Shown here piece by piece: positions 1 through 64,000 of a stretch of DNA of 64,000 bases; position 1 is the stretch's first letter; each line of letters starts with the position of its first letter. This DNA is from Deltaproteobacteria bacterium (GTDB taxonomy: Bacteria; UBA10199; SPLOWO2-01-44-7), in the NCBI GenBank assembly GCA_023265595.1, contig JAHFSU010000004.1, forward strand, positions 1,667 to 65,666, given 5' to 3'. Made by a program: the position numbers and the translations under genes. The notes under the pieces were generated by a model. It ran no database searches, had not been told where the DNA came from, and saw nothing but the letters and a program-made list of their open reading frames with translations.

Positions 1-317
1 TGTCCCAGTTTGATGGCCAAACCCATATCCCCCTTCACTTTGAGTTTGCCTCCCAAAAAAGCCATTTGAGGATTCAGAGAGCCATTGGCCAACTTTACAA
101 AATCTTCTTCAGTCATCGTCACCTCCACTTTGGCCCCTTCTTGACTCCCCATCTTCACTTCGGCCGGCTCTTTGCTGCAATCCAAAACCCAATCACTGGT
201 GTTATTGCCGGTGATATGAAAAACGACGAGGGCGCCGATGGCTTTGGCTTTTGCCGGCTCTTTTTTCAACTTATTGGTAATCTTTTCTTCGAAAATCTCT
301 TTTGCCGTTTGATACAT
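1..317 (-). CDS. SCP-2 sterol-carrier-like domain protein (3' end runs off window)
   Basis: Minus-strand ATG at 317..315 preceded by GGAGA. Translation MYQTAKEIFEEKITNKLKKEPAKAKAIGALVVFHITG...MAFLGGKLKVKGDMGLAIKL has the SCP2 'KxKGDxxLAxKL' pattern. Last gene of a three-gene minus-strand operon. Confidence 0.6.
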   Translation of the reverse strand, partial: MYQTAKEIFEEKITNKLKKEPAKAKAIGALVVFHITGNNTSDWVLDCSKEPAEVKMGSQEGAKVEVTMTEEDFVKLANGSLNPQMAFLGGKLKVKGDMGLAIKLG

Positions 318-326
318 AAATGTCTC

Positions 327-578
327 CTAAATAAAAAAATGAACGGTCCATGGAACAAAAAAACCGGCCAATACAGCATGCGAAACGAGCTTCCTCCCCA
401 TGTCCGAAAAGGGGAATTTTCTAAACCACCAGAAATTGAGGGCCCATAAAACAACAAGCATCCCCATCGGATGCCAAGCAATACTTCCCATCACATTTCC
501 GGAAAGGAGCGCAATAATAGAGCGAGTCAGCCCACAGCCGGGACAGGCAAAGCCCAAAAATTGTTCGAAGGCGCACAA
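327..578 (-). CDS. DUF2752 family small membrane protein
   Basis: 83 aa with the CPGCGLTR motif diagnostic of DUF2752, followed by hydrophobic helices. Confidence 0.6.
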   Translation of the reverse strand: MCAFEQFLGFACPGCGLTRSIIALLSGNVMGSIAWHPMGMLVVLWALNFWWFRKFPFSDMGRKLVSHAVLAGFFVPWTVHFFI

Positions 579-607
579 GTCTTCCCCTCTCTCCTACCCT
601 CTGTTGT

Positions 608-994
608 CTATATTCCCGCTCTCTGCGCCGCCATGTCACCCAAGATAGGCAGTTTCCAGCGCTCTCCCTGATACGACTTCACGAGACAGACCACCCAGAG
701 AACAACCACCCCCAACCACACAATGGGAATGACAAAACTTAAAATAAGGGCCCCCAAAAAATCGGCGAGATGCCCCAAAATGATTCCCAAAATATTCAAG
801 ACCACATTCAAAAGAATGATGGCAACTCCAAAAAGGGTCCCCTGCCACGCATGAAAACGGACATCTTTATTCTCCTTCTCGATGAGAAGAAAAATAATGC
901 TCGTAACCGGCGCACAAATATAACACAAAAGACTTGCGATATTCGGCGCTAAACCGCTCCCCTTTGATGCTCCCTGCTGACCTGCTCCTATCAT
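608..994 (-). CDS. DUF4870 (TM2-like) membrane protein
   Basis: 128 aa with several TM helices and the 'DVRFHAWQG' motif typical of DUF4870. Directly upstream of the DUF2752 gene. Confidence 0.6.
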   Translation of the reverse strand: MIGAGQQGASKGSGLAPNIASLLCYICAPVTSIIFLLIEKENKDVRFHAWQGTLFGVAIILLNVVLNILGIILGHLADFLGALILSFVIPIVWLGVVVLWVVCLVKSYQGERWKLPILGDMAAQRAGI

Positions 995-1015
995 AACTCC
1001 CCCTTTCCTTTTAAT

Positions 1016-2788
1016 TTACAAACTGTGTTCTTTATACAAACCGTCCAAAACATTTTTATATTTCTCACAAACTTGCCTTCTTTTTATTTTCAGAGTCGGT
1101 GTCAACTCTCCCGTCTCTATCGAAAAGTTGCGGCTCAATATAACAAATTTCCGAATCGTTTCAAAGTGAGAAAGATGCCCGTTCATCTGGTCTATCTCTT
1201 TTTGAATGAGGGCCACAATTTGGGGATTTTGGGCCAAATCATCATGATTTTGATAATCGATTGCTTCTTCTCTCGCAAAATCCTCTACGGCATGCCAATT
1301 CAAAGTGACAAGACCCGACAAAAACTTTTTTCCCTCTCCATAGACCATGAACTGTTGGATATACCGGCTCTGTTGCATCAAATTTTCAATATTTTGCGGG
1401 GCCACCATTTTACCGCCTGATGTTTTAATGATATCCCGTTTTCGATCGGTGATTCTCAAAAAGCCATCTTTGGTAAACTCGCCGATATCTCCGGTCAAAA
1501 ACCATCCCTCTTTGTCAAAGGCCGCTTCGGTCTCCTCTTTTAAATGCCAATAACCCGAGAAGATAGTATCTCCTTTTGCGCAAATTTCGCCGTCGGGGGC
1601 CATTTTAATACGAACCCCTTCCAATGGCTTGCCGACCGTGCCAAACCGAAAATCATCAAGGCGGTTGAGCGTAATGGCCGCAAAGGTCTCGGTTAAACCG
1701 TAACCTTCGATGACCAAAATGCCGACCGCATTCAAAAACTGGGCAATCTCTTTTTGGAGCGGGGCTCCGCCGGAGATGAAACACTGTATCTTTCCCCCAA
1801 AGGCCTTTCGGATTTTGCGATAAACGAAGAGATTACCGACCGATTGCGCCAGACGTAGCCCAAAACCGACCGGCATTTTTTTCTGGGACAATTCCGTTGC
1901 ACGGAGTCCGACATCGAGGCTCCACGAAAAAAGTTTTTGGAGCATCGGCGAGACCCTGTTCGTCTTTGTCAAAATAGTTTCATGCATTTTCTCAAACAGA
2001 CGCGGAACCCCCGCCATGAAGGAGGGCCGGATTTCACGCATATCAACGGACAACATGTCGAGACTTTCGGCATAAGCCGACTGGCAACCCTGCGCCAATT
2101 GATAAAACTGCATCGCACGCGCAATCACATGGGCCAGCGGAAGACACATAAGGCCCACATCATCAAAACCAAATTTAAAAACGGCCTGCAGCGCGTTCAT
2201 TTCGGCCAAAATATTTCTATGGGTAATGATCGCCCCTTTTGGAGGGCCGGTGGTGCCGGAGGTATAGACAATGGTTGCGGTATGCGAAGGCTGAATCTGT
2301 TTCAAATTCTCATCATACAGATTGACCGGAAGACCTTTCCCTTTTTGCGGCAGATGCTCAAGCGGCAGTAAACCCTCTTGACTCCCATCCATCAGGATTA
2401 CCGCGCCACTGAAATTTTTGAGATGCGGGGCAACCCGATTCCATTTCGTCACATTTTCAACAATCAACAACCGAGTATCGGAATCGTTGATGATGTAGGC
2501 AATCTGATCGGCCGCCAAGGTTGCATAGACCGGAACGGTTATCGCCTGATTCGCAAGAATGGCCAAATCAAGAAGGGTCCATTCCAACCGCGTTTTTGAC
2601 AAGAGGGCCACTTTGTCCCCCAGCTTGATCCCCATTCCTGCCAAACCGAGCGCATAACGACGGACCTGTTCTTCGGCATCGACCCAGCTTACCTGTTGCC
2701 AACGACCGCCTGATTTAAAATGAAAACAGGGTTTGTTGCCAAATTTCAAGGCATTGCGGCGAAAAACGGTGAGAATCGATTCAGCCAT
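1016..2788 (-). CDS. long-chain fatty acid--CoA ligase (AMP-dependent synthetase/ligase)
   Basis: 590 aa with the AMP-binding signature YTSGTTGPPKG and a C-terminal 'GEL(T)PTLKIKRR' acyl-CoA synthetase motif. Confidence 0.85.
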   Translation of the reverse strand: MAESILTVFRRNALKFGNKPCFHFKSGGRWQQVSWVDAEEQVRRYALGLAGMGIKLGDKVALLSKTRLEWTLLDLAILANQAITVPVYATLAADQIAYIINDSDTRLLIVENVTKWNRVAPHLKNFSGAVILMDGSQEGLLPLEHLPQKGKGLPVNLYDENLKQIQPSHTATIVYTSGTTGPPKGAIITHRNILAEMNALQAVFKFGFDDVGLMCLPLAHVIARAMQFYQLAQGCQSAYAESLDMLSVDMREIRPSFMAGVPRLFEKMHETILTKTNRVSPMLQKLFSWSLDVGLRATELSQKKMPVGFGLRLAQSVGNLFVYRKIRKAFGGKIQCFISGGAPLQKEIAQFLNAVGILVIEGYGLTETFAAITLNRLDDFRFGTVGKPLEGVRIKMAPDGEICAKGDTIFSGYWHLKEETEAAFDKEGWFLTGDIGEFTKDGFLRITDRKRDIIKTSGGKMVAPQNIENLMQQSRYIQQFMVYGEGKKFLSGLVTLNWHAVEDFAREEAIDYQNHDDLAQNPQIVALIQKEIDQMNGHLSHFETIRKFVILSRNFSIETGELTPTLKIKRRQVCEKYKNVLDGLYKEHSL

Positions 2789-2833
2789 AAACTGTTGGAA
2801 TATATTGAGTTGAAAGAGAGATGTCTAGGATTA

Positions 2834-2858
2834 TCACGAGGTATCCGGTTCCTTGTGA
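2834..2858. repeat. REP-like hairpin repeat, family 1 (TCACGAGGTATCCGGTTCCTYGTGA)
   Basis: Imperfect palindrome tcacgagg-tatccggt-tccttgtga at a gene 3' end. The same unit recurs at 6.34, 18.74 and 40.37 kb. Confidence 0.6.
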
Positions 2859-3965
2859 TTACTGGGTGAGATTTCCTTTGAAGCGGACAAGGATCTGAAC
2901 GCCGCCAAAAAAATCATCAAAAATCGGATTCCCCGATGGATTTTGCGACAACGTTTTATCGATCATCAACGTAATTTTTCCGTCGGTCAGCGGTTCTTCC
3001 GTGGTCATCGATAATTTATCGATCGTAAAATCGACCACCGGCGCAATACCAAGGGCATCTTCCGGCCCGATTTCACCAATCACAACCTGAATGCGGAAAG
3101 CCAAATCCTGCATCTCAATCTGACTGCCGTCAAAAGTTCCCGATGCCTGAACCCCTTCCACCCCCCGAATAACAATCGAGACGGCGCCGATCGGTTGTCC
3201 TTCGAGCGGCTCACCCGGCCCGTTCCCTTTCAAGACAAAAACGATAGGCGGGAGATCCGTCATATCGAGTTTAATCCCGTCGGAAATGGAAAAACGGATC
3301 GGCCCGGCAAGGGGTGTTTGTTGCGGACCCGTTGTAAATATTTTCGGTATGTCGATTGAAAAATCCCCGGTGAAACAAGCGGTCTCTCCTCCCGGCTGAC
3401 AATCCGATGCGCCTGATTCCGGAAGAGAAATTTCACCGTTGGGGCCCGGCACGGCCTCCCCCACTAATTCAATTTGAGAAATTCCACTCTGCGGCGATTC
3501 ATAGACAGCGAGTAAAACCACACGATGAGTCGCTTCAGAATGATCGGGTGGCGGCGGTTCTTCCCCCGGTTTATAGGGATTAAAGCGGGGTTCCTCGCCG
3601 GTTACCCATCCCCCAAAACTGGCTTGTGTTGTATCCAAATTACGTGGTTTGTAGGTGATCTGGATGTTCAGAGAACTTCCCGGAGGGACAATAATATTTT
3701 TGGTCCCGACGGTACGGGTACCCACCATCACTTTGTCGATGCTAAAATGGACTCTGCCATCCGAGGAACCATCAAAACCGACACCTAAAAGTTTTTCGAC
3801 ATCCTGACTGTTGTTATTCCGCAACGAAATAGTTTTGGTTTGCGATTCGGTAATCGGTGTCTTGTCAAATTTTTCTTGTTGCCACGCGGTAAAGTTCGCC
3901 GGCTGGCATCCCCATTGGAACGATGCCAAAAAGAGAAAAATGGCTGGAGTAATGATCTTTTTCAT
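2859..3965 (-). CDS. secreted hypothetical protein (signal peptide, Gly/Pro-rich)
   Basis: N-terminus MKKIITPAIFLFLASFQWGC looks like a signal peptide. No recognisable catalytic motif. Confidence 0.5.
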   Translation of the reverse strand: MKKIITPAIFLFLASFQWGCQPANFTAWQQEKFDKTPITESQTKTISLRNNNSQDVEKLLGVGFDGSSDGRVHFSIDKVMVGTRTVGTKNIIVPPGSSLNIQITYKPRNLDTTQASFGGWVTGEEPRFNPYKPGEEPPPPDHSEATHRVVLLAVYESPQSGISQIELVGEAVPGPNGEISLPESGASDCQPGGETACFTGDFSIDIPKIFTTGPQQTPLAGPIRFSISDGIKLDMTDLPPIVFVLKGNGPGEPLEGQPIGAVSIVIRGVEGVQASGTFDGSQIEMQDLAFRIQVVIGEIGPEDALGIAPVVDFTIDKLSMTTEEPLTDGKITLMIDKTLSQNPSGNPIFDDFFGGVQILVRFKGNLTQ

Positions 3966-4035
3966 GGCCGAAATACTCTTCGGCCAAACTGCAAAAAAGT
4001 TGTGTGGTCAAGACGCGGCGAGATGACGAGGTGCG

Positions 4036-4845
4036 TTAACGACCGGCTTTGAAGCCGATCCAGTCCTCAAACGCATCGTAAAAAGTAAAGCCGACGCGAG
4101 GATTTGAGCCATATCTTAAAATGGGGCTCTGCACCAGATCTAACATAAATTTCTGGTCCCACGTTCCGTAGAGGCCGTTGCTGGCGCAAACTCTCCCTGC
4201 AAACCGTCTATAAATACCGTAACCTGTGCAGGCGCTCAATTGATTATAGAGGTTGGCCACTTCGGCATCATTCCAATTCATGGAATAAGAACAATAAAGA
4301 TAGTGAGCACTCTGAACCGGAAGTGCTTTCATATTGATTTCAGCAACATTTCCATCGGAGCAGGTCAGTTGATAAACAAAATGAACCTCTTGGGGGCATG
4401 GATCGAGTACCGCCCCTTTGGTTAACGTGAATGAAAAAACAAAATTTTTCATCTGTTCCACACTATCATTCAAATGCAATTTTCCATCACCCACTTTTTC
4501 CGGAAGATCCGGATCGATTTTTCTCCCCCCTGTGCTGAGATAATATCGGTTGTTCCCATCCAATATTTCAATCTCAAGAAAAGAACTCATCGACATAATC
4601 GGACTGCCGCGTCGAAAGGGACAAAATTCTTCGACTCGATCATTCCAATAATCTTGTGCCACATCAGGGGATAATGGCGGACGCTGTTGGCGTGGTAAAG
4701 AATTTGCTCCCGATGGCAATGAAGAGGCGGGTAACGATTGTGGCTGGCCGGAGCTACTACGAGAGGGGTTGGAACCGGTACCTCCCTTTAAAGAAAAGCC
4801 GACCACTAAGATCAAAACTGTCACGACATATAATATTTTCTTCAT
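4036..4845 (-). CDS. secreted hypothetical protein
   Basis: Start re-assigned to MKKILYVVTVLILVVGF (ATG at 4845), which has AAGGAGGAG 5 nt upstream. Signal peptide followed by an S/P-rich linker. Confidence 0.5.
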   Translation of the reverse strand: MKKILYVVTVLILVVGFSLKGGTGSNPSRSSSGQPQSLPASSLPSGANSLPRQQRPPLSPDVAQDYWNDRVEEFCPFRRGSPIMSMSSFLEIEILDGNNRYYLSTGGRKIDPDLPEKVGDGKLHLNDSVEQMKNFVFSFTLTKGAVLDPCPQEVHFVYQLTCSDGNVAEINMKALPVQSAHYLYCSYSMNWNDAEVANLYNQLSACTGYGIYRRFAGRVCASNGLYGTWDQKFMLDLVQSPILRYGSNPRVGFTFYDAFEDWIGFKAGR

Positions 4846-5010
4846 ATCTCCTCCTTCTTGCCCTGAAACCTGCAAGCCAAAGGCCAAAAAAAAACCAGAC
4901 GGAGTAAAATAAAATATTTATATTTTCCATATAGTTAAGAAAATGATTCGAAAAAATTTTATCAAAATGAAAAAAGGAGTTAGGATGGCGTCAGAATAAT
5001 GACATGGGTA

Positions 5011-5625
5011 TCACGCTTCCAATTCGGCATTCCAATAACTGAAATCGACGATATTGAGATACGGTTTCCATGCGGCGTAAATATTGGGTCTGGCCAAGAG
5101 AAGGGAAAAAGGAAAAGCACTGGGGCGGTAAGGCGGCTTGATCAATTTCAATCCGGCCTCGTGCGGCGTCCTTCCCCCTTTATGACAATTACAATGATGG
5201 CAACTGGCCACCACATTATCCCATGTCGTCTTTCCCCCGTGTGAGCGAGGGATCACATGATCCAAATTGAGCTGGCCTCTCGCCAATTTCTTTCCGCAAT
5301 ATTGGCAGGTGTAATTATCTCGAATTAAAATATTCAAGCGTGAAAAGCGGATCTCTCGTTTGGGAAGGCGATCGTAGGCAGTCAGCAAAATAACTCGCGG
5401 CACCACAACCAGCTTGTCGACCAAACCGACGGTATCATCATGAACGGCGGCCGATAATTCGGCCCAACTCTCAAAATCAAAAGTCCGATATTGATGGTCA
5501 ACCGCCTTGGCGATACCTCGATACAAAAGACAAAAGGCACGTTTTACAGATGTGACATGGACCGGAAAATAAGATCGATTTAAAACTAACACTGCGGTAT
5601 GCAGCATATGGGAATAGTATAACAA
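5011..5625 (-). CDS. HNH endonuclease
   Basis: HNH motif LDHVIPRSHGGKTTWDNVVASCHHCNCHKG. Start overlaps the stop of the upstream GntR gene. Confidence 0.7.
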   Translation of the reverse strand: MLYYSHMLHTAVLVLNRSYFPVHVTSVKRAFCLLYRGIAKAVDHQYRTFDFESWAELSAAVHDDTVGLVDKLVVVPRVILLTAYDRLPKREIRFSRLNILIRDNYTCQYCGKKLARGQLNLDHVIPRSHGGKTTWDNVVASCHHCNCHKGGRTPHEAGLKLIKPPYRPSAFPFSLLLARPNIYAAWKPYLNIVDFSYWNAELEA

Positions 5626-5627
5626 TA

Positions 5628-6335
5628 TTACTGCATTTCGCCAAGGATTTCGCTGATGATCACCTCTTTGCCGAAAATCGCATTTTCGGCGACAAGACGG
5701 GCTGCCTTGTCAGGATTTTTACTCCGAAAAGCCTCAATAATTTCACGATGCTGCGCAATGGATCCTTCGCTTTTACCGGCGATCGTCAACAAAATGCGAA
5801 ATCTCTGAAATTTGCTCGCAAGCATCTGCAGCAAATGATGCAATTGTTCGTTGCCGCCAGCCCGGATGAAGACCTCATGAAATTCGTTGTGGAGATTAAA
5901 AACCTTTTTGTAATCTTTTTCACGATGAAATGTCTCCATCTGATTATTCAGAAACTCCATCCGATCTATCTCCTTTTCAGTCAATCGGGACGTGGCCAAG
6001 CGGGCGGCGTAACTTTCCAATTCGGCCTTGATTTCATAAAACTCCCGGACATCTTTTTCGGATAACGGCGCCACCCGTGCGCCACGACGAGGGAGAACCT
6101 GCAAAAAGCCTTCCGAATCGAGCTGGCGAAAGGCCTCGCGGACCGGTGTGCGGGAAATACCGAACTGGCTGGCCAATGCCGGTTCCGAAATTTTGACACC
6201 CGGCTTCAACTGGCCTTGCATAATTGAATCTCTCAACGCATCCGCAATGGATTCCCGTAACGTCCTATTTTTATTGAGTTTCATTGATAGCTGCATCTGT
6301 ATACAGTTTTTATACAGAGGATAAAAACCTGTCAA
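5628..6335 (-). CDS. GntR family transcriptional regulator (FCD-type)
   Basis: N-terminal wHTH ...ISEPALASQFGISRTPVREAFRQLDSEGFL..., then a helical C-terminal domain. Confidence 0.8.
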   Translation of the reverse strand: MTGFYPLYKNCIQMQLSMKLNKNRTLRESIADALRDSIMQGQLKPGVKISEPALASQFGISRTPVREAFRQLDSEGFLQVLPRRGARVAPLSEKDVREFYEIKAELESYAARLATSRLTEKEIDRMEFLNNQMETFHREKDYKKVFNLHNEFHEVFIRAGGNEQLHHLLQMLASKFQRFRILLTIAGKSEGSIAQHREIIEAFRSKNPDKAARLVAENAIFGKEVIISEILGEMQ

Positions 6336-6360
6336 GCACTCACACGAGGAACCAGATACC

Positions 6361-8081
<1,721 letters not shown>

Positions 8082-8148
8082 TTACCGCCTATATCTTTTT
8101 TCCCCTTTTCAAGCAACTTCTTTTGAGGTTTGCCGAAGAGGAGAATGG

Positions 8149-9300
8149 ATGACAGAGACTCTAGGAATCATTGGCAGTTCCATGCTGTTTCACGGGCTTT
8201 TTCCCATTATTTGGAAAGCGCTCCCGGACCAGCTTGTTATTTCTAAAAACGAAATTATAGATGCCGGAACCGTTGCGAAAGAAATAGGCCGCCATCTCCA
8301 CACCTCTCTTCTTCGGGACCATTGGATCGATTTTTCTTCCTGTCTTCTGAAACAACCTCAAGATCGACAAAAATCGGAACTCGACTCTTTGACGCGGCTG
8401 GCGCACCTGTTTAATGAGACGCCGCAGGATGAATTATCCGAGGCGGTCGAAAGGACAGCAAAACATTTTCAGAAATCGGGTATTTTATTTCTTAATGCCC
8501 CGGCGTTGGCCCGCGAGATCCATCGTCTGACCCTCTCTTTTCAGGGACAAACGCCGCCGCCGCCGACAACGCCAAATCCATGTATTGCAAAAGCGGTGGG
8601 TGTATTGATGCGCGCCACCGATGCAGCGCAAACAAAAGAGGAAAAAGAGGCCCTCAATTGGTGGATGGAATACCCACTCCGTGGAAAAACAGGCATGGAG
8701 GCCATTAGAGAGGCAAAGGCGGATTCTGGAAAAGCGACAAAACTCCGTCCGCTTCTTGAAAAATTCCCCGGCATTTTTGAGGTCGAAGAACTGGAATCTA
8801 TCTTGAATACGGCCTCATCCCAAGGAGATATCATGCAGGGTTTGGCTCATTTGATGATCGACCGGTGGGATTTTTTTGAAGCAAGACACCTTGACCGGAT
8901 CTTCATCCTCGCGGGACAACATCCCGGCATTGCCATCGCTTTGGCTTATCTTGCGTATCGAAGAGCCGAAATTTTTTCAGCATCGCATGTGCCGGCGCTC
9001 TTAAAAAAAACGGGGTTCGCATCGGTCCATCTCACCTTTCGATGGCCGCTTCAATGCATCCAATTTCCAAATATCTTGCACAAAATAATCAATCGAAGCG
9101 CTGTTTTTCGCGCCGTCGATTTGTTCAGACAACCGGCTTTCGGCATTGGATGGACTCTGTATGTGCTGGCGGAACGGCGCTCTGGAATTTTCGAAAAGAA
9201 TATGATTTGCCAACTCCACACAACCGGCAATCACAATGCACTGGTCCGATATGCTGTTGATGTGCTCCTCAAGAGCAACCCCTCATTGGCAAAGGCATAG
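8149..9300 (+). CDS. hypothetical protein
   Basis: Start trimmed to MTETLG (ATG 8149, AGGAGA 5 nt upstream) because the longer ORF overlaps eno. No recognised domain. Confidence 0.5.
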   Translation: MTETLGIIGSSMLFHGLFPIIWKALPDQLVISKNEIIDAGTVAKEIGRHLHTSLLRDHWIDFSSCLLKQPQDRQKSELDSLTRLAHLFNETPQDELSEAVERTAKHFQKSGILFLNAPALAREIHRLTLSFQGQTPPPPTTPNPCIAKAVGVLMRATDAAQTKEEKEALNWWMEYPLRGKTGMEAIREAKADSGKATKLRPLLEKFPGIFEVEELESILNTASSQGDIMQGLAHLMIDRWDFFEARHLDRIFILAGQHPGIAIALAYLAYRRAEIFSASHVPALLKKTGFASVHLTFRWPLQCIQFPNILHKIINRSAVFRAVDLFRQPAFGIGWTLYVLAERRSGIFEKNMICQLHTTGNHNALVRYAVDVLLKSNPSLAKA

Positions 9301-10215
9301 AAAGTGATCGACGGCAGAAACAGCAGCATCAAAAATATTTTTTAAACTCTCTTCCCCCCGGACCCAAAAAATGGACGGATCGGACCGAAACCATGTCCCC
9401 TGTCGTTTGGCAAATGCTTTTGTCTGTTTTTTGATTTCGGCCGTTGCCTCTGAAAGAGAGAGTTCTCCTTTCAAATGCGTTGCAATTGTTTTGTATCCCA
9501 ATGTTCTAAAGGCCTGCGAACCGGTCGAATAAAATTTCAACAATTCACGGACCTCTTCGACCCAGCCGTTGTAAAGCATCCAGTCGGTCCTTTTTTCGAT
9601 CCGCTCGTGCAAAACTTTTTTGTCGCAGCAAAGGCCGATTTGGAGCACCTCATAACGCGGATTTTGGAATTGATGTTTTTCCTGAAAAGTGGAAAGCGGA
9701 ATTCCCGTTATTTCATAAACTTCAAGGCCGCGGACGATGCGCGTGGTATCTTTAGGATTCAGTTTTTTGGCCAATGGGGGATCTCGGTTTTGAAGTTCTT
9801 CATGGAGTCTGTTTAAACCCTCGGTCTGAATTCGGGCTTCCAGTTCTTTTCTGATCTGCAGATCTTGAGGCGGCGCTTCACATAATCCGCGGAACAAAAC
9901 ACGAAGATACATGCCGGTGCCGCCGACGACGAACGGCACTTTGCCTCGACCAATGATGTCATCAATGGCTTTGTCCGCCAGAGCACAATATTGAGAGACA
10001 TCAAAATGTTCGCCCGGAGTGACGACATCAATCAGATGATGGGGAACACGCCGTCGCTCTTCAAAAGTCGGCTTCGCCGTCCCCAAATCGAGTTCACGCC
10101 AGACCTGCCCCGAATCGGCTGAAATAATTTCGCCATTATATTTTTGGGCCAACTCGATCGCCAGCTTTGTCTTGCCGCTGGCCGTCGGGCCACAAATGAC
10201 AACAATTTTTTTCAT
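9283..10215 (-). CDS. miaA: tRNA dimethylallyltransferase
   Basis: P-loop at the N-terminus, MKKIVVICGPTASGKTKLAIELA, and the typical MiaA length of 310 aa. Confidence 0.9.
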   Translation of the reverse strand: MKKIVVICGPTASGKTKLAIELAQKYNGEIISADSGQVWRELDLGTAKPTFEERRRVPHHLIDVVTPGEHFDVSQYCALADKAIDDIIGRGKVPFVVGGTGMYLRVLFRGLCEAPPQDLQIRKELEARIQTEGLNRLHEELQNRDPPLAKKLNPKDTTRIVRGLEVYEITGIPLSTFQEKHQFQNPRYEVLQIGLCCDKKVLHERIEKRTDWMLYNGWVEEVRELLKFYSTGSQAFRTLGYKTIATHLKGELSLSEATAEIKKQTKAFAKRQGTWFRSDPSIFWVRGEESLKNIFDAAVSAVDHFLCLCQ

Positions 10216-10220
10216 CGGAA

Positions 10221-10544
10221 TTGCACTTGTCTAAAGTTTTTATTTATTTCATACATACAAGCGTAATGAAAAAAACGCTTCAAAAAACCACCGAATGGTT
10301 CAGAAAGACCACGCCGCCTGAAATAGTACAAGAAGTTTGTTCAAGCCGCGATATTTTTCAGGGACGGCTGGATCATATGCTGAGGAAACTAAGTCAAAAA
10401 ACAAAAAAGGAGACAGAATCTGCTTTATTTACCGCCGTCATTGGAGAACTCGGCAATAACTGTTTTGATCATAATCTAGGCCAATGGAAAGATATTTCCG
10501 GTTGTCAGTTTCAATATGGATGCGATGCCGAAAATATATGGTAA
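10221..10544 (+). pseudogene. possible truncated GHKL/HATPase_c-type ATPase (N-box only)
   Basis: The 107-aa ORF has an N-box-like VIGELGNNCFDHN (E-L-x-x-N-x-x-x-H) but ends ~25 aa later, without G1 or G2 boxes. The 100 bp downstream is occupied by hairpin repeats. Confidence 0.25.
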
Positions 10545-10586
10545 AGAGACTTTTGCTTTTGTATTATGGGAGCGTTGAAAAATGTC

Positions 10587-10655
10587 ACTCCTGCGAAAGC
10601 AGGAGTCCAGAAGTCATTGAAATTACTGGATCCCCGCTTTCGCGGGGATGACAAA
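10587..10655. repeat. hairpin repeats, family 2 (CTGGATYCCCGCTTTCGCGGGRATGACAA) plus a GAAA-loop hairpin
   Basis: ctcctgcGAAAgcaggag (10589-10606) and ctggatccccgcTTTCgcggggatgacaa (10627-10655). A near-identical copy is at 53411-53439. Confidence 0.55.
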
Positions 10656-10959
10656 AAAACCATTTTTCAACACTCCCATTATTCCGATATTAGAAATGAA
10701 AATAGAACTTAAAAAATTTGGAGACCTCTTGGTATCAAGGCCCGCAGGCAGGGAGGCCTTTTTGACTATAAAATCCTATTTCAAACCCTCTTCTCCTTCG
10801 GAGAACATCGAACTCGATTTCACGGGAGTAAAAGTCATGACCCCTTCTTGGTTGGGAGAAGTATTGGATGGGTTAAAAGAAGAGTTCGGCGAACGAGTCC
10901 GCTGTCTCCCCTCCGAAAATCCTACGGTAGTGGAATCGTTAAAAGCGCTGGAAGAATAA
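10648..10959 (+). CDS. DUF4325 / STAS-like domain protein
   Basis: About 100 aa, ...LDFTGVKVMTPSWLGEVLDGLKEEFGERV..., resembling STAS-like DUF4325 proteins that usually partner a GHKL ATPase. The true start may be MKIELKK at 10696. Confidence 0.55.
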   Translation: MTKKPFFNTPIIPILEMKIELKKFGDLLVSRPAGREAFLTIKSYFKPSSPSENIELDFTGVKVMTPSWLGEVLDGLKEEFGERVRCLPSENPTVVESLKALEE

Positions 10960-10964
10960 AAAAA

Positions 10965-11810
10965 TTATTGGTGTGTGTTGGTCAAGGCTGGCATGTTAGC
11001 GACTTGGCCATCCCATGCGGGGGGTAGATTCTCATTGCCTAAAACGCGGCCAGACCAGATGTTGCGCTCTACCAAAACTTCAAAATAATCCCCTTCTCTA
11101 TCCACGCCCAAAAGGACACGGGTCCCTTGATAACCCCCCAACCCTCTCACCGACTGTGTCTCTTTGTCGATCAATCCGTCAACGGTTTCATTAAAACTCC
11201 AATCAGAAATAAAATAGTCTCCGATTCTGACAATCCTGTCTCCCGGAACAATGCCCACTGCGGCGGCGCCCCCATAAGGATGCACGCCAGTGACTTGAAG
11301 ATGCGGCCACCATGGATCGAGAGAAGGGAAAGGAGCCAAATTAATTCCGGTAACAAACGGTTCTTCCAATGTTCCATTTAAGATGCCAACGGCCCTCAAA
11401 CCCATTTCAATAATGGAGGCTTTGGTTGTCTTAAAAATGTCGGAATCCCCTGTCCATGGAGAAAAAAAATGGAGTCTGTCTAATAGTTCCGTTTCAACTT
11501 TTTTAGCCTCGTCCAAAAGAGAAATCTTTTTTTGCTCATCTCCGGGTCTCTGTTGCGCAATGATCGCCCGAAACAACCAACGCGCTTCAAGTACCCAAAA
11601 TCCCATTTTCACTTGTCGGCAGGCTCGTTCGAGACTTCTTTCATTTTGATCAATTGGGGGGAAGTCTTCAGGCCGATACAAAATGGCCTTCATATCCTCA
11701 ACACCGATCGCTCCATCCCCTTCAATATCATAACCGCGGGCCCACGGTTTGTTGGTGAGGTCAAGACATTGATAGCCGGCAAAGTAAGGATTGACTGATG
11801 GTTTAGACAT
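10965..11810 (-). CDS. hypothetical protein with PDZ-like segment
   Basis: Contains GIVPGDRIVRIGDY, a PDZ-like G-I-x-x-GD-x-I-x-x-I motif. No other motif found. Confidence 0.45.
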   Translation of the reverse strand: MSKPSVNPYFAGYQCLDLTNKPWARGYDIEGDGAIGVEDMKAILYRPEDFPPIDQNERSLERACRQVKMGFWVLEARWLFRAIIAQQRPGDEQKKISLLDEAKKVETELLDRLHFFSPWTGDSDIFKTTKASIIEMGLRAVGILNGTLEEPFVTGINLAPFPSLDPWWPHLQVTGVHPYGGAAAVGIVPGDRIVRIGDYFISDWSFNETVDGLIDKETQSVRGLGGYQGTRVLLGVDREGDYFEVLVERNIWSGRVLGNENLPPAWDGQVANMPALTNTHQ

Positions 11811-11843
11811 ATTTTCCGGGAGTAATACAGGCAGGAGGGTCTG

Positions 11844-13615
11844 TCAAGTTCGCTTAAACCATTTTTCGATTTCGCTCAGCGAGAGTTCAACGCTTGTTGG
11901 GCGGCCATGAGGGCAATGGGTGGCGTGGTATTCATCCATCTCGATCAACAGATGGCGCATTTCTTCGAAGGACAATTTATCCTGAGCCCGCACCATCGTA
12001 TGACAAGAGATCGTTTTCAAAACGTGATCGATCGCATTGCCGACCGTTTGTGCCGTCCCTATCTCCTCTAATTCCTCGGCTATTTTTTCCAGCAGTTCCT
12101 TGGTTTTGGCTTCGCGAATCAAGGCCGGCACCGCTTTGATGACAAAAGTGTTTTGACCAAATGGTTCGATTTCGATTCCCGTTTTTTGTAAATCTTCCAG
12201 ATGACTATTCATGAGGGCGGTCTGTTTGGTTGTGGCCTCCCATGTGATCGGAACCAAAAGTCTCTGTGCCACATTTTTATTTCCCAAATTTTTCTTCAAT
12301 TTCTCAAAGCCAATTCTTTCGTGCGCCGCATGTTGATCGATCAGGATCAGTTTGCCACCAGACGCCTCGCACAAAATATAGGTATCATTAAAAGAGCCGA
12401 TGACTTTGAGCTCTTTGAAAAAAAACACTGGAAAATTTTCCGGATCGCGCAAGCGAGCCGGTTGAGAAAAGCGTCCCGGAGCCACGCCATACATTGTGGG
12501 GGCTACGAAAACTGGCGGGGCGAGGGTCGAACCCCCAATTTGGGGGTGAAATCCCCAAATTGAGGGGTGTCTTTTCGAAACCGGCTCGCTTGCGCGATCC
12601 GGAAAATTTTCAGTTTTTTTCTGCAACGCTTTTTTTATCGCCTTGGAAACAAACTCATGAATGCCCTGCGGTTTGACAAAACGGACTTCGCGCTTGGCCG
12701 GATGGACATTCACATCGACCTCTTTGGGATCGATCTCCAGATACAAAACGGCTTTGGGGTAGCGCCCCTTCATCAAAAAATCGCCGAAGCCGGCAATTAA
12801 GGCATGTTGCAACATCCGGTCGCGCAAAAAACGACCATTGAGATAAAAGTGGATATCGTTGGCCGTCGATGCCGTCTGGTTGGGAGAGACAAGCCATCCT
12901 TTTAGTGTCAACTCCGGATGCCTCTCTTCGACCGCAATCCCATTGGCAACAAAATCATCGCCTAAACAAGATTGCAGTCGCTGCAAAGGATCTTTCCCCA
13001 CAGGAGATGAAATTTTCGAAACACCATCAACAGAATAATCAAACGCACAATCAAAGTTGGATAAAGCCAAACGGATAAAAATGTCTTCAATGTGGCCCAG
13101 CTCCACTCCGTCTGATTTCAAAAATTTAAGACGGGCCGGCGTGTTGTAAAAAAGTTCCTGCACCAAAACACGTGTCCCTTTGGGAGAGGCGGCCGGACTC
13201 GCCTCAACAACCTTTCCTCCATGCACCTGAACAGCGGCCCCTTCCAGAGTGGCCTCTTGGGCCTTTGTCCAAATCTTCATTTTGGAAACGGCCGCAATGG
13301 AGGGGAGCGCTTCGCCGCGAAACCCGAGTGTCCGAATATTGAAAAGATCCCCCTCACCGGCAAGTTTGCTGGTGGCGTGGCGTTGAATGGCCAACTGAGC
13401 CTCTTCCAAACTCATGCCACAGCCGTTGTCGGAAATTTCAATCTGGTCGCTTGGCCTCTTGGAAACGGCCGCTTGAATATGTGTCGCACCGGCATCGATG
13501 GCATTTTCCATCAGCTCTTTGACAACCGAGGCCGGGCGCTCGACCACCTCACCGGCCGCAATTTTATCTGCCAGTTGTTGCGGCAAAATTTTGATTGGAG
13601 GCATAAGGGATGGCA
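11844..13615 (-). CDS. mutL: DNA mismatch repair protein MutL, carrying an in-frame palindromic insertion in the linker
   Basis: N-terminus MPPIKILPQQLADKIAAGEVVERPASVVKELMENAIDAGA (GHKL ATPase). C-terminal dimerisation domain with FVIKAVPALI. The linker holds ...ENFPDRASEPV...FSQPARLRDPENFP... encoded by a 33-bp inverted repeat. Confidence 0.9.
12431..12611. mobile_element. MITE-like structured palindromic element inserted in-frame in mutL
   Basis: A perfect 33-bp inverted repeat, gaaaattttccggatcgcgcaagcgagccggtt (12431-12463) against 12579-12611, flanks a 115-bp hairpin-rich core. The reverse complement of the core aligns with 45261-45410 over the identical blocks tttcgaaaagac, tcgaccctcgcc and gctccgggacgcttttct. 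Confidence 0.7.
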
Positions 13616-13664
13616 TACAAGAAAACCATTTGATGTTGAAAGGAAAAAATTGCATAACCAAAGG

Positions 13665-16253
13665 ATGCAAGTCACCAATCCAACCCGTCTCGAATGGTTC
13701 TTAAGCATGTTGGGCAGGCTTTTTGGGATGCATTCCCTTGAAGAAAAGTTGCCTCTCCCCGACACCGAAATCCTGACAGACCTTTATGAAAGCCATATGT
13801 TTGATAAAGGGAATTTTTTGTATCGTCATGTTTTAAAGCGGGTGGTTCCTTATGTCCGTCTGGATGAGAGCAACCTCGAGGCGGTCAAAGCCAAAATGAC
13901 ATTGGGCCCTTTTGTTTATGTAACGGTCAATTTGGGACAGCTCGATTATGATGTATTCAATGCAATCGTTGCAAAACAAGGGTTACCCAAGGCGCACTTC
14001 AACAATTTGATTAACATTCGTCGTTGGCTCCCCTTCAACGAAATTCGCCGAAGTTATGCCAAAAGAATCCGTTTTTTAATGCAATTTGGCGATCTGCCTC
14101 ATCCCCTTCTTTCCGGTTACGTGAGGAATCTCCTTTTAGAACAAAAAAGTCTCCTCTTCTCTTTTGACACGGGGGATGTCGATACCCTTTCAACACCCAG
14201 CCGTAATTTTTTGGAAGCACTACTCCTTCAAAGCCAAAAAGAATCGCCAAAACCGATTTTTGTAATCCCCATCCAGCTGGTTTGGGACAAACGCCCCAAA
14301 CGGGAGCAGCCTTCTCTTTTTAAAGTGCTCTCGGGTGAAACAGAATATCCGGGCAAGTGGCGCAAACTGATTTTATTTTTTAAACATTTCCGAAAAAGAT
14401 CTCTTGTTCGTTTTGGGGCGCCGATCCCTTTGGATGATTTTTCGGCTTTCGATTTGTACCAGAAAATCATCAGCTCTTTGGAGATAGAAAAGCGAACGCT
14501 GACAGGGCCATTTATCAGACCGCGGGGCTGGTTTTTGGACAGAATGTTTGAAGACGAGGCACTCTCCCGCACACTCTACGAAGTGGCCAAAGAAAAAAAC
14601 AAACCGCTTCCCTCCGTTAAAAGATTGGCACGGCGCTATGGAAAAGAGATAGCGGCCGATGTCCGTTATTCTTACATCGAGTTTGGCGCTAAAATCATCC
14701 ACTGGATTTTCAAAACTTTTTACGAAGGGGTTTTGATCGATCCGGAGGGTTTGAAAAAACTAAAAAAAACGTTGAGTCTTGGCCCCACGGTTTTGGTCCC
14801 CAACCATCGCTCGCACATCGATTATCTTTTAATGGCGCACCTATGTTACACCAACGATATTGTTATTCCTTATGTGGCGGCCGGCATCAATCTCTCCTTC
14901 TTTCCTCTCGGATTTTATTTCAGGCATTGCGGCGCCTTTTTCATGCGACGAACTTTTGCCGGCAATCTTTTGTACAAAATAGTTTTTCAAACTTATCTGA
15001 AGGTGTTGCTTGAAGAGGGCTATCTGCAGGAATTTTTCATTGAAGGGGGACGCTCCCGCACCGGAAAATTGAAAAGCCCCAAATTGGGAATGTTAGCCAT
15101 GTATTCACAAGCCATGCACGAGGGAACCACCAAAGATATTCGGTTTGTGCCGGTGAGCATTACCTACGACCGCGTCTTGGAGCAAAAATCGTATCTGGAA
15201 GAGGTGGAGGGAAAGCCAAAGCCGAAAGAAAAAACGAGAGACCTTTTGAAACTGACAAAATATCTGAAGGGTCGCTATGGAAAAATCTATGTCCATTTTG
15301 ACGACCCCATCTCTTGGCAGGAAATTTCGGGAGAAATTGAAGAAGAAAATTGGGAAAAAAAGAAACCGAAAATTGTGGAGACGCTCGCCAGCCGGATTTG
15401 CCATTCCATCAACAAACAAGTGGTCGTTATCCCGCAAGCATTGGCGGCCTCTGCCCTGCTGAGAAGCCCCAAACGAGGGGTATCGCTGGATACAGCAGAA
15501 GTTTTTTTTAAAGAACTGCTCCACTATCTTCAATGGAAACAGGTAAAACTTTCCGACACGCTCCACAAAAACCCCGAAGGGGCTTATTTTGAAGCCGTCC
15601 ACCAGTTTGAAACATCGGGGCTCATCAAAAAACATTTGGGTTTGGAAGAAACTTTTTATGAAATCCCCATCGACAAAAGACTCGAACTCGATTTTTTTAA
15701 AAACAGTTCCATTCATTATTTTGTCTCGCTCTCTCTTTGGTGTCATCTTTTGCTTTCCGGAAAATCGGAAACTTTTTTTGTGAAAAATCTGGTCGAGGCA
15801 TTTTCCTTTTTTCAAAAAATTTTCCACTATGAATTTCGTTTTAGCACCCGCCGCGCTCTGGAGGAACATTTGGACAAGCTCTGCTGCTATCTGCAGGAGA
15901 GAAAGGCAGTCGAATATCATGCCGGGGAAATGCATCTGCTAAAGGAGGGGCGGCCGTTATTGCGCGATTTTGCGGCGTTGATTCAAAATTATATCGAGGC
16001 CTATTTTGTAGCTTGGAAAACTTATCTTTTGCGGCCGATCTATCCCGACGATACCAAAGGGCTCACCAAGGCGATGCTGACACACGGCAAACACCAGCTG
16101 ATGCTGGGAGAAATTCTGTATCCGGAGGCGGTTTCGCAGGCCACATTTGAAAATGCGATTCAGGCCTTTCAAACGTTGGGACTTTTCACATCGGATTCGG
16201 AAATGGCGAAAAATTTGGAAAAGGAATTATCCAATCTCTTGGATTTTTGCTAG
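13665..16253 (+). CDS. plsB: glycerol-3-phosphate acyltransferase (PlsB type)
   Basis: Acyltransferase HxxxxD block VLVPNHRSHIDYLLM, then FFMRRTF and FIEGGRSRTGKL, all PlsB hallmarks. Start set at ATG 13665 (AAAGGA upstream) because the longer ORF overlaps mutL. Confidence 0.8.
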   Translation: MQVTNPTRLEWFLSMLGRLFGMHSLEEKLPLPDTEILTDLYESHMFDKGNFLYRHVLKRVVPYVRLDESNLEAVKAKMTLGPFVYVTVNLGQLDYDVFNAIVAKQGLPKAHFNNLINIRRWLPFNEIRRSYAKRIRFLMQFGDLPHPLLSGYVRNLLLEQKSLLFSFDTGDVDTLSTPSRNFLEALLLQSQKESPKPIFVIPIQLVWDKRPKREQPSLFKVLSGETEYPGKWRKLILFFKHFRKRSLVRFGAPIPLDDFSAFDLYQKIISSLEIEKRTLTGPFIRPRGWFLDRMFEDEALSRTLYEVAKEKNKPLPSVKRLARRYGKEIAADVRYSYIEFGAKIIHWIFKTFYEGVLIDPEGLKKLKKTLSLGPTVLVPNHRSHIDYLLMAHLCYTNDIVIPYVAAGINLSFFPLGFYFRHCGAFFMRRTFAGNLLYKIVFQTYLKVLLEEGYLQEFFIEGGRSRTGKLKSPKLGMLAMYSQAMHEGTTKDIRFVPVSITYDRVLEQKSYLEEVEGKPKPKEKTRDLLKLTKYLKGRYGKIYVHFDDPISWQEISGEIEEENWEKKKPKIVETLASRICHSINKQVVVIPQALAASALLRSPKRGVSLDTAEVFFKELLHYLQWKQVKLSDTLHKNPEGAYFEAVHQFETSGLIKKHLGLEETFYEIPIDKRLELDFFKNSSIHYFVSLSLWCHLLLSGKSETFFVKNLVEAFSFFQKIFHYEFRFSTRRALEEHLDKLCCYLQERKAVEYHAGEMHLLKEGRPLLRDFAALIQNYIEAYFVAWKTYLLRPIYPDDTKGLTKAMLTHGKHQLMLGEILYPEAVSQATFENAIQAFQTLGLFTSDSEMAKNLEKELSNLLDFC

Positions 16254-17438
16254 CTCTTCAGAATAGGATTCATCTCTTTCCCGATTTCCCTGTTCGCCGG
16301 AATGATGGTCCCGGTTGTCTTGAGAGCTTTGGGGCTCGGCGCTGGCGAGGACCTTTTCTGTCTCAGAGGAAATAGTGCTACGCGCCAAAGGAACAATCGG
16401 CATGCGGGTTGTTTCCGGCGGCAGAAAGGCCGGGTGCAAAACGGATGTGAGGGGTTGTCCCAAATCGCCATATTCCAGACGCTCGGACATCAAAAATGGA
16501 CCCGGACTTGCCGCATTGTTTGAAAACGGGGAAACCGTTCGGGGGGTTGGATGTTCTGCAACCCCTTCCAGCAAACCGACGGCAAAAACCGGCGCCGCTA
16601 TTCTAGAAGAATAAGAAGGGAGATCTTCAAATCCCCTCTCCAAACGCTCTTGGCGTGATTGGGCGAAAGACAAAGAGGAATAAAGCGAACTCGCCGGCAA
16701 GGAATTGGAAAGTGTCGCATTGTTTTTCACCGGTGAAGAAAAATTTTCGGGAAATTGCCGGATGGCCAAAGGAATCCGATCTGAATTTTCAAGGGGCTGT
16801 GGTGAGATAGCTTCGGCAACGACCCATTCCGCGGGGAATGGAGAAGAAGAAAGGGAAATCGGCTCAACCACTTTTTCCGAAGGATCGCTATTTGAATATT
16901 TTCTTGGCATTTCCGACCGCAAACCAGAATCTGCATTGGCAAAATCGATCGCTGAAAGAATCAGAATGGGAACTACAGAAAAAATAGGAAAGCTCGGCGC
17001 TGAATAGACCACCGCACCCGTCATAACGGGTTGTGACAAAATATTCGCGGCAGGGTGTAGCGACATGGCTCTTCCATTGATAGCAGCGGTTATGGTTTCT
17101 GCATCAGGGCTAAAGCGTGTTGCCGCATTTTCGACACTTTTTCTTTTGTCCTCTTCTCGGACAACAATTTTTGGCTCTTCTTTTTTGAAAATAAATTTGT
17201 CGTCTTCATCGGGCTGAGTGGAATGATTCAACGGCTCGGCGGTACAGATGTTGTTTTCAAAATCGTAGTGAGAGGTTTGAATTTCTTCTTCTGTTAACTG
17301 GGATTCGGGTGGTGCTTCCTGTGGGGGCTCCGAGGTAAGTGATTCCGGCTCTTCGCAAACATTATCTTCGTAGTTATAATAGCGCTCTTCATCCAGCGGC
17401 GGGATTTGGGTGGTTAACTTTTTAGATTCTTCGACCAT
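16227..17438 (-). CDS. hypothetical acidic Ser/Pro-rich low-complexity protein
   Basis: 403 aa with E/P/S-rich segments (EEPESLTSEPPQEAPPESQLTEEE). One short hydrophobic stretch, no known motif. Confidence 0.45.
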   Translation of the reverse strand: MVEESKKLTTQIPPLDEERYYNYEDNVCEEPESLTSEPPQEAPPESQLTEEEIQTSHYDFENNICTAEPLNHSTQPDEDDKFIFKKEEPKIVVREEDKRKSVENAATRFSPDAETITAAINGRAMSLHPAANILSQPVMTGAVVYSAPSFPIFSVVPILILSAIDFANADSGLRSEMPRKYSNSDPSEKVVEPISLSSSPFPAEWVVAEAISPQPLENSDRIPLAIRQFPENFSSPVKNNATLSNSLPASSLYSSLSFAQSRQERLERGFEDLPSYSSRIAAPVFAVGLLEGVAEHPTPRTVSPFSNNAASPGPFLMSERLEYGDLGQPLTSVLHPAFLPPETTRMPIVPLARSTISSETEKVLASAEPQSSQDNRDHHSGEQGNRERDESYSEELAKIQEIG

Positions 17439-17548
17439 AGGCTTGCAGTCTCCTACCTATTATAGTTATCGTCAATTTGAATGATTTTGTTGCTTGCTTT
17501 TTTTTGCGCGAGCGGATACCAATCTAACTAGCTGATATTATTTAATAA

Positions 17549-18625
17549 ATGGTCTCAAAAAAGATCCAAATCGGGCTGATCGGCTTAGGCGACATGGGTT
17601 TGGGGCACATGGAGTGCCTCAAACTTTTTCCCCATGTGGCGGTGGTAGCCCTCTGCGATAGCGACAAAAAAAGGTTAAAAACGGCCTCGGGGCGCCTGAA
17701 AAAACCGGCAAAATTGTTTTCCTCCTATCAAAAACTGTTGGCCGAAAAGGATCTGGAGGCTGTTTTTGTATCGCTCCCCAATTTTTTGCATGCACCGGTC
17801 GGTTTGGCAGTTTTAAAATCGGGCAAGCATCTCTTTTTGGAAAAACCTTTAGCCCATACGGTTGCCGATGCCAAAAAACTGTTAGCCACGGCAAAAAAAT
17901 CGGATCTCATTTTTCAGGTGGGGCACGTTTATCGTCACTCCCCATTTTTTCAAACGATGGCCAATCGGGTAGCGGCCGATGCCATTGGCAAACCGGTTTT
18001 GATTTGGTGCCATGAATTTCGCCAGCCTTTTCCGCAGCGCGATTGGTTTTATGACCGTAAAAAAAGCGGCGGGACATTTATCGAAAAAAATTGCCATCAT
18101 TTTGATCTTTTCAATTGGTTTGCTAATGATCGCCCAAAACAGGTTTGCGCCTTTGCTGATTTAAGAGTGTTGAAATCGGGAACAAAGATTTCTTGCTCTT
18201 ACTGCCCCGACGGGCCTAAGGTTTTGAAGAAAAACAACACGATTGATAACGGCTGGGCGATGGTGGAATACCGGCACGGCGCAAAAGCAAACCTTGGGCT
18301 CTGCATGTTTGTGCGGCCTCCCAGAGAAATATGGCGCGGCTTAGAGTTGGGCATTATCGGCAGCAATGGTAAAATATTGATCGGCAATGTCGATTTTGGT
18401 GTGATGACCCTTTACGGCGGCTCAAAAAAAGAAGAACAAATGAAAATCAAAAACCCTCACGAAGGAAAATGGCACAGCGGCATGGTGGAAGAGCATGAGG
18501 CATTCTTGCATGCGATCCGCAAAGGAAAAAAGTCGTTGAAGAGCGTGCAAACGGCCTATGATGCCGTCGTTTTAGGTGCCGGCGCCGAACAATCGGCCAA
18601 AAAAGGAAAAATAATTTTGGTTTGA
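17549..18625 (+). CDS. Gfo/Idh/MocA family oxidoreductase
   Basis: N-terminal Rossmann fold IQIGLIGLGDMGLGH plus the conserved EKP motif (FLEKPLA). Confidence 0.85.
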   Translation: MVSKKIQIGLIGLGDMGLGHMECLKLFPHVAVVALCDSDKKRLKTASGRLKKPAKLFSSYQKLLAEKDLEAVFVSLPNFLHAPVGLAVLKSGKHLFLEKPLAHTVADAKKLLATAKKSDLIFQVGHVYRHSPFFQTMANRVAADAIGKPVLIWCHEFRQPFPQRDWFYDRKKSGGTFIEKNCHHFDLFNWFANDRPKQVCAFADLRVLKSGTKISCSYCPDGPKVLKKNNTIDNGWAMVEYRHGAKANLGLCMFVRPPREIWRGLELGIIGSNGKILIGNVDFGVMTLYGGSKKEEQMKIKNPHEGKWHSGMVEEHEAFLHAIRKGKKSLKSVQTAYDAVVLGAGAEQSAKKGKIILV

Positions 18626-18650
18626 ATTTTTATGAAATGGACTGACATTT

Positions 18651-18721
18651 TCGGGGGTCATCTAACGGTAGGATTGCAGACTCTGACTCTGCTCGTCGTG
18701 GTTCGAATCCACGCCCCCGAA
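18651..18721 (+). tRNA. tRNA-Gln (anticodon CTG)
   Basis: Manual cloverleaf: acceptor tcggggg/cccccga, D-arm atct-aacggta-ggat, anticodon stem gcaga/tctgc with loop cTCTGac, T-arm cgtgg-ttcgaat-ccacg, discriminator A. CCA is not encoded. Confidence 0.85.
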
Positions 18722-18734
18722 CACTTTTATTGCT

Positions 18735-18760
18735 CCACGAAGTATCCGGTTCCTCGTGAA
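18735..18760. repeat. REP-like family-1 copy just downstream of tRNA-Gln
   Basis: ccacgaagtatccggttcctcgtgaa. Confidence 0.6.
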
Positions 18761-20080
18761 TTATCGTATCTCTTCTTTTAATTTTTCCAATGTGTTGACG
18801 ATTTCTGCTCGCACGACGGGATCAGGATCCGTTTCCGACATTGCGTAAAGAATCGGAATGGCCGGTTCCGCATCGCGACCCATTTTTCGCAAAGTCCTGA
18901 CAAGGATTCGCCGCACTCTGGGGTTTTGGTCTGCAAGAGCCCCAACCAATGCGGAAACCACCGAAGGTCCCATTTTTGAAACGACATCCTCCCATGCATA
19001 ATGCAAAGTCGCTCTGTCACGAAATCCCGGCAGCAGTGCAAGAAAGGTCTCGATCATTTCATCTTCAGGAACCATACTCCTCAAAGCTTTTAAAAAATCT
19101 TCGCAGACATTCACAGGAACGCAGTCTAAGCATGAATGATCGGAAGGACATTGCCCCAGTTCATGGATCAAAGCAGGCTTGGCTTTTTCTCTAACAGCCG
19201 CTTCTGCGCCTCTGGTGCGCAAAATAACGGCTGCTTGTTGTTTCAGGTTTTCGTCTCCCTCTTGCAGAGCTTTGATGAAGAGAGGAAGCACGTCACCGGT
19301 TTGAAAATCCTTATTCGACAAAGCAGAAATGGCTTGATAACGAACGTCGGGATCTTTATCTGAAGCAGCCCTGATTAATGCCGGCAGGGCCGTTTTGGCC
19401 GGAAGGTTGTTTCTCCAAATGACATGACCTGCTGCGACACGTACACGCGGATTTTTATGTGCCAGTCCGTTTATCAATACTGGGATGACCTCCTCAGGTG
19501 CATCGCGCCCAATACCTCCCAAGGCATAAACGGAAAATTCGGCAACACCCGGCCTTTCATCATCGAGTAATGCGACAAGTCCCGGGATCGCCGGTTTACC
19601 CATCTTTCCCAAAGCGTCGGAAGGAACACCTCGCATGATAGAATCACCATAAACCGATGCATCGGTCTGATCTTTTAACAACTCAAACAATGCAGAAAGA
19701 ATTTGGGGCGTGGCAATCCCTATCTCTCCCAATTCCTCAACCATTTTTTCTCTTTCCTTCCACGAATAATTATGACGCAGCCAGCGCAGGTTGATTTGGC
19801 CTGCCAGCCATTCTGCGCGGCGGCGTAGAGCTGTTTTGCCATCGCTACCGGCAATGACATTGATAAAATCTTTTGAAAATCGGGCTCTATCCATAAGATC
19901 ACGTTCTTCCGGTGTAATGACACCGGCCTTGCCCGGTTGCAATACTTGGGTCAGCGTTTTACATGCCGTCTTGTTAAATCCTGCATCTCGGCATTCTTCG
20001 GAGGTGAGTCCCTTCGGATCTTCCGCATAGGCTTTAAGAATTGTCTCGGCCTTTACAATTTCTATTTTTGCATTAGCCAT
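18761..20080 (-). CDS. HEAT-repeat (PBS lyase-like) protein
   Basis: 439 aa with repeated ~30-aa helical units (..RVRAAHVIW.., ..DVRYQAISALS.., ..RVRRILVRTLRKMG..) typical of HEAT/PBS-lyase repeats. Confidence 0.65.
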   Translation of the reverse strand: MANAKIEIVKAETILKAYAEDPKGLTSEECRDAGFNKTACKTLTQVLQPGKAGVITPEERDLMDRARFSKDFINVIAGSDGKTALRRRAEWLAGQINLRWLRHNYSWKEREKMVEELGEIGIATPQILSALFELLKDQTDASVYGDSIMRGVPSDALGKMGKPAIPGLVALLDDERPGVAEFSVYALGGIGRDAPEEVIPVLINGLAHKNPRVRVAAGHVIWRNNLPAKTALPALIRAASDKDPDVRYQAISALSNKDFQTGDVLPLFIKALQEGDENLKQQAAVILRTRGAEAAVREKAKPALIHELGQCPSDHSCLDCVPVNVCEDFLKALRSMVPEDEMIETFLALLPGFRDRATLHYAWEDVVSKMGPSVVSALVGALADQNPRVRRILVRTLRKMGRDAEPAIPILYAMSETDPDPVVRAEIVNTLEKLKEEIR

Positions 20081-20261
20081 ATACCGTTATCGTCCCCCCT
20101 CCAAAAAAGTTGCTTTGTCTCAAGAATGCAACATGTTGTGTTGCGGCGCTACGAAATCAAAGAGTCGTAATAATAAAAACTAAATAAATTCAAAGCATTG
20201 CTCTTGTCAATCCTTGGCCTTCTTTTTGCAACATTGAGAAAGAAAAAAACAAGGAGGCAAT

Positions 20262-20486
20262 ATGGGAAACCGCATCACCGATGTAACCAGCGTGACAGAA
20301 AACTGCCGTTATGAATGGTACAAAACTCATGATGAGTTTGGCATTTTGGTGGACGATGTGCGAAAAAAGTGTGATCACTATTATCGTGCCGACTTCGCCG
20401 ATGGGAGCCAAAAAGAGGTTGCCCTTTGGGATTATTTAAAGTTTCACGTGAACAAATTATTTCACTCCTCTGAAAATACAAAATAG
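20262..20486 (+). CDS. small hypothetical protein (74 aa)
   Basis: AAGGAGG sits 6 nt upstream of the ATG. No recognisable motif. Confidence 0.5.
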   Translation: MGNRITDVTSVTENCRYEWYKTHDEFGILVDDVRKKCDHYYRADFADGSQKEVALWDYLKFHVNKLFHSSENTK

Positions 20487-20644
20487 ATCTTGTTTTTATC
20501 ATAAGGAAAAAGGGACGGGAGTGTGTCTTTCTTGCGGGGCCATCAAAAATTTCGATGACCGAGGCGGGCAGACGGCTTCTTGTGAAATACCAAGCAACTT
20601 TTTTGGAGGCCTGCCGATAAGTAAGATAGAAAGGAAAAAATGTT

Positions 20645-20914
20645 ATGAGTAGAAAACATGCAAGAGAGCCGGTTCGGCCGTATTGTCAGCCCTGCCCCAC
20701 CTGCCCTCGTACATATGAAAACGAGTGGCACGTAGCACTAGGGCAGACTCGTACTTTACAATCTGCACTCAATGCAAAACAGGCGGAGCTGAATCAAACA
20801 GCGGCACAACTGCAAGAGACCCAAGCGACGCTCAACGCCAGCCGCGACTGTTTCAAGGAGATCGATCCTCAGAAACAATTGCAGTGTCTGAAATTACAGT
20901 TGGTTTATAAATAA
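20645..20914 (+). CDS. small Cys-rich coiled-coil protein (89 aa)
   Basis: N-terminal CQPCPTCP, then a Q/A-rich predicted coiled coil. AAAGGAAAAAA lies upstream of the ATG. Confidence 0.5.
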   Translation: MSRKHAREPVRPYCQPCPTCPRTYENEWHVALGQTRTLQSALNAKQAELNQTAAQLQETQATLNASRDCFKEIDPQKQLQCLKLQLVYK

Positions 20915-20915
20915 C

Positions 20916-20946
20916 AAAGCCTGTGGTGTTTAAGACCACAGGCTTT
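20916..20946. terminator. probable bidirectional intrinsic terminator hairpin
   Basis: aaagcctgtggt-gttta-agaccacaggcttt sits between two convergent gene ends, 20914 on the plus strand and 20968 on the minus strand. Confidence 0.5.
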
Positions 20947-20967
20947 GCCAAGACAACAGGGAGATAA

Positions 20968-21183
20968 TTATTTCTTTTTCTTTTTCTTGCCGCCAGACTT
21001 GGCCACTTTTTGAGTAGCGGCCTGCTGTGTGTCTTGTTTTGCAGCCGTATCCGTATTACCACTCGGAGCGGTAACAGCGGTGGCCGGCTGGGCAGGCGAT
21101 GTCGCCTTTTTGGAATCCGCTAAGGCCCCAACGCTTGCCAAGGCGAAAGCGGCTACGACCAACATTGTGAGTGAACGTTTCAT
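20968..21183 (-). CDS. small secreted protein with C-terminal hexa-lysine tail
   Basis: GGAGG RBS. Signal peptide MKRSLTMLVVAAFALASVGALA, a low-complexity A/T/Q body, and the end ...GGKKKKKK. Confidence 0.55.
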   Translation of the reverse strand: MKRSLTMLVVAAFALASVGALADSKKATSPAQPATAVTAPSGNTDTAAKQDTQQAATQKVAKSGGKKKKKK

Positions 21184-21295
21184 AAGTTCACCTCCTTTTA
21201 ACTGGCCTTCTATCCATGGAAGATGAACTCATCATGAGTCGAAAATTATTTTTTTTTAATTTTCATACGGCCTATTTAGAGTATAGAGAGGCCTT

Positions 21296-21973
21296 ATGAG
21301 AATTCTGGTGGCGGAAGATGAGAAAAAGGTCCAGATATTCATCCGGCAAGCCTTGGAACAGGCGGGCATGACGGTCGATTCCGTCAAAACTTATTCGGAG
21401 CTCTTAGCCCTTTTGCAATCAACCTCCTATGACGCCCTCGTTCTCGACCGGTTGCTGCATGGCCGCGACATGGTCGATTCGCTCGGTGAAATCCGTGCGT
21501 ATGCAAAAAATGCCAAGCTGCTGATTTTAAGTGCCCTCTCCGACGTCGATGAAAAAGTCAAAGGTTTAAGCGAAGGGGCCGATGATTATCTCGGAAAACC
21601 GTTTCACGTGTCCGAGCTGCTTGCAAGACTCAGGGCCATCACAAGGCGCACCATTGAAAAAGGGACCGGAAAAGATACGCACCTTCGCTTCGACGACCTC
21701 TCCATCGATTTGGGGACTCAGAAGGTCTGGCGGGGCAACAATAAAATTATCCTGACCAACAAGGAATTTCGTGTCTTGTGTCTTCTGGCCCGCCACCCCG
21801 GTCAGATTTTTTCGAAGACGGCTATTTTAGATCAGGTTTGGGATCTCAATCACTATCCGGAGAGCAACATCATCGAGGTCACCATTGCGAATCTCCGTGC
21901 CAAAGTGGACAAAGGCCATAAACTGCTGATTCAGAGCCGGCGCGGTATCGGCTATTGGCTGGGCGAGTCATGA
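21296..21973 (+). CDS. OmpR-family two-component response regulator
   Basis: Receiver domain (MRILVAEDE...LDRLL..D) plus a winged-helix trans_reg_C region (..FRVLCLLARHPGQIFSKTAILDQVW..). Confidence 0.9.
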   Translation: MRILVAEDEKKVQIFIRQALEQAGMTVDSVKTYSELLALLQSTSYDALVLDRLLHGRDMVDSLGEIRAYAKNAKLLILSALSDVDEKVKGLSEGADDYLGKPFHVSELLARLRAITRRTIEKGTGKDTHLRFDDLSIDLGTQKVWRGNNKIILTNKEFRVLCLLARHPGQIFSKTAILDQVWDLNHYPESNIIEVTIANLRAKVDKGHKLLIQSRRGIGYWLGES

Positions 21974-23364
21974 AATCATCACTCCAGTCGAAAATCGCCA
22001 TTGCAATGTGGATTTTAGCGGCCGCGAGTATCTTAGCGGCGGCCACACTGAGCGGAACCCTGATGGTCCGCATCCACCGCGAATCGATCCGCCAGCAGTT
22101 GCAAGCCACTGCCACTAGTCTGATGAGCTTGGAAATTTCCAATTTTTCCGAACTAAATGATTTCGACCAATTTAACGATTTTATCGAAGACACGCTGCAG
22201 ATGGAACGGGTCGACAAAATCATCCGCATTTTTGACCAGAACGGAAAACTGATTTTTACCACCGTCGGTTTCGATTATGACCGGCTCCCGCCGCAAATTG
22301 AAAAGAAAGAGAAAGCCGAATTCACGACACTACTCGGAGAACACCACCAATATGAAAGCTTGATCATCCCTTATTTCGGAAAAAAGAAAAAACCGCTTTT
22401 TTTGCAGATCGCTATCCCGCTGCCCCACTATGCCGGACTCCTTAAAACGTTTTGGTCGGAAAGCCTCATCCTGATTTTGCTTCTGATCGCCTTTTCACTG
22501 CTGTTATCCCGGGCATTAGCGGTAAAATTACTAAAGCCGGTGCAGGCTATTGCAAACCATCTAAAAAAGATGGACCCCCGCCATATCGAGACATGGCAAC
22601 TTCTGGAAGGGACCGGTCAGGGGGAATACCTTTTCGAGATCACACAGGGAATCAACCTGCTGCTTGTAAAAACGCAGACGGCCGTAGCCCATCTCAAAAA
22701 AATGAGCCGCTACGTGGCGCACGAATTGCGGACACCGCTGACCATCCTGCAGGGAGAGGCGGAGACGGTTTTGGTAAAAGAAACGGGAGAAGAAAAAGAA
22801 TACCGACGCATCCTTAAAAGTTCTCTTGAGGAGATTCACAAGATGTCAGACATCATCAATGCTATTTTGCAAGTTGGTGACGACAGAAAAATGGCCATGT
22901 ATAGCGCCGTCCCTTTTGACATCGGTCAGTGGCTGGAGACAAACCAAAGGAACTGGGAAAAAATATTCGGCAGATCTCTCTCGCTGGAGATAGAACAAGG
23001 TCCAAAAGTTTCTTTGGGGGTCGATCCGAAACTCTTCTATCAACTGCTTGACAATCTTGTCCGCAACATCAGCCAACACACCCCGCCGCAAACAAAGGGC
23101 CTCCTTCGGGTTCAGCGGCGGAAGGACAAAACAATCCTCTCCGTGGAAGACGACGGGCCGGGACTCCCCCCGACAGTTCTCGCCTCATTGAATACGCACA
23201 AAAGCGCCTCGGAAAAGGCCGGAGTCGGTCTCCACTTTTGTTTTCGCATCGCTGAAATGGGCGGGATGGAGCTCGCATTTTCCCAAAGCGCGCTCAGAGG
23301 TCTCAAGGCCGAATTGACGCTGACAGAAGAAGATCGGGACGGTCATTCACCCACGCTAAAATAA
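21970..23364 (+). CDS. sensor histidine kinase
   Basis: Two TM segments, an H-box HELRTPLTILQGEAE, and an HATPase_c region (..DDGPGLPP..). The ATG overlaps the RR stop as ATGA. Confidence 0.85.
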   Translation: MKSSLQSKIAIAMWILAAASILAAATLSGTLMVRIHRESIRQQLQATATSLMSLEISNFSELNDFDQFNDFIEDTLQMERVDKIIRIFDQNGKLIFTTVGFDYDRLPPQIEKKEKAEFTTLLGEHHQYESLIIPYFGKKKKPLFLQIAIPLPHYAGLLKTFWSESLILILLLIAFSLLLSRALAVKLLKPVQAIANHLKKMDPRHIETWQLLEGTGQGEYLFEITQGINLLLVKTQTAVAHLKKMSRYVAHELRTPLTILQGEAETVLVKETGEEKEYRRILKSSLEEIHKMSDIINAILQVGDDRKMAMYSAVPFDIGQWLETNQRNWEKIFGRSLSLEIEQGPKVSLGVDPKLFYQLLDNLVRNISQHTPPQTKGLLRVQRRKDKTILSVEDDGPGLPPTVLASLNTHKSASEKAGVGLHFCFRIAEMGGMELAFSQSALRGLKAELTLTEEDRDGHSPTLK

Positions 23365-26300
23365 ATCGCCTGCGGATGATGGAAGACGATGGCCGAGACC
23401 GAGGCCTCCGGGTCCATCATAAAACCTTCAGTCAACTCAATCCCGATCTCTTCCGGTTTGAGGATTTGAAACAGCCGTTTTTGATCTTCGAGATTGGGAC
23501 AGGCGGGATAACCAAACGAATACCGCTTTCCCCGATATTTTGCCTGAAACCGTTCCATCATCGTCATCTCCGGCGAGTCGGGGAAACCCCATATTTTGCG
23601 AATCTGCGCATGGAGCCATTCGGCGTAGGCCTCAGCCGATTCCAACGCCAAAACCTGCAACACAATCGATTCGAGATAATGGCCCTTCTTTTTTAGTTCG
23701 TCTGCAACGTCACGAATCCCCTCCCCCACCGTTGTGCAAAACATGGCGATGTTGTCGGGCGCGGCGCCGGTTGGATTCACAAAATCAGAGAGGCAGAGAC
23801 TTTTGCGGGGGAAGGTGAAGACACACTGCAACCCTTCGACAAGCTCAGGGTGAGCGGAATTTGGATTGTCCGAACATGGTGAGCCTGTCGAACCATATAC
23901 GGTCAATAAATTCCCCTCGCTTACAACTCGAAAAAATTGATAGACGGCTTTCGGTTTCAGGTTTGTTTTGTATCTCTTTTTAACTTGAGAGACCGCCTCA
24001 AAAATTTCTTCCGATTTGGAATCGATTTTTTGACCGCTTTGCCACTTGCGAATGACATCTCCCTTGACACCTAAGTGCCGCCCGTAGAGCATCAGCGGAT
24101 TGACATATTGCCAAACCTGCTCGATGGGTGTGTTTTTTAAGATGTGCCTCTCCCAGTCGGAGGGTGGGGGAGGATTTTGAACAATTTCAATGTGGGGTGC
24201 CCGTTTAGCTTCTGATGCGGCATCCGGCGCCTCTAATTTTTTCTCTACAATTTTTACATCACCCCCCGCTTGGAGGCGCCTTGTATCCAGACACTTTTTG
24301 AATTCGGCGAATTTTTCACCGTCGACAATCGTCTTGGCGAGACTCAAACCGCTCATCGCATCGGCGGCATAAATTACGGTACCGTCGTAGGCCACCGCGA
24401 TTTTTTTATCGACAAAGTTGGAAGAAAGGGCCGCGCCGCCGCAAAGCATCGGCGGCGTTGTTTTCGCCTTTGAAAAATCTTCTGCCGTCACAACCATCTG
24501 CTGTGCCGATTTCACAAGGAGTCCGGAAAGGCCGACGATATCGGGGTGGTGTTCCTTAATGGCTGCGATCAACTGCTCCGGAGGAATTTTGATCCCTAAA
24601 TTGATCACTTCAAAACCGTTGTTCGATAAAATAATATCGACCAGATTTTTGCCGATGTCGTGGACATCCCCTTTCACCGTTGCGAGCAACACCTTTCCGC
24701 GAGAGGCTGAATCATTTTTCTCCATGAAGGGTTCCAAAAAACCGACCGCGGCCTTCATCGACTCGGCCGATTGCAGCACTTCGGCGACGATAAGCTGTTT
24801 GTCATTGAAAAGGCGGCCGACCTCGTCCATCCCTTTCATCAACGGCCCATTAATGATTTCAAGCGGTGTCTGTTTTTTAAGCGCTTCTTGGAGATCGTCG
24901 TACAGCCCATCTTTGGAACCTTCAATAATATAGCTGGCCAGTCTCTCTTCGAGCGGTATTTTCGATTTATCGACAACCTGCCGCGATTTTTGTCCGCGAA
25001 AATGGGCCGCAAACGCGGCAACCGGATCGGCGCCGCGGTTCCACAAAAGATCGTCGGCGAGTTGGACCTCTTCGGGAGGAATGCTCGAGAAACGTTCCAG
25101 TTTTTCGGAATTGACGATGGCCAAGTCGAGTCCCGCCTCGACACAGTGATGCAAAAAAATAGAATTTAAAACTTCGCGGCCTGTTGACGGCAAACCGAAA
25201 CTGACATTAGAGACACCCAACACCGTTTTGGTCCGCGGGTATTTTTGTTTAATGAGACGAATCCCCTCGATCGTTTCGACCGCAGATCCGACGTATTGCG
25301 CATCACCGGTGGCGCACGGAAAGACAAGGGCATCCCAATAAATGTCTTCTTCAGGAATGCCATATTTTTTCACGAGGAGTTCGTGAGAGCGCTCTGCCAC
25401 TTGCAGCTTGCGTTGGCGAGTCACCGCCATCCCCTGTTTCGGATCGTCATCAATGCAGCCGACCACAAGCGCCGCGCCGAATTTTTTGGCGAGAGGAACC
25501 ACTTTTTCAAAACGCTCTTCTCCATCCTCAAGATTAACCGAGTTGATAATCGCCTTTCCCTGACAATAGGCCAGCGCTTTTTCAATCACTTGGGCGTCGG
25601 TCGAATCGATCATGAGCGGCACTTTGATTTTGTGAATGACTTTGTTGAGGAAACATTCCATGTCTTCGAGCTCGTTGCGATCCGGATTGGCAAGGCAGAC
25701 ATCCATAATTTGGGCACCTTTTTTTACCTGAGCCCGTGCGATTTCGGAGGCTTCATCAAAACGATTTTCACAAATAAGCTCTTTGAATTTTTTGCTGCCG
25801 ATAACATTGGTTCTTTCGCCGACGATCACGGGGCGCATCTCTTCGGTGATTTCCAAATAGTCGATGCCCGACAAGACGGCACGTTTCTCTCTTGAGAGGA
25901 TGCGCGGTTTGTAGCGGGCGGCGAGTTCGCTTAAGAGACGAATGTGTTCCGGCGTTGTGCCGCAACAACCGCCGAGCAGATTGATCCAACCGTTTTGTAA
26001 AAATCGCTCAACCACCTGTCCTATCATTTGTGGTGTTTCAAGATAGCGCCCCTCTTCATCGGGAAGGCCGGCGTTGGGAACACAGGCCACCGGAAAGGGA
26101 GAAAGTCTGGCCAATGAGCGGATGTGGTCGGTCATGAACTCCGGGCCGGTGGCACAGTTGAGGCCGATATAAAGGAGGTCGCGGTGGAGAAGAGAGGTGA
26201 GGAGGGCTTCGACCGGCTGGCCGGCGAGCATCGTCCCCATCGGTTCGATAGTGCCGGAAATGGCGATAGGGATCCGATCGGCAAGACGGACTGACTTTTC

Positions 26301-26852
26301 CTCAAAAAGTTTGTCGATTCCCAAAAGGGCCGCCTTGATGTTGCGGGTGTCCTGGCATGTTTCGATCAGAAAATAATCGACGCCGCCGTCATACAAGCCG
26401 CGGGCCTGTTCGTAAAAATTTTGGATCAGTTCTTCAAAAGTGACGCCGCCTGTAACCGAAATTGCTTTTGTGGTGGGTCCGATGGAACCGGCAACAAAAC
26501 GGGGCCTGTCGACGGTTGCATATTTCTCACAGGCTTTGCGTGCCAACTGCGCCGCCGCCACATTGATCTCATAAGCCTTGGCCCCCAATCCATACTCCTC
26601 CAAAACCAAAGGGGTGGCCCCAAATGTGTTCGTCTCAACGATATCACAACCGGCTTCAAGATAGCTTTCGTGAATTTCTTGAATGACATCGGGGCGTGTT
26701 AAAATGAGGTGCTCGTTACATCCTTCCAGATTCTCCCCGCCGAAATCTTTGGGGGTCAAATGGCACCCCTGAATGGCGGTCCCCATCGCCCCGTCCAAAA
26801 CAAGGATTTTATTTTTGAGCTGTTCCTTTAACGGAACCGCAGATTCCGACAT
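23343..26852 (-). CDS. metH: cobalamin-dependent methionine synthase
   Basis: 1169 aa with Hcy-binding, pterin-binding, B12-binding (GDVHDIGKN) and AdoMet-activation domains in the canonical order. Confidence 0.95.
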   Translation of the reverse strand: MSESAVPLKEQLKNKILVLDGAMGTAIQGCHLTPKDFGGENLEGCNEHLILTRPDVIQEIHESYLEAGCDIVETNTFGATPLVLEEYGLGAKAYEINVAAAQLARKACEKYATVDRPRFVAGSIGPTTKAISVTGGVTFEELIQNFYEQARGLYDGGVDYFLIETCQDTRNIKAALLGIDKLFEEKSVRLADRIPIAISGTIEPMGTMLAGQPVEALLTSLLHRDLLYIGLNCATGPEFMTDHIRSLARLSPFPVACVPNAGLPDEEGRYLETPQMIGQVVERFLQNGWINLLGGCCGTTPEHIRLLSELAARYKPRILSREKRAVLSGIDYLEITEEMRPVIVGERTNVIGSKKFKELICENRFDEASEIARAQVKKGAQIMDVCLANPDRNELEDMECFLNKVIHKIKVPLMIDSTDAQVIEKALAYCQGKAIINSVNLEDGEERFEKVVPLAKKFGAALVVGCIDDDPKQGMAVTRQRKLQVAERSHELLVKKYGIPEEDIYWDALVFPCATGDAQYVGSAVETIEGIRLIKQKYPRTKTVLGVSNVSFGLPSTGREVLNSIFLHHCVEAGLDLAIVNSEKLERFSSIPPEEVQLADDLLWNRGADPVAAFAAHFRGQKSRQVVDKSKIPLEERLASYIIEGSKDGLYDDLQEALKKQTPLEIINGPLMKGMDEVGRLFNDKQLIVAEVLQSAESMKAAVGFLEPFMEKNDSASRGKVLLATVKGDVHDIGKNLVDIILSNNGFEVINLGIKIPPEQLIAAIKEHHPDIVGLSGLLVKSAQQMVVTAEDFSKAKTTPPMLCGGAALSSNFVDKKIAVAYDGTVIYAADAMSGLSLAKTIVDGEKFAEFKKCLDTRRLQAGGDVKIVEKKLEAPDAASEAKRAPHIEIVQNPPPPSDWERHILKNTPIEQVWQYVNPLMLYGRHLGVKGDVIRKWQSGQKIDSKSEEIFEAVSQVKKRYKTNLKPKAVYQFFRVVSEGNLLTVYGSTGSPCSDNPNSAHPELVEGLQCVFTFPRKSLCLSDFVNPTGAAPDNIAMFCTTVGEGIRDVADELKKKGHYLESIVLQVLALESAEAYAEWLHAQIRKIWGFPDSPEMTMMERFQAKYRGKRYSFGYPACPNLEDQKRLFQILKPEEIGIELTEGFMMDPEASVSAIVFHHPQAIYFSVGE

Positions 26853-26903
26853 GTGCGGTTGATTGCAACGGTTTTTGGCAAAAGTCCAGACTTTCCTTTA
26901 GAA

Positions 26904-26932
26904 GAGCATATGGTAGCAGCTACCATATGCTC
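26904..26932. promoter_or_regulatory. 29-bp perfect palindrome in the metH divergent promoter
   Basis: gagcatatggtagc-a-gctaccatatgctc, 14-bp arms. It lies 52 bp upstream of the metH start and ~96 bp upstream of the PCD gene start, so it is a candidate operator. Confidence 0.4.
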
Positions 26933-27027
26933 CTGTTGTGAAGGACACATACCACCGATGGAGTGATATTGATGGGGAATTTTTGATTGCCTTGACAATC
27001 GCAATCGGCCGAAAGTATGAACCGAAT

Positions 27028-27360
27028 ATGAGCAGCCTCTCCCAAAAAGAATGTCTCCCTTGCAAAGGGGGTATTCCTTCCCTGAAGGGGGAAAAATTGC
27101 AAAAGCTTCAGAAAGAATTGGGTAATGATTGGAATGTCGTCCGAGAGCATCATCTGGAAAAAGAGTTCAAATTCAAAAACTTTCGCGAAGCCTTAGGCTT
27201 TACCAATCGTGTCGGTGAGTTAGCGGAACAAGTAGGCCATCATCCCGATCTTTACCTCGCATGGGGAAAAGTTAAAATAACGATCTGGACCCACAAAATT
27301 GATGGCCTTACTGAAACCGATTTTATCTTTGCCGCAAAGGTCGATGTCCTGAATCAATAA
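27028..27360 (+). CDS. pterin-4-alpha-carbinolamine dehydratase
   Basis: About 110 aa with the conserved E-x-x-x-HHP core ..EQVGHHPDL...W.. of the PCD/DCoH family. Confidence 0.8.
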   Translation: MSSLSQKECLPCKGGIPSLKGEKLQKLQKELGNDWNVVREHHLEKEFKFKNFREALGFTNRVGELAEQVGHHPDLYLAWGKVKITIWTHKIDGLTETDFIFAAKVDVLNQ

Positions 27361-27791
27361 ATTTTATCAACCTTAATCGAAACAGGGGGATGGCCGACCG
27401 GAATCGGTTTTTTCGTTTTCCCTTCTAAATCCCCTTTTTGGGCCGGTCCAGCCAGTCCGTCTTGATCAATTCGAACCACAACAAAAAATTCGCCTTGAAA
27501 CGGAACATCGGACATCATGACATCGGCCTTCATTAGCTCAAATGATAGGGGAAATGTTCCGATCGGTAACCGCTTGACCGCCACCGGCGGACCCTGCTCT
27601 TGAGGTTTTGCCATGATGAATACGACCCCATGCGGTGGGATTTTCTTGGCGAACTTTGAATCGATCGTAACGGTTCCGGAAATCATCCCTCCATCCGCCC
27701 CGTTCGCCACCGGCTTGAATCCACTGTTACAACCAAAAACAAACAAGACCCCAAAAACCGCAACAACAGAAATAACCCAATTTGATTTCAT
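27354..27791 (-). CDS. hypothetical lipoprotein/secreted protein
   Basis: Start MKSNWVISVVAVFGVLFVFGCNSG (ATG 27791, GGGGGA RBS) is a lipoprotein-like signal. Confidence 0.5.
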   Translation of the reverse strand: MKSNWVISVVAVFGVLFVFGCNSGFKPVANGADGGMISGTVTIDSKFAKKIPPHGVVFIMAKPQEQGPPVAVKRLPIGTFPLSFELMKADVMMSDVPFQGEFFVVVRIDQDGLAGPAQKGDLEGKTKKPIPVGHPPVSIKVDKIY

Positions 27792-28669
27792 GATTTCCCC
27801 CTTGTTGAAGATGTTAATCCCAGCAGTTGAAATAACAATGGCCCCCCAAACGTCAACCAAAAACCGGCAAAGGCAAAAACCCACGTCTCTTTAGGCCCAA
27901 AGATCAAAAGAACCGGCACTAAAACAAGATTTCCAACCACAAGACGGACTAAACGTAAAAGAAACGGCCCACCCTCATCAAACATAAGCCATCGGCTTTT
28001 TGCCATCCATCCGAAACAGACACTCAACGTCAGATAAAGTGTTGCCAATCCCCAACTTGGAGGGACACCAGACGGAGCAAAAAGGATTAGAAAAACAGTG
28101 AAAAACAGAATCGCCCCAAAAATCCAAAAAACCATTGCCACGGATCGAAATCGCATAAAATATCTATCTAAACTTCCCTGCCACCTCCAAAAAAACCAGA
28201 GGGCCAAAGCCCCCAATACCCATCCCCCAAAAACATCGGTAGGATAATGAACTCCCAAATAAATACGCGAAAGCCCAATCAACAGAATGACCGTCACAGA
28301 CAAAAAGGTCACCCACCGTTTTTTGCAAAAAACAACCAGATAACCCCAATAAAGCATCCCATTCAATGCATGGCCCGAAGGAAAGGCGAAACCTTTTTCG
28401 TGCAAAATCCCAATCACATTCGGAAATGTTTGATACGGCCGCGGGAGCGCCACCACCGATTTAATCCAAAGACTGCTCCAATAATGAACAAATTGGGTCA
28501 AAAGGATAAGGCGGCAACCGAAGGAGTAAGAGATACACCAAACAAAACAACTCCACAAAAAAACAACCCCCTCAAAACCGCCAAAATAAGTTATAAATTT
28601 AAAAATCAAATCGAACTGGGGATGAAAATGGGTCTGAATCCAGATGATAAAGGGTTCTTGAAAGGCCAT
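27788..28669 (-). CDS. PAP2-family phosphatase (membrane)
   Basis: Multi-TM protein carrying the PAP2 motifs PSGH and SRIYLGVHYPTDV. Confidence 0.75.
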   Translation of the reverse strand: MAFQEPFIIWIQTHFHPQFDLIFKFITYFGGFEGVVFLWSCFVWCISYSFGCRLILLTQFVHYWSSLWIKSVVALPRPYQTFPNVIGILHEKGFAFPSGHALNGMLYWGYLVVFCKKRWVTFLSVTVILLIGLSRIYLGVHYPTDVFGGWVLGALALWFFWRWQGSLDRYFMRFRSVAMVFWIFGAILFFTVFLILFAPSGVPPSWGLATLYLTLSVCFGWMAKSRWLMFDEGGPFLLRLVRLVVGNLVLVPVLLIFGPKETWVFAFAGFWLTFGGPLLFQLLGLTSSTRGKS

Positions 28670-28695
28670 TTCAAATGTGGTTTAATAGGTCTACT

Positions 28696-29163
28696 ATGAA
28701 AAAACAATCCCTTTTTTTCTTTCTTGTTTTAATCCCCGCCCTTTCTTTGGCTCAGGCAAAAAAAACGGTCATCTCTGTGGAACAAAATAGTGATCCTCGT
28801 CTCATCGGCACATGGGCCACCGATTGTCTCACTCCCAGATTGGAGGATCCATGGTCTGAGAGACACACGTTTGTTTTTTATAAAAACTTTATGGCCCGAC
28901 ATGAACGGATTGCCTTTGATGCGCCGGGTTGTGCTGGTTCTGTTATCAACCATTTTGTCGACAACTACAAATATGTCATCGAAGGAAAAGTGTCGACAGG
29001 AGAAGGGGGCGGGCTGATTATTCTCAAAGGGGATAAAGGGGCCATGCAAGACAATTATTTTGTTGCCGGAAATATATTGACGTTTGGTCACGGTTTCCGC
29101 AACACCCAAAGCTATGGCACCCCTCTCAACACCTATCTTATTTACAAAAAACTCAGCAAATGA
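28696..29163 (+). CDS. secreted hypothetical protein
   Basis: Signal peptide MKKQSLFFFLVLIPALSLAQA. No known motif. Confidence 0.5.
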   Translation: MKKQSLFFFLVLIPALSLAQAKKTVISVEQNSDPRLIGTWATDCLTPRLEDPWSERHTFVFYKNFMARHERIAFDAPGCAGSVINHFVDNYKYVIEGKVSTGEGGGLIILKGDKGAMQDNYFVAGNILTFGHGFRNTQSYGTPLNTYLIYKKLSK

Positions 29164-29792
29164 AGTATCTATTTGCAACCGGCTTTTTATTTTTGAGTGC
29201 GGTCTCTCTGGCCGAATCTTTTGGCATGCTCCCCATCCCCGCTTTCAAACTGGCGATCCCCTACCCGCAAGGCTGGCAACATAATATTAATTTGGGAATG
29301 GGGGGATCTTTCGTAACACTCGATTTTACCCCCAACCAAGGAGATAAAAAAGCCCCCTCCGTTTATTTCATGGCGGCAAAAACAACGCAGATGACGCAGA
29401 TGGGAATGGGCGGGATGGGAGGGGCATTAAAAGGAATGAAAAATATACCGAGTGTTCCGGGCGTCGGTGGCCGATGGAGCGGAACACAAGCGGCTCCCGC
29501 CGGAGCCTCTTCCTCGGGGGAGCAAACCTCCCAAGCTGCATCGGGTGCGGCAATGCCGACGCCCGATATGCCCGCCTCCAACAAATCGATTGTTTGGTTA
29601 GGACAAAGGGTTGACAAAATGGACAGCACCGAAACACTTGAAGATGGATTGACGATCAAAACGCGCGGCGTTTCGGCGTTGATCGGAGATAAATCGGTCA
29701 TGTTTTCCTGCTCCGCCCCAGAGGAACTTTTCACTGTCGCATTTGGAAAGTTATGTGATCAGATTATCAAAGGGATGAAATGGATCCATTAA
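29160..29792 (+). CDS. secreted hypothetical protein (Gly/Met-rich middle)
   Basis: Signal peptide MKYLFATGFLFLSAVSLA, then GMGGMGGALKGM and Ser/Ala-rich low complexity. Confidence 0.5.
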   Translation: MKYLFATGFLFLSAVSLAESFGMLPIPAFKLAIPYPQGWQHNINLGMGGSFVTLDFTPNQGDKKAPSVYFMAAKTTQMTQMGMGGMGGALKGMKNIPSVPGVGGRWSGTQAAPAGASSSGEQTSQAASGAAMPTPDMPASNKSIVWLGQRVDKMDSTETLEDGLTIKTRGVSALIGDKSVMFSCSAPEELFTVAFGKLCDQIIKGMKWIH

Positions 29793-29885
29793 ATCAGTTG
29801 CCTAAAAACTCTTTCACCCTTATAATAGCTAAGCGATCAATGCCAAATAAATATTTTATTTTCAATGAGTTAGAAAGGATTTTCT

Positions 29886-30767
29886 ATGCCGGACTCTATC
29901 CAAATTCAAGAGTCCAAGACGGACATCATTTCAGTTCTTCCAAAGGAAATTATCCGACTGGAACCACGTCCGGAGGTGCAAAGCTATACCTTTAATGCCT
30001 ATCATCTTGCAGAGGCCTTAAAATTAAAAGAAATCGCCAAAATTTTTGAACTCAAACCGCATTTATTCAACCCGACGCAGCTCGTCTATGAACTGGCTGA
30101 AAATGGTTATTGTCTCTTTTATAATTTTGGTTCGGTTGTTTTTTTCAATGTTGACGAAACCGTTCAAAAAACGACCCTCGAAAGGATTAAAGAATTTCTC
30201 CCCAGCTCTGCAGAACCGGTTACCAGCGATGAATTTTTATTGGAGGTGGAACGCAAAACCAAGACGGAGGTCTTTTTTGAAAAAGTCGTTGTCGATAAAC
30301 TGACCCGCGAAAAAATCAAGCTCATCGCTTTAGTTTTGGCTCAATCGACAGCGTTGGAATATTTTGAAAACAAGGTAGAAGAAATTTTAAACCAATTGGG
30401 AGAGATTACCTCCCAACTTGGAAAAGCCAAAAAACTATCGGTTCCCGAGAAAAAAATCCGTCGGTTTATCGGACAAACCATGGCGACTAAGCAAAACCTG
30501 ATTGCCACCCTTTATCTCTTGGAAAAACCGGAAGAGACATGGGAGAGTAAAACACTGGATGATCTCCACCAAGAAGCAACATTGATGTTCGAACTACGCG
30601 ATCGCTTCCGTACCGTTGATTACAAACTCAAAATGATCCAAGACAATCTGGAGGTTCTCGCCAATTTTGCCACCAACCGACAGCATCTTCTGTTGGAATG
30701 GGCTATTGTCGGACTGATTGTGTTCGAAGTCATTTTGATTCTCTCCCAAATGTTTTTACAAAAATAG
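29886..30767 (+). CDS. DUF155/RMD1-like family protein (probable)
   Basis: 293 aa with a single C-terminal TM (EWAIVGLIVFEVILIL) and overall layout resembling DUF155. Assignment is by resemblance only. Confidence 0.4.
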   Translation: MPDSIQIQESKTDIISVLPKEIIRLEPRPEVQSYTFNAYHLAEALKLKEIAKIFELKPHLFNPTQLVYELAENGYCLFYNFGSVVFFNVDETVQKTTLERIKEFLPSSAEPVTSDEFLLEVERKTKTEVFFEKVVVDKLTREKIKLIALVLAQSTALEYFENKVEEILNQLGEITSQLGKAKKLSVPEKKIRRFIGQTMATKQNLIATLYLLEKPEETWESKTLDDLHQEATLMFELRDRFRTVDYKLKMIQDNLEVLANFATNRQHLLLEWAIVGLIVFEVILILSQMFLQK

Positions 30768-30770
30768 TTT

Positions 30771-32297
30771 TCAAAACTCTCCCTCCCGATCCAAGGAACG
30801 ATATTGAATGGCTTCCGCAATATGCTGTGTACTCATCATCTCTTTTCCTTCAAGATCCGCCACGGTACGAGCGATTTTTAGAATTTTATCATGGGCCCTG
30901 ACGGAGATTTTCAGAGCGGGGAACGTTTTACGAAAAAACCGCGCGGCTTCATCGGTCATCGGACAATAATGACGCAGCCATTTTGCCGGAATCTGCGCGT
31001 TACAAACAATTTTTAAATCTTTGAAACGCGGATATTGAAATTCCCGCGCCCGCAAAACTCTCTCCAAAATCTGCATCGATTTTTCATTAGGGATATTATC
31101 AAAAATGTCCTTTTCTGTTGGAACGGTGACCTCAACATGAAGATCGATCCGGTCCAAAAGAGGGCCAGAAATTTTGCGCCGATATTGAAAAACATGTCCC
31201 GGCGCGCAAACACAATGACGATGCGGATGTCCGAGATAGCCGCATTTGCAAGGATTCAGCGCCGCAATCATTTGAAAACGGGCCGGCAGTTTGAGCCTCC
31301 CTTTGGCGCGTGTGATCGTGACAAAACCCGATTCGAGCGGTTGCCGGAGCATCTGCAAACTATCCCGGCGGAATTCGGGCAGCTCATCCAAAAACAAAAC
31401 GCCGTTGTGCGCCAATGTAATTTCTCCGGGCGCCAACAGGCCATCGCCGCCACCGATCAATCCGGCATAAGAAATAGAGTGGTGTGGCGAACGAATAGGC
31501 GGCGTGTCAATCAGCGGACGCTGGGGATCCAGCAAACCTAAGGCACTATAAATTTTGCTTGTTTCAAAAATTTGTTCTTCGGTCAGTATGGGCAAAATCA
31601 TCGGGAAACGATTGGCAAGCATTGTTTTACCGGAGCCCGGCGGCCCCATCATGATCATATGATGCCCTCCCGCCGCAGCAATCTCCAAACCCCTTTTGGC
31701 AAATACCTGTCCCTTGACATCACTCAAATCGAGACGTTCTGCTTCTGTCCCTTTTATTTTTTCGAAAACCGGTTCCATCGATGGCCGTTTTTGATGCTGA
31801 ATAAATTCTAAAACTTCCGCAATATGGACACAGCCGATAACCTCAACTTCCTTTATCAAACGCGCTTCTTGCGCATTGGCTTTGGGACAAATCAACGCCT
31901 CGATTTTTTTCTGTCGCGCCAAAAGAGAAAAAAGGAGGGTTCCTTGGATGGATTTTAATTCACCGGTTAACGAGAGCTCCCCGACAAACAAAAATGAGGT
32001 CAACGGTTTTTGCAACACACCATGCGCTGCCAGAAGCGCAAAGGCTATGGGCAAGTCATACTGAGTCCCGCTTTTTTTCTGTGTGGCGGGCGCCAGATTG
32101 ATGGTGGTTTTGCGTGCTTCTAAATGAATACCGCTATTGCGAAGAGCGGCATGAACTCGGTCCCTAGATTCTTGCACCCCCTTTTCCGGCAGCCCCACCA
32201 TTTGCCAAGATGGAAGACCATTGGCAATATCGACCTCCACTTTTATCAAAGAGGCCTCAAAACCAAAAATGCCTGCAGAGTAAGTCGTTCCAATCAT
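30771..32297 (-). CDS. YifB/ComM family Mg-chelatase-like AAA+ ATPase
   Basis: Start MIGTTYSAGIFGFEASLIKVEVDIANGLP (ATG 32297). Walker A GPPGSGKTMLA, Walker B FLDELPEF, and the C-terminal helix conserved in ComM. Confidence 0.85.
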   Translation of the reverse strand: MIGTTYSAGIFGFEASLIKVEVDIANGLPSWQMVGLPEKGVQESRDRVHAALRNSGIHLEARKTTINLAPATQKKSGTQYDLPIAFALLAAHGVLQKPLTSFLFVGELSLTGELKSIQGTLLFSLLARQKKIEALICPKANAQEARLIKEVEVIGCVHIAEVLEFIQHQKRPSMEPVFEKIKGTEAERLDLSDVKGQVFAKRGLEIAAAGGHHMIMMGPPGSGKTMLANRFPMILPILTEEQIFETSKIYSALGLLDPQRPLIDTPPIRSPHHSISYAGLIGGGDGLLAPGEITLAHNGVLFLDELPEFRRDSLQMLRQPLESGFVTITRAKGRLKLPARFQMIAALNPCKCGYLGHPHRHCVCAPGHVFQYRRKISGPLLDRIDLHVEVTVPTEKDIFDNIPNEKSMQILERVLRAREFQYPRFKDLKIVCNAQIPAKWLRHYCPMTDEAARFFRKTFPALKISVRAHDKILKIARTVADLEGKEMMSTQHIAEAIQYRSLDREGEF

Positions 32298-32423
32298 GAT
32301 TGCTGAGTATGCAAACGGTGTGCCGACTTTTTCGCCCACTGATTTTCTGTGGGGATAATCTTGGGTGCCGTTTTTCGTACACAGGTGCCGAAAATCGTCT
32401 ATTTCAATAGACAGGAACACAAA

Positions 32424-32540
32424 ACTTTAGTCCGTCTGATTCAATTTTTGATTCAATTTTTTAACTTTAGTGAGTCTGCTTTAGTTGACGAACCTCTCTG
32501 AACCCGCTAGTTAGTCCGTCTGGTTTTAGTCCGTCTGAAA
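32424..32540. promoter_or_regulatory. four direct repeats of TTTAGTCCGTCTG upstream of the tolC-RND operon
   Basis: TTTAGTCCGTCTGATT (32426), the degenerate TTTAGTGAGTCTGCTT (32466), GTTAGTCCGTCTGGTT (32510) and TTTAGTCCGTCTGAAA (32525). The core is the reverse complement of the locally over-represented CAGACGGACT. Confidence 0.45.
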
Positions 32541-32548
32541 TTTCTTTA

Positions 32549-33832
32549 ATGATTAAAAGAACTTTTGCCATCATTTTGTTTCTTGTTGCATGTAATATGA
32601 AGGGTTCTACATTTGCTCAAACACCCTCCCCCATTACTCTACGAAATTGTTTTGAGAAAGCTTTGGAAGTGAGTGAAAGGGTCGCCATCCAAGAATCACA
32701 AATTCGGGCAGCCGAAGCAAAATATGGACAGGCGTTGGCAGCCATCCTTCCCAATGTCCATTTTATTGCAACGGAATTTTTGCAAGATGACTCTGCACAA
32801 CAACTCGGCGCCGGACAAATTGGAACCACGCTTACCCGTTTCTCAACGCCAACGGCAAAATTGAACGCCAAACAGCCCCTATTTAATGGTTTACGCGAAT
32901 ATTATGCCCTTTCCGTAGTCCATTCTCAAAAAAGACAAAATAAAGCCGAATGGGAAAATGCCAAAAGAAAATTGTTTGTCGATGTCGCCAATGCTTTTTA
33001 CACCGTTATCCAATTGGAAAAAGATTTGGAATTGGCCAAGGCCATTACAAAAACACTAAAAAGACGCCTCAAAGAGTCGATCACGAGAATGGACCTTGGC
33101 AAAGCCAGGGCCTCAGAAAAAATGAACACCGAATCCGAATTAGCGATTGCGGAAGCGGCCGCTAGCGAAACAGAAGGGGGACTTGCCGCGGCCAAAGAAG
33201 TTTTGGCTTTTTTCATCGGTCCTTACAATGCACCTCTGCTAGATGACGTAGAAATCCCGTCTGCGCCTAAAGAAGAAGATTTCGTTCTCAAATCCGACGA
33301 AAACCGTCCCGATATTGTCGCCGCAAAAGAAGCGGCATTTAGTTCGCGTCAAAAATTAAAAATCGAAAAGGGGGCTTTTTTTCCCACCATTAATGCGGAA
33401 GCAAATTATTATGCTTATCGTGTCGGATTTCAAAAGGATATCAAATGGGACGCCCTCTTTACACTCGATTTCTCGATTTTTGAGGGGGGAAAAACGAGGG
33501 CCAAAATTCAGGAGGCCAAAATTTTGTTAAAGCAAGCAGAGCTGGAACTCGATGAAAAACGACGCAATGCCAATCTCGAAATCAAAAAAGCCTATGAGGC
33601 CTTCACTCATGGACAAAAGCAAAGTGAAGCCTTTAAAATAGCGGAAACAAAGGGTGAAGAAAATTATCGGGTATCCTTAAAAGATTACCAGTTGGGATTA
33701 ATCAACAATCTTGAATTACTGGAAGTGTTGAGAAGTCTACAAAATGTCAGACGGACTTACAACCGAGTTTGGTTGCAGACCAAAATGGATTATCTCAATT
33801 TGAAGGCGAAAGCCGGAAAACCGTTGCTATGA
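32549..33832 (+). CDS. TolC-family outer membrane efflux protein
   Basis: Signal peptide, then two coiled-coil/beta-barrel repeats with an OMF-type N-terminus ..ITLRNCFEKALEVSERVAIQES..LPNV... Confidence 0.8.
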   Translation: MIKRTFAIILFLVACNMKGSTFAQTPSPITLRNCFEKALEVSERVAIQESQIRAAEAKYGQALAAILPNVHFIATEFLQDDSAQQLGAGQIGTTLTRFSTPTAKLNAKQPLFNGLREYYALSVVHSQKRQNKAEWENAKRKLFVDVANAFYTVIQLEKDLELAKAITKTLKRRLKESITRMDLGKARASEKMNTESELAIAEAAASETEGGLAAAKEVLAFFIGPYNAPLLDDVEIPSAPKEEDFVLKSDENRPDIVAAKEAAFSSRQKLKIEKGAFFPTINAEANYYAYRVGFQKDIKWDALFTLDFSIFEGGKTRAKIQEAKILLKQAELELDEKRRNANLEIKKAYEAFTHGQKQSEAFKIAETKGEENYRVSLKDYQLGLINNLELLEVLRSLQNVRRTYNRVWLQTKMDYLNLKAKAGKPLL

Positions 33833-36800
33833 ATATTTCTGAAATTTCGATACGCAACCCCGTTTTTGCTTGGATGTTGATGATCGGGCTTATTTTTTTT
33901 GGATTTATCAGTTTTAGCCAAATGGGGGTCTCTGAAATGCCCGATGTCGATTTTCCCGTTGTCACCATTCATACCACACTGGAAGGAGCGGCTCCCGAAG
34001 TCATGGAGACCGATGTGGTGGATGTGATCGAAGATGCGGTCACCGGTATTCAGGGAATACGCAATCTCTCCTCAACCGCCAGACAGGGAATGGCAACGGT
34101 GAGCGTTGAATTTGAACTCGATAAAAATATTGATGTGGCTGTTCAAGAGATCGATTCCAAAGTGACCCAAGCAGTAAAAAATCTTCCCAAAGAGATGGAC
34201 CCCCCTATTGTTACCAAAACCAATCCGGAAGATCAGCCGATCCTGTGGCTTTCTCTCTCCGGAAACCGTCCTCTCCCCTTCATGATGCAATACACAAGGG
34301 ATCATCTCAAAGATCAGTTTCAGACAGTGGCCGGCGTTGGCGATATTTTTCTGGGCGGGTTCATCGAACCTAATTTAAGGGTCTGGATCGATCAAAAAAA
34401 GCTGGAAGAATATGAGTTAACTGTTCAAGATATCATCAACGCTATCAATACAGAACATATCGAACTCCCTGCCGGCAGAATTGAAACAGACAAGACGGAG
34501 TTAAATGTCCGAGCCATGGGAGAAGCCATAACCCCGGAAGAATTTGGCAATATTGTGATTCCAAAACGGGGGGGAGTCCCGATTTATAAACCGATTTACT
34601 TAAAAGAGGTCGCCCATATTGAGGAGGGTCTTAATGACGTGCGCCGCATTTCAAGGACAAATGGGGAGCCCGCTGTTGGCTTAGGGATTCGGAAACAGCG
34701 GGGATCCAATTCCGTAGCCGTAGCGACCCGTGTCAAACAAAAGCTCTTGGAATTACAAAAACTTTTGCCAGACGGACTAAAATTAAATGTCAATTTTGAC
34801 AGCACCCGATTTATTCAAGACTCGGTCAACGAACTCAAATTTACTCTCTTTTTGGCAGCCCTTTTGACCTCTGTAGTTTGTTGGCTTTTTTTGGGTTCAT
34901 GGAGTTCCACCATCAATATATTAATGGCCATTCCGACATCGATCGTTGGAACATTCATTGCCCTTTTCTTTCTAGGCTATACTCTCAACACATTTACCTT
35001 TTTGGGTTTAATCTTGGCCATTGGAATCGTTGTGGACGACGCCATCATGGTCCTCGAAAACATTTTTCGTCACCAAGAAAATGGAGAAGATAAATTCACC
35101 GCAGCGATCCGAGGATCCAAACAGATCACTTTTGCAGCCCTTGCCGCCACATTATCGGTTGTTGCTATTTTTATCCCCGTTGCTTTTATGAAGGGGGTTA
35201 TCGGAAAATTTTTTCTCCAATTCGGGGTTACAATGTCGGTAGCTGTTTTGCTCTCTCTTTTGGAAGCATTAACCCTGACACCCATGCGCTGTTCCCAATT
35301 TGTGGAAGCCGGTGCCAGAACCAGCCGCATTGGAAAGGCATCGGATACTTTCTTTAGGACTCTGAGCCTTCGTTATCATCGTTTTTTAAAAATCTGCCTG
35401 AATCACCGATGGAAAGTAGTCAGTTTATCGATGATGGTTTTCGTCCTCTCCCTGACGATTTTCGTTTTTTTGAGAAAAGAGTTTGTGCCGCCCCAGGACC
35501 AAAGCATGTTCTTGATCTCTTTTAAAACACCCGTCGGGTCTTCTATCGATTTTACTTCTGAAAAAGCCAAACAAATCGAGGACTTTCTTGCAAGACGGAC
35601 TGAAGTCTTGCGTTATTTCGTAGCCGTGGGTGGTTTTGGTGGAGGAGAGGTCAATCAGGGAATGGTTTTCATCACATTGAAGCAACCCAACGAAAGAAAA
35701 CTAACACAACAACAATTGATGTCCGTCTGCCGTGAATCTTTTAATAAAATTACGGATTTAAAAGTGTATTTAATGGATCTTTCTACTCGCGGATTTACAG
35801 CCAAGAGGGGTTTTCCAATTGAGTTTACAGTACGTGGTCCCAATTGGGAAAAACTCGTTGACCTATCCCAAACGATCCAAAAAAAGATGGAAAAAGAAAA
35901 AAAATATTTTACCGATGTCGACACCGATTATCTGGCGGATGTGCCTGAAATACATGTGGTACCCGACCGGGAAAAGGCAGCGGCAAGAGGTGTCAATATT
36001 GAAACAGTCAGCCAAACCATCAATGCACTGGTTGGCGGAATTCGAGCTGGAAAATTCAAACAAAATGGGAGGCGCATTGATATTCGAGTCCGTCTCGTTT
36101 CAGAAGCGAGGAATAAGCCGGAAGATATCAAACAGTTATGGATACGAAATAACCAAGGCGAGATGGTCCAGTTAGGAGATGTTGTCAAAATCGAACAGGT
36201 ACCGACTTTGTTAACGATTACTCGAGAAGATCGAGAAAGAGCCATCAGCGTCTTTGCCAATGTAACTCCCGGAGCTTCACAAGCAGACGGACTGAATGAA
36301 GTGCAAAAAATTGCAGCTCAAATTTTGCCAGAAGGTTATCATATTGTCCTGACCGGCTCCGCGGAAACATTCAAAGAATCCTTTCAAAACCTATTCTTTG
36401 CGCTCTATCTTGGCATTGTTGTGGCTTACATGATTTTAGCCAGCCAGTTTAATTCCTTTTTACACCCATTTACCGTTTTACTGGCTCTTCCTTTTAGCAT
36501 TTCTGGAGCCGCCCTTGCGCTTTTTATTACCGGAAACTCTCTGAATATTTTCAGTATGATCGGCATTATTTTATTGATGGGAATTGTGAAGAAAAATTCC
36601 ATTTTGTTAGTTGATTTTACAAATCAACGAAGAAAAGACGGACTGAATGTAAAAGAGGCTCTACTGGAAGCATGTCCTATTCGCCTGCGTCCCATTTTGA
36701 TGACTTCCATAGCTACTATCGCTGCAGCCATTCCGCCTGCCCTGGCTCTAGGACCAGGTGCTGAGGCAAGAGTTCCCATGGCCGCTGCTGTTATCGGTGG

Positions 36801-36906
36801 TGTTTTCTTATCTACACTTTTGACTCTTTTTGTTGTTCCTTGTGCCTATAGCCTTCTCTCTCACCGGGAAAAACAAGACGAACGACGAAAAGAAGACAGT
36901 CCCTGA
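33829..36906 (+). CDS. RND (HAE1/AcrB-like) efflux pump
   Basis: About 1025 aa with 12 TM segments and two large periplasmic loops. Start MNISEISIRNPVFAWMLMIGL overlaps the tolC stop as ATGA. Classic AcrB blocks are present. Confidence 0.9.
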   Translation: MNISEISIRNPVFAWMLMIGLIFFGFISFSQMGVSEMPDVDFPVVTIHTTLEGAAPEVMETDVVDVIEDAVTGIQGIRNLSSTARQGMATVSVEFELDKNIDVAVQEIDSKVTQAVKNLPKEMDPPIVTKTNPEDQPILWLSLSGNRPLPFMMQYTRDHLKDQFQTVAGVGDIFLGGFIEPNLRVWIDQKKLEEYELTVQDIINAINTEHIELPAGRIETDKTELNVRAMGEAITPEEFGNIVIPKRGGVPIYKPIYLKEVAHIEEGLNDVRRISRTNGEPAVGLGIRKQRGSNSVAVATRVKQKLLELQKLLPDGLKLNVNFDSTRFIQDSVNELKFTLFLAALLTSVVCWLFLGSWSSTINILMAIPTSIVGTFIALFFLGYTLNTFTFLGLILAIGIVVDDAIMVLENIFRHQENGEDKFTAAIRGSKQITFAALAATLSVVAIFIPVAFMKGVIGKFFLQFGVTMSVAVLLSLLEALTLTPMRCSQFVEAGARTSRIGKASDTFFRTLSLRYHRFLKICLNHRWKVVSLSMMVFVLSLTIFVFLRKEFVPPQDQSMFLISFKTPVGSSIDFTSEKAKQIEDFLARRTEVLRYFVAVGGFGGGEVNQGMVFITLKQPNERKLTQQQLMSVCRESFNKITDLKVYLMDLSTRGFTAKRGFPIEFTVRGPNWEKLVDLSQTIQKKMEKEKKYFTDVDTDYLADVPEIHVVPDREKAAARGVNIETVSQTINALVGGIRAGKFKQNGRRIDIRVRLVSEARNKPEDIKQLWIRNNQGEMVQLGDVVKIEQVPTLLTITREDRERAISVFANVTPGASQADGLNEVQKIAAQILPEGYHIVLTGSAETFKESFQNLFFALYLGIVVAYMILASQFNSFLHPFTVLLALPFSISGAALALFITGNSLNIFSMIGIILLMGIVKKNSILLVDFTNQRRKDGLNVKEALLEACPIRLRPILMTSIATIAAAIPPALALGPGAEARVPMAAAVIGGVFLSTLLTLFVVPCAYSLLSHREKQDERRKEDSP

Positions 36907-36985
36907 CCAAATACGTCCGTCTGAAATCTCTGAGATCAATTTAATTTCTTTTATGCTTGGCATATCTCTTGCATTGATTTTTAGC

Positions 36986-37705
36986 ATGTCGTATCGCGCT
37001 CGATATGAAATTATCTGGGATGGCGCTACTTTTCACGTCACATGGCAATGCCATAACCATTCCTGGCTTATGCAATACGACTGGGCCAAACAGCTCTATT
37101 ATGATTTATTGCTGAAATATAAAAACAAATATGGTGTCAGTTTTTATTCTCACCACTTTATGGACAATCACGTCCATCTTTCCGGGAAAATAAATAAAAC
37201 AAAAGAGGAGTTTTCAGCACTATTCCAAGTTGTCAATACCATTCTAGCTAAAAAAATAAATAAACGTCTAAAAAGAAGGGGGCAAGTCATTATGGATCGA
37301 TTTAAATCCCCATGTATTCAATCAGACAAAGATCAATTGGCGGTAATGACTTATCACGACTTGAATTCATGGAGAGCACAAAAAGTGAAACATCCCAAAG
37401 AATACCAATGGAGCTCTTATGGTTATTATGCTTATGGAAAAAAAGATCCATTGATCACTCCAGCCCCAGCCTATCTGGGCTTAGCTAATACAAATGAGGC
37501 AAGACAAAAAATCTATCGCAAACTAATAGCTTCTATTATGGAGGAAGAGGGTATAAAAAGAAAAAATTATTCCAGAGTTTATTATATTGGAGATCCAAAT
37601 TGGGTATTAGAAAGAAAAAAACGGCTCAAGGAAATAAAACAAATTAAGAGGGAAGCATTCCTCTTAAGACAAAAAAGACAGATATATGCACAGGCACCGC
37701 CTTAA
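36986..37705 (+). CDS. REP-associated tyrosine transposase (RAYT, IS200/Y1 HuH family)
   Basis: Start MSYRARYEIIWDGATFHVTWQCHNH. HuH motif FMDNHVHLSG. C-terminal motif YHDLNSW...EYQWSSYGYY, the Y-x-W-S-S signature of RAYTs. Short (239 aa), single copy, no terminal IS inverted repeats. Confidence 0.75.
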   Translation: MSYRARYEIIWDGATFHVTWQCHNHSWLMQYDWAKQLYYDLLLKYKNKYGVSFYSHHFMDNHVHLSGKINKTKEEFSALFQVVNTILAKKINKRLKRRGQVIMDRFKSPCIQSDKDQLAVMTYHDLNSWRAQKVKHPKEYQWSSYGYYAYGKKDPLITPAPAYLGLANTNEARQKIYRKLIASIMEEEGIKRKNYSRVYYIGDPNWVLERKKRLKEIKQIKREAFLLRQKRQIYAQAPP

Positions 37706-37875
37706 ATTCCATTTTTTACTAAGGATAAAACAAAAATAAAAACCAAAAAAGCTGTTATTTGTACACGTGTATTATTATCCCCATTCTACAGCTATCCTCG
37801 ACCGTCAAAAAATGCTACTTCCAATTTTTATCAAAAGTTATAAGGTTCCCTCTATATAATGCTTAAATAATTTTC

Positions 37876-40356
37876 ATGATTTCCTGGATTATTCTTCCAT
37901 CTGAAAAAGCCGCAGAACGGATAAGACGGACATCCTTTTCCCAATCGAACCAATCCGTTTGGTTGGGAGAGACCTTTTTTTCTCTTCAGCATTTTTTAAA
38001 TAAGCTATCTGGCTCCCACACCAACCTTCTCAAGAAAAGCCTGCAAAAACATCTATTGGCCCATTGTCTTAAACAGCATCCGCTCAAATATTTTGAGAAG
38101 CAAAGACACCTCGGCTACTTGACTACTATTTTTATGACAGCCATTCACCGTCTAAAACAGGCAGATTTAAAACCAGACGGACTAAAAGAGAGGCTAAAAG
38201 AGAGCGGATCCCTCAAAGAATATGATCTTTTGATCACTTATCAGCGCTATGAAGAACTCAAGACAAAACTCGGCTGTATTGATAGCGAAGATCAATATGC
38301 ATCCGCTGTGGCAAACCTCAACAATCCCGAAAACCCATTAAAAATGATAACATCCATCACCTTTCAAGATTTTGACGAAGAACCAGACGGACTGAAAAAA
38401 TTGCTCCACAACATCGCCCAAAACTACCCCCAAATCCATATCGATTTCCAAAAAATTCCGACACAAGAAGCACCACGTCCATCAAACAATCCGCAACCGA
38501 CACCGGTCCAACTCTTTTCTCTCCCCACACCCCATCAAGAGAGCCATTGGTTTGTAAGGCAGCTTGAAAAAATCGCTTCCGACACAACAAAAACGAACGA
38601 TATCGGTATTTTGATGTCGGGCCCTGCCGGCTATTACGAATTCGTCTGGAAACTTTTGCAACAGATGCAGTTGACAGAAGGCCCCTACCCCTTCTCTAGT
38701 TGGCACGAAAGGCCGGAAGGGCGTTCCGTTCTGGAAGAGGCGGCGCAATTAAATCTCGAAAAGGCCACATTGACCGAATATCTTTCAGAACTGGTTCAAA
38801 AAATCCCTGTAGAAAATCCCCTCTTCGAATTTCTGGAGTCCTTTTATTTTCAGGAACACATTTTAAGCCTCGGCCATCTCTCGCACTCGGAATGGCTTTT
38901 GTGGCTCCACGAAGCGCTGGAGGAAAAACCGAAGCGGTCGGTTCCCGAATCGCTGCAGGGAATCCAATGGCTTCTCTTTGGCGAAAGAGATTATCCTCAT
39001 TTGGAATATCTTTGGGTTCCCAATTTAACGGAAGGCGCCTTTCCTCTGCAAGCGCCACAGGTTTTTTTTCAAGAGATGAAAGATCGGGGTCGGCCCGAAT
39101 GGAAACCGATTTGTGCAGCATTTCCGGACCCGCAAAAGTCCTTTGAACGACAATACAAAATGTTCCACCACACCCTGTCCCACACACACAAAACCACATG
39201 GCTCACTTTCCCTAGAATGGATAGTCTCGGTGGAGACCAATCCCCCTCTCCGTTCACATGGGATTTTGGCGAGCCCCAAAATGTCGAAACAAAATCGCCG
39301 TCATTTTTCGGCAATAATGAGGAAAAAATCCGAATCGATAAAAAATGGAAAATCGAACGGGAAAGACTCGACAACCATCTCGAAACAAAAGCGTTCCATA
39401 CCGAATTGGGGACCATACCCCTGCCGCCAAACCATATTTTCAGCCCTTCACAGCTGGAGACCTACGCTGAATGCCCGTTTAAATATTACTCACGAAAGAT
39501 CCTGAACATCCCTCAAATCAAAGAGCATTCGCCGGAGCTGGATCCCGATGATAAAGGAACACTTTTTCACAATTGCCTCGAGGCATTGCTGCGTCAGGAA
39601 GGAAAACTGTATGCGGAAGCCAGAAACAACCGTAAAAAAGAAGACGAACTGTATCTGAAATTAAAAGCGACGGTCGAAAAAGTTTTTCAGGAGTCGGCAA
39701 AGGAACTCTGCTATGCGCATCCGGAACTCTACCAGCGCCTGAAAGAGAAAACCATGGCACAGGCCGTGCAACTACTCGGAAATGAACTCGAAGAATCACG
39801 AAAATTGGAAAAACCTCTGACCCCAACCTATTTTGAATGGACATTTGGTCCCTCACCGGAAGAGGCCCTCCGAATTGAGGCACAAGATAAAAAAGAACCG
39901 ATCCAAATTGGTGGACGCATCGACCGAATCGATTGCGATACAAATTCCAAATCATTTATGGTGCTGGATTACAAAACTGGTTCCATCAGCGGATTCAAAG
40001 ACAAATTGATGGAAGGATTGTCGCTGCAGCTCCCGATTTATCTTTTAGCCGTAAAAAAATTATTGCTCCCCGATTATCAAATCGTCGGCGGCATGCTCCT
40101 CTCCACCCGTTCCGGAAAAAAGGAGGCGGGATTGGTCGACAATCAATTTAATGAACAGCATTATCAATTGGGAAAAAGATCCGGCGCTCTCATGGATTCG
40201 GAAAAATTAGAGGCAGTGATTCAATCCACGGTCGTGCACATTCAAAACTATGTCGCTCAAATGCGAAAAGGTTATTTTAGCGCGCAACCGAAAGATTGCA
40301 AAGTCCGCTGCGATTACAAAGAGATTTGTCGCTATGCCCACAAACCGTTTGCATAA
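37876..40356 (+). CDS. addB: AddB-like helicase-nuclease subunit (PD-(D/E)XK nuclease with C-terminal Fe-S cysteines)
   Basis: C-terminal RecB-type nuclease motifs GRIDRID...MVLDYKTG and the Cys cluster CPFKYY...C-x2-C-x5-C (CKVRCDYKEIC). Lies immediately upstream of a UvrD-type AddA gene. Confidence 0.7.
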   Translation: MISWIILPSEKAAERIRRTSFSQSNQSVWLGETFFSLQHFLNKLSGSHTNLLKKSLQKHLLAHCLKQHPLKYFEKQRHLGYLTTIFMTAIHRLKQADLKPDGLKERLKESGSLKEYDLLITYQRYEELKTKLGCIDSEDQYASAVANLNNPENPLKMITSITFQDFDEEPDGLKKLLHNIAQNYPQIHIDFQKIPTQEAPRPSNNPQPTPVQLFSLPTPHQESHWFVRQLEKIASDTTKTNDIGILMSGPAGYYEFVWKLLQQMQLTEGPYPFSSWHERPEGRSVLEEAAQLNLEKATLTEYLSELVQKIPVENPLFEFLESFYFQEHILSLGHLSHSEWLLWLHEALEEKPKRSVPESLQGIQWLLFGERDYPHLEYLWVPNLTEGAFPLQAPQVFFQEMKDRGRPEWKPICAAFPDPQKSFERQYKMFHHTLSHTHKTTWLTFPRMDSLGGDQSPSPFTWDFGEPQNVETKSPSFFGNNEEKIRIDKKWKIERERLDNHLETKAFHTELGTIPLPPNHIFSPSQLETYAECPFKYYSRKILNIPQIKEHSPELDPDDKGTLFHNCLEALLRQEGKLYAEARNNRKKEDELYLKLKATVEKVFQESAKELCYAHPELYQRLKEKTMAQAVQLLGNELEESRKLEKPLTPTYFEWTFGPSPEEALRIEAQDKKEPIQIGGRIDRIDCDTNSKSFMVLDYKTGSISGFKDKLMEGLSLQLPIYLLAVKKLLLPDYQIVGGMLLSTRSGKKEAGLVDNQFNEQHYQLGKRSGALMDSEKLEAVIQSTVVHIQNYVAQMRKGYFSAQPKDCKVRCDYKEICRYAHKPFA

Positions 40357-40365
40357 GGAGCTGGA

Positions 40366-40400
40366 TGCCTCGTTGTTTTTCACGAGGAATCCGGCTCCTT
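40366..40400. repeat. degenerate REP-like family-1 copy in the addB-addA spacer
   Basis: tgcctcgttgtttttcacgaggaatccggctcctt. Confidence 0.45.
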
Positions 40401-43184
40401 ATGTACGCGTTGACGCAAAACCAAAAACAGGCCATTGAGTCGATCAATAAACCGACCGCAATCATTGCAGGGGCCGGTTCCGGCAAGACGGAGGTCTTGA
40501 TCGGCAGGCTGCTGCACATTCTTAAAAAGAGGGGGAGCGAGCTGGGCCAAATTTTATGCGTCACCTTCACAGAAAAATCGGCGCTCGAACTCAAAAAGAG
40601 AATCACCCCTCATCTCTCCGAAAAAATGAAACGGGAACTCCCATTTTCTCCGATCGGCACCTTTCACAGTTTTTTTCTTAATTGGATCAAAGAACAGGCA
40701 CCGCATCTGGGACTTTCAGAATGGGTCTCTGTGCTCGATGAACACACGACCAAGCTGGTCATTCACAAACATTGCCGCAAGGAACTTCTCGATGCGCTGC
40801 AAAACAGAGATCCTAACGCCCTGCTGCTCATTGAAGCGATTGAATTCAAACAAGCCCTGCTTTTACTGGAAGAATTGATGCATTTTCGATGGCATGCAAA
40901 AAAAGTTTTGGCAAACAACGACCAGAAAATGATCAAGGAAACGCATGTTCTCTACCAAAGAATTCTTGATCGTTACACGGATGAAAAGTGGAAACGACAA
41001 ACACTCGATTTTCAAGATTTGGAAATTTTGGTGTTGGATCTATTGCGCCAAAACAAAGAAATTTTAAAAAAGACCCAACACCGTTTTCATCACATTCTCA
41101 TCGACGAAGCCCAAGACATGAATGATCTGCAACGGGAAATTGTGGAGCTCCTTTTTCAACCGAAACAAAATTGTCTCTGCATTGTGGGAGATCCAAAGCA
41201 ATCGATCTACCGGTTTCGCGGAGCCAATTGGGAAGGCTTTAACACAATAGTAAACCGGATTCTAAAAAATAAAGGCCATCTTATTGATTTAAAAGAAAAT
41301 TTTAGATCACGCCCACCTCTTCTAGATTTTATAAACCAGACCTTTTCACCCCTCTTTTCTTCCGAAGAATATCTCCCGCTGATCGCAACGCGGGAAACGG
41401 CGGCCGAAACCGGTGTTTCGATACTTCCGGTGGCCACCGCACCAAAAACATCAAAAGAAGAACTGAGAAAACAGGAGGCCCAGACCATTGCAAAATATAT
41501 TCAATCGGTCGTGCGACAGAAAAAAGCCCGCTTCGGAGACATGGTCCTTTTGTTTCAATCTTTAAACGACACCCGTTTTTATGAAGAGGCCTTCCGAAAG
41601 ATGAACATCCCCTATCGTTTGTTCGGCGGGCGCGGATTTTTGAACGCACAAGAGGTGATCGATCTCCTCTTTGTCCTGAAGTTAATGGTGGAGTCAAACA
41701 ACCGGCTCGCGTTAGTCGGGCTTATGCGCTCGCCATTGATCGGATTCGATGACCTCTTCATTACGCAACTTTGTCAAAAACATCCGGTCGATTTGGGACA
41801 GGCTTTGCTCCAACTCCCTGAAGCAGCATGGTTAAAAACCGTGGCTGATCAAAAGAAAAATTTAAGCGGCGCCGGAATTTTACAAGAGGCGGTCCTAGCC
41901 ACCCATTATAATTGTCTGGCCGACAAACTCGATCCCTCGGGGACAAAGTCGGCCAATATCGAACAGCTCATCGAGCTGACACGTCGCCTCGAAACAGAAG
42001 AAGAGCTGTCTCTTGCCGAACTTGTCGAATATTATGAGGAATTGAAAAGGCGACGCACTCCGCTGGCGAACGCGCCGGTTGTCAGCGTCGATTCGGATAC
42101 CTGTCAATTCATGACCGTGCATGCGGCAAAGGGCCTGCAATTTCCTATCGTGATTCTTCCCGATCTGATCCGGACCCCGCCGGCCAACTCCAACCGATTT
42201 CTTTTTGTCCGAGGTGGTGGATTGGGTTTTGCGCTCCGGGAAAATGAAAAAGATCCGTTCAGCCCTTTTATCCCCACCTCCAAAATGGAGGAACTCAAAG
42301 AATTTGAAAAAAACAAAGATTATGCCGAACGGAAGCGCTTGCTCTATGTCGCCTTGACTCGGGCCATGGAAAAAATCGTGATCGTCTGGCACAACGAAGT
42401 CCGTCAACCCTCACTCTGGTATGGATGGCTACAAGAAGCCCTCGCCACATTCAAAGCGATATCTGTGATTCCGACGGATTCCGTCGGTTTCATGCCGAAG
42501 CAATCGACCACACTGGGAACGAACACCCAAGCCCGCTGGGATGAAACCGTTATCGTCCACAACACATGGAAAAAAGAGATCCCCTATTACACGGTCACCC
42601 AACTTGCAAAAATCGATTCCCCCAGCAACCTGTTTGACCCGCTTCTAAAAAAGGAGACATTAGACGGCGCGGCACTCGGCAACTTAGTCCACGCTGTTTT
42701 GAAACAGATCGACGACTCCAAAAACCGAGATTGGAGTGAACGAATCCGTAGAAAAAGTTTTGAACTCGAAATGATTGTTTCCGATGAAGAAGTCCGAAAT
42801 ATCCAAAATCTTTTGCAGCAATTTTTGGAGGGAAATGCGGCGCCACCCACATGGAAAGGCCTACACGAACTCCCCTTTCAGTTTCGAACACCTAACGCCT
42901 TTATCACCGGCATTATCGATTATCTCTGGGAAACGGAACACGGTTGGATTGTGTCCGATTTTAAAACCGACGCAAAAATGGAACCGAAAAAATATCAATT
43001 CCAGATGGATACGTATGCGCTGGCCCTCTCTCGCGCGCTGAAAAAACCGGTCTTAGAGACCCGGTTGCTTTATCTAAAACACAACAAAGCCCATATTGAA
43101 CCTTGCCATCCGGAACGCCTGCAACGGGCCGATCAGGAGTTGATAAAAAGGGTAGATTCCTTTAGACTCTCAAATCATGATTGA
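40401..43184 (+). CDS. addA: AddA-like ATP-dependent helicase/nuclease (UvrD/REP superfamily 1 plus RecB nuclease domain)
   Basis: Walker A AGAGSGKTEVL, UvrD motifs (ILCVTFTEKSA.., IDEAQDMN, VGDPKQSIYRFRGA) and a C-terminal nuclease GIIDYLWETEHGWIVSDFKTD. Confidence 0.85.
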   Translation: MYALTQNQKQAIESINKPTAIIAGAGSGKTEVLIGRLLHILKKRGSELGQILCVTFTEKSALELKKRITPHLSEKMKRELPFSPIGTFHSFFLNWIKEQAPHLGLSEWVSVLDEHTTKLVIHKHCRKELLDALQNRDPNALLLIEAIEFKQALLLLEELMHFRWHAKKVLANNDQKMIKETHVLYQRILDRYTDEKWKRQTLDFQDLEILVLDLLRQNKEILKKTQHRFHHILIDEAQDMNDLQREIVELLFQPKQNCLCIVGDPKQSIYRFRGANWEGFNTIVNRILKNKGHLIDLKENFRSRPPLLDFINQTFSPLFSSEEYLPLIATRETAAETGVSILPVATAPKTSKEELRKQEAQTIAKYIQSVVRQKKARFGDMVLLFQSLNDTRFYEEAFRKMNIPYRLFGGRGFLNAQEVIDLLFVLKLMVESNNRLALVGLMRSPLIGFDDLFITQLCQKHPVDLGQALLQLPEAAWLKTVADQKKNLSGAGILQEAVLATHYNCLADKLDPSGTKSANIEQLIELTRRLETEEELSLAELVEYYEELKRRRTPLANAPVVSVDSDTCQFMTVHAAKGLQFPIVILPDLIRTPPANSNRFLFVRGGGLGFALRENEKDPFSPFIPTSKMEELKEFEKNKDYAERKRLLYVALTRAMEKIVIVWHNEVRQPSLWYGWLQEALATFKAISVIPTDSVGFMPKQSTTLGTNTQARWDETVIVHNTWKKEIPYYTVTQLAKIDSPSNLFDPLLKKETLDGAALGNLVHAVLKQIDDSKNRDWSERIRRKSFELEMIVSDEEVRNIQNLLQQFLEGNAAPPTWKGLHELPFQFRTPNAFITGIIDYLWETEHGWIVSDFKTDAKMEPKKYQFQMDTYALALSRALKKPVLETRLLYLKHNKAHIEPCHPERLQRADQELIKRVDSFRLSNHD

Positions 43185-44427
43185 GGCCCTTGCCAAAAAA
43201 ATGCATGAAAAAGAGAAGAAACTCAACGACTGGTTTCTGAAGAAATCGGAAAAGGTTATTTTGCCGATCACCATTTCGGTCGATATCCGGAATGCGGGCT
43301 ATAAAATTTCGGTTGTCGATACCAATGTTTTTCCAGCCGGTTTCAACAATCTTTGCAACAATTTTTCCAAGATCGCGGCCGAAAATTTAAGCCGCTACCT
43401 CGAAACCGTCCGGCCTAAGGCAAAAAAAGTGCTCCTTGTGCCGGAGGCCTTCACACGCAATCTCAATTATTTCGAAAATATCAAGGCGCTTGAAAATCTG
43501 CTCAAACTGGCCGGCTACACGGTTGCGGTCGGTTTTTTAGGTGAACCGCTGCCAAAAGACCCGCAGGAAACCAAACTCCCGAGCGGAGAAATCCTGAAAT
43601 TGGAACAGATGAGAAAAAATGGAAATCGTGTTCGTGTCCACTCGATGGAACCCGATCTGCTGATTTTGAACAACGATTGTTCGGACGGCATTCCGGAAGT
43701 GATCCAAAAAATCGATCAGCCCGTTTATCCCACACCGGAACTCGGATGGCACAGCCGCCGCAAAAAACACCATTTCCTAATTTATTGCCAACTCATCGAA
43801 GAAATCGCCAAAATGCTTGGGACCGACTGTTGGCGCTTTTGTCCGATCACCTCTGCCGAACACGATGTAAACATGAATATGGAGGCCGATATAGAGCGGG
43901 TTGCGAAGCGGATTGAAAAGGTTCTCGGAAAAATTGCGGAGAAATATAAAAAATATGAGATCATAGAAAAGCCGTACTGTTTTATTAAAAGCTCCGCAGG
44001 GACATTCGGTTTGGGGATGACTCACGTCGAATCGCCCGAAGAATTTTTACATTTGAACCGCAAAGCAAGACAGAAACTGACTTCAAGCAAGGGGAAGGAA
44101 ATTCCCTCCGAATTTATCATTCAGGAAGGGATCCCGACCATCGATTCTTTCGAGAAGGCCCCGATCGAGCCGGTTCTTTATTTTATCGGCGGCGAATCGG
44201 TCGGCGGATTTTTTCGGATTCACGAACAAAAAGATAACCGGACATCACTCAATGCGCCGGGCGCCCGTTTTGAATGCCTCTGTTTTCACAAAATCACGGA
44301 GGTCAAACCGGGAGAACTAACGCTCCACTGCAAAGACCATGAAGATTTTTTCACAATTGCAAAATGGCTTGGAAAAATCGCAACCCTCGCGGCGGGAATG
44401 GAACAACAGATCGTTCAGTCGGCGTAG
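43177..44427 (+). CDS. hypothetical protein, possibly a glutamate--cysteine-ligase-like carboxylate-amine ligase
   Basis: 416 aa, soluble. The assignment is only by weak overall resemblance and no diagnostic motif is confirmed. ATG overlaps the addA stop. Confidence 0.3.
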   Translation: MIEALAKKMHEKEKKLNDWFLKKSEKVILPITISVDIRNAGYKISVVDTNVFPAGFNNLCNNFSKIAAENLSRYLETVRPKAKKVLLVPEAFTRNLNYFENIKALENLLKLAGYTVAVGFLGEPLPKDPQETKLPSGEILKLEQMRKNGNRVRVHSMEPDLLILNNDCSDGIPEVIQKIDQPVYPTPELGWHSRRKKHHFLIYCQLIEEIAKMLGTDCWRFCPITSAEHDVNMNMEADIERVAKRIEKVLGKIAEKYKKYEIIEKPYCFIKSSAGTFGLGMTHVESPEEFLHLNRKARQKLTSSKGKEIPSEFIIQEGIPTIDSFEKAPIEPVLYFIGGESVGGFFRIHEQKDNRTSLNAPGARFECLCFHKITEVKPGELTLHCKDHEDFFTIAKWLGKIATLAAGMEQQIVQSA

Positions 44428-44783
44428 CCCTTTTCGACCCTCTCCTGCTCTTCCTTGCAACGGATGCACAAATCGGTGACGGGGCGGGCTTCCAGACGTT
44501 TCACGCTGATCTCTTCGCCGCACGATTCACAAACACCAAAGATCCCTTCATCAATTTTTTCCAGAGTTCTCTCAATTTTTTTGAGTAAAACCCGTTCGCG
44601 GTCGCGAAGTCTGAGATTCATTGATTGGTCGGCTTCGGTGGTGGCCAAATCGATTTCATCAGCAAGGTCTTCAGAATTAAAACCCAAGCCCTGCTCTTTG
44701 GTTGTACTCACGGCAGCCAAAAGGGCCTGTTTTCTTTCTTCCAGCAATTTTCTAAACCGGCCTAAATCTTTTTTATTCACTTG
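44415..44783 (-). CDS. DksA/TraR-family C4 zinc-finger protein
   Basis: C-terminal CESCGEEI...CIRC (C-x2-C-x17-C-x2-C) plus an N-terminal coiled coil. GTG start at 44783 with GGAGG 7 nt upstream is preferred over the longer ORF. Confidence 0.65.
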   Translation of the reverse strand, partial: QVNKKDLGRFRKLLEERKQALLAAVSTTKEQGLGFNSEDLADEIDLATTEADQSMNLRLRDRERVLLKKIERTLEKIDEGIFGVCESCGEEISVKRLEARPVTDLCIRCKEEQERVEKGYAD

Positions 44784-44874
44784 GAGCCTCCCCTTCTTCC
44801 CAATTTCGAGCAGGTGATATTTGACGAATAACCTTTTGTTGTCAACCCAAAATAGATGTGGCTTAAAGCGACCT

Positions 44875-45195
44875 ATGGCCAACTCCAAGCCACCGTTTCA
44901 TCCCCTCGACGAAATTCTAGGCCGATTTTTGAAAGGCCGCAAGTGGGAGGCGAAACTGAAACAATATTCGCTGCATACCCGCTGGGCAGAAATTGTCGGC
45001 CCCAAAATTGCCATTCAAGCAACCCCGACCATTTGGCGCGGCAATACATTATTCGTCGAAGTCTCCCATCCGGCTTGGCTGACGGAACTCCGGATGATCG
45101 AATCCGACATCCTCGAAAAAATCCGTTCCCATTGTGAAGGAATCGCAATCGAAAAAATCCATTGGATCCTAAGACCCGCTGTCTCACATAAATAA
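44875..45195 (+). CDS. DUF721 (DciA-like) protein
   Basis: ..LHTRWAEIVGPKIAIQATPTIWRGNTLFVEVSHPAWLTELRMIESDILEKI.. matches the DUF721 W-x-EIVG...L-x-V-x-V-x-S-x-W-x-x-EL pattern. Divergent from the dksA-like gene. Confidence 0.6.
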   Translation: MANSKPPFHPLDEILGRFLKGRKWEAKLKQYSLHTRWAEIVGPKIAIQATPTIWRGNTLFVEVSHPAWLTELRMIESDILEKIRSHCEGIAIEKIHWILRPAVSHK

Positions 45196-45227
45196 TCTTC
45201 TACGACGTTTGTGATGCGGCGGGTTTT

Positions 45228-45436
45228 TGCGAGGTTGTGAGGACTTCCGCGCACTGTTTTCGAAAAGACGTGGGTTGTTTTGGGGAGTTCCCCAAAACAC
45301 CCACTCGACCCTCGCCTCGCCGATTTGTTCCGCCCCACCTACACGGCAGGTGGGGCTTAAACCCCCAATCGGTGCGGCGAGGCTCCGGGACGCTTTTCTT
45401 AAAACAGTTCGCTCGCGTCCTCACAACCTCGCATCA
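45228..45436. repeat. structured palindromic element A, same family as the mutL insertion (candidate structured RNA or MITE)
   Basis: Long-range imperfect inverted repeat gcgaggttgtgaggac... against ...gtcctcacaacctcgc. It encloses nested hairpins (ttttggggagttccccaaaa; cccacctacacggcaggtggg; cctcgccg/cggcgagg). The core aligns to the reverse-complemented mutL insert. Confidence 0.6.
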
Positions 45437-45501
45437 AAAGAGCATATTGTACGGCCCCCGCAAAACAAAATGTCCGTTTTGTTTTGGAGGAGGGTTAAGC
45501 A

Positions 45502-45696
45502 GTGACATGGCAATGAGGGTGATGAAAAGCCTGCGGATGGCGATTTTATCAGCCGGGATACAATAAATAAAATCGCCACCATAGGAGCGAAATCAGCTAG
45601 CTCGGATGCGACGCTTTCGCGTCGCCGTTAAACGCTGTCGCGGGGCCGTCCCAAAAATTGTCGCGTCTTTTCAGCACCCTCATTGCCATGTCACTT
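45502..45696. repeat. structured palindromic element B (20-bp perfect closing inverted repeat around hairpins)
   Basis: gtgacatggcaatgagggtg (45502-45521) is the exact reverse complement of 45677-45696. Internal hairpins include ggcgatttta...taaaatcgcc and gcgacgCTTTCgcgtcgc. No plausible CDS. Confidence 0.5.
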
Positions 45697-45699
45697 CAT

Positions 45700-45752
45700 G
45701 GTCATCCTGAGGGCGTGCAATCCCGAGCCGGTCAGGACCCATCCCTTTTTGC
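45700..45752 (+). terminator. putative intrinsic terminator ending the dciA-A-B transcript
   Basis: GC-rich hairpin ggtcatcctgagggcgtgcaatcccgagccggtcaggaccc, then atcccTTTTTgcg. Confidence 0.4.
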
Positions 45753-45791
45753 GATTTCATTCGAGGTCGTAGAAGATTATTTATGTGAAAT

Positions 45792-46430
45792 TTAAGACTT
45801 CTGAAAGCAGCGAATCACTTCATCGGCTGGGATGGCGCCGTCGCGGATAATGCGCATCGTCTCGTCGGTCACGTCAACCACCGTGGAACCGCGCGACGGT
45901 TCCTGCTCTCCGGCATCGATAATACAAGCCAGCCGGTTTTCAAAATATTTCCGAATATGTTTGACGTTGAGCGACGGCGGAAAACCGCTCAAATTGGCGC
46001 TCGTTGTCGTCAGCGGCCGCCCCACTTTGGCCACCAAGGCCGCCGCCACCGGATGCGAAGAAACGCGGACACCGATTTTTCCGGTATTGGTCACCAGACT
46101 TTTCGGAAAAGAATCTTTCACATGAAATAAAATCGTGAGCGGACCGGGCCAAAAACGGCGCATGAGGGCTACGGCCCTCTCCGGAATTTCATCGACAATG
46201 TCACGCAACATGCTTCCATTAGCCACTAAAACGGAAATGGGGAGTCCGTAATCGCGGCTTTTAAGATCATAGATTTTTTTGATCGCCTTTTTGCTAAAGA
46301 CATCTGTTCCCAAACCGTAAATCGTCTCAGTCGGATAGGCAACAACCTCTCCCTTTAAAATGAAATCGGCCGCTTTGGCGACAGCTTCCGCCTCCGGAAC
46401 TTTCGGACTGATCTGAATAATTTCGGTCAT
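45792..46430 (-). CDS. tsaC: L-threonylcarbamoyladenylate synthase (YrdC/Sua5 family)
   Basis: KGEVVAYPTETIYGLGTDVFSKKAIKKIYDLKSR matches the YrdC signature. Start MTEIIQ abuts the purD stop. Confidence 0.8.
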   Translation of the reverse strand: MTEIIQISPKVPEAEAVAKAADFILKGEVVAYPTETIYGLGTDVFSKKAIKKIYDLKSRDYGLPISVLVANGSMLRDIVDEIPERAVALMRRFWPGPLTILFHVKDSFPKSLVTNTGKIGVRVSSHPVAAALVAKVGRPLTTTSANLSGFPPSLNVKHIRKYFENRLACIIDAGEQEPSRGSTVVDVTDETMRIIRDGAIPADEVIRCFQKS

Positions 46431-47683
46431 CGGCCGATATCCTTTCTGTAAACCATCCCCTCCCACGAAATTTTCTGTACCCCTTCATACACCCTCTCTA
46501 ATGCGTCATTAAAATCGCTCCCCAGCGCCGTGACACCCAGAACCCGACCGCCGTTCGTAACGATGTCCCGATTTTTTTTCTCCGTTGCGGCATGAAAAAC
46601 AAAAAGATCTTTTTCTTTGGAAATCGCTTCAAGCCCTTTGATGGAAAATCCCGTTTCGACTTTTTCGGGATATCCCTTGGAGGCCATCACCACGCAAGCC
46701 GCCGGCTTGGTCTCCCACGAAAGCTGTATTTCATTTAGTTCCCCTGCCAAGGCCGATTCAAAAAGAGCTACAAGATCGGTTTTGAGACGAAACAAAATCG
46801 CTTGCGCCTCGGGATCCCCCAAGCGGACATTGAATTCTAAAAGTTTCGGCTCACCCTTGTCGATCATCAGCCCCGCATATAAAAAACCGATGAACGGATT
46901 CCCTTCCGTTACCATCCCTTTGACTGCCGGCCACATAATTTTTTCCATCACTTTTTCATACAAATCGGTATTCATGATCGGCGCCGGGGAGATGGCCCCC
47001 ATGCCACCGGTGTTGGGGCCTTTGTTGCCATCCAACAAACGCTTGTGATCCTTCGCAGAGGCAAGAGGCAAAATATGATTTCCGTCGCAAACAGCGATGA
47101 ACGAGGCCTCCTCCCCCTTCAAAAAATCCTCTATCACGATTTTTTTCCCGGCTTCGCCGAAACGGCCGTCGACCAAGGCCTCTTCAACGGCTTGAAGCGC
47201 TTGCTGTTCCTTCTGACAAACAGTTACGCCTTTGCCGGCGGCCAATCCGTCTGCTTTTACAACAACCGGAAATGTCTTTGTTTTGAGATATTTTTTAGCT
47301 TCGACACTCTTTTCAAAAATCTGATAGGTGGCTTGAGGGATCGCAACCCGTGAGCAAAATTCTTTGGTATACACTTTAGAGGATTCGAGCAGGGCCGCCT
47401 CTTTTTGCGGCCCAAAAATGGGACAATGATTTTTTTTAAACAAGTCGACGATCCCCAATGCGAGCGGCGCCTCCGACCCTACAACCGTCAGATCGATTTT
47501 TTCCGATTTTACAAATTGCAAAAGGCCATCAATGTCGGTGGCCCCAATCGCCACGCATTTGGCCTGTGGGGCCATACCGGCATTACCGGGGGCACAAAAA
47601 ATTTTTGGATTTTTGGACGACTGGGCAAGCTTCCAAACCAACGCATGCTCTCTCCCGCCACCGCCGATGACTAATACTTTCAT
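46427..47683 (-). CDS. purD: phosphoribosylamine--glycine ligase
   Basis: MKVLVIGGGGREHALVWKLAQS and ATP-grasp blocks are typical of PurD. 418 aa. Confidence 0.95.
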   Translation of the reverse strand: MKVLVIGGGGREHALVWKLAQSSKNPKIFCAPGNAGMAPQAKCVAIGATDIDGLLQFVKSEKIDLTVVGSEAPLALGIVDLFKKNHCPIFGPQKEAALLESSKVYTKEFCSRVAIPQATYQIFEKSVEAKKYLKTKTFPVVVKADGLAAGKGVTVCQKEQQALQAVEEALVDGRFGEAGKKIVIEDFLKGEEASFIAVCDGNHILPLASAKDHKRLLDGNKGPNTGGMGAISPAPIMNTDLYEKVMEKIMWPAVKGMVTEGNPFIGFLYAGLMIDKGEPKLLEFNVRLGDPEAQAILFRLKTDLVALFESALAGELNEIQLSWETKPAACVVMASKGYPEKVETGFSIKGLEAISKEKDLFVFHAATEKKNRDIVTNGGRVLGVTALGSDFNDALERVYEGVQKISWEGMVYRKDIGR

Positions 47684-47691
47684 AGGGCCCG

Positions 47692-48561
47692 CTATACAAG
47701 CTTTTTGCGGGTCTCGTCAAGCCCCAGCCAAAAGCCATAAATCGCCTTCAGGGCTTTGCGTCCCCCTTCGAGATATTTCTCTTCATCAAAGTCGGGCGAA
47801 AAGAAGGTCTCCTCAAGCTCATGCGCCACATTGGCCCCATGGCCCGATTCAATCTGAAAATGATATTGAAAAAATCCCAAGTGGATCTCTTTTAAACCTT
47901 TCGGTTTGCGATGCTTTTCATTGAAGGCTTTAAGTCCGGTGATCAATTCATGCCAAAAATTGTTCGACTCTTCTCGGGGCCCCTTGCCGATCCCAAATGC
48001 CGCCCACGTTTCAATCGCAAAACTCGCACCGGCCCCGATATTTTTATCCATGCTGCCGTAAGTTTCATCCAACCCTTTGATAAAATCAAACGTCGCCTTT
48101 GTGCCGATATCCCAACGCCCCAACTCGTGGCGTGCAATCCCCAACGGCGCCGCCGTATCGCGCAACCAGTTGATATGCGCCGCGCGTGTGGCAAATTTTC
48201 CCCCTTCACAACTTCCCGTTTTCGGATCAAGCGCCACACCAATTTCATTGGCCAAAATCCAGCGGGCCCCGACTTCCCCCTCTTCGGTGCCGGCATTCAC
48301 CATCCGTTTACATTGCACAATGAGAAAATGATTGGAAAAGACCGAGAATTGTTTGATCATATCGATCACCTCTGCGGCGCCCGCCTCACCCTTTTTAAAC
48401 CATTTCGTATAAGGATTATTCTGAATAACCGGATGTTGATAAAAATCTTTTTCAACAATCGAAAGAAAACGGGCAAACGATTGGGCCTGTTCCTCCGTTA
48501 TCTCCCCTCTCTTTAATTTTTCTTTGGTTGACTCCGGAAGTTTCTCATATGTATTTGTCAT
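47692..48561 (-). CDS. hypothetical protein, possibly heme-oxygenase-like fold (TenA/PqqC/CADD-like)
   Basis: 289 aa, all-helical by composition. Resemblance to iron-containing redox enzyme family proteins is weak and nothing diagnostic was found. Confidence 0.3.
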   Translation of the reverse strand: MTNTYEKLPESTKEKLKRGEITEEQAQSFARFLSIVEKDFYQHPVIQNNPYTKWFKKGEAGAAEVIDMIKQFSVFSNHFLIVQCKRMVNAGTEEGEVGARWILANEIGVALDPKTGSCEGGKFATRAAHINWLRDTAAPLGIARHELGRWDIGTKATFDFIKGLDETYGSMDKNIGAGASFAIETWAAFGIGKGPREESNNFWHELITGLKAFNEKHRKPKGLKEIHLGFFQYHFQIESGHGANVAHELEETFFSPDFDEEKYLEGGRKALKAIYGFWLGLDETRKKLV

Positions 48562-48625
48562 GGTTTCTCCTTGGTGCCACAGGCATAATCAAATTTTGAA
48601 AGCATCGTCAATAAAGGAGTCAAAA

Positions 48626-49708
48626 ATGATTCAAATTCGCGACTATGACCATCTTGAGTTTTATGTCGGGAATGCAAAACAGTCGGCCTATTATTATCGG
48701 GCCATGCTCGGCTTTAAACTCGTTGCTTATGCCGGCCTCGAAACGGGCGTCCGAACCCATGCCTCTTATCTTTTGCAACAAGGGGATATCCGTTTTGTTC
48801 TGACCACCCCGTACGGCCCGGAACACCCTGCGGCCGATCACATCAAACTGCACGGTGATGGGGTTAAAGCGATTACGCTGGCAGTAGAAGATGTCGATGG
48901 ATCGTACAACGAAACGATTGCCAAGGGGGCCAAGAGTCTTCAAAATCCCACAACCCTCGAAGATAAAAATGGATCGGTGCGCATGGCCTCCATCGCCACC
49001 TACGGCGACACCATCCACACTTTCATCAACAGAAAAAATTATAAAGGAATTTTCCTCCCCGGCTTTGAACCGATCAAAAAAGATACCCTTTGCCGCCCCG
49101 TAGCGCTCCAATTTCTTGATCATGTGGTCGGCAATGTCGAGTGGAACAAGATGGATACGTGGGTCCAATATTATGAACGGGTTTTTGGCTTTCACAAATT
49201 TTGGAGTGTCGATGACAAAATTTTACATACCCAATATTCGGCGCTCAACTCGACCGTGATGTCGGACAAAACCGAAAAAATAAAATTCCCCATCAACGAG
49301 CCGGCGCCGGCGCTGAAGAAATCGCAGATTGAGGAATATTGCGATTATTATCGCTCTGCCGGCGTGCAACACATTGCGATGCACACCGACAATATCGTCG
49401 AAACGGTCTCCAAGCTCCGCGAAAATGGGGCTGAGTTTTTGCACATCCCCGGCAACTATTATGAGACGCTCTTGGATCGCGTCGGTAAAATTGATGAAGA
49501 TGTCAAAACATTGGCCAAATTGGGAATCTTGGTCGACCGCGATGAACACGGCTATCTCTTACAACTCTTTACCAAACCGATCGAAGACCGCCCCACCGTT
49601 TTTCTCGAAGTGATCCAGCGCAAGGGAGGCAAAAGTTTCGGCATCGGCAATTTCAAGGCTTTGTTTGAATCGATCGAACGGGAACAGGCGGCGAGGGGGA
49701 ATTTATGA
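48626..49708 (+). CDS. hppD: 4-hydroxyphenylpyruvate dioxygenase
   Basis: Start MIQIRDYDHLEFYVGNAKQSAYYY (AAAGGAG RBS). Two VOC domains and a C-terminal ..QHIAMHTDNI...FLEVIQRKG.. typical of HPPD. Confidence 0.9.
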   Translation: MIQIRDYDHLEFYVGNAKQSAYYYRAMLGFKLVAYAGLETGVRTHASYLLQQGDIRFVLTTPYGPEHPAADHIKLHGDGVKAITLAVEDVDGSYNETIAKGAKSLQNPTTLEDKNGSVRMASIATYGDTIHTFINRKNYKGIFLPGFEPIKKDTLCRPVALQFLDHVVGNVEWNKMDTWVQYYERVFGFHKFWSVDDKILHTQYSALNSTVMSDKTEKIKFPINEPAPALKKSQIEEYCDYYRSAGVQHIAMHTDNIVETVSKLRENGAEFLHIPGNYYETLLDRVGKIDEDVKTLAKLGILVDRDEHGYLLQLFTKPIEDRPTVFLEVIQRKGGKSFGIGNFKALFESIEREQAARGNL

Positions 49709-49995
49709 TCATTTACGAAGTAAATTTGGATGTGGATAAAGAGATCGCCAAAGATTTTGAGACATGGCTCAAACCCCACATGCAAGAGGTTGTCTCCTGC
49801 GGTCATTTTGAAAAAGCCCTCTCTTATCAAGTGGAAGATCCAATAAAAATTTTATGGACGATTCATTATCATGCAAAAAACCGTTCCCTCGTGGAGACCT
49901 ATCTTGAAGAACATGCACCCCGCCTGCGTGAAGAGGGCCTCAAAAAATTTGGGAAGAAATTCAGGGCTACGCGGCGCATTCTAAAGCAACTGTAA
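49705..49995 (+). CDS. small hypothetical protein (96 aa)
   Basis: ATG overlaps the hppD stop. No known motif. Confidence 0.4.
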   Translation: MIIYEVNLDVDKEIAKDFETWLKPHMQEVVSCGHFEKALSYQVEDPIKILWTIHYHAKNRSLVETYLEEHAPRLREEGLKKFGKKFRATRRILKQL

Positions 49996-50355
49996 ACCGA
50001 CACATTTTTGAAAATGTCTGAAGTCGCCATCTCGTGTAATGAGTAGGACCTTATGATCCAAACAGGATTGGGCAACAAGAGTATCGGCCAATCTCGCTTT
50101 CAACCCTTTACCCATTAATTGGGCGCGCAAAGTTCCCACCCGAATCCAATAATCATCATGCAACTCTAAAAGAGGTATCGATTTGAAGAGGGATACAATT
50201 TCTTTGGAAAGTTTAGAATCACTGAGCAGCTCTGCCAAAACAACCGGCGGCAAAACCGCTTGTTTATGGGCTAAAGCGAGCTCTACTGCTTCGACATCAG
50301 AACCCTTCTGTCCGGAAAAATAGGCAATCCAAGAGCTGGTATCCACGGCAATCAT
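49981..50355 (-). CDS. vapC: PIN-domain toxin VapC
   Basis: IAVDTSSWIAYF...D (acidic residues at conserved PIN positions, C-terminal ITRDGDF). Start overlaps the antitoxin stop. Confidence 0.8.
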   Translation of the reverse strand: MIAVDTSSWIAYFSGQKGSDVEAVELALAHKQAVLPPVVLAELLSDSKLSKEIVSLFKSIPLLELHDDYWIRVGTLRAQLMGKGLKARLADTLVAQSCLDHKVLLITRDGDFRHFQKCVGLQLL

Positions 50356-50558
50356 TAACGATCTTCCCTCAACATTTTCAAACGGATTGAAAGTTTAACT
50401 TTTCCCTTCAGCTTTTCCAGTTTTTCATACACATCGCTGGCCGCTACCAGCTCCAAACCGCGGCGAATGGTAGGGGTAATGCCCAAACCGGTAGCCTCTT
50501 GGGCTTTATCCAGAAGCTCCTCTGAAATTAGGATTGTAATTTTTTTGGCTGTTTCCAT
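50355..50558 (-). CDS. VapB-like antitoxin (ribbon-helix-helix)
   Basis: 67 aa, METAKKITILISEELLDKAQEATG... has the RHH/CopG pattern. Directly upstream of vapC. Confidence 0.6.
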   Translation of the reverse strand: METAKKITILISEELLDKAQEATGLGITPTIRRGLELVAASDVYEKLEKLKGKVKLSIRLKMLREDR

Positions 50559-50607
50559 GCGCTCAAAATACCAGCTTACATACCATAAGTCAATACGGCA
50601 TTTCAGA

Positions 50608-51864
50608 TTATTCCGAAGGGGATTGCCAGTCGACGGTTTTTTCCGGTGTGTCAGACCATTTGGCATCGTCCCAACTTAACGCATAATCTTTTTCACGGTA
50701 GGCGTAGCCGACGGAAGAAATGGAGAGACTTTCAAAATGAGTATCCAACATAACGGCCAAATGAGTCGAAACTTTGGCCCGGGCCGCCAAAGACTGTAAA
50801 GCCGCTTTTCCCTGTGGGCTGTGGGGAAGACCCGCGGGATGAAAAGTGAACGAGCCGACTTGTAAAATTCCTTTTCTCGCCCCGTAGGCCGTATTGCAAA
50901 AAAACATGCACTCATCACTATCCACATTATAGTGGGCATAGGGGGCCGGAATATCTTTGGGGTGCCAGCCTTCCATCTGCGGTTTGAAAGAGCAGAGGGA
51001 AAAACCATTGTTGGGGACGTTCCCCGCCTGAAAAGTCTGGCGATGCGGCGGAGCGGTATGAATAGCACGCGCCACGCCGTGATGGTTGTTGATATCAAAT
51101 ACGAAAGGATAGAGCGCCCCCTCCCAACCGCAAAGGTCAAAAGGATGATGACCGAGAGTCAAAAGGGATACTTTGCCGCCGTCGTGTTTAACATAGAGAG
51201 GAAATTTTCCCCGTTTGTCGATCGGTTTGCCTAATTCCGGCGTTTCAATTTCGGTCTCCACCACCGGCGACATCAGCGTTGCCTGTCCTCCCTTGTTAAA
51301 ATAGTGGGGGGCAAAAACGATCGGGTAGACCGATTCGATCAACAAAAGATAAGCCTGTTTTGATTTGAGATCGATGCGATACGTTGTCCCTTTAGGGACA
51401 ACCATGTAAACATCTTTCCGAAAGGGGAGTGTCCCATATTCGGAATGTAAAATCCCCTCCCCCTCCTGCACAAAATAGATTTCGTGCTTCTCGCCATTTC
51501 TAAAAAAGACCCCCTCCGGAAAACTCTTCTTCGGTTTCAAAATAGATACCACCGTGCGGGGACTAAAAACAATCGGTTTGCGGCATTGCAACGCGTCCCC
51601 TTCTGTCGGCATATCGCCGGTTAAAACATGAAACGGTTGCAAAATATCGGCCTCTTTGGGCGCGGTACAGACGAAATTAAAATCGGCTTTGACCGGCGCT
51701 TGAACCTGCTCCGTTGGGTAGGAACGGACATGCAATTTGCGAGACCACGGGCCGTTAAATCCCAAACTCCCATGAATTTCTTCAAGCGCCAACACTTTTG
51801 GAATGGCATAAAATTCGGTATGCGGCGTTGCGGGAAGATTTCCTTTTTTGATGATCATAACCAT
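50608..51864 (-). CDS. hmgA: homogentisate 1,2-dioxygenase-like cupin
   Basis: About 418 aa. ATG at 51864 has GGAGG 6 nt upstream. Length, overall similarity to HGD and the nearby hppD suggest a tyrosine-catabolism role, but no single diagnostic motif was verified. Confidence 0.65.
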   Translation of the reverse strand: MVMIIKKGNLPATPHTEFYAIPKVLALEEIHGSLGFNGPWSRKLHVRSYPTEQVQAPVKADFNFVCTAPKEADILQPFHVLTGDMPTEGDALQCRKPIVFSPRTVVSILKPKKSFPEGVFFRNGEKHEIYFVQEGEGILHSEYGTLPFRKDVYMVVPKGTTYRIDLKSKQAYLLLIESVYPIVFAPHYFNKGGQATLMSPVVETEIETPELGKPIDKRGKFPLYVKHDGGKVSLLTLGHHPFDLCGWEGALYPFVFDINNHHGVARAIHTAPPHRQTFQAGNVPNNGFSLCSFKPQMEGWHPKDIPAPYAHYNVDSDECMFFCNTAYGARKGILQVGSFTFHPAGLPHSPQGKAALQSLAARAKVSTHLAVMLDTHFESLSISSVGYAYREKDYALSWDDAKWSDTPEKTVDWQSPSE

Positions 51865-51881
51865 AGTCTCCTCCTTTTTGG

Positions 51882-53396
51882 TCAATGTTTAAAATGTCTA
51901 ACACCCGTAAAAACCATCGCGAGATGATATTGATCCGCGGCGGCGATGACTTCGGCATCTTTCACGGAGCCGCCGGGCTGGATGATAGCGGTCGCTTTTG
52001 TTTTGGCGATGGCGCTGATGTTGTCGGGGAAGGGAAAAAAGGCGTCGGAGGCGACAACTCGTGGATCCCTCCAAACTACCGGCGGGCAGGCGTGAATCGT
52101 GGATCGCGAATCGTTGAGTTTCCTTGCGGCAAGTTTTACCGCATCAATACGGCTAGTCTGTCCTCCCCCGATTGCCAAAACGCGATCGGTGCTCGCAAAA
52201 ACAATGGCGTTTGATTTGACATGCTTCGCCACTTTCCAAGCCAATGCCATCGCTTTCATCTCTTTCTGAGTCGGCTCTCTTTTTGTTTTGATTTGCCACG
52301 TCTTTGCCGACTCCATCGCCGTATCGGAATCTTGAACCAAAAGCCCACCGCCGGCGCTGCGCACTGTTTGATCAGGCCCGGCCGTTTCACAACTGATTAA
52401 CAGGCGCAAATTTTTCTTCGCTCTCAAAATATCCAAAGCCTCTTTGGAAAAACCGGGGGCTAAAATGATTTCGAGAAAAATTTTGGAGAGGGCCTCGGCC
52501 GTATTTTTGTCGACCTCCCGATTGAAAGCGACAATCCCGCCGAAAGCAGAGGTCGTATCACAGGCATAAGCCTTCTCAAACGCATCCAACAACGATTTTT
52601 TAGAGCAGGCTACACCGCACGGGTTCGTATGCTTGATTACGGCACAGGCAAACAACTCCCCCTTCAATTCCCGAATGAGCCACCACGCGGCATCGGCATC
52701 CAAAACATTATTGTAGGAGAGTTCTTTTCCCTGAATCGGTTTTTCCCATAGAGGTTTTTTGCCCGACTCCAATTCGAAAAAGGCTTTTTGATGAGGGTTT
52801 TCGCCGTAACGGAGGGAGGTTTTGCGTAAATCAAAAAAATCGGCAATCGCGGCATCGTAGCGAGCCGTCACGGCAAAAACTTTGGCCGCCATCCGTTTGC
52901 GAAATGAGAGAGAGATTGCTTCGTCGTTCGCCTTTGGCGAACGCCTCGCAATGACGGACAAGGCTTCATCATAATCGGTCGTATCGCAGACCACCGTAAC
53001 ATGCTCAAAATTTTTGGCGGCGGCGCGAAGCATTGTCGGCCCGCCGACATCAATCATTTCGATGCCCGGTTTCGATTCAAAGGGATAAAGGTTGACAACC
53101 ACAAGATCGATGAAAGGAATTTTCAAATCGCACATGGCCTTCCGGTCCTCCGTCACATTGCGCCGCGCGAGAATACCTGCATGAACTTTGGGATGGAGCG
53201 ACTTGATCCGCCCTTCTAAAATTTCGGGAAAGCCGGTAAAATCAGAAACATCGGTGACTTCAATCCCGTGTTGCCTCAAAAAGGCAGCCGTTTTTCCGGT
53301 CGATAAAATTTTGAATTTTAGCCCAACCAACTTTTTGGCAAAAGGCTCCAATCCGCTTTTGTCATACACGCTAAGGAGTGCGATTTTTTCGAACAT
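51882..53396 (-). CDS. purH: bifunctional AICAR transformylase / IMP cyclohydrolase
   Basis: [23 protein letters not shown] (MGS-like) and the C-terminal AICARFT region ending ..[10 protein letters not shown]. Confidence 0.95.
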
Positions 53397-53404
53397 GATT
53401 ATTG

Positions 53405-53439
53405 TGTCATCTGGATTCCCGCTTTCGCGGGAATGACAA
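53405..53439. repeat. hairpin repeat family-2 copy
   Basis: tgtcat-ctggattcccgcTTTCgcgggaatgacaa, near-identical to 10627-10655. Confidence 0.55.
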
Positions 53440-53450
53440 GCGAACCACCT

Positions 53451-54809
53451 TTATTTCGCCAAACTCGAGAGACCCATCACACTCTTGATCTGATCATCCA
53501 CAATTTGAAATCCGCCGCCGACAAAATAATCGATCGACTGGCGCGGATTGATAAAATCATCCGCACCGCCGACCAGATACAAATTCTGCGTCAAATTGAG
53601 CTGTCCCAACGCTTTTAAGTGTGGCTTCGAATTGAATTTGGTCTGAAAATCAAAGGCGCTGAACTGGGCATTGAGCGGCCCTTGGGCATAATCGAGGCCA
53701 ACCCCGCCGGTTGATTCAATCAGACCGCCGCGAATTCTCAAATTATAAAATTTCTTGGCGAGCTGTGCCGAAAAAAGGAGTTTGTTCCGCTGCAAAACAG
53801 CCGTTTCGGTCTGCACCGTCGTTGTGGTTCCACCGACCGTAATATTGGTTGTCCGGTTTTCCCGTTTGAGCGGCGGCTCTGTATCATTAACCAAGGATAG
53901 CAAAACCGCTTCATCCGGCGTCAAACCCAAAGCAATATCAAAATAATTTTTAAAATCCTCCGAGGATTTGAGATATTCCGTGTGAAAACCGAGGGACAAT
54001 TCGAGAGAACGATAGCCGCCGAGCGCATCATTCAAACTATCCAGAGAGTCATTGAGTTTTTGAATCGTCTCCGGGTCATTCACCAGTTTGCCGATCGTCC
54101 CGCGCCCTTCGTCAATTTTTTGTGAAATCGATGCAATCCGTTCGCTGGACAGCTCTACATTGGCGCGACTATTGGAAACCATCCCCTTTATTTCATGCGT
54201 TAAATCGGCCATGTTTTGCATGATCCGATCGAGATTCTGTTCGTTACGGACAGAAACCTCCCGCAACACACGAACAAAATCGTTCAGATTATGAACGGTA
54301 GTGGCAATCTCCCCTCCCTTTTCTTCATTCGTCCATCCCTTAATCGTGCCGGTGATATCTTTTACATCATCCGCTACCGAACCAAATTGATTGACCAATG
54401 TGGTCACATCCCCGCCGCTTTCCGTTTTGACAAAGAAATCTCCCTTTTTGAGAGAGGGGAGATGGGGATCGCCGGTAATGATTTCCACATAGGCCTCTCC
54501 CAAAAATCCGCGTGTTTTCAAAAAAGCGAGACTGTTTTGCGGAAATTTCACACTCTTTTTGATAGCCAAACGGGCTTTGGCCTTCCCGTCCGGAGTCAGG
54601 CCGATATCCTTGACCACCCCCACATCGACACCGGCTACTTCAACCGCCGCCTTGGGATAAAGGCCGGCTGCATTGCTGAAGATAGCATAAAGATCATAGC
54701 CGCCGCCCGCGACAATGGACTGATCCCCAACACGAATCGTCGCAAAAATAATAATGATGACGGTGAGGATGGCAAAAATGCCGACCTTTATTTCCGGTTT
54801 GAGTTTCAA
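53451..54809 (-). CDS. MCE-domain (MlaD-like) substrate-binding protein
   Basis: N-terminal TM, then an MCE domain (..YDLYAIFSNAAGLYPKAAVEVAGVDVGVVKDIGL..) and a long helical C-terminal extension. Downstream of mlaE and mlaF. Confidence 0.8.
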   Translation of the reverse strand: MKLKPEIKVGIFAILTVIIIIFATIRVGDQSIVAGGGYDLYAIFSNAAGLYPKAAVEVAGVDVGVVKDIGLTPDGKAKARLAIKKSVKFPQNSLAFLKTRGFLGEAYVEIITGDPHLPSLKKGDFFVKTESGGDVTTLVNQFGSVADDVKDITGTIKGWTNEEKGGEIATTVHNLNDFVRVLREVSVRNEQNLDRIMQNMADLTHEIKGMVSNSRANVELSSERIASISQKIDEGRGTIGKLVNDPETIQKLNDSLDSLNDALGGYRSLELSLGFHTEYLKSSEDFKNYFDIALGLTPDEAVLLSLVNDTEPPLKRENRTTNITVGGTTTTVQTETAVLQRNKLLFSAQLAKKFYNLRIRGGLIESTGGVGLDYAQGPLNAQFSAFDFQTKFNSKPHLKALGQLNLTQNLYLVGGADDFINPRQSIDYFVGGGFQIVDDQIKSVMGLSSLAK

Positions 54810-55546
54810 CCCTTCCCCTCTCCCTTGCGAATAAATTCCTGTACCTCTTCTTTTTTAGAATTTCTGAAAACGTCCGGCGTTCCGGTCTCAATAATTTTGC
54901 CCTTGTATACCATCGATATCTGATCTGCAATACGAAAGGCGGAGGGGATATCGTGGCTGATAACAACCGACGTGATGCTCAATTTTCGCTGCATTTCCAG
55001 AATCAAATTGTCGATCGCCTCGGTCATGATCGGATCCAAGCCGGTTGTCGGTTCATCATATAGAATGATTTCCGGCTGCAGCGCAATAGCGCGGGCCAAG
55101 CCGACACGTTTGCGCATCCCGCCCGAAAGATCCGATGGCATTTTTTTTTCATTGCCGGAAAGTCCCACCAGTGACAGCTTTTCGACCACAATATTTTGAA
55201 TTTCCCTTTCACTCTTTTTTGTATGTTCCCGGAGCGGAAACGCGACATTTTCATAGACATTCATCGAATCAAACAACGCAGCATGTTGGAACAGCATGCC
55301 AAACCGACGGCGAATCTCGTTGAGTTGAAAACGATTGAGTGCTGATAAATTGACCTTATCGAGCATGACCTTGCCACGGTCCGGCTTCCATAAACCGATG
55401 ATATGCCGGAGTAAAACAGTTTTTCCACAACCGGACGGGCCGATGATGACGGTGATTTTGCCGGTAGGGATCACTAAATTCATCCCTTGCAATACGGCCG
55501 TTCCGTTAAATGATTTATACAAATCAACAATTTCAATCATAAGCAA
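54806..55546 (-). CDS. mlaF: ABC transporter ATP-binding protein (MlaF-like)
   Basis: Walker A GPSGCGKT, signature LSGGMRKRVGLARA and Walker B ILYDEPT. Confidence 0.8.
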   Translation of the reverse strand: MLMIEIVDLYKSFNGTAVLQGMNLVIPTGKITVIIGPSGCGKTVLLRHIIGLWKPDRGKVMLDKVNLSALNRFQLNEIRRRFGMLFQHAALFDSMNVYENVAFPLREHTKKSEREIQNIVVEKLSLVGLSGNEKKMPSDLSGGMRKRVGLARAIALQPEIILYDEPTTGLDPIMTEAIDNLILEMQRKLSITSVVISHDIPSAFRIADQISMVYKGKIIETGTPDVFRNSKKEEVQEFIRKGEGKG

Positions 55547-56347
55547 TCAATGATGGTGCGTTGTAAAAAATTCGAGAATCCATGTTGTCAGAAAGTAATC
55601 GGCCACCAAAATAGTGACCGAAGAGGCCACCACGGCCCCGGTCGTGGAGCGGCCCACCCCCTCCGCGCCCCCTTCTGTTTTGAAACCCTTGTAACAACTG
55701 ATCATCGCCAAAAAAAAGCCGAAGACAGCGGCCTTGAGCATCCCTCCGAAAATATCCTCCGGATCGACGTACCAATACAAATGACGCAAAAAAGGCCCCG
55801 ACGGAATATCGAGCAGCGTCGTGCCGACAAGATAGGCGCCGACACAACCGACATAATTGAAGATCATCGTCAACAAAGGGACCATGAAAATACAACCGAT
55901 CACGCGCGGTGAAACGAGATACTGAAGCGGATCCACCGCCATCGTGTAGAGGGCATCGACCTGCTCCGTAACCCGCATCGTTCCAATCTCAGCCGCCATC
56001 GCGGAACCGGCGCGGGCGGTCACCATCAGCGCCGTAAAAACCGGCGCAATTTCCCGGGCCAACGCAAGACCGACCGTGGAGCCGACCAAGTTTTGCATCT
56101 TGAACAACGCAAATGTTTTTCCGGTTTGCAGCGCAAAAACCATGCCGGTAAAAAGACCCGTAAGTAAAATAATCGGCAACGATTGCACACCGATGAATTG
56201 CATCTGGTAGAAAAAGTTATGGTATCGATAGGGAGGCCGGAAGGTCCATGTGATGCTGGCCCACGCAAAACGGCACCAATCCCCAAGCCCCATCAATGCC
56301 GCGAGAAGGACATTCCAAAAAGGGATAAATTTTAAAATGGCTGTCAT
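55547..56347 (-). CDS. mlaE: ABC transporter permease (MlaE-like)
   Basis: 266 aa with 5-6 TM segments. Typical MlaE length and position, 5' of mlaF and the MCE gene. Confidence 0.8.
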   Translation of the reverse strand: MTAILKFIPFWNVLLAALMGLGDWCRFAWASITWTFRPPYRYHNFFYQMQFIGVQSLPIILLTGLFTGMVFALQTGKTFALFKMQNLVGSTVGLALAREIAPVFTALMVTARAGSAMAAEIGTMRVTEQVDALYTMAVDPLQYLVSPRVIGCIFMVPLLTMIFNYVGCVGAYLVGTTLLDIPSGPFLRHLYWYVDPEDIFGGMLKAAVFGFFLAMISCYKGFKTEGGAEGVGRSTTGAVVASSVTILVADYFLTTWILEFFTTHHH

Positions 56348-57477
56348 TGTTTATAAACTCTCGGCATTCTTTTCGAAACGCCGCAGACAATTTCGTAGGG
56401 AATGGTTTTGGCCCATGCGGCCAGTTGATCGGCGGTAATCTTTTCATCCCCTTGTTTTCCCATGAGCACCACTTCATCGCCGACAGGGACGTCTGGAAGA
56501 TCGGTCAAATCGACCATGATCATATCCATCGTGACACGCCCCAAAACCGGCACCCGACGTCCGGAAATCAAAACATGCGCCTTATTGGAAAGGGCCCACG
56601 GATAGCCATCGGCATAGCCGATAGGAATCACCCCGATTTTCGATTTTCGTTTTGTTGTATAGGTACAATTGTAACTGACTTTCGTCCCCTTCGGGACCTG
56701 CTTGATCAAAACGATTTTGCTCATAAGGGACATGACCGGTTTCAAAGAAACTTTCTTTGCGTATTCGGGATAAGGGGGAATCCCATAGAGCATGATGCCG
56801 GGCCGCACCCAATATTGCGAGGTTTGGAAAGATTCAATGGGTGAACCCTCAATAACTGCCGCCGAATTTGCAATATGCCCAATAGGAACTTCACCCATAA
56901 CTTTAAGGATTGTCTCCCCCGCCTCTTTGAATTTTTGAAGTTGCTGCTTAGTATAATCTTCGTTCTGCCTAAAGGCGAGGTGCGTCATAACCCCTTCCAG
57001 TTTCAAATGTTCAGAGACCTTGAGACGGGCCAAAAGATTGGGGAGGGCTTGGAGGGTTACCCCCAAACGGGTCATACCGGTGTCGATTTTAAGATGGATT
57101 TTTAAGGTGCCATACCGTCGGCTAATTTCTTCCAAAAGGTCTATAACGCCGGCTGAATGAACAACAGGGATCAAGTGATGCTTTAACATGACTTGAGCCG
57201 CCTCTTCACCCGAACCTAAAAGCCCCCCCATGACCAAAATCGGTTTTTTAAGCCCCGCATCGCGGAGCTCGACACCCTCTTCCACCGTGGCCACACCGAG
57301 ACAAGTGGCCCCCTCTTTCTCAAAAACTTTGGCGACCGGAACAGCCCCATGCCCATAGGCATCGGCCTTGACCATTGTCAAAATACCGCAATTTTTTGGG
57401 AGACGCTTTTGAACCTCATGATAGTTGTGTTTTAATGCCGCTAAATCGATAACGGCATGAGTCGGGCGTAGCTGCAT
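56344..57477 (-). CDS. alr: alanine racemase
   Basis: PLP-binding motif AVIDLAALKHN...MVKADAYGHGAVPVAKV (AVVKANAYGHG-type). Start MQLRPTHAV at 57477. Confidence 0.9.
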   Translation of the reverse strand: MQLRPTHAVIDLAALKHNYHEVQKRLPKNCGILTMVKADAYGHGAVPVAKVFEKEGATCLGVATVEEGVELRDAGLKKPILVMGGLLGSGEEAAQVMLKHHLIPVVHSAGVIDLLEEISRRYGTLKIHLKIDTGMTRLGVTLQALPNLLARLKVSEHLKLEGVMTHLAFRQNEDYTKQQLQKFKEAGETILKVMGEVPIGHIANSAAVIEGSPIESFQTSQYWVRPGIMLYGIPPYPEYAKKVSLKPVMSLMSKIVLIKQVPKGTKVSYNCTYTTKRKSKIGVIPIGYADGYPWALSNKAHVLISGRRVPVLGRVTMDMIMVDLTDLPDVPVGDEVVLMGKQGDEKITADQLAAWAKTIPYEIVCGVSKRMPRVYKQ

Positions 57478-57536
57478 CGGGGAGATTGCATACTTCAAAA
57501 CTTGCAGATGCGCAACAGCGATGGTAAACATAAAAA

Positions 57537-57992
57537 ATGCGATTTGGGATCACACAAAAGCCCCAGAAACCGATTCGACTTTCCAACCTTCTTGAAATAA
57601 AAGAGGCCTTCTCAAAATATTGTCGAAAAAACCCGATCGATCTGGTATTTGTTCACGGCTCCCTTGCGCAAGATAAATTAAAGACATTGAGCGACATCGA
57701 CATTGCCGTATTATTTAAAGAGGGAGGTAAAGATATTTTGAAAGCTATTTCGAAAACGGTCGACAAACTATCAGAACTCATCGATCGCGAAGATATCGAC
57801 CTCATGATGTTAAACAAAGCGTCCCCCCTTGCTTGCATGCAGGTACTTCGCAACGGCAAAATTCTTTATTGCCGCAATCTATCGGTGCTCAAAAAGTTTC
57901 GCCTAAAAACCATACAACGTTATTTGGCAACGAGCTATTTGCGTACCACATTCAACCGCCGCATGGAGATGGCCATCCTTGGAGAAAAATAA
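57537..57992 (+). CDS. nucleotidyltransferase (MNT-type antitoxin)
   Basis: Pol-beta NTase motif VFVHGSLAQDKLKTLSDIDIAVL (GS-x9-13-D-x-D). Directly followed by a HEPN gene. Confidence 0.7.
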   Translation: MRFGITQKPQKPIRLSNLLEIKEAFSKYCRKNPIDLVFVHGSLAQDKLKTLSDIDIAVLFKEGGKDILKAISKTVDKLSELIDREDIDLMMLNKASPLACMQVLRNGKILYCRNLSVLKKFRLKTIQRYLATSYLRTTFNRRMEMAILGEK

Positions 57993-58418
57993 ATGTCCCC
58001 CCTCGACAAAGAATCAATAGAATCAAAAGTAGCCCGTATTCGGAAAAATTTAAGGGAACTTAAGAAGTTCAGCCAACTTCCCTACAAAGATTACGTCAAA
58101 GATTTCCACAACACCGCCACGGCTGAACGATTCTTGCAGGTCTCCATCGAGGCCATGCTCGACATCGGCTCCCATATTATTGCCGAAGAGGGATTGGGAG
58201 AGCCGATCGAATACCGGAATGTTTTTGCCATTCTGCTACAGGCCAAAATTCTCCCCCCTTCCATGGAAAAATCGTTGATGGATATGGTCGGCTTGAGAAA
58301 CCGCATTGTCCATCTTTATGAAGACATCGACCACAAAATGATCCACCGTTTCCTCAAAAAAGAACTCCCCGATTTCAATCTCTTTATCGAAACCATCACC
58401 CGCTACCTCAAAAAATAA
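57993..58418 (+). CDS. HEPN-domain toxin (HepT/DUF86-like)
   Basis: R-x4-H motif GLRNRIVHLYEDID. ATG abuts the MNT stop. Confidence 0.75.
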   Translation: MSPLDKESIESKVARIRKNLRELKKFSQLPYKDYVKDFHNTATAERFLQVSIEAMLDIGSHIIAEEGLGEPIEYRNVFAILLQAKILPPSMEKSLMDMVGLRNRIVHLYEDIDHKMIHRFLKKELPDFNLFIETITRYLKK

Positions 58419-58438
58419 TTAGCAACAATATTCACGGG

Positions 58439-61405
58439 TTGACGAAGAAAGGGTTGATGACCTCCATACTAAACCTTGCCCATTTACAAACCGGTTCGGG
58501 TCTCCTCTTTGGCATGCCGGAGACCCTTTATGCCGACCCCAAAATCGCCGCCAGCGCTTTTTTGGCCGTTCCCGCGATGGAACTCGGCGCCGAACTCCAT
58601 GCCATCCGCGATGCCTATGTCCAAATTGATCCGAAGTCCGGTCAAAAATTTCGCCGGCATCTACACGACTACAAGAGGGCTTTGAAAGAGGAGGATCAAA
58701 AAGCCGCATGGACTGCGCAAAGATCCATGGCCGCTATTTTTCGAAGGACCGGCCGGCGGCATTGGGAATTTTTGTTGGAAAAACTTAAAAAAAAGGGATG
58801 GCCGATGAGAAACGGGTTTTTGAAAACGCCGGCAAGTTCGAAGAAACATGTCATCTCTATTTTGGAATTGAGAATGATGGAGTGGGATCCTCAAGATTAT
58901 CGGCTGGATCCATCCCGTTTTTCGATCACAGACCCGATTCGTATCTCTTCCCTGAAGACTGTCGAACAAAAGATCGCCTCCCTTTTCGAACCGGGTGCGG
59001 ACCGCGACCGCATCCCATGGTTTGTCTTTGAAGGGCCATGGCCCATGGACAATTTGTTTTTGATCGATCCCAAAAAAATTGAGGCCGCCTCCAAAGACTA
59101 TGCCAAAAAAGCGGTTGCCTTGATCACGGTTGCGCCGGAAAATCGGCACATCGCCCTCTATTGTCATCAAAACCGGTTCGGTCTCTGGGAGCTTTTTTGC
59201 TATTCGGATTATTACGACAACCCGGACGGCCTTTGGCAATGGGATCATCATGCCGCATTTTGGGAAAAATGGGATTTGACCGGCATCGACAAAGAAGGGG
59301 GCAATCGGTTTATCTTTGCGAACCTCAACACGGAGCTCTATTTTTCCGGACGCTTTAAGAGACCCATAGAGGTCGATCCCGATTACCGTAAAAAAATCGA
59401 AAAGAGAATGCGAAAAGGGACATGGATCGGCGAGAGATGGAAAGAGGTCCTTCAAAGACACCCCTTGTTATTCCGGTGGCTTTCCCTCCCCCACTCACTT
59501 GTGGAAATCCCCGTCTCTCTTGATGCGCTCCGTTGCGAAACGGATAAGGGTCTGAATGGGGCCACAGGGGCTCTCAGAAATATCTGGCATCTTCTTGATG
59601 AAAAAGACCCGGATGAAGCCGAATACAAAAAGAGGATCCTTTCTCTTTTGAAAAGTCTCCGCTACGGTCGCGAAAAGGATTTCAGAGAGCTCGGCCTTTT
59701 GCTGGAAGAGATGCATCAGAATGAATATATCGACCAACACCAAATGAAAGTCGGTTTTTATCAACTCACCAGAGCACAAAAAATTCTGCGCGATCAGAAA
59801 AAACTCGAGCAGGGCAAAAATCGGGAGATGGAGACCGTATCTCTCCGCTTGGGGCTTTGGAGACGCGATCCGTGGTTCGACGGCTTGATCGGCATCAGCG
59901 ACAGGGCCTATGAAGATTTAAGCAATCAGGTCCTTCTCCTTTATGCCCCCAACGGCGACATGCTGGACGCTTGCGCCCTTCGCCTCTTTGAAGATGAAAA
60001 GGAAAATCTTTATCTTTTTTATGATCCCCTTCCTTTCCCGTATCGTCACTGGCGTGTGGAAAATTACGAAAAAACGCTGTTGCAATGCATCCGAAAGATC
60101 GGAAAAAAATGCGGAATCCCCGAAGACCGGATCCGGGAGATGCAGGGGGTTCAAGATTTCAACTGGCTCCAAGGGATAGGCGGTCTCCATCCTATAACGG
60201 CATCCAAGGAAGAAAGAGCGGCGGCGCTGGAAAAAAGAAAAATATGGAGACACCCTCTCGAAGGTTTTCTCGCGGAGGGACAGGGGACCTATGAGGCACT
60301 TAATATTTTTGGGTCGAGCCGTCTTGTTTTTTGTAACCCATGGCTCGGTGATCGGATCCCGATCCCCAACGGATTTGATGGGGTCCCTTATGAACTTCTC
60401 CCTCCCAAAAATGTCGGCTTTCCTCTTTCACTGACAATCAATCCCGAACCGCATCTTGCCGGCACCCAAGTTGTCGGTTACTCAATCGGAACAGGACGTT
60501 CGATCGATCTGGCTGTCGATTTCAAGGATAAGGATGGGGTGCAATGGCATCACTTGAGTCTTGTCGGCGTGGGGAAGACACACCGCGCGCGGCTCGGGCG
60601 TCTGGAATTTCGGGATGGACAACACTCGCTCGATGTTGCCCAACGCCGTTTTTATCTCTCGAACCTGATGCATTTTTTGGGACTCCGCACCGCGCGCGGG
60701 ATGGCCGTCATCAGCGCCGAAAGGCCGCGAGAAGGAGCTTTCAAAAATGGCGCCTTGCCCCAAATTCAGGCTATCCTTTATGAACTCTGCCGGGAACAGC
60801 TTCGACTGGATGATTTGTCACGCGCCGAAAACCCGTACCGGATGATTCATCATGTCAAAAGAAAAATTGCCGCGGAGCTCGGCCTCCCACGCATGAGCGA
60901 TGCGGAATATGTGAGATGGCTTGGCCATACACTCGGTGAACAGTTCGCCCTGATGATCTTTTACGGTTTCGATCACGGCGTCTTCAACGGGATGAGCCAG
61001 CTTACTGCCTTCAACGTCTCCTTGGCCGGTGAGATACGCGATTTTGATGCGGCCGGACTGACCCGCGACCGAAATCGACTGCACGATCGTTACTTCCATG
61101 GAAAAAAGAGTGTTTATAGTACCGATTTGAATCTGCACGCCGTTCTAAGAATGCAGCAGATGTTGTCCAGAGGACCCCGAAACATCCCCCGCGCCACCGG
61201 CAAACCATGGCTTCATTTTCTGCTCGATCTGGCCCCGTATGCAAATTTTTACGATCTGTTTCAAACCGCGATGGATCGGAAGCGACAGGAATTGGAAACG
61301 AGCGGGATCGATCCCAAGGCCGAGATCCGGCGTTTTAATACAGAGATGTGGAATCCCTATATGCGGCAATTAAGGAATTCCCGTTTACACGGGGATGACA
61401 AATGA
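58439..61405 (+). CDS. large hypothetical protein, paralog 1 of a tandem family
   Basis: 988 aa, no TM or signal peptide. Shares blocks with the next gene: GYSIGTGRSIDLAVDF..DGVQWHHLSLVGVGKT, RFYLSNLMHFLGLRT, LYELCREQLRLDDL, MSDAEYVRWLGHTLGEQFALM..FGFDHG, DFDAAGLTR, WNPYMR. Confidence 0.6.
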   Translation: MTKKGLMTSILNLAHLQTGSGLLFGMPETLYADPKIAASAFLAVPAMELGAELHAIRDAYVQIDPKSGQKFRRHLHDYKRALKEEDQKAAWTAQRSMAAIFRRTGRRHWEFLLEKLKKKGWPMRNGFLKTPASSKKHVISILELRMMEWDPQDYRLDPSRFSITDPIRISSLKTVEQKIASLFEPGADRDRIPWFVFEGPWPMDNLFLIDPKKIEAASKDYAKKAVALITVAPENRHIALYCHQNRFGLWELFCYSDYYDNPDGLWQWDHHAAFWEKWDLTGIDKEGGNRFIFANLNTELYFSGRFKRPIEVDPDYRKKIEKRMRKGTWIGERWKEVLQRHPLLFRWLSLPHSLVEIPVSLDALRCETDKGLNGATGALRNIWHLLDEKDPDEAEYKKRILSLLKSLRYGREKDFRELGLLLEEMHQNEYIDQHQMKVGFYQLTRAQKILRDQKKLEQGKNREMETVSLRLGLWRRDPWFDGLIGISDRAYEDLSNQVLLLYAPNGDMLDACALRLFEDEKENLYLFYDPLPFPYRHWRVENYEKTLLQCIRKIGKKCGIPEDRIREMQGVQDFNWLQGIGGLHPITASKEERAAALEKRKIWRHPLEGFLAEGQGTYEALNIFGSSRLVFCNPWLGDRIPIPNGFDGVPYELLPPKNVGFPLSLTINPEPHLAGTQVVGYSIGTGRSIDLAVDFKDKDGVQWHHLSLVGVGKTHRARLGRLEFRDGQHSLDVAQRRFYLSNLMHFLGLRTARGMAVISAERPREGAFKNGALPQIQAILYELCREQLRLDDLSRAENPYRMIHHVKRKIAAELGLPRMSDAEYVRWLGHTLGEQFALMIFYGFDHGVFNGMSQLTAFNVSLAGEIRDFDAAGLTRDRNRLHDRYFHGKKSVYSTDLNLHAVLRMQQMLSRGPRNIPRATGKPWLHFLLDLAPYANFYDLFQTAMDRKRQELETSGIDPKAEIRRFNTEMWNPYMRQLRNSRLHGDDK

Positions 61406-63786
61406 TTACAGCAACGAACATTTTTTTGGGGGTGGGGCCGGCGATTTATTCTGATCCACTGTTGGCCTCCGAAGTATTGACAGCGGTCCTTCCGGAAAAT
61501 CTGGGGGCCGATGCCTTTGTGCTGGCGGAGGCTTATACAGAAATCGATCCCAAAACGGGCACAAAATTAAAAGAGCTTCTGAAGGAGCATGCTCAATTCT
61601 TGCGCGATGGACTTGAGTTCAACACCGGCGGCACGCCGAAAAATATGTTGGCTTCTTGGATTCGGGAAACAGATCCCGGCATCTGGAGAGCAGTTCTTGA
61701 AAAAGCAAAAAAGCACACATGGGCCTTTCAAAGAGGTTGGCTGAACACCGCAATTTCTCCTCACGCTATTTTTTGCGCCGTCGCCTGTAGGAATCATCAC
61801 CGCAAACCCATTGAAGAGCTGCTCCCGGGCGCGGATCATCCCACCTTGCAGGATTGGCTCCATCTCAAAGTTGAAGAGGAGTTTACGATTCCAGCAGAGC
61901 TTATTCTGGATGAGCTGACGCAAAACTTCAGAAGTTATTTTGCCACACTTTTAAAACCGGCTATTTATTTGGACCATGCAACGGCACAATATCAAGAATA
62001 CTGCCAAATTTTAAAATCGCTCGGATTCACCTCTCTTGACGGGATCACCCTATTATCTGAAATAGAAAAACAGGCCGGCTTGGCGATCCCGAAAAAAGTG
62101 ACGCCCTTGGATAATGAAAATGTGGCGCAAGCGATACAATTTTTAACCCAGTTAATTTCTTCCGGATTTGCGGCAGTGCTATTTAATGAAGCAGACTTGG
62201 AGATTGTTCTGGCGATGATGCACGATGCAGCATCAACGGCCGTCGCCTATGAAGAGGTTGAAAAATATGGGCCGATTCGCTGCCATGTTTCCCTCTTGCA
62301 GAGAGATTTAAAATGGGAAGACCTATTGAAAATCCCCGAATCCCGGCGCGCCAATTTGCAGACGCAAATACTGGTGGTATCTCTTCCAAATGGAGATATT
62401 CTGAAAGGCTACGCGCTCCATCTCTATCAATCGGTCTTTGATGGAAAGCGGCGCCTGTTCTTTTCCAGAATTGAACCGCTACGAATGAAATCATGGTGGC
62501 ACACAAGCCCCGTGCAAGGCTTCATCGAAAAAGCAATGACCGCCGTTTTGGAGGAGGTCATGGAGAGGATGGGTGCAAAATCGCTCCATGCCCTCAGAGA
62601 GTCGGACATTCCCAACTGGATGCATGGGTCAATACCGATCACTCATGCCTTGGATGCCGATTTCAAATCGGAACAAATCAGCGTATGGGAACATCCCTAC
62701 CATTCTTTTTTCAAACCGGGGGATGGTTCCCATGAGGCGATGCGGGTTGTTGATGGGGCCACGCTGGCCATGCTCAATCCGTGGGTTGGGTTGCGAAACG
62801 ATCGCTTTGCCGCTGATCTTTTGTTGCGCGAGATCGATCCGAATCCCGATTTTCAAGACTCATCACAATATCTTTTTGGATTTTCAACCGGCACCGGCCG
62901 CTCGGTTGATTACGCCATCGACTACACTGGCCCCGATGGAACCCATTGGCATCACCTCAATGCAATCGGCGTCGGCAAAACCGAGAAGGCCCGCACCGGG
63001 GTAGAAAATCGCGACGGACTTTTGCCGCTGGAAGGAGCCAAAAAGCGATTCTATTTTTCCAATCTGATGCATTATCTCGGTTTAAGGACATCGCTGGCCA
63101 TCGCTGTCGTTGATCGCAAGCAAATCCGCGAAGATGGAGAGAAAAGCCCCGGCATCCCGCAAACGCAGGCGACCCTTTACGAACTGCGCCGCGAACAACT
63201 GCGGCTGGATGATCTGGAGAAACTCGACGCCGCCATATTCGCACTGGATCGCATCAAACCAAAACATGCCCGGGATATGGGGAAAACAAACATGAGCGAT
63301 GAGGAATATGTCACATGGCTTGCCCAAACACTCGGAGAACAGTTCGCCATCATGGAATATTTCGGTTTCGACCACGGCATCATCGAAGGGGCCGCGCAAC
63401 TGCATCCGGGAAATATAGGTCTCGACGGATCGATTTACGACTTTGACTCGGCGCGACTTACCCGAAACAGAGAAACACTCCATGAACGCTACGAAAACGG
63501 CAAGGAGATAGTCAGCCGAAGAATGATTTGGGCATGGGAACAGGAATGGCGGAACAGCCGGTCACCCAAAAGTTGGCTGGGTCACCTTCTCCATCTCGCT
63601 CCGAACATCGATTTTTATGACATCATGACCCGCGCCGAACAGGAGAAAAAAGAGGCGCTTCAAAAAAGCGTCCCGGACCCCAAAGCAAAAATCCACGAAT
63701 TTAATGTGAACTATTGGAACCCCTACATGCGGGGATTGAGACAGATGTTAGCTGTTAACATATGCTCCTTGATGGGGGTGGGTTAG
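61402..63786 (+). CDS. large hypothetical protein, paralog 2 of the tandem family
   Basis: 794 aa. Carries the same blocks (GFSTGTGRSVDYAIDY..DGTHWHHLNAIGVGKT, RFYFSNLMHYLGLRT, LYELRREQLRLDDL, FGFDHG...LHPGNIGLDGSIYDFDSARLTR, WNPYMR). ATG overlaps the paralog-1 stop. Confidence 0.6.
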   Translation: MITATNIFLGVGPAIYSDPLLASEVLTAVLPENLGADAFVLAEAYTEIDPKTGTKLKELLKEHAQFLRDGLEFNTGGTPKNMLASWIRETDPGIWRAVLEKAKKHTWAFQRGWLNTAISPHAIFCAVACRNHHRKPIEELLPGADHPTLQDWLHLKVEEEFTIPAELILDELTQNFRSYFATLLKPAIYLDHATAQYQEYCQILKSLGFTSLDGITLLSEIEKQAGLAIPKKVTPLDNENVAQAIQFLTQLISSGFAAVLFNEADLEIVLAMMHDAASTAVAYEEVEKYGPIRCHVSLLQRDLKWEDLLKIPESRRANLQTQILVVSLPNGDILKGYALHLYQSVFDGKRRLFFSRIEPLRMKSWWHTSPVQGFIEKAMTAVLEEVMERMGAKSLHALRESDIPNWMHGSIPITHALDADFKSEQISVWEHPYHSFFKPGDGSHEAMRVVDGATLAMLNPWVGLRNDRFAADLLLREIDPNPDFQDSSQYLFGFSTGTGRSVDYAIDYTGPDGTHWHHLNAIGVGKTEKARTGVENRDGLLPLEGAKKRFYFSNLMHYLGLRTSLAIAVVDRKQIREDGEKSPGIPQTQATLYELRREQLRLDDLEKLDAAIFALDRIKPKHARDMGKTNMSDEEYVTWLAQTLGEQFAIMEYFGFDHGIIEGAAQLHPGNIGLDGSIYDFDSARLTRNRETLHERYENGKEIVSRRMIWAWEQEWRNSRSPKSWLGHLLHLAPNIDFYDIMTRAEQEKKEALQKSVPDPKAKIHEFNVNYWNPYMRGLRQMLAVNICSLMGVG

Positions 63787-63892
63787 GGAGGGGGAAAAGT
63801 AAGAAAAATTTAAGTGACGAATTCTGGGCACTTTTCTAGGCAACTTATTTTGTGATCTGCCGATAACTTAACGAGGGTATCTATGAGTATGA

Positions 63893-64000
63893 ATATTTCC
63901 AGTTCTCAGATGCTTTTTGGGCTTCCGGCAAATCTATTTGCCACCCAGCCGGAGTTGGCCGCGGCTGCCTTGGCGGCAACGCCTCCACAACGACTGGGGT
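63893..64000 (+). CDS. 5' end of a third paralog (runs off window)
   Basis: MSMNISSSQMLFGLPANLFATQPELAAAALAATPP matches the conserved N-termini of paralogs 1 and 2 (LLFGMPETLYADPKIAASAFLAVP / IFLGVGPAIYSDPLLASEVLTAVLP). Confidence 0.4.
   Translation, partial: MFPVLRCFLGFRQIYLPPSRSWPRLPWRQRLHNDWG

Follow-up and report, generated by a model that had tools for sequence, protein, structure and literature searches.

REP and BIME sequences, whose transposases are the RAYTs, are extragenic palindromes that gather where convergent genes end, and they may stabilise a transcript or terminate it; each REP unit is a simple hairpin of 20-40 nt, of which there are hundreds of copies. Intrinsic (bidirectional) terminators and sRNAs derived from 3'UTRs also bring stable hairpins to positions just after a stop codon, between convergent genes. 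MITEs, among them BOX, RUP and SPRITE of Streptococcus pneumoniae, Correia of Neisseria and ERIC/IRU of enterobacteria, are larger (~100-300 bp) non-coding units with terminal inverted repeats and strong hairpins, which lie between genes, especially at 3' ends, and vary in presence between related genomes. Clusters of bacterial MITEs, and MITEs inserted within other MITEs, are documented for BOX, RUP and SPRITE, and the RPE of Rickettsia are in-frame palindromic insertions of ~100-150 bp that also occur between genes (PMC10969869).

Here we describe a palindromic unit, element B, in the spacer between the convergent genes dciA and tsaC of an uncultured "Deltaproteobacteria bacterium" MAG lineage, analysed within a window of 64,000 nt (the whole stretch of DNA studied). 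Like the MITEs, B is small (195-221 nt, where MITEs stay below ~500 bp) and non-coding, has terminal inverted repeats and strong hairpins, and belongs to a block whose presence varies at orthologous sites of related genomes. It differs from the BOX, RUP, SPRITE, Correia and ERIC families in that our searches found neither sequence similarity to them nor a second copy or a clean target duplication. Unlike the REP units, B was seen a single time, has several hairpins and measures 200 nt, and there is no RAYT gene near it; compared with terminators and 3'UTR-derived sRNAs, the region of 200-600 nt with its nested palindromes is far larger and is unconserved in relatives. We conclude that B is probably an orphan, a palindromic insertion of the MITE-like kind, which lies nested together with a second unit, element A, in a composite that was set into the overlapping ends of dciA and tsaC.

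Anatomy of the dciA-tsaC spacer

The features of the junction, in window coordinates, are as follows; a strand is given where one applies.

44875-45195, plus strand: dciA (Pfam DciA)
45170-45181: putative target duplication, left side, TAAGACCCGCTG; aligns to the single dciA/tsaC overlap of relatives L010 and L011 and now encodes part of the DciA tail
45184-45206: left arm of the outer repeat, TCACATAAATAATCTTCTACGAC; independent Logan contig L025 agrees
45228-45433: element A, a 206-nt palindromic unit; 44-nt arms, 77% complementarity; z -13.3
45453-45496: small hairpin between A and B, CCCCCGCAAAACAAAA...TTTTGTTTTGGAGGAGGG; z -3.4
45488-45529: left arm of B; perfect 20-mer at 45502-45521, inner end GAAAAG at 45524-45529
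45530-45666: core of B; sub-hairpins at 45538-45578 (AT-rich) and 45608-45625
45667-45708: right arm of B; perfect 20-mer at 45675-45694, inner end CTTTTC at 45667-45672
45698-45750, plus strand: loose hairpin and five T (45746-45750); missed by the terminator scan; z -0.96
45766-45788: right arm of the outer repeat, 3 nt short of the tsaC stop codon; independent Logan contig L024 agrees
45792-45803: putative target duplication, right side, TTAAGACTTCTG; contains the end of tsaC with its stop codon, minus strand
45792-46430, minus strand: tsaC (Pfam Sua5_yciO_yrdC)

The two genes converge on a spacer of 596 nt that holds B, and a perfect 23-nt inverted repeat (45184-45206 / 45766-45788), overlooked in the original prediction, brackets this spacer entirely. 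Repeats included, the block measures 605 nt; dciA takes its final 4 codons and its stop from the left outer arm. From left to right it contains element A, the small hairpin at 45453-45496, element B and a weak hairpin. The entire spacer is predicted to fold at ~-304 kcal/mol on the plus strand (z ~-15) and -307 kcal/mol on the minus strand (z ~-14), and the 178-nt remainder after removal of A and B is still one long hairpin (z -7.4): the spacer is a set of nested palindromes, both strands of which fold equally well. No ORF in it has a Pfam match or a detectable homologue, and with folds of this strength the region is, as had been predicted, structured and devoid of coding capacity.

Within this block, the 20-mer GTGACATGGCAATGAGGGTG at 45502-45521 (plus strand) has its exact reverse complement at 45675-45694. 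The perfect 20-bp closing stem first predicted for B is therefore real in both arms, its right arm lying 2 nt to the left of the 45677-45696 originally assigned. By our own estimate, ~2e-5 perfect 20-bp inverted repeats within 300 nt are expected by chance in 64 kb, and when the window was put through 100 dinucleotide shuffles, none held two matches to the GTGACATGGCAATGAGGGTG arm, even with 3 mismatches permitted. The stem is the core of a longer inverted repeat with 42-nt arms of 83% complementarity (45488-45529 / 45667-45708), so that B extends over ~45488-45708 with a clean core at 45501-45695. Both of the further hairpins that had been named inside the stem are present: an AT-rich one, TGGCGATTTTAT / ATAAAATCGCCA, of 12 perfect bp (45538-45549 / 45567-45578; z -3.5), and GCGACGCTTTCGCGTCGC at 45608-45625 (GCGACG CTTTC GCGTCGC; z -2.5). 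Alone, B folds at -101 kcal/mol (z -7.1), and its 137-nt core without the arms has a z of only -2.1. Folding of one strand or the other gives nearly equal energies, -120.9 against -121.5 kcal/mol; the outer stem has three G.U pairs, all on the plus strand, a bias that is not significant (p ~0.25). The only candidate for a target duplication flanking B is the 5-bp GAGGG at 45490-45494 / 45710-45714, which is not an unambiguous one.

The GC-rich hairpin and T-tract downstream of B, first taken for a terminator, behave as ordinary sequence: the hairpin at 45698-45742 folds at -17.6 kcal/mol (z -0.96), 32 of 200 shuffles fold equally well, only five T follow and the terminator scan did not call it. 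The 20-bp stem of B is itself followed by CUUCAUGG, with no U-tract. An intrinsic terminator is a compact GC-rich hairpin with a U-tract at once after it, and neither B nor 45698-45742 has this arrangement.

The same junction in related genomes

Using TsaC, we retrieved 11 related loci from the contigs of species-representative genomes; the comparison set came to 23 loci and 237 kb in all, and the top TsaC match overall is 92% identical. In two relatives, L010 (TsaC 83% identical) and L011 (82%), the 3' ends of dciA and tsaC overlap, by 13 nt and 59 nt respectively, and the spacer is absent. In L005, L006 and L007 (TsaC 82%), the junction has a 206-nt spacer with an unrelated 89-nt palindrome of the CCCTCTCCC...GGGAGGGG type with 40-nt arms (5691-5779 in L005; also in L006 and L007), and the occurrence of a different palindrome at this junction marks it as a recurrent landing site. 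In the 92% relative, GCA_030688705.1 (L013; contig ends L001, L002 and L003), three contigs all stop 40-117 nt past tsaC, and downstream of tsaC lies another non-coding hairpin sequence that has just a 10-mer in common with the window's spacer. Presence and absence at the orthologous site hold for the block as a whole, which is empty in L010 and L011 and replaced by other contents in L005 and L013; in the window it is inserted DNA.

The junction may also retain a trace of the insertion event. Among relatives, the C-terminal tails of DciA diverge past a conserved IHW motif, and in our alignment the ancestral overlap segment (TCAAGATCGCTG in L010), which is single in the empty sites, appears on both sides of the window's insert. 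This arrangement suggests insertion with a target duplication of ~12 bp. The two copies match at ~8 of 12 positions and stand 2-3 nt away from the outer repeats, so we treat the duplication as putative.

Palindromic units are not confined to this junction: relatives' genomes carry other, unrelated units of ~200 nt between convergent genes. In L012 (TsaC 74% identical), for instance, two tandem units of ~200-225 nt occupy the dksA-gshA spacer (7514-7737 and 7776-7974), with arms of 42 nt and 26 nt; the second holds a nested palindrome, and neither resembles A or B. Separately, L013 contains two copies, ~630 nt apart, of the palindromic 25-nt TCATGAGGTGCCAGGCACCTTATGA (4429-4453 / 5057-5081).

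Element A and the search for further copies

Element A is a repeat with two copies in the window. The second, at 12422-12620, lies in the opposite orientation and has 50-nt arms at 88% (z -14.6); the two share the core GAAAAGCGTCCCGGAGCC ... GGCGAGGGTCGA ... GTCTTTTCGAAA, and they show compensatory differences in their arms and sub-hairpins. This second copy lies in mutL (11844-13604, minus strand), in frame and stop-free, and fills nearly the whole MutL linker between the ATPase and dimerisation (C-terminal) domains. In the nearest MutL representative (61% identity) the linker is of similar length and unrelated sequence, which, taken with the palindrome, suggests that the A copy was inserted into mutL. 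An exact look-up of this MutL returned no record; its start codon may be called differently, or the contig may be broken at the element.

Like the RPE, the A family occurs both between genes, once, beside B, and in frame within a gene, once, in the linker of mutL; it differs in phylum and has no sequence relationship to them, the A and B units are longer (~200 bp) and B has been seen only between genes. Whereas classical MITEs conserve their terminal repeats, the A family does the opposite, keeping its inner motifs and varying its outer arms. Just outside the inverted repeat and on the same side, GCTCTTT(T)GA precedes both A-family copies (12413-12421 and 45434-45443, minus strand); it may belong to the element as an asymmetric part, or else be a target sequence that the element prefers.

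B matches A in size and architecture, and where its long stem ends on the inner side it carries the GAAAAGC...GTCTTTTC of the A family. By a rough estimate this would arise by chance with a probability of ~1e-4, which suggests, without proving it, a common ancestry or a common recognition site. B is not a member of the A family: the A core is absent from it, and blastn finds no similarity beyond GAAAAGC and GTCTTTTC.

Two other palindromes were seen in the window. A 32-nt inverted repeat (84%; 20087-20118 / 20589-20620) encloses a 534-nt unit (20087-20620) that has a small ORF inside (20263-20487, 74 aa) and is flanked by two larger genes, and a 22-nt inverted repeat (82%; 59016-59037 / 59446-59467), its arms 408 nt apart, lies within the long ORF 58439-61405.

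Searches for B elsewhere were negative throughout. The 64-kb window contains B once; neither A nor B nor the spacer has a homologue in the 23 relatives' loci (237 kb; blastn, word size 7), and the exact 20-mer arm of B has 0 matches in 185,579 species-representative genomes. In the JGI metagenomes this 20-mer matched twice, at L008 430-449 and L009 714-733, both in the same coding sequence (…GDMAMRVSSELIM…); since the matches fall in a coding region and have no partner arm, we regard them as chance. The spacer has no blastn match in plasmids or phages, and viral contigs scanned with the A core, a 16-mer of the B arm and the outer repeat gave either nothing or single-arm chance matches. Six-frame peptides of B and of both A copies found nothing at E<=10 among 5.8 billion proteins, and exact look-ups of the spacer ORFs found none on record. 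We know of no parent IS for B, and the gene lists show no transposase within ~10 kb either side of the spacer.

Against Rfam (release 15) at gathering scores, the whole window yielded only a tRNA; at E<=10, the region 45100-45900 gave only chance-level matches far below threshold, so that the Infernal/Rfam comparison proposed in the original prediction returned no RNA family for B even at that cut-off. Three specific candidates were also rejected: a 6S RNA, as the core of B is multi-branched, has no central bubble and has no Rfam match; an integron attC site, as its GTTRRRY-like motifs are wrongly placed and there is no integrase; and a retron msr/msd, as a reverse transcriptase gene is absent.

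Origin of the insert

Absence of the spacer where the dciA and tsaC of close relatives overlap argues for selfish MITE-like DNA, not a conserved regulatory RNA. In the reading we favour, the 605-nt block would have landed where the two convergent genes once overlapped at their 3' ends, and duplication of ~12 bp of target on insertion would account for both having stayed intact. The unit or units would have been mobilised in trans by a transposase encoded elsewhere, and the palindromes would have become nested through successive insertions, a landing pad between convergent gene ends being harmless. The strong predicted fold would then be a by-product of inverted repeats at the DNA level and not proof of a selected RNA, and whatever effect the hairpins may have today, for instance in blocking or stabilising read-through from dciA or tsaC, would be secondary. 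Several observations sit awkwardly with this reading: B is single-copy in everything searched and has only the ambiguous GAGGG as a target duplication of its own, no transposase was seen within ~10 kb and no parent IS is known, the A family varies its outer arms where MITEs conserve theirs, and the perfection of the 23-bp outer repeats beside imperfect target copies is an odd contrast for a simple old transposition. The suggestion that B represents a second repeat family comes nearer to the evidence than the sRNA does. The DNA is inserted and lineage-specific and its neighbour A is a repeat, but no second copy of B occurs in the collections searched, and the option is plausible but unproven.

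Breaks in independent short-read assemblies of the same organism also speak for the insertion reading. The window's exact TsaC and DciA also occur in ENA ERZ27297570 and Logan SRR14366766, the contigs of which stop inside the dciA-tsaC spacer. The Logan contigs (L024 and L025) reproduce 45184-45213 and 45727-45792 exactly, which shows that the outer repeats are not an artefact, and the ENA contig extends back to ~45661, through the right arm of B, as judged by coordinates and a matching ORF call. On the dciA side the Logan contig ends at 45213, that is, 45184+29. Logan graphs use k=31 (PMC12424806), and a break at 45213 is expected if two different predecessors lead into the 31-mer whose first base is also that of the outer repeat. 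It is a hint only that the outer unit has more than one setting, since strains diverging past 45213 would break the contig there as well. In the source species and its 92% relative alike, every short-read contig ends shortly past tsaC or dciA.

The Logan break thus points to a repeat that begins at 45184, the edge of the whole block, and to none at B, which is what one would expect if B were an internal module of a 605-nt composite that moved by its outer 23-bp repeats, or a local inverted duplication made in place. The singleton status of B in all searches, the lack of a clear target duplication around it and the fact that the outer repeats are the only perfect terminal ones fit this account as well. 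We nevertheless regard it as the less probable one, albeit a serious competitor: A, which has the same architecture, is found alone at 12422-12620, with neither B nor the outer repeats, and so indicates that such modules move, or are copied, on their own. B also has a 42-nt terminal repeat to itself, and what is left of the block once A and B are taken out is a complete hairpin. Independent movement of B as an MITE-like unit, if it took place, would be in keeping with these features.

A broader proposal, which we put forward only tentatively and think rather unlikely, is that A, B and the outer unit are undescribed palindromic mobile elements of this RIFCSP-type lineage, which would keep their structure while diverging in sequence, nest at convergent junctions and enter disordered protein linkers in frame, as in mutL. 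GAAAAGC...GTCTTTTC, and not the terminal repeats, would in that case be the site for a mobilising enzyme acting on the folded hairpin.

It is improbable that B is a functional structured RNA, whether a 3'UTR element or sRNA made with or after dciA, or a closed mRNA of the hok type, in which the 20-bp stem would hide the start of a 19-codon ORF (ATG at 45507, MAMRVMKSLRMAILSAGIQ). The attractions of the idea are the very stable fold with its sub-hairpins, the restriction of the three outer-stem G.U pairs to the plus strand, a weak sigma-70-like site inside B (45546-45573), the five-T run downstream and GGAGGAGGG 12 nt upstream of the ATG at 45507, but beyond stability none of these gives positive support. 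With all three G.U pairs on one strand, p is ~0.25; the fold of the minus strand equals that of the plus; shuffled sequence does as well as the "terminator"; the hairpin at 45453-45496 engages GGAGGAGGG in pairing; and the 19-aa peptide is not hydrophobic, unlike type I toxins. Nor does B have what would characterise an sRNA or conserved non-coding RNA: relatives hold no homologue of it, which leaves the fold without covariation support, their orthologous site being empty (L010, L011) or otherwise occupied (L005, L013), and the only promoter-like site, a 9/12 consensus match, lies within B itself. Without an Rfam family even at E<=10, at an unconserved site, with strands that fold alike and a terminator at chance level, the structured sRNA first suggested as one identity for B found no backing here.

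An artefact of assembly, such as a fold-back chimera or a wrongly joined repeat, is a very unlikely source of the nested palindromes: short-read assemblies of the same organism do fail across the spacer and independent DNA covers none of 45214-45660, but the Logan contigs match both edges exactly, the ENA contig runs through the right arm of B, the interior consists of several distinct palindromes with imperfect arms and not one simple fold-back, and dciA and tsaC are both intact.

Read as a probable MITE-like insertion, the locus carries a caution: a z of -15 and a perfect 20-bp stem mimic a large structured RNA, where close relatives show a lineage-specific insert. It is also a natural example of palindromic elements splitting two overlapping convergent genes, of an insertion rewriting the C-terminus of DciA, and of palindromic units accumulating at one hot spot across related genomes. 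The in-frame copy of the A family in mutL would, if it is such an insertion, bring RPE-like behaviour to a new phylum, outside Rickettsia.
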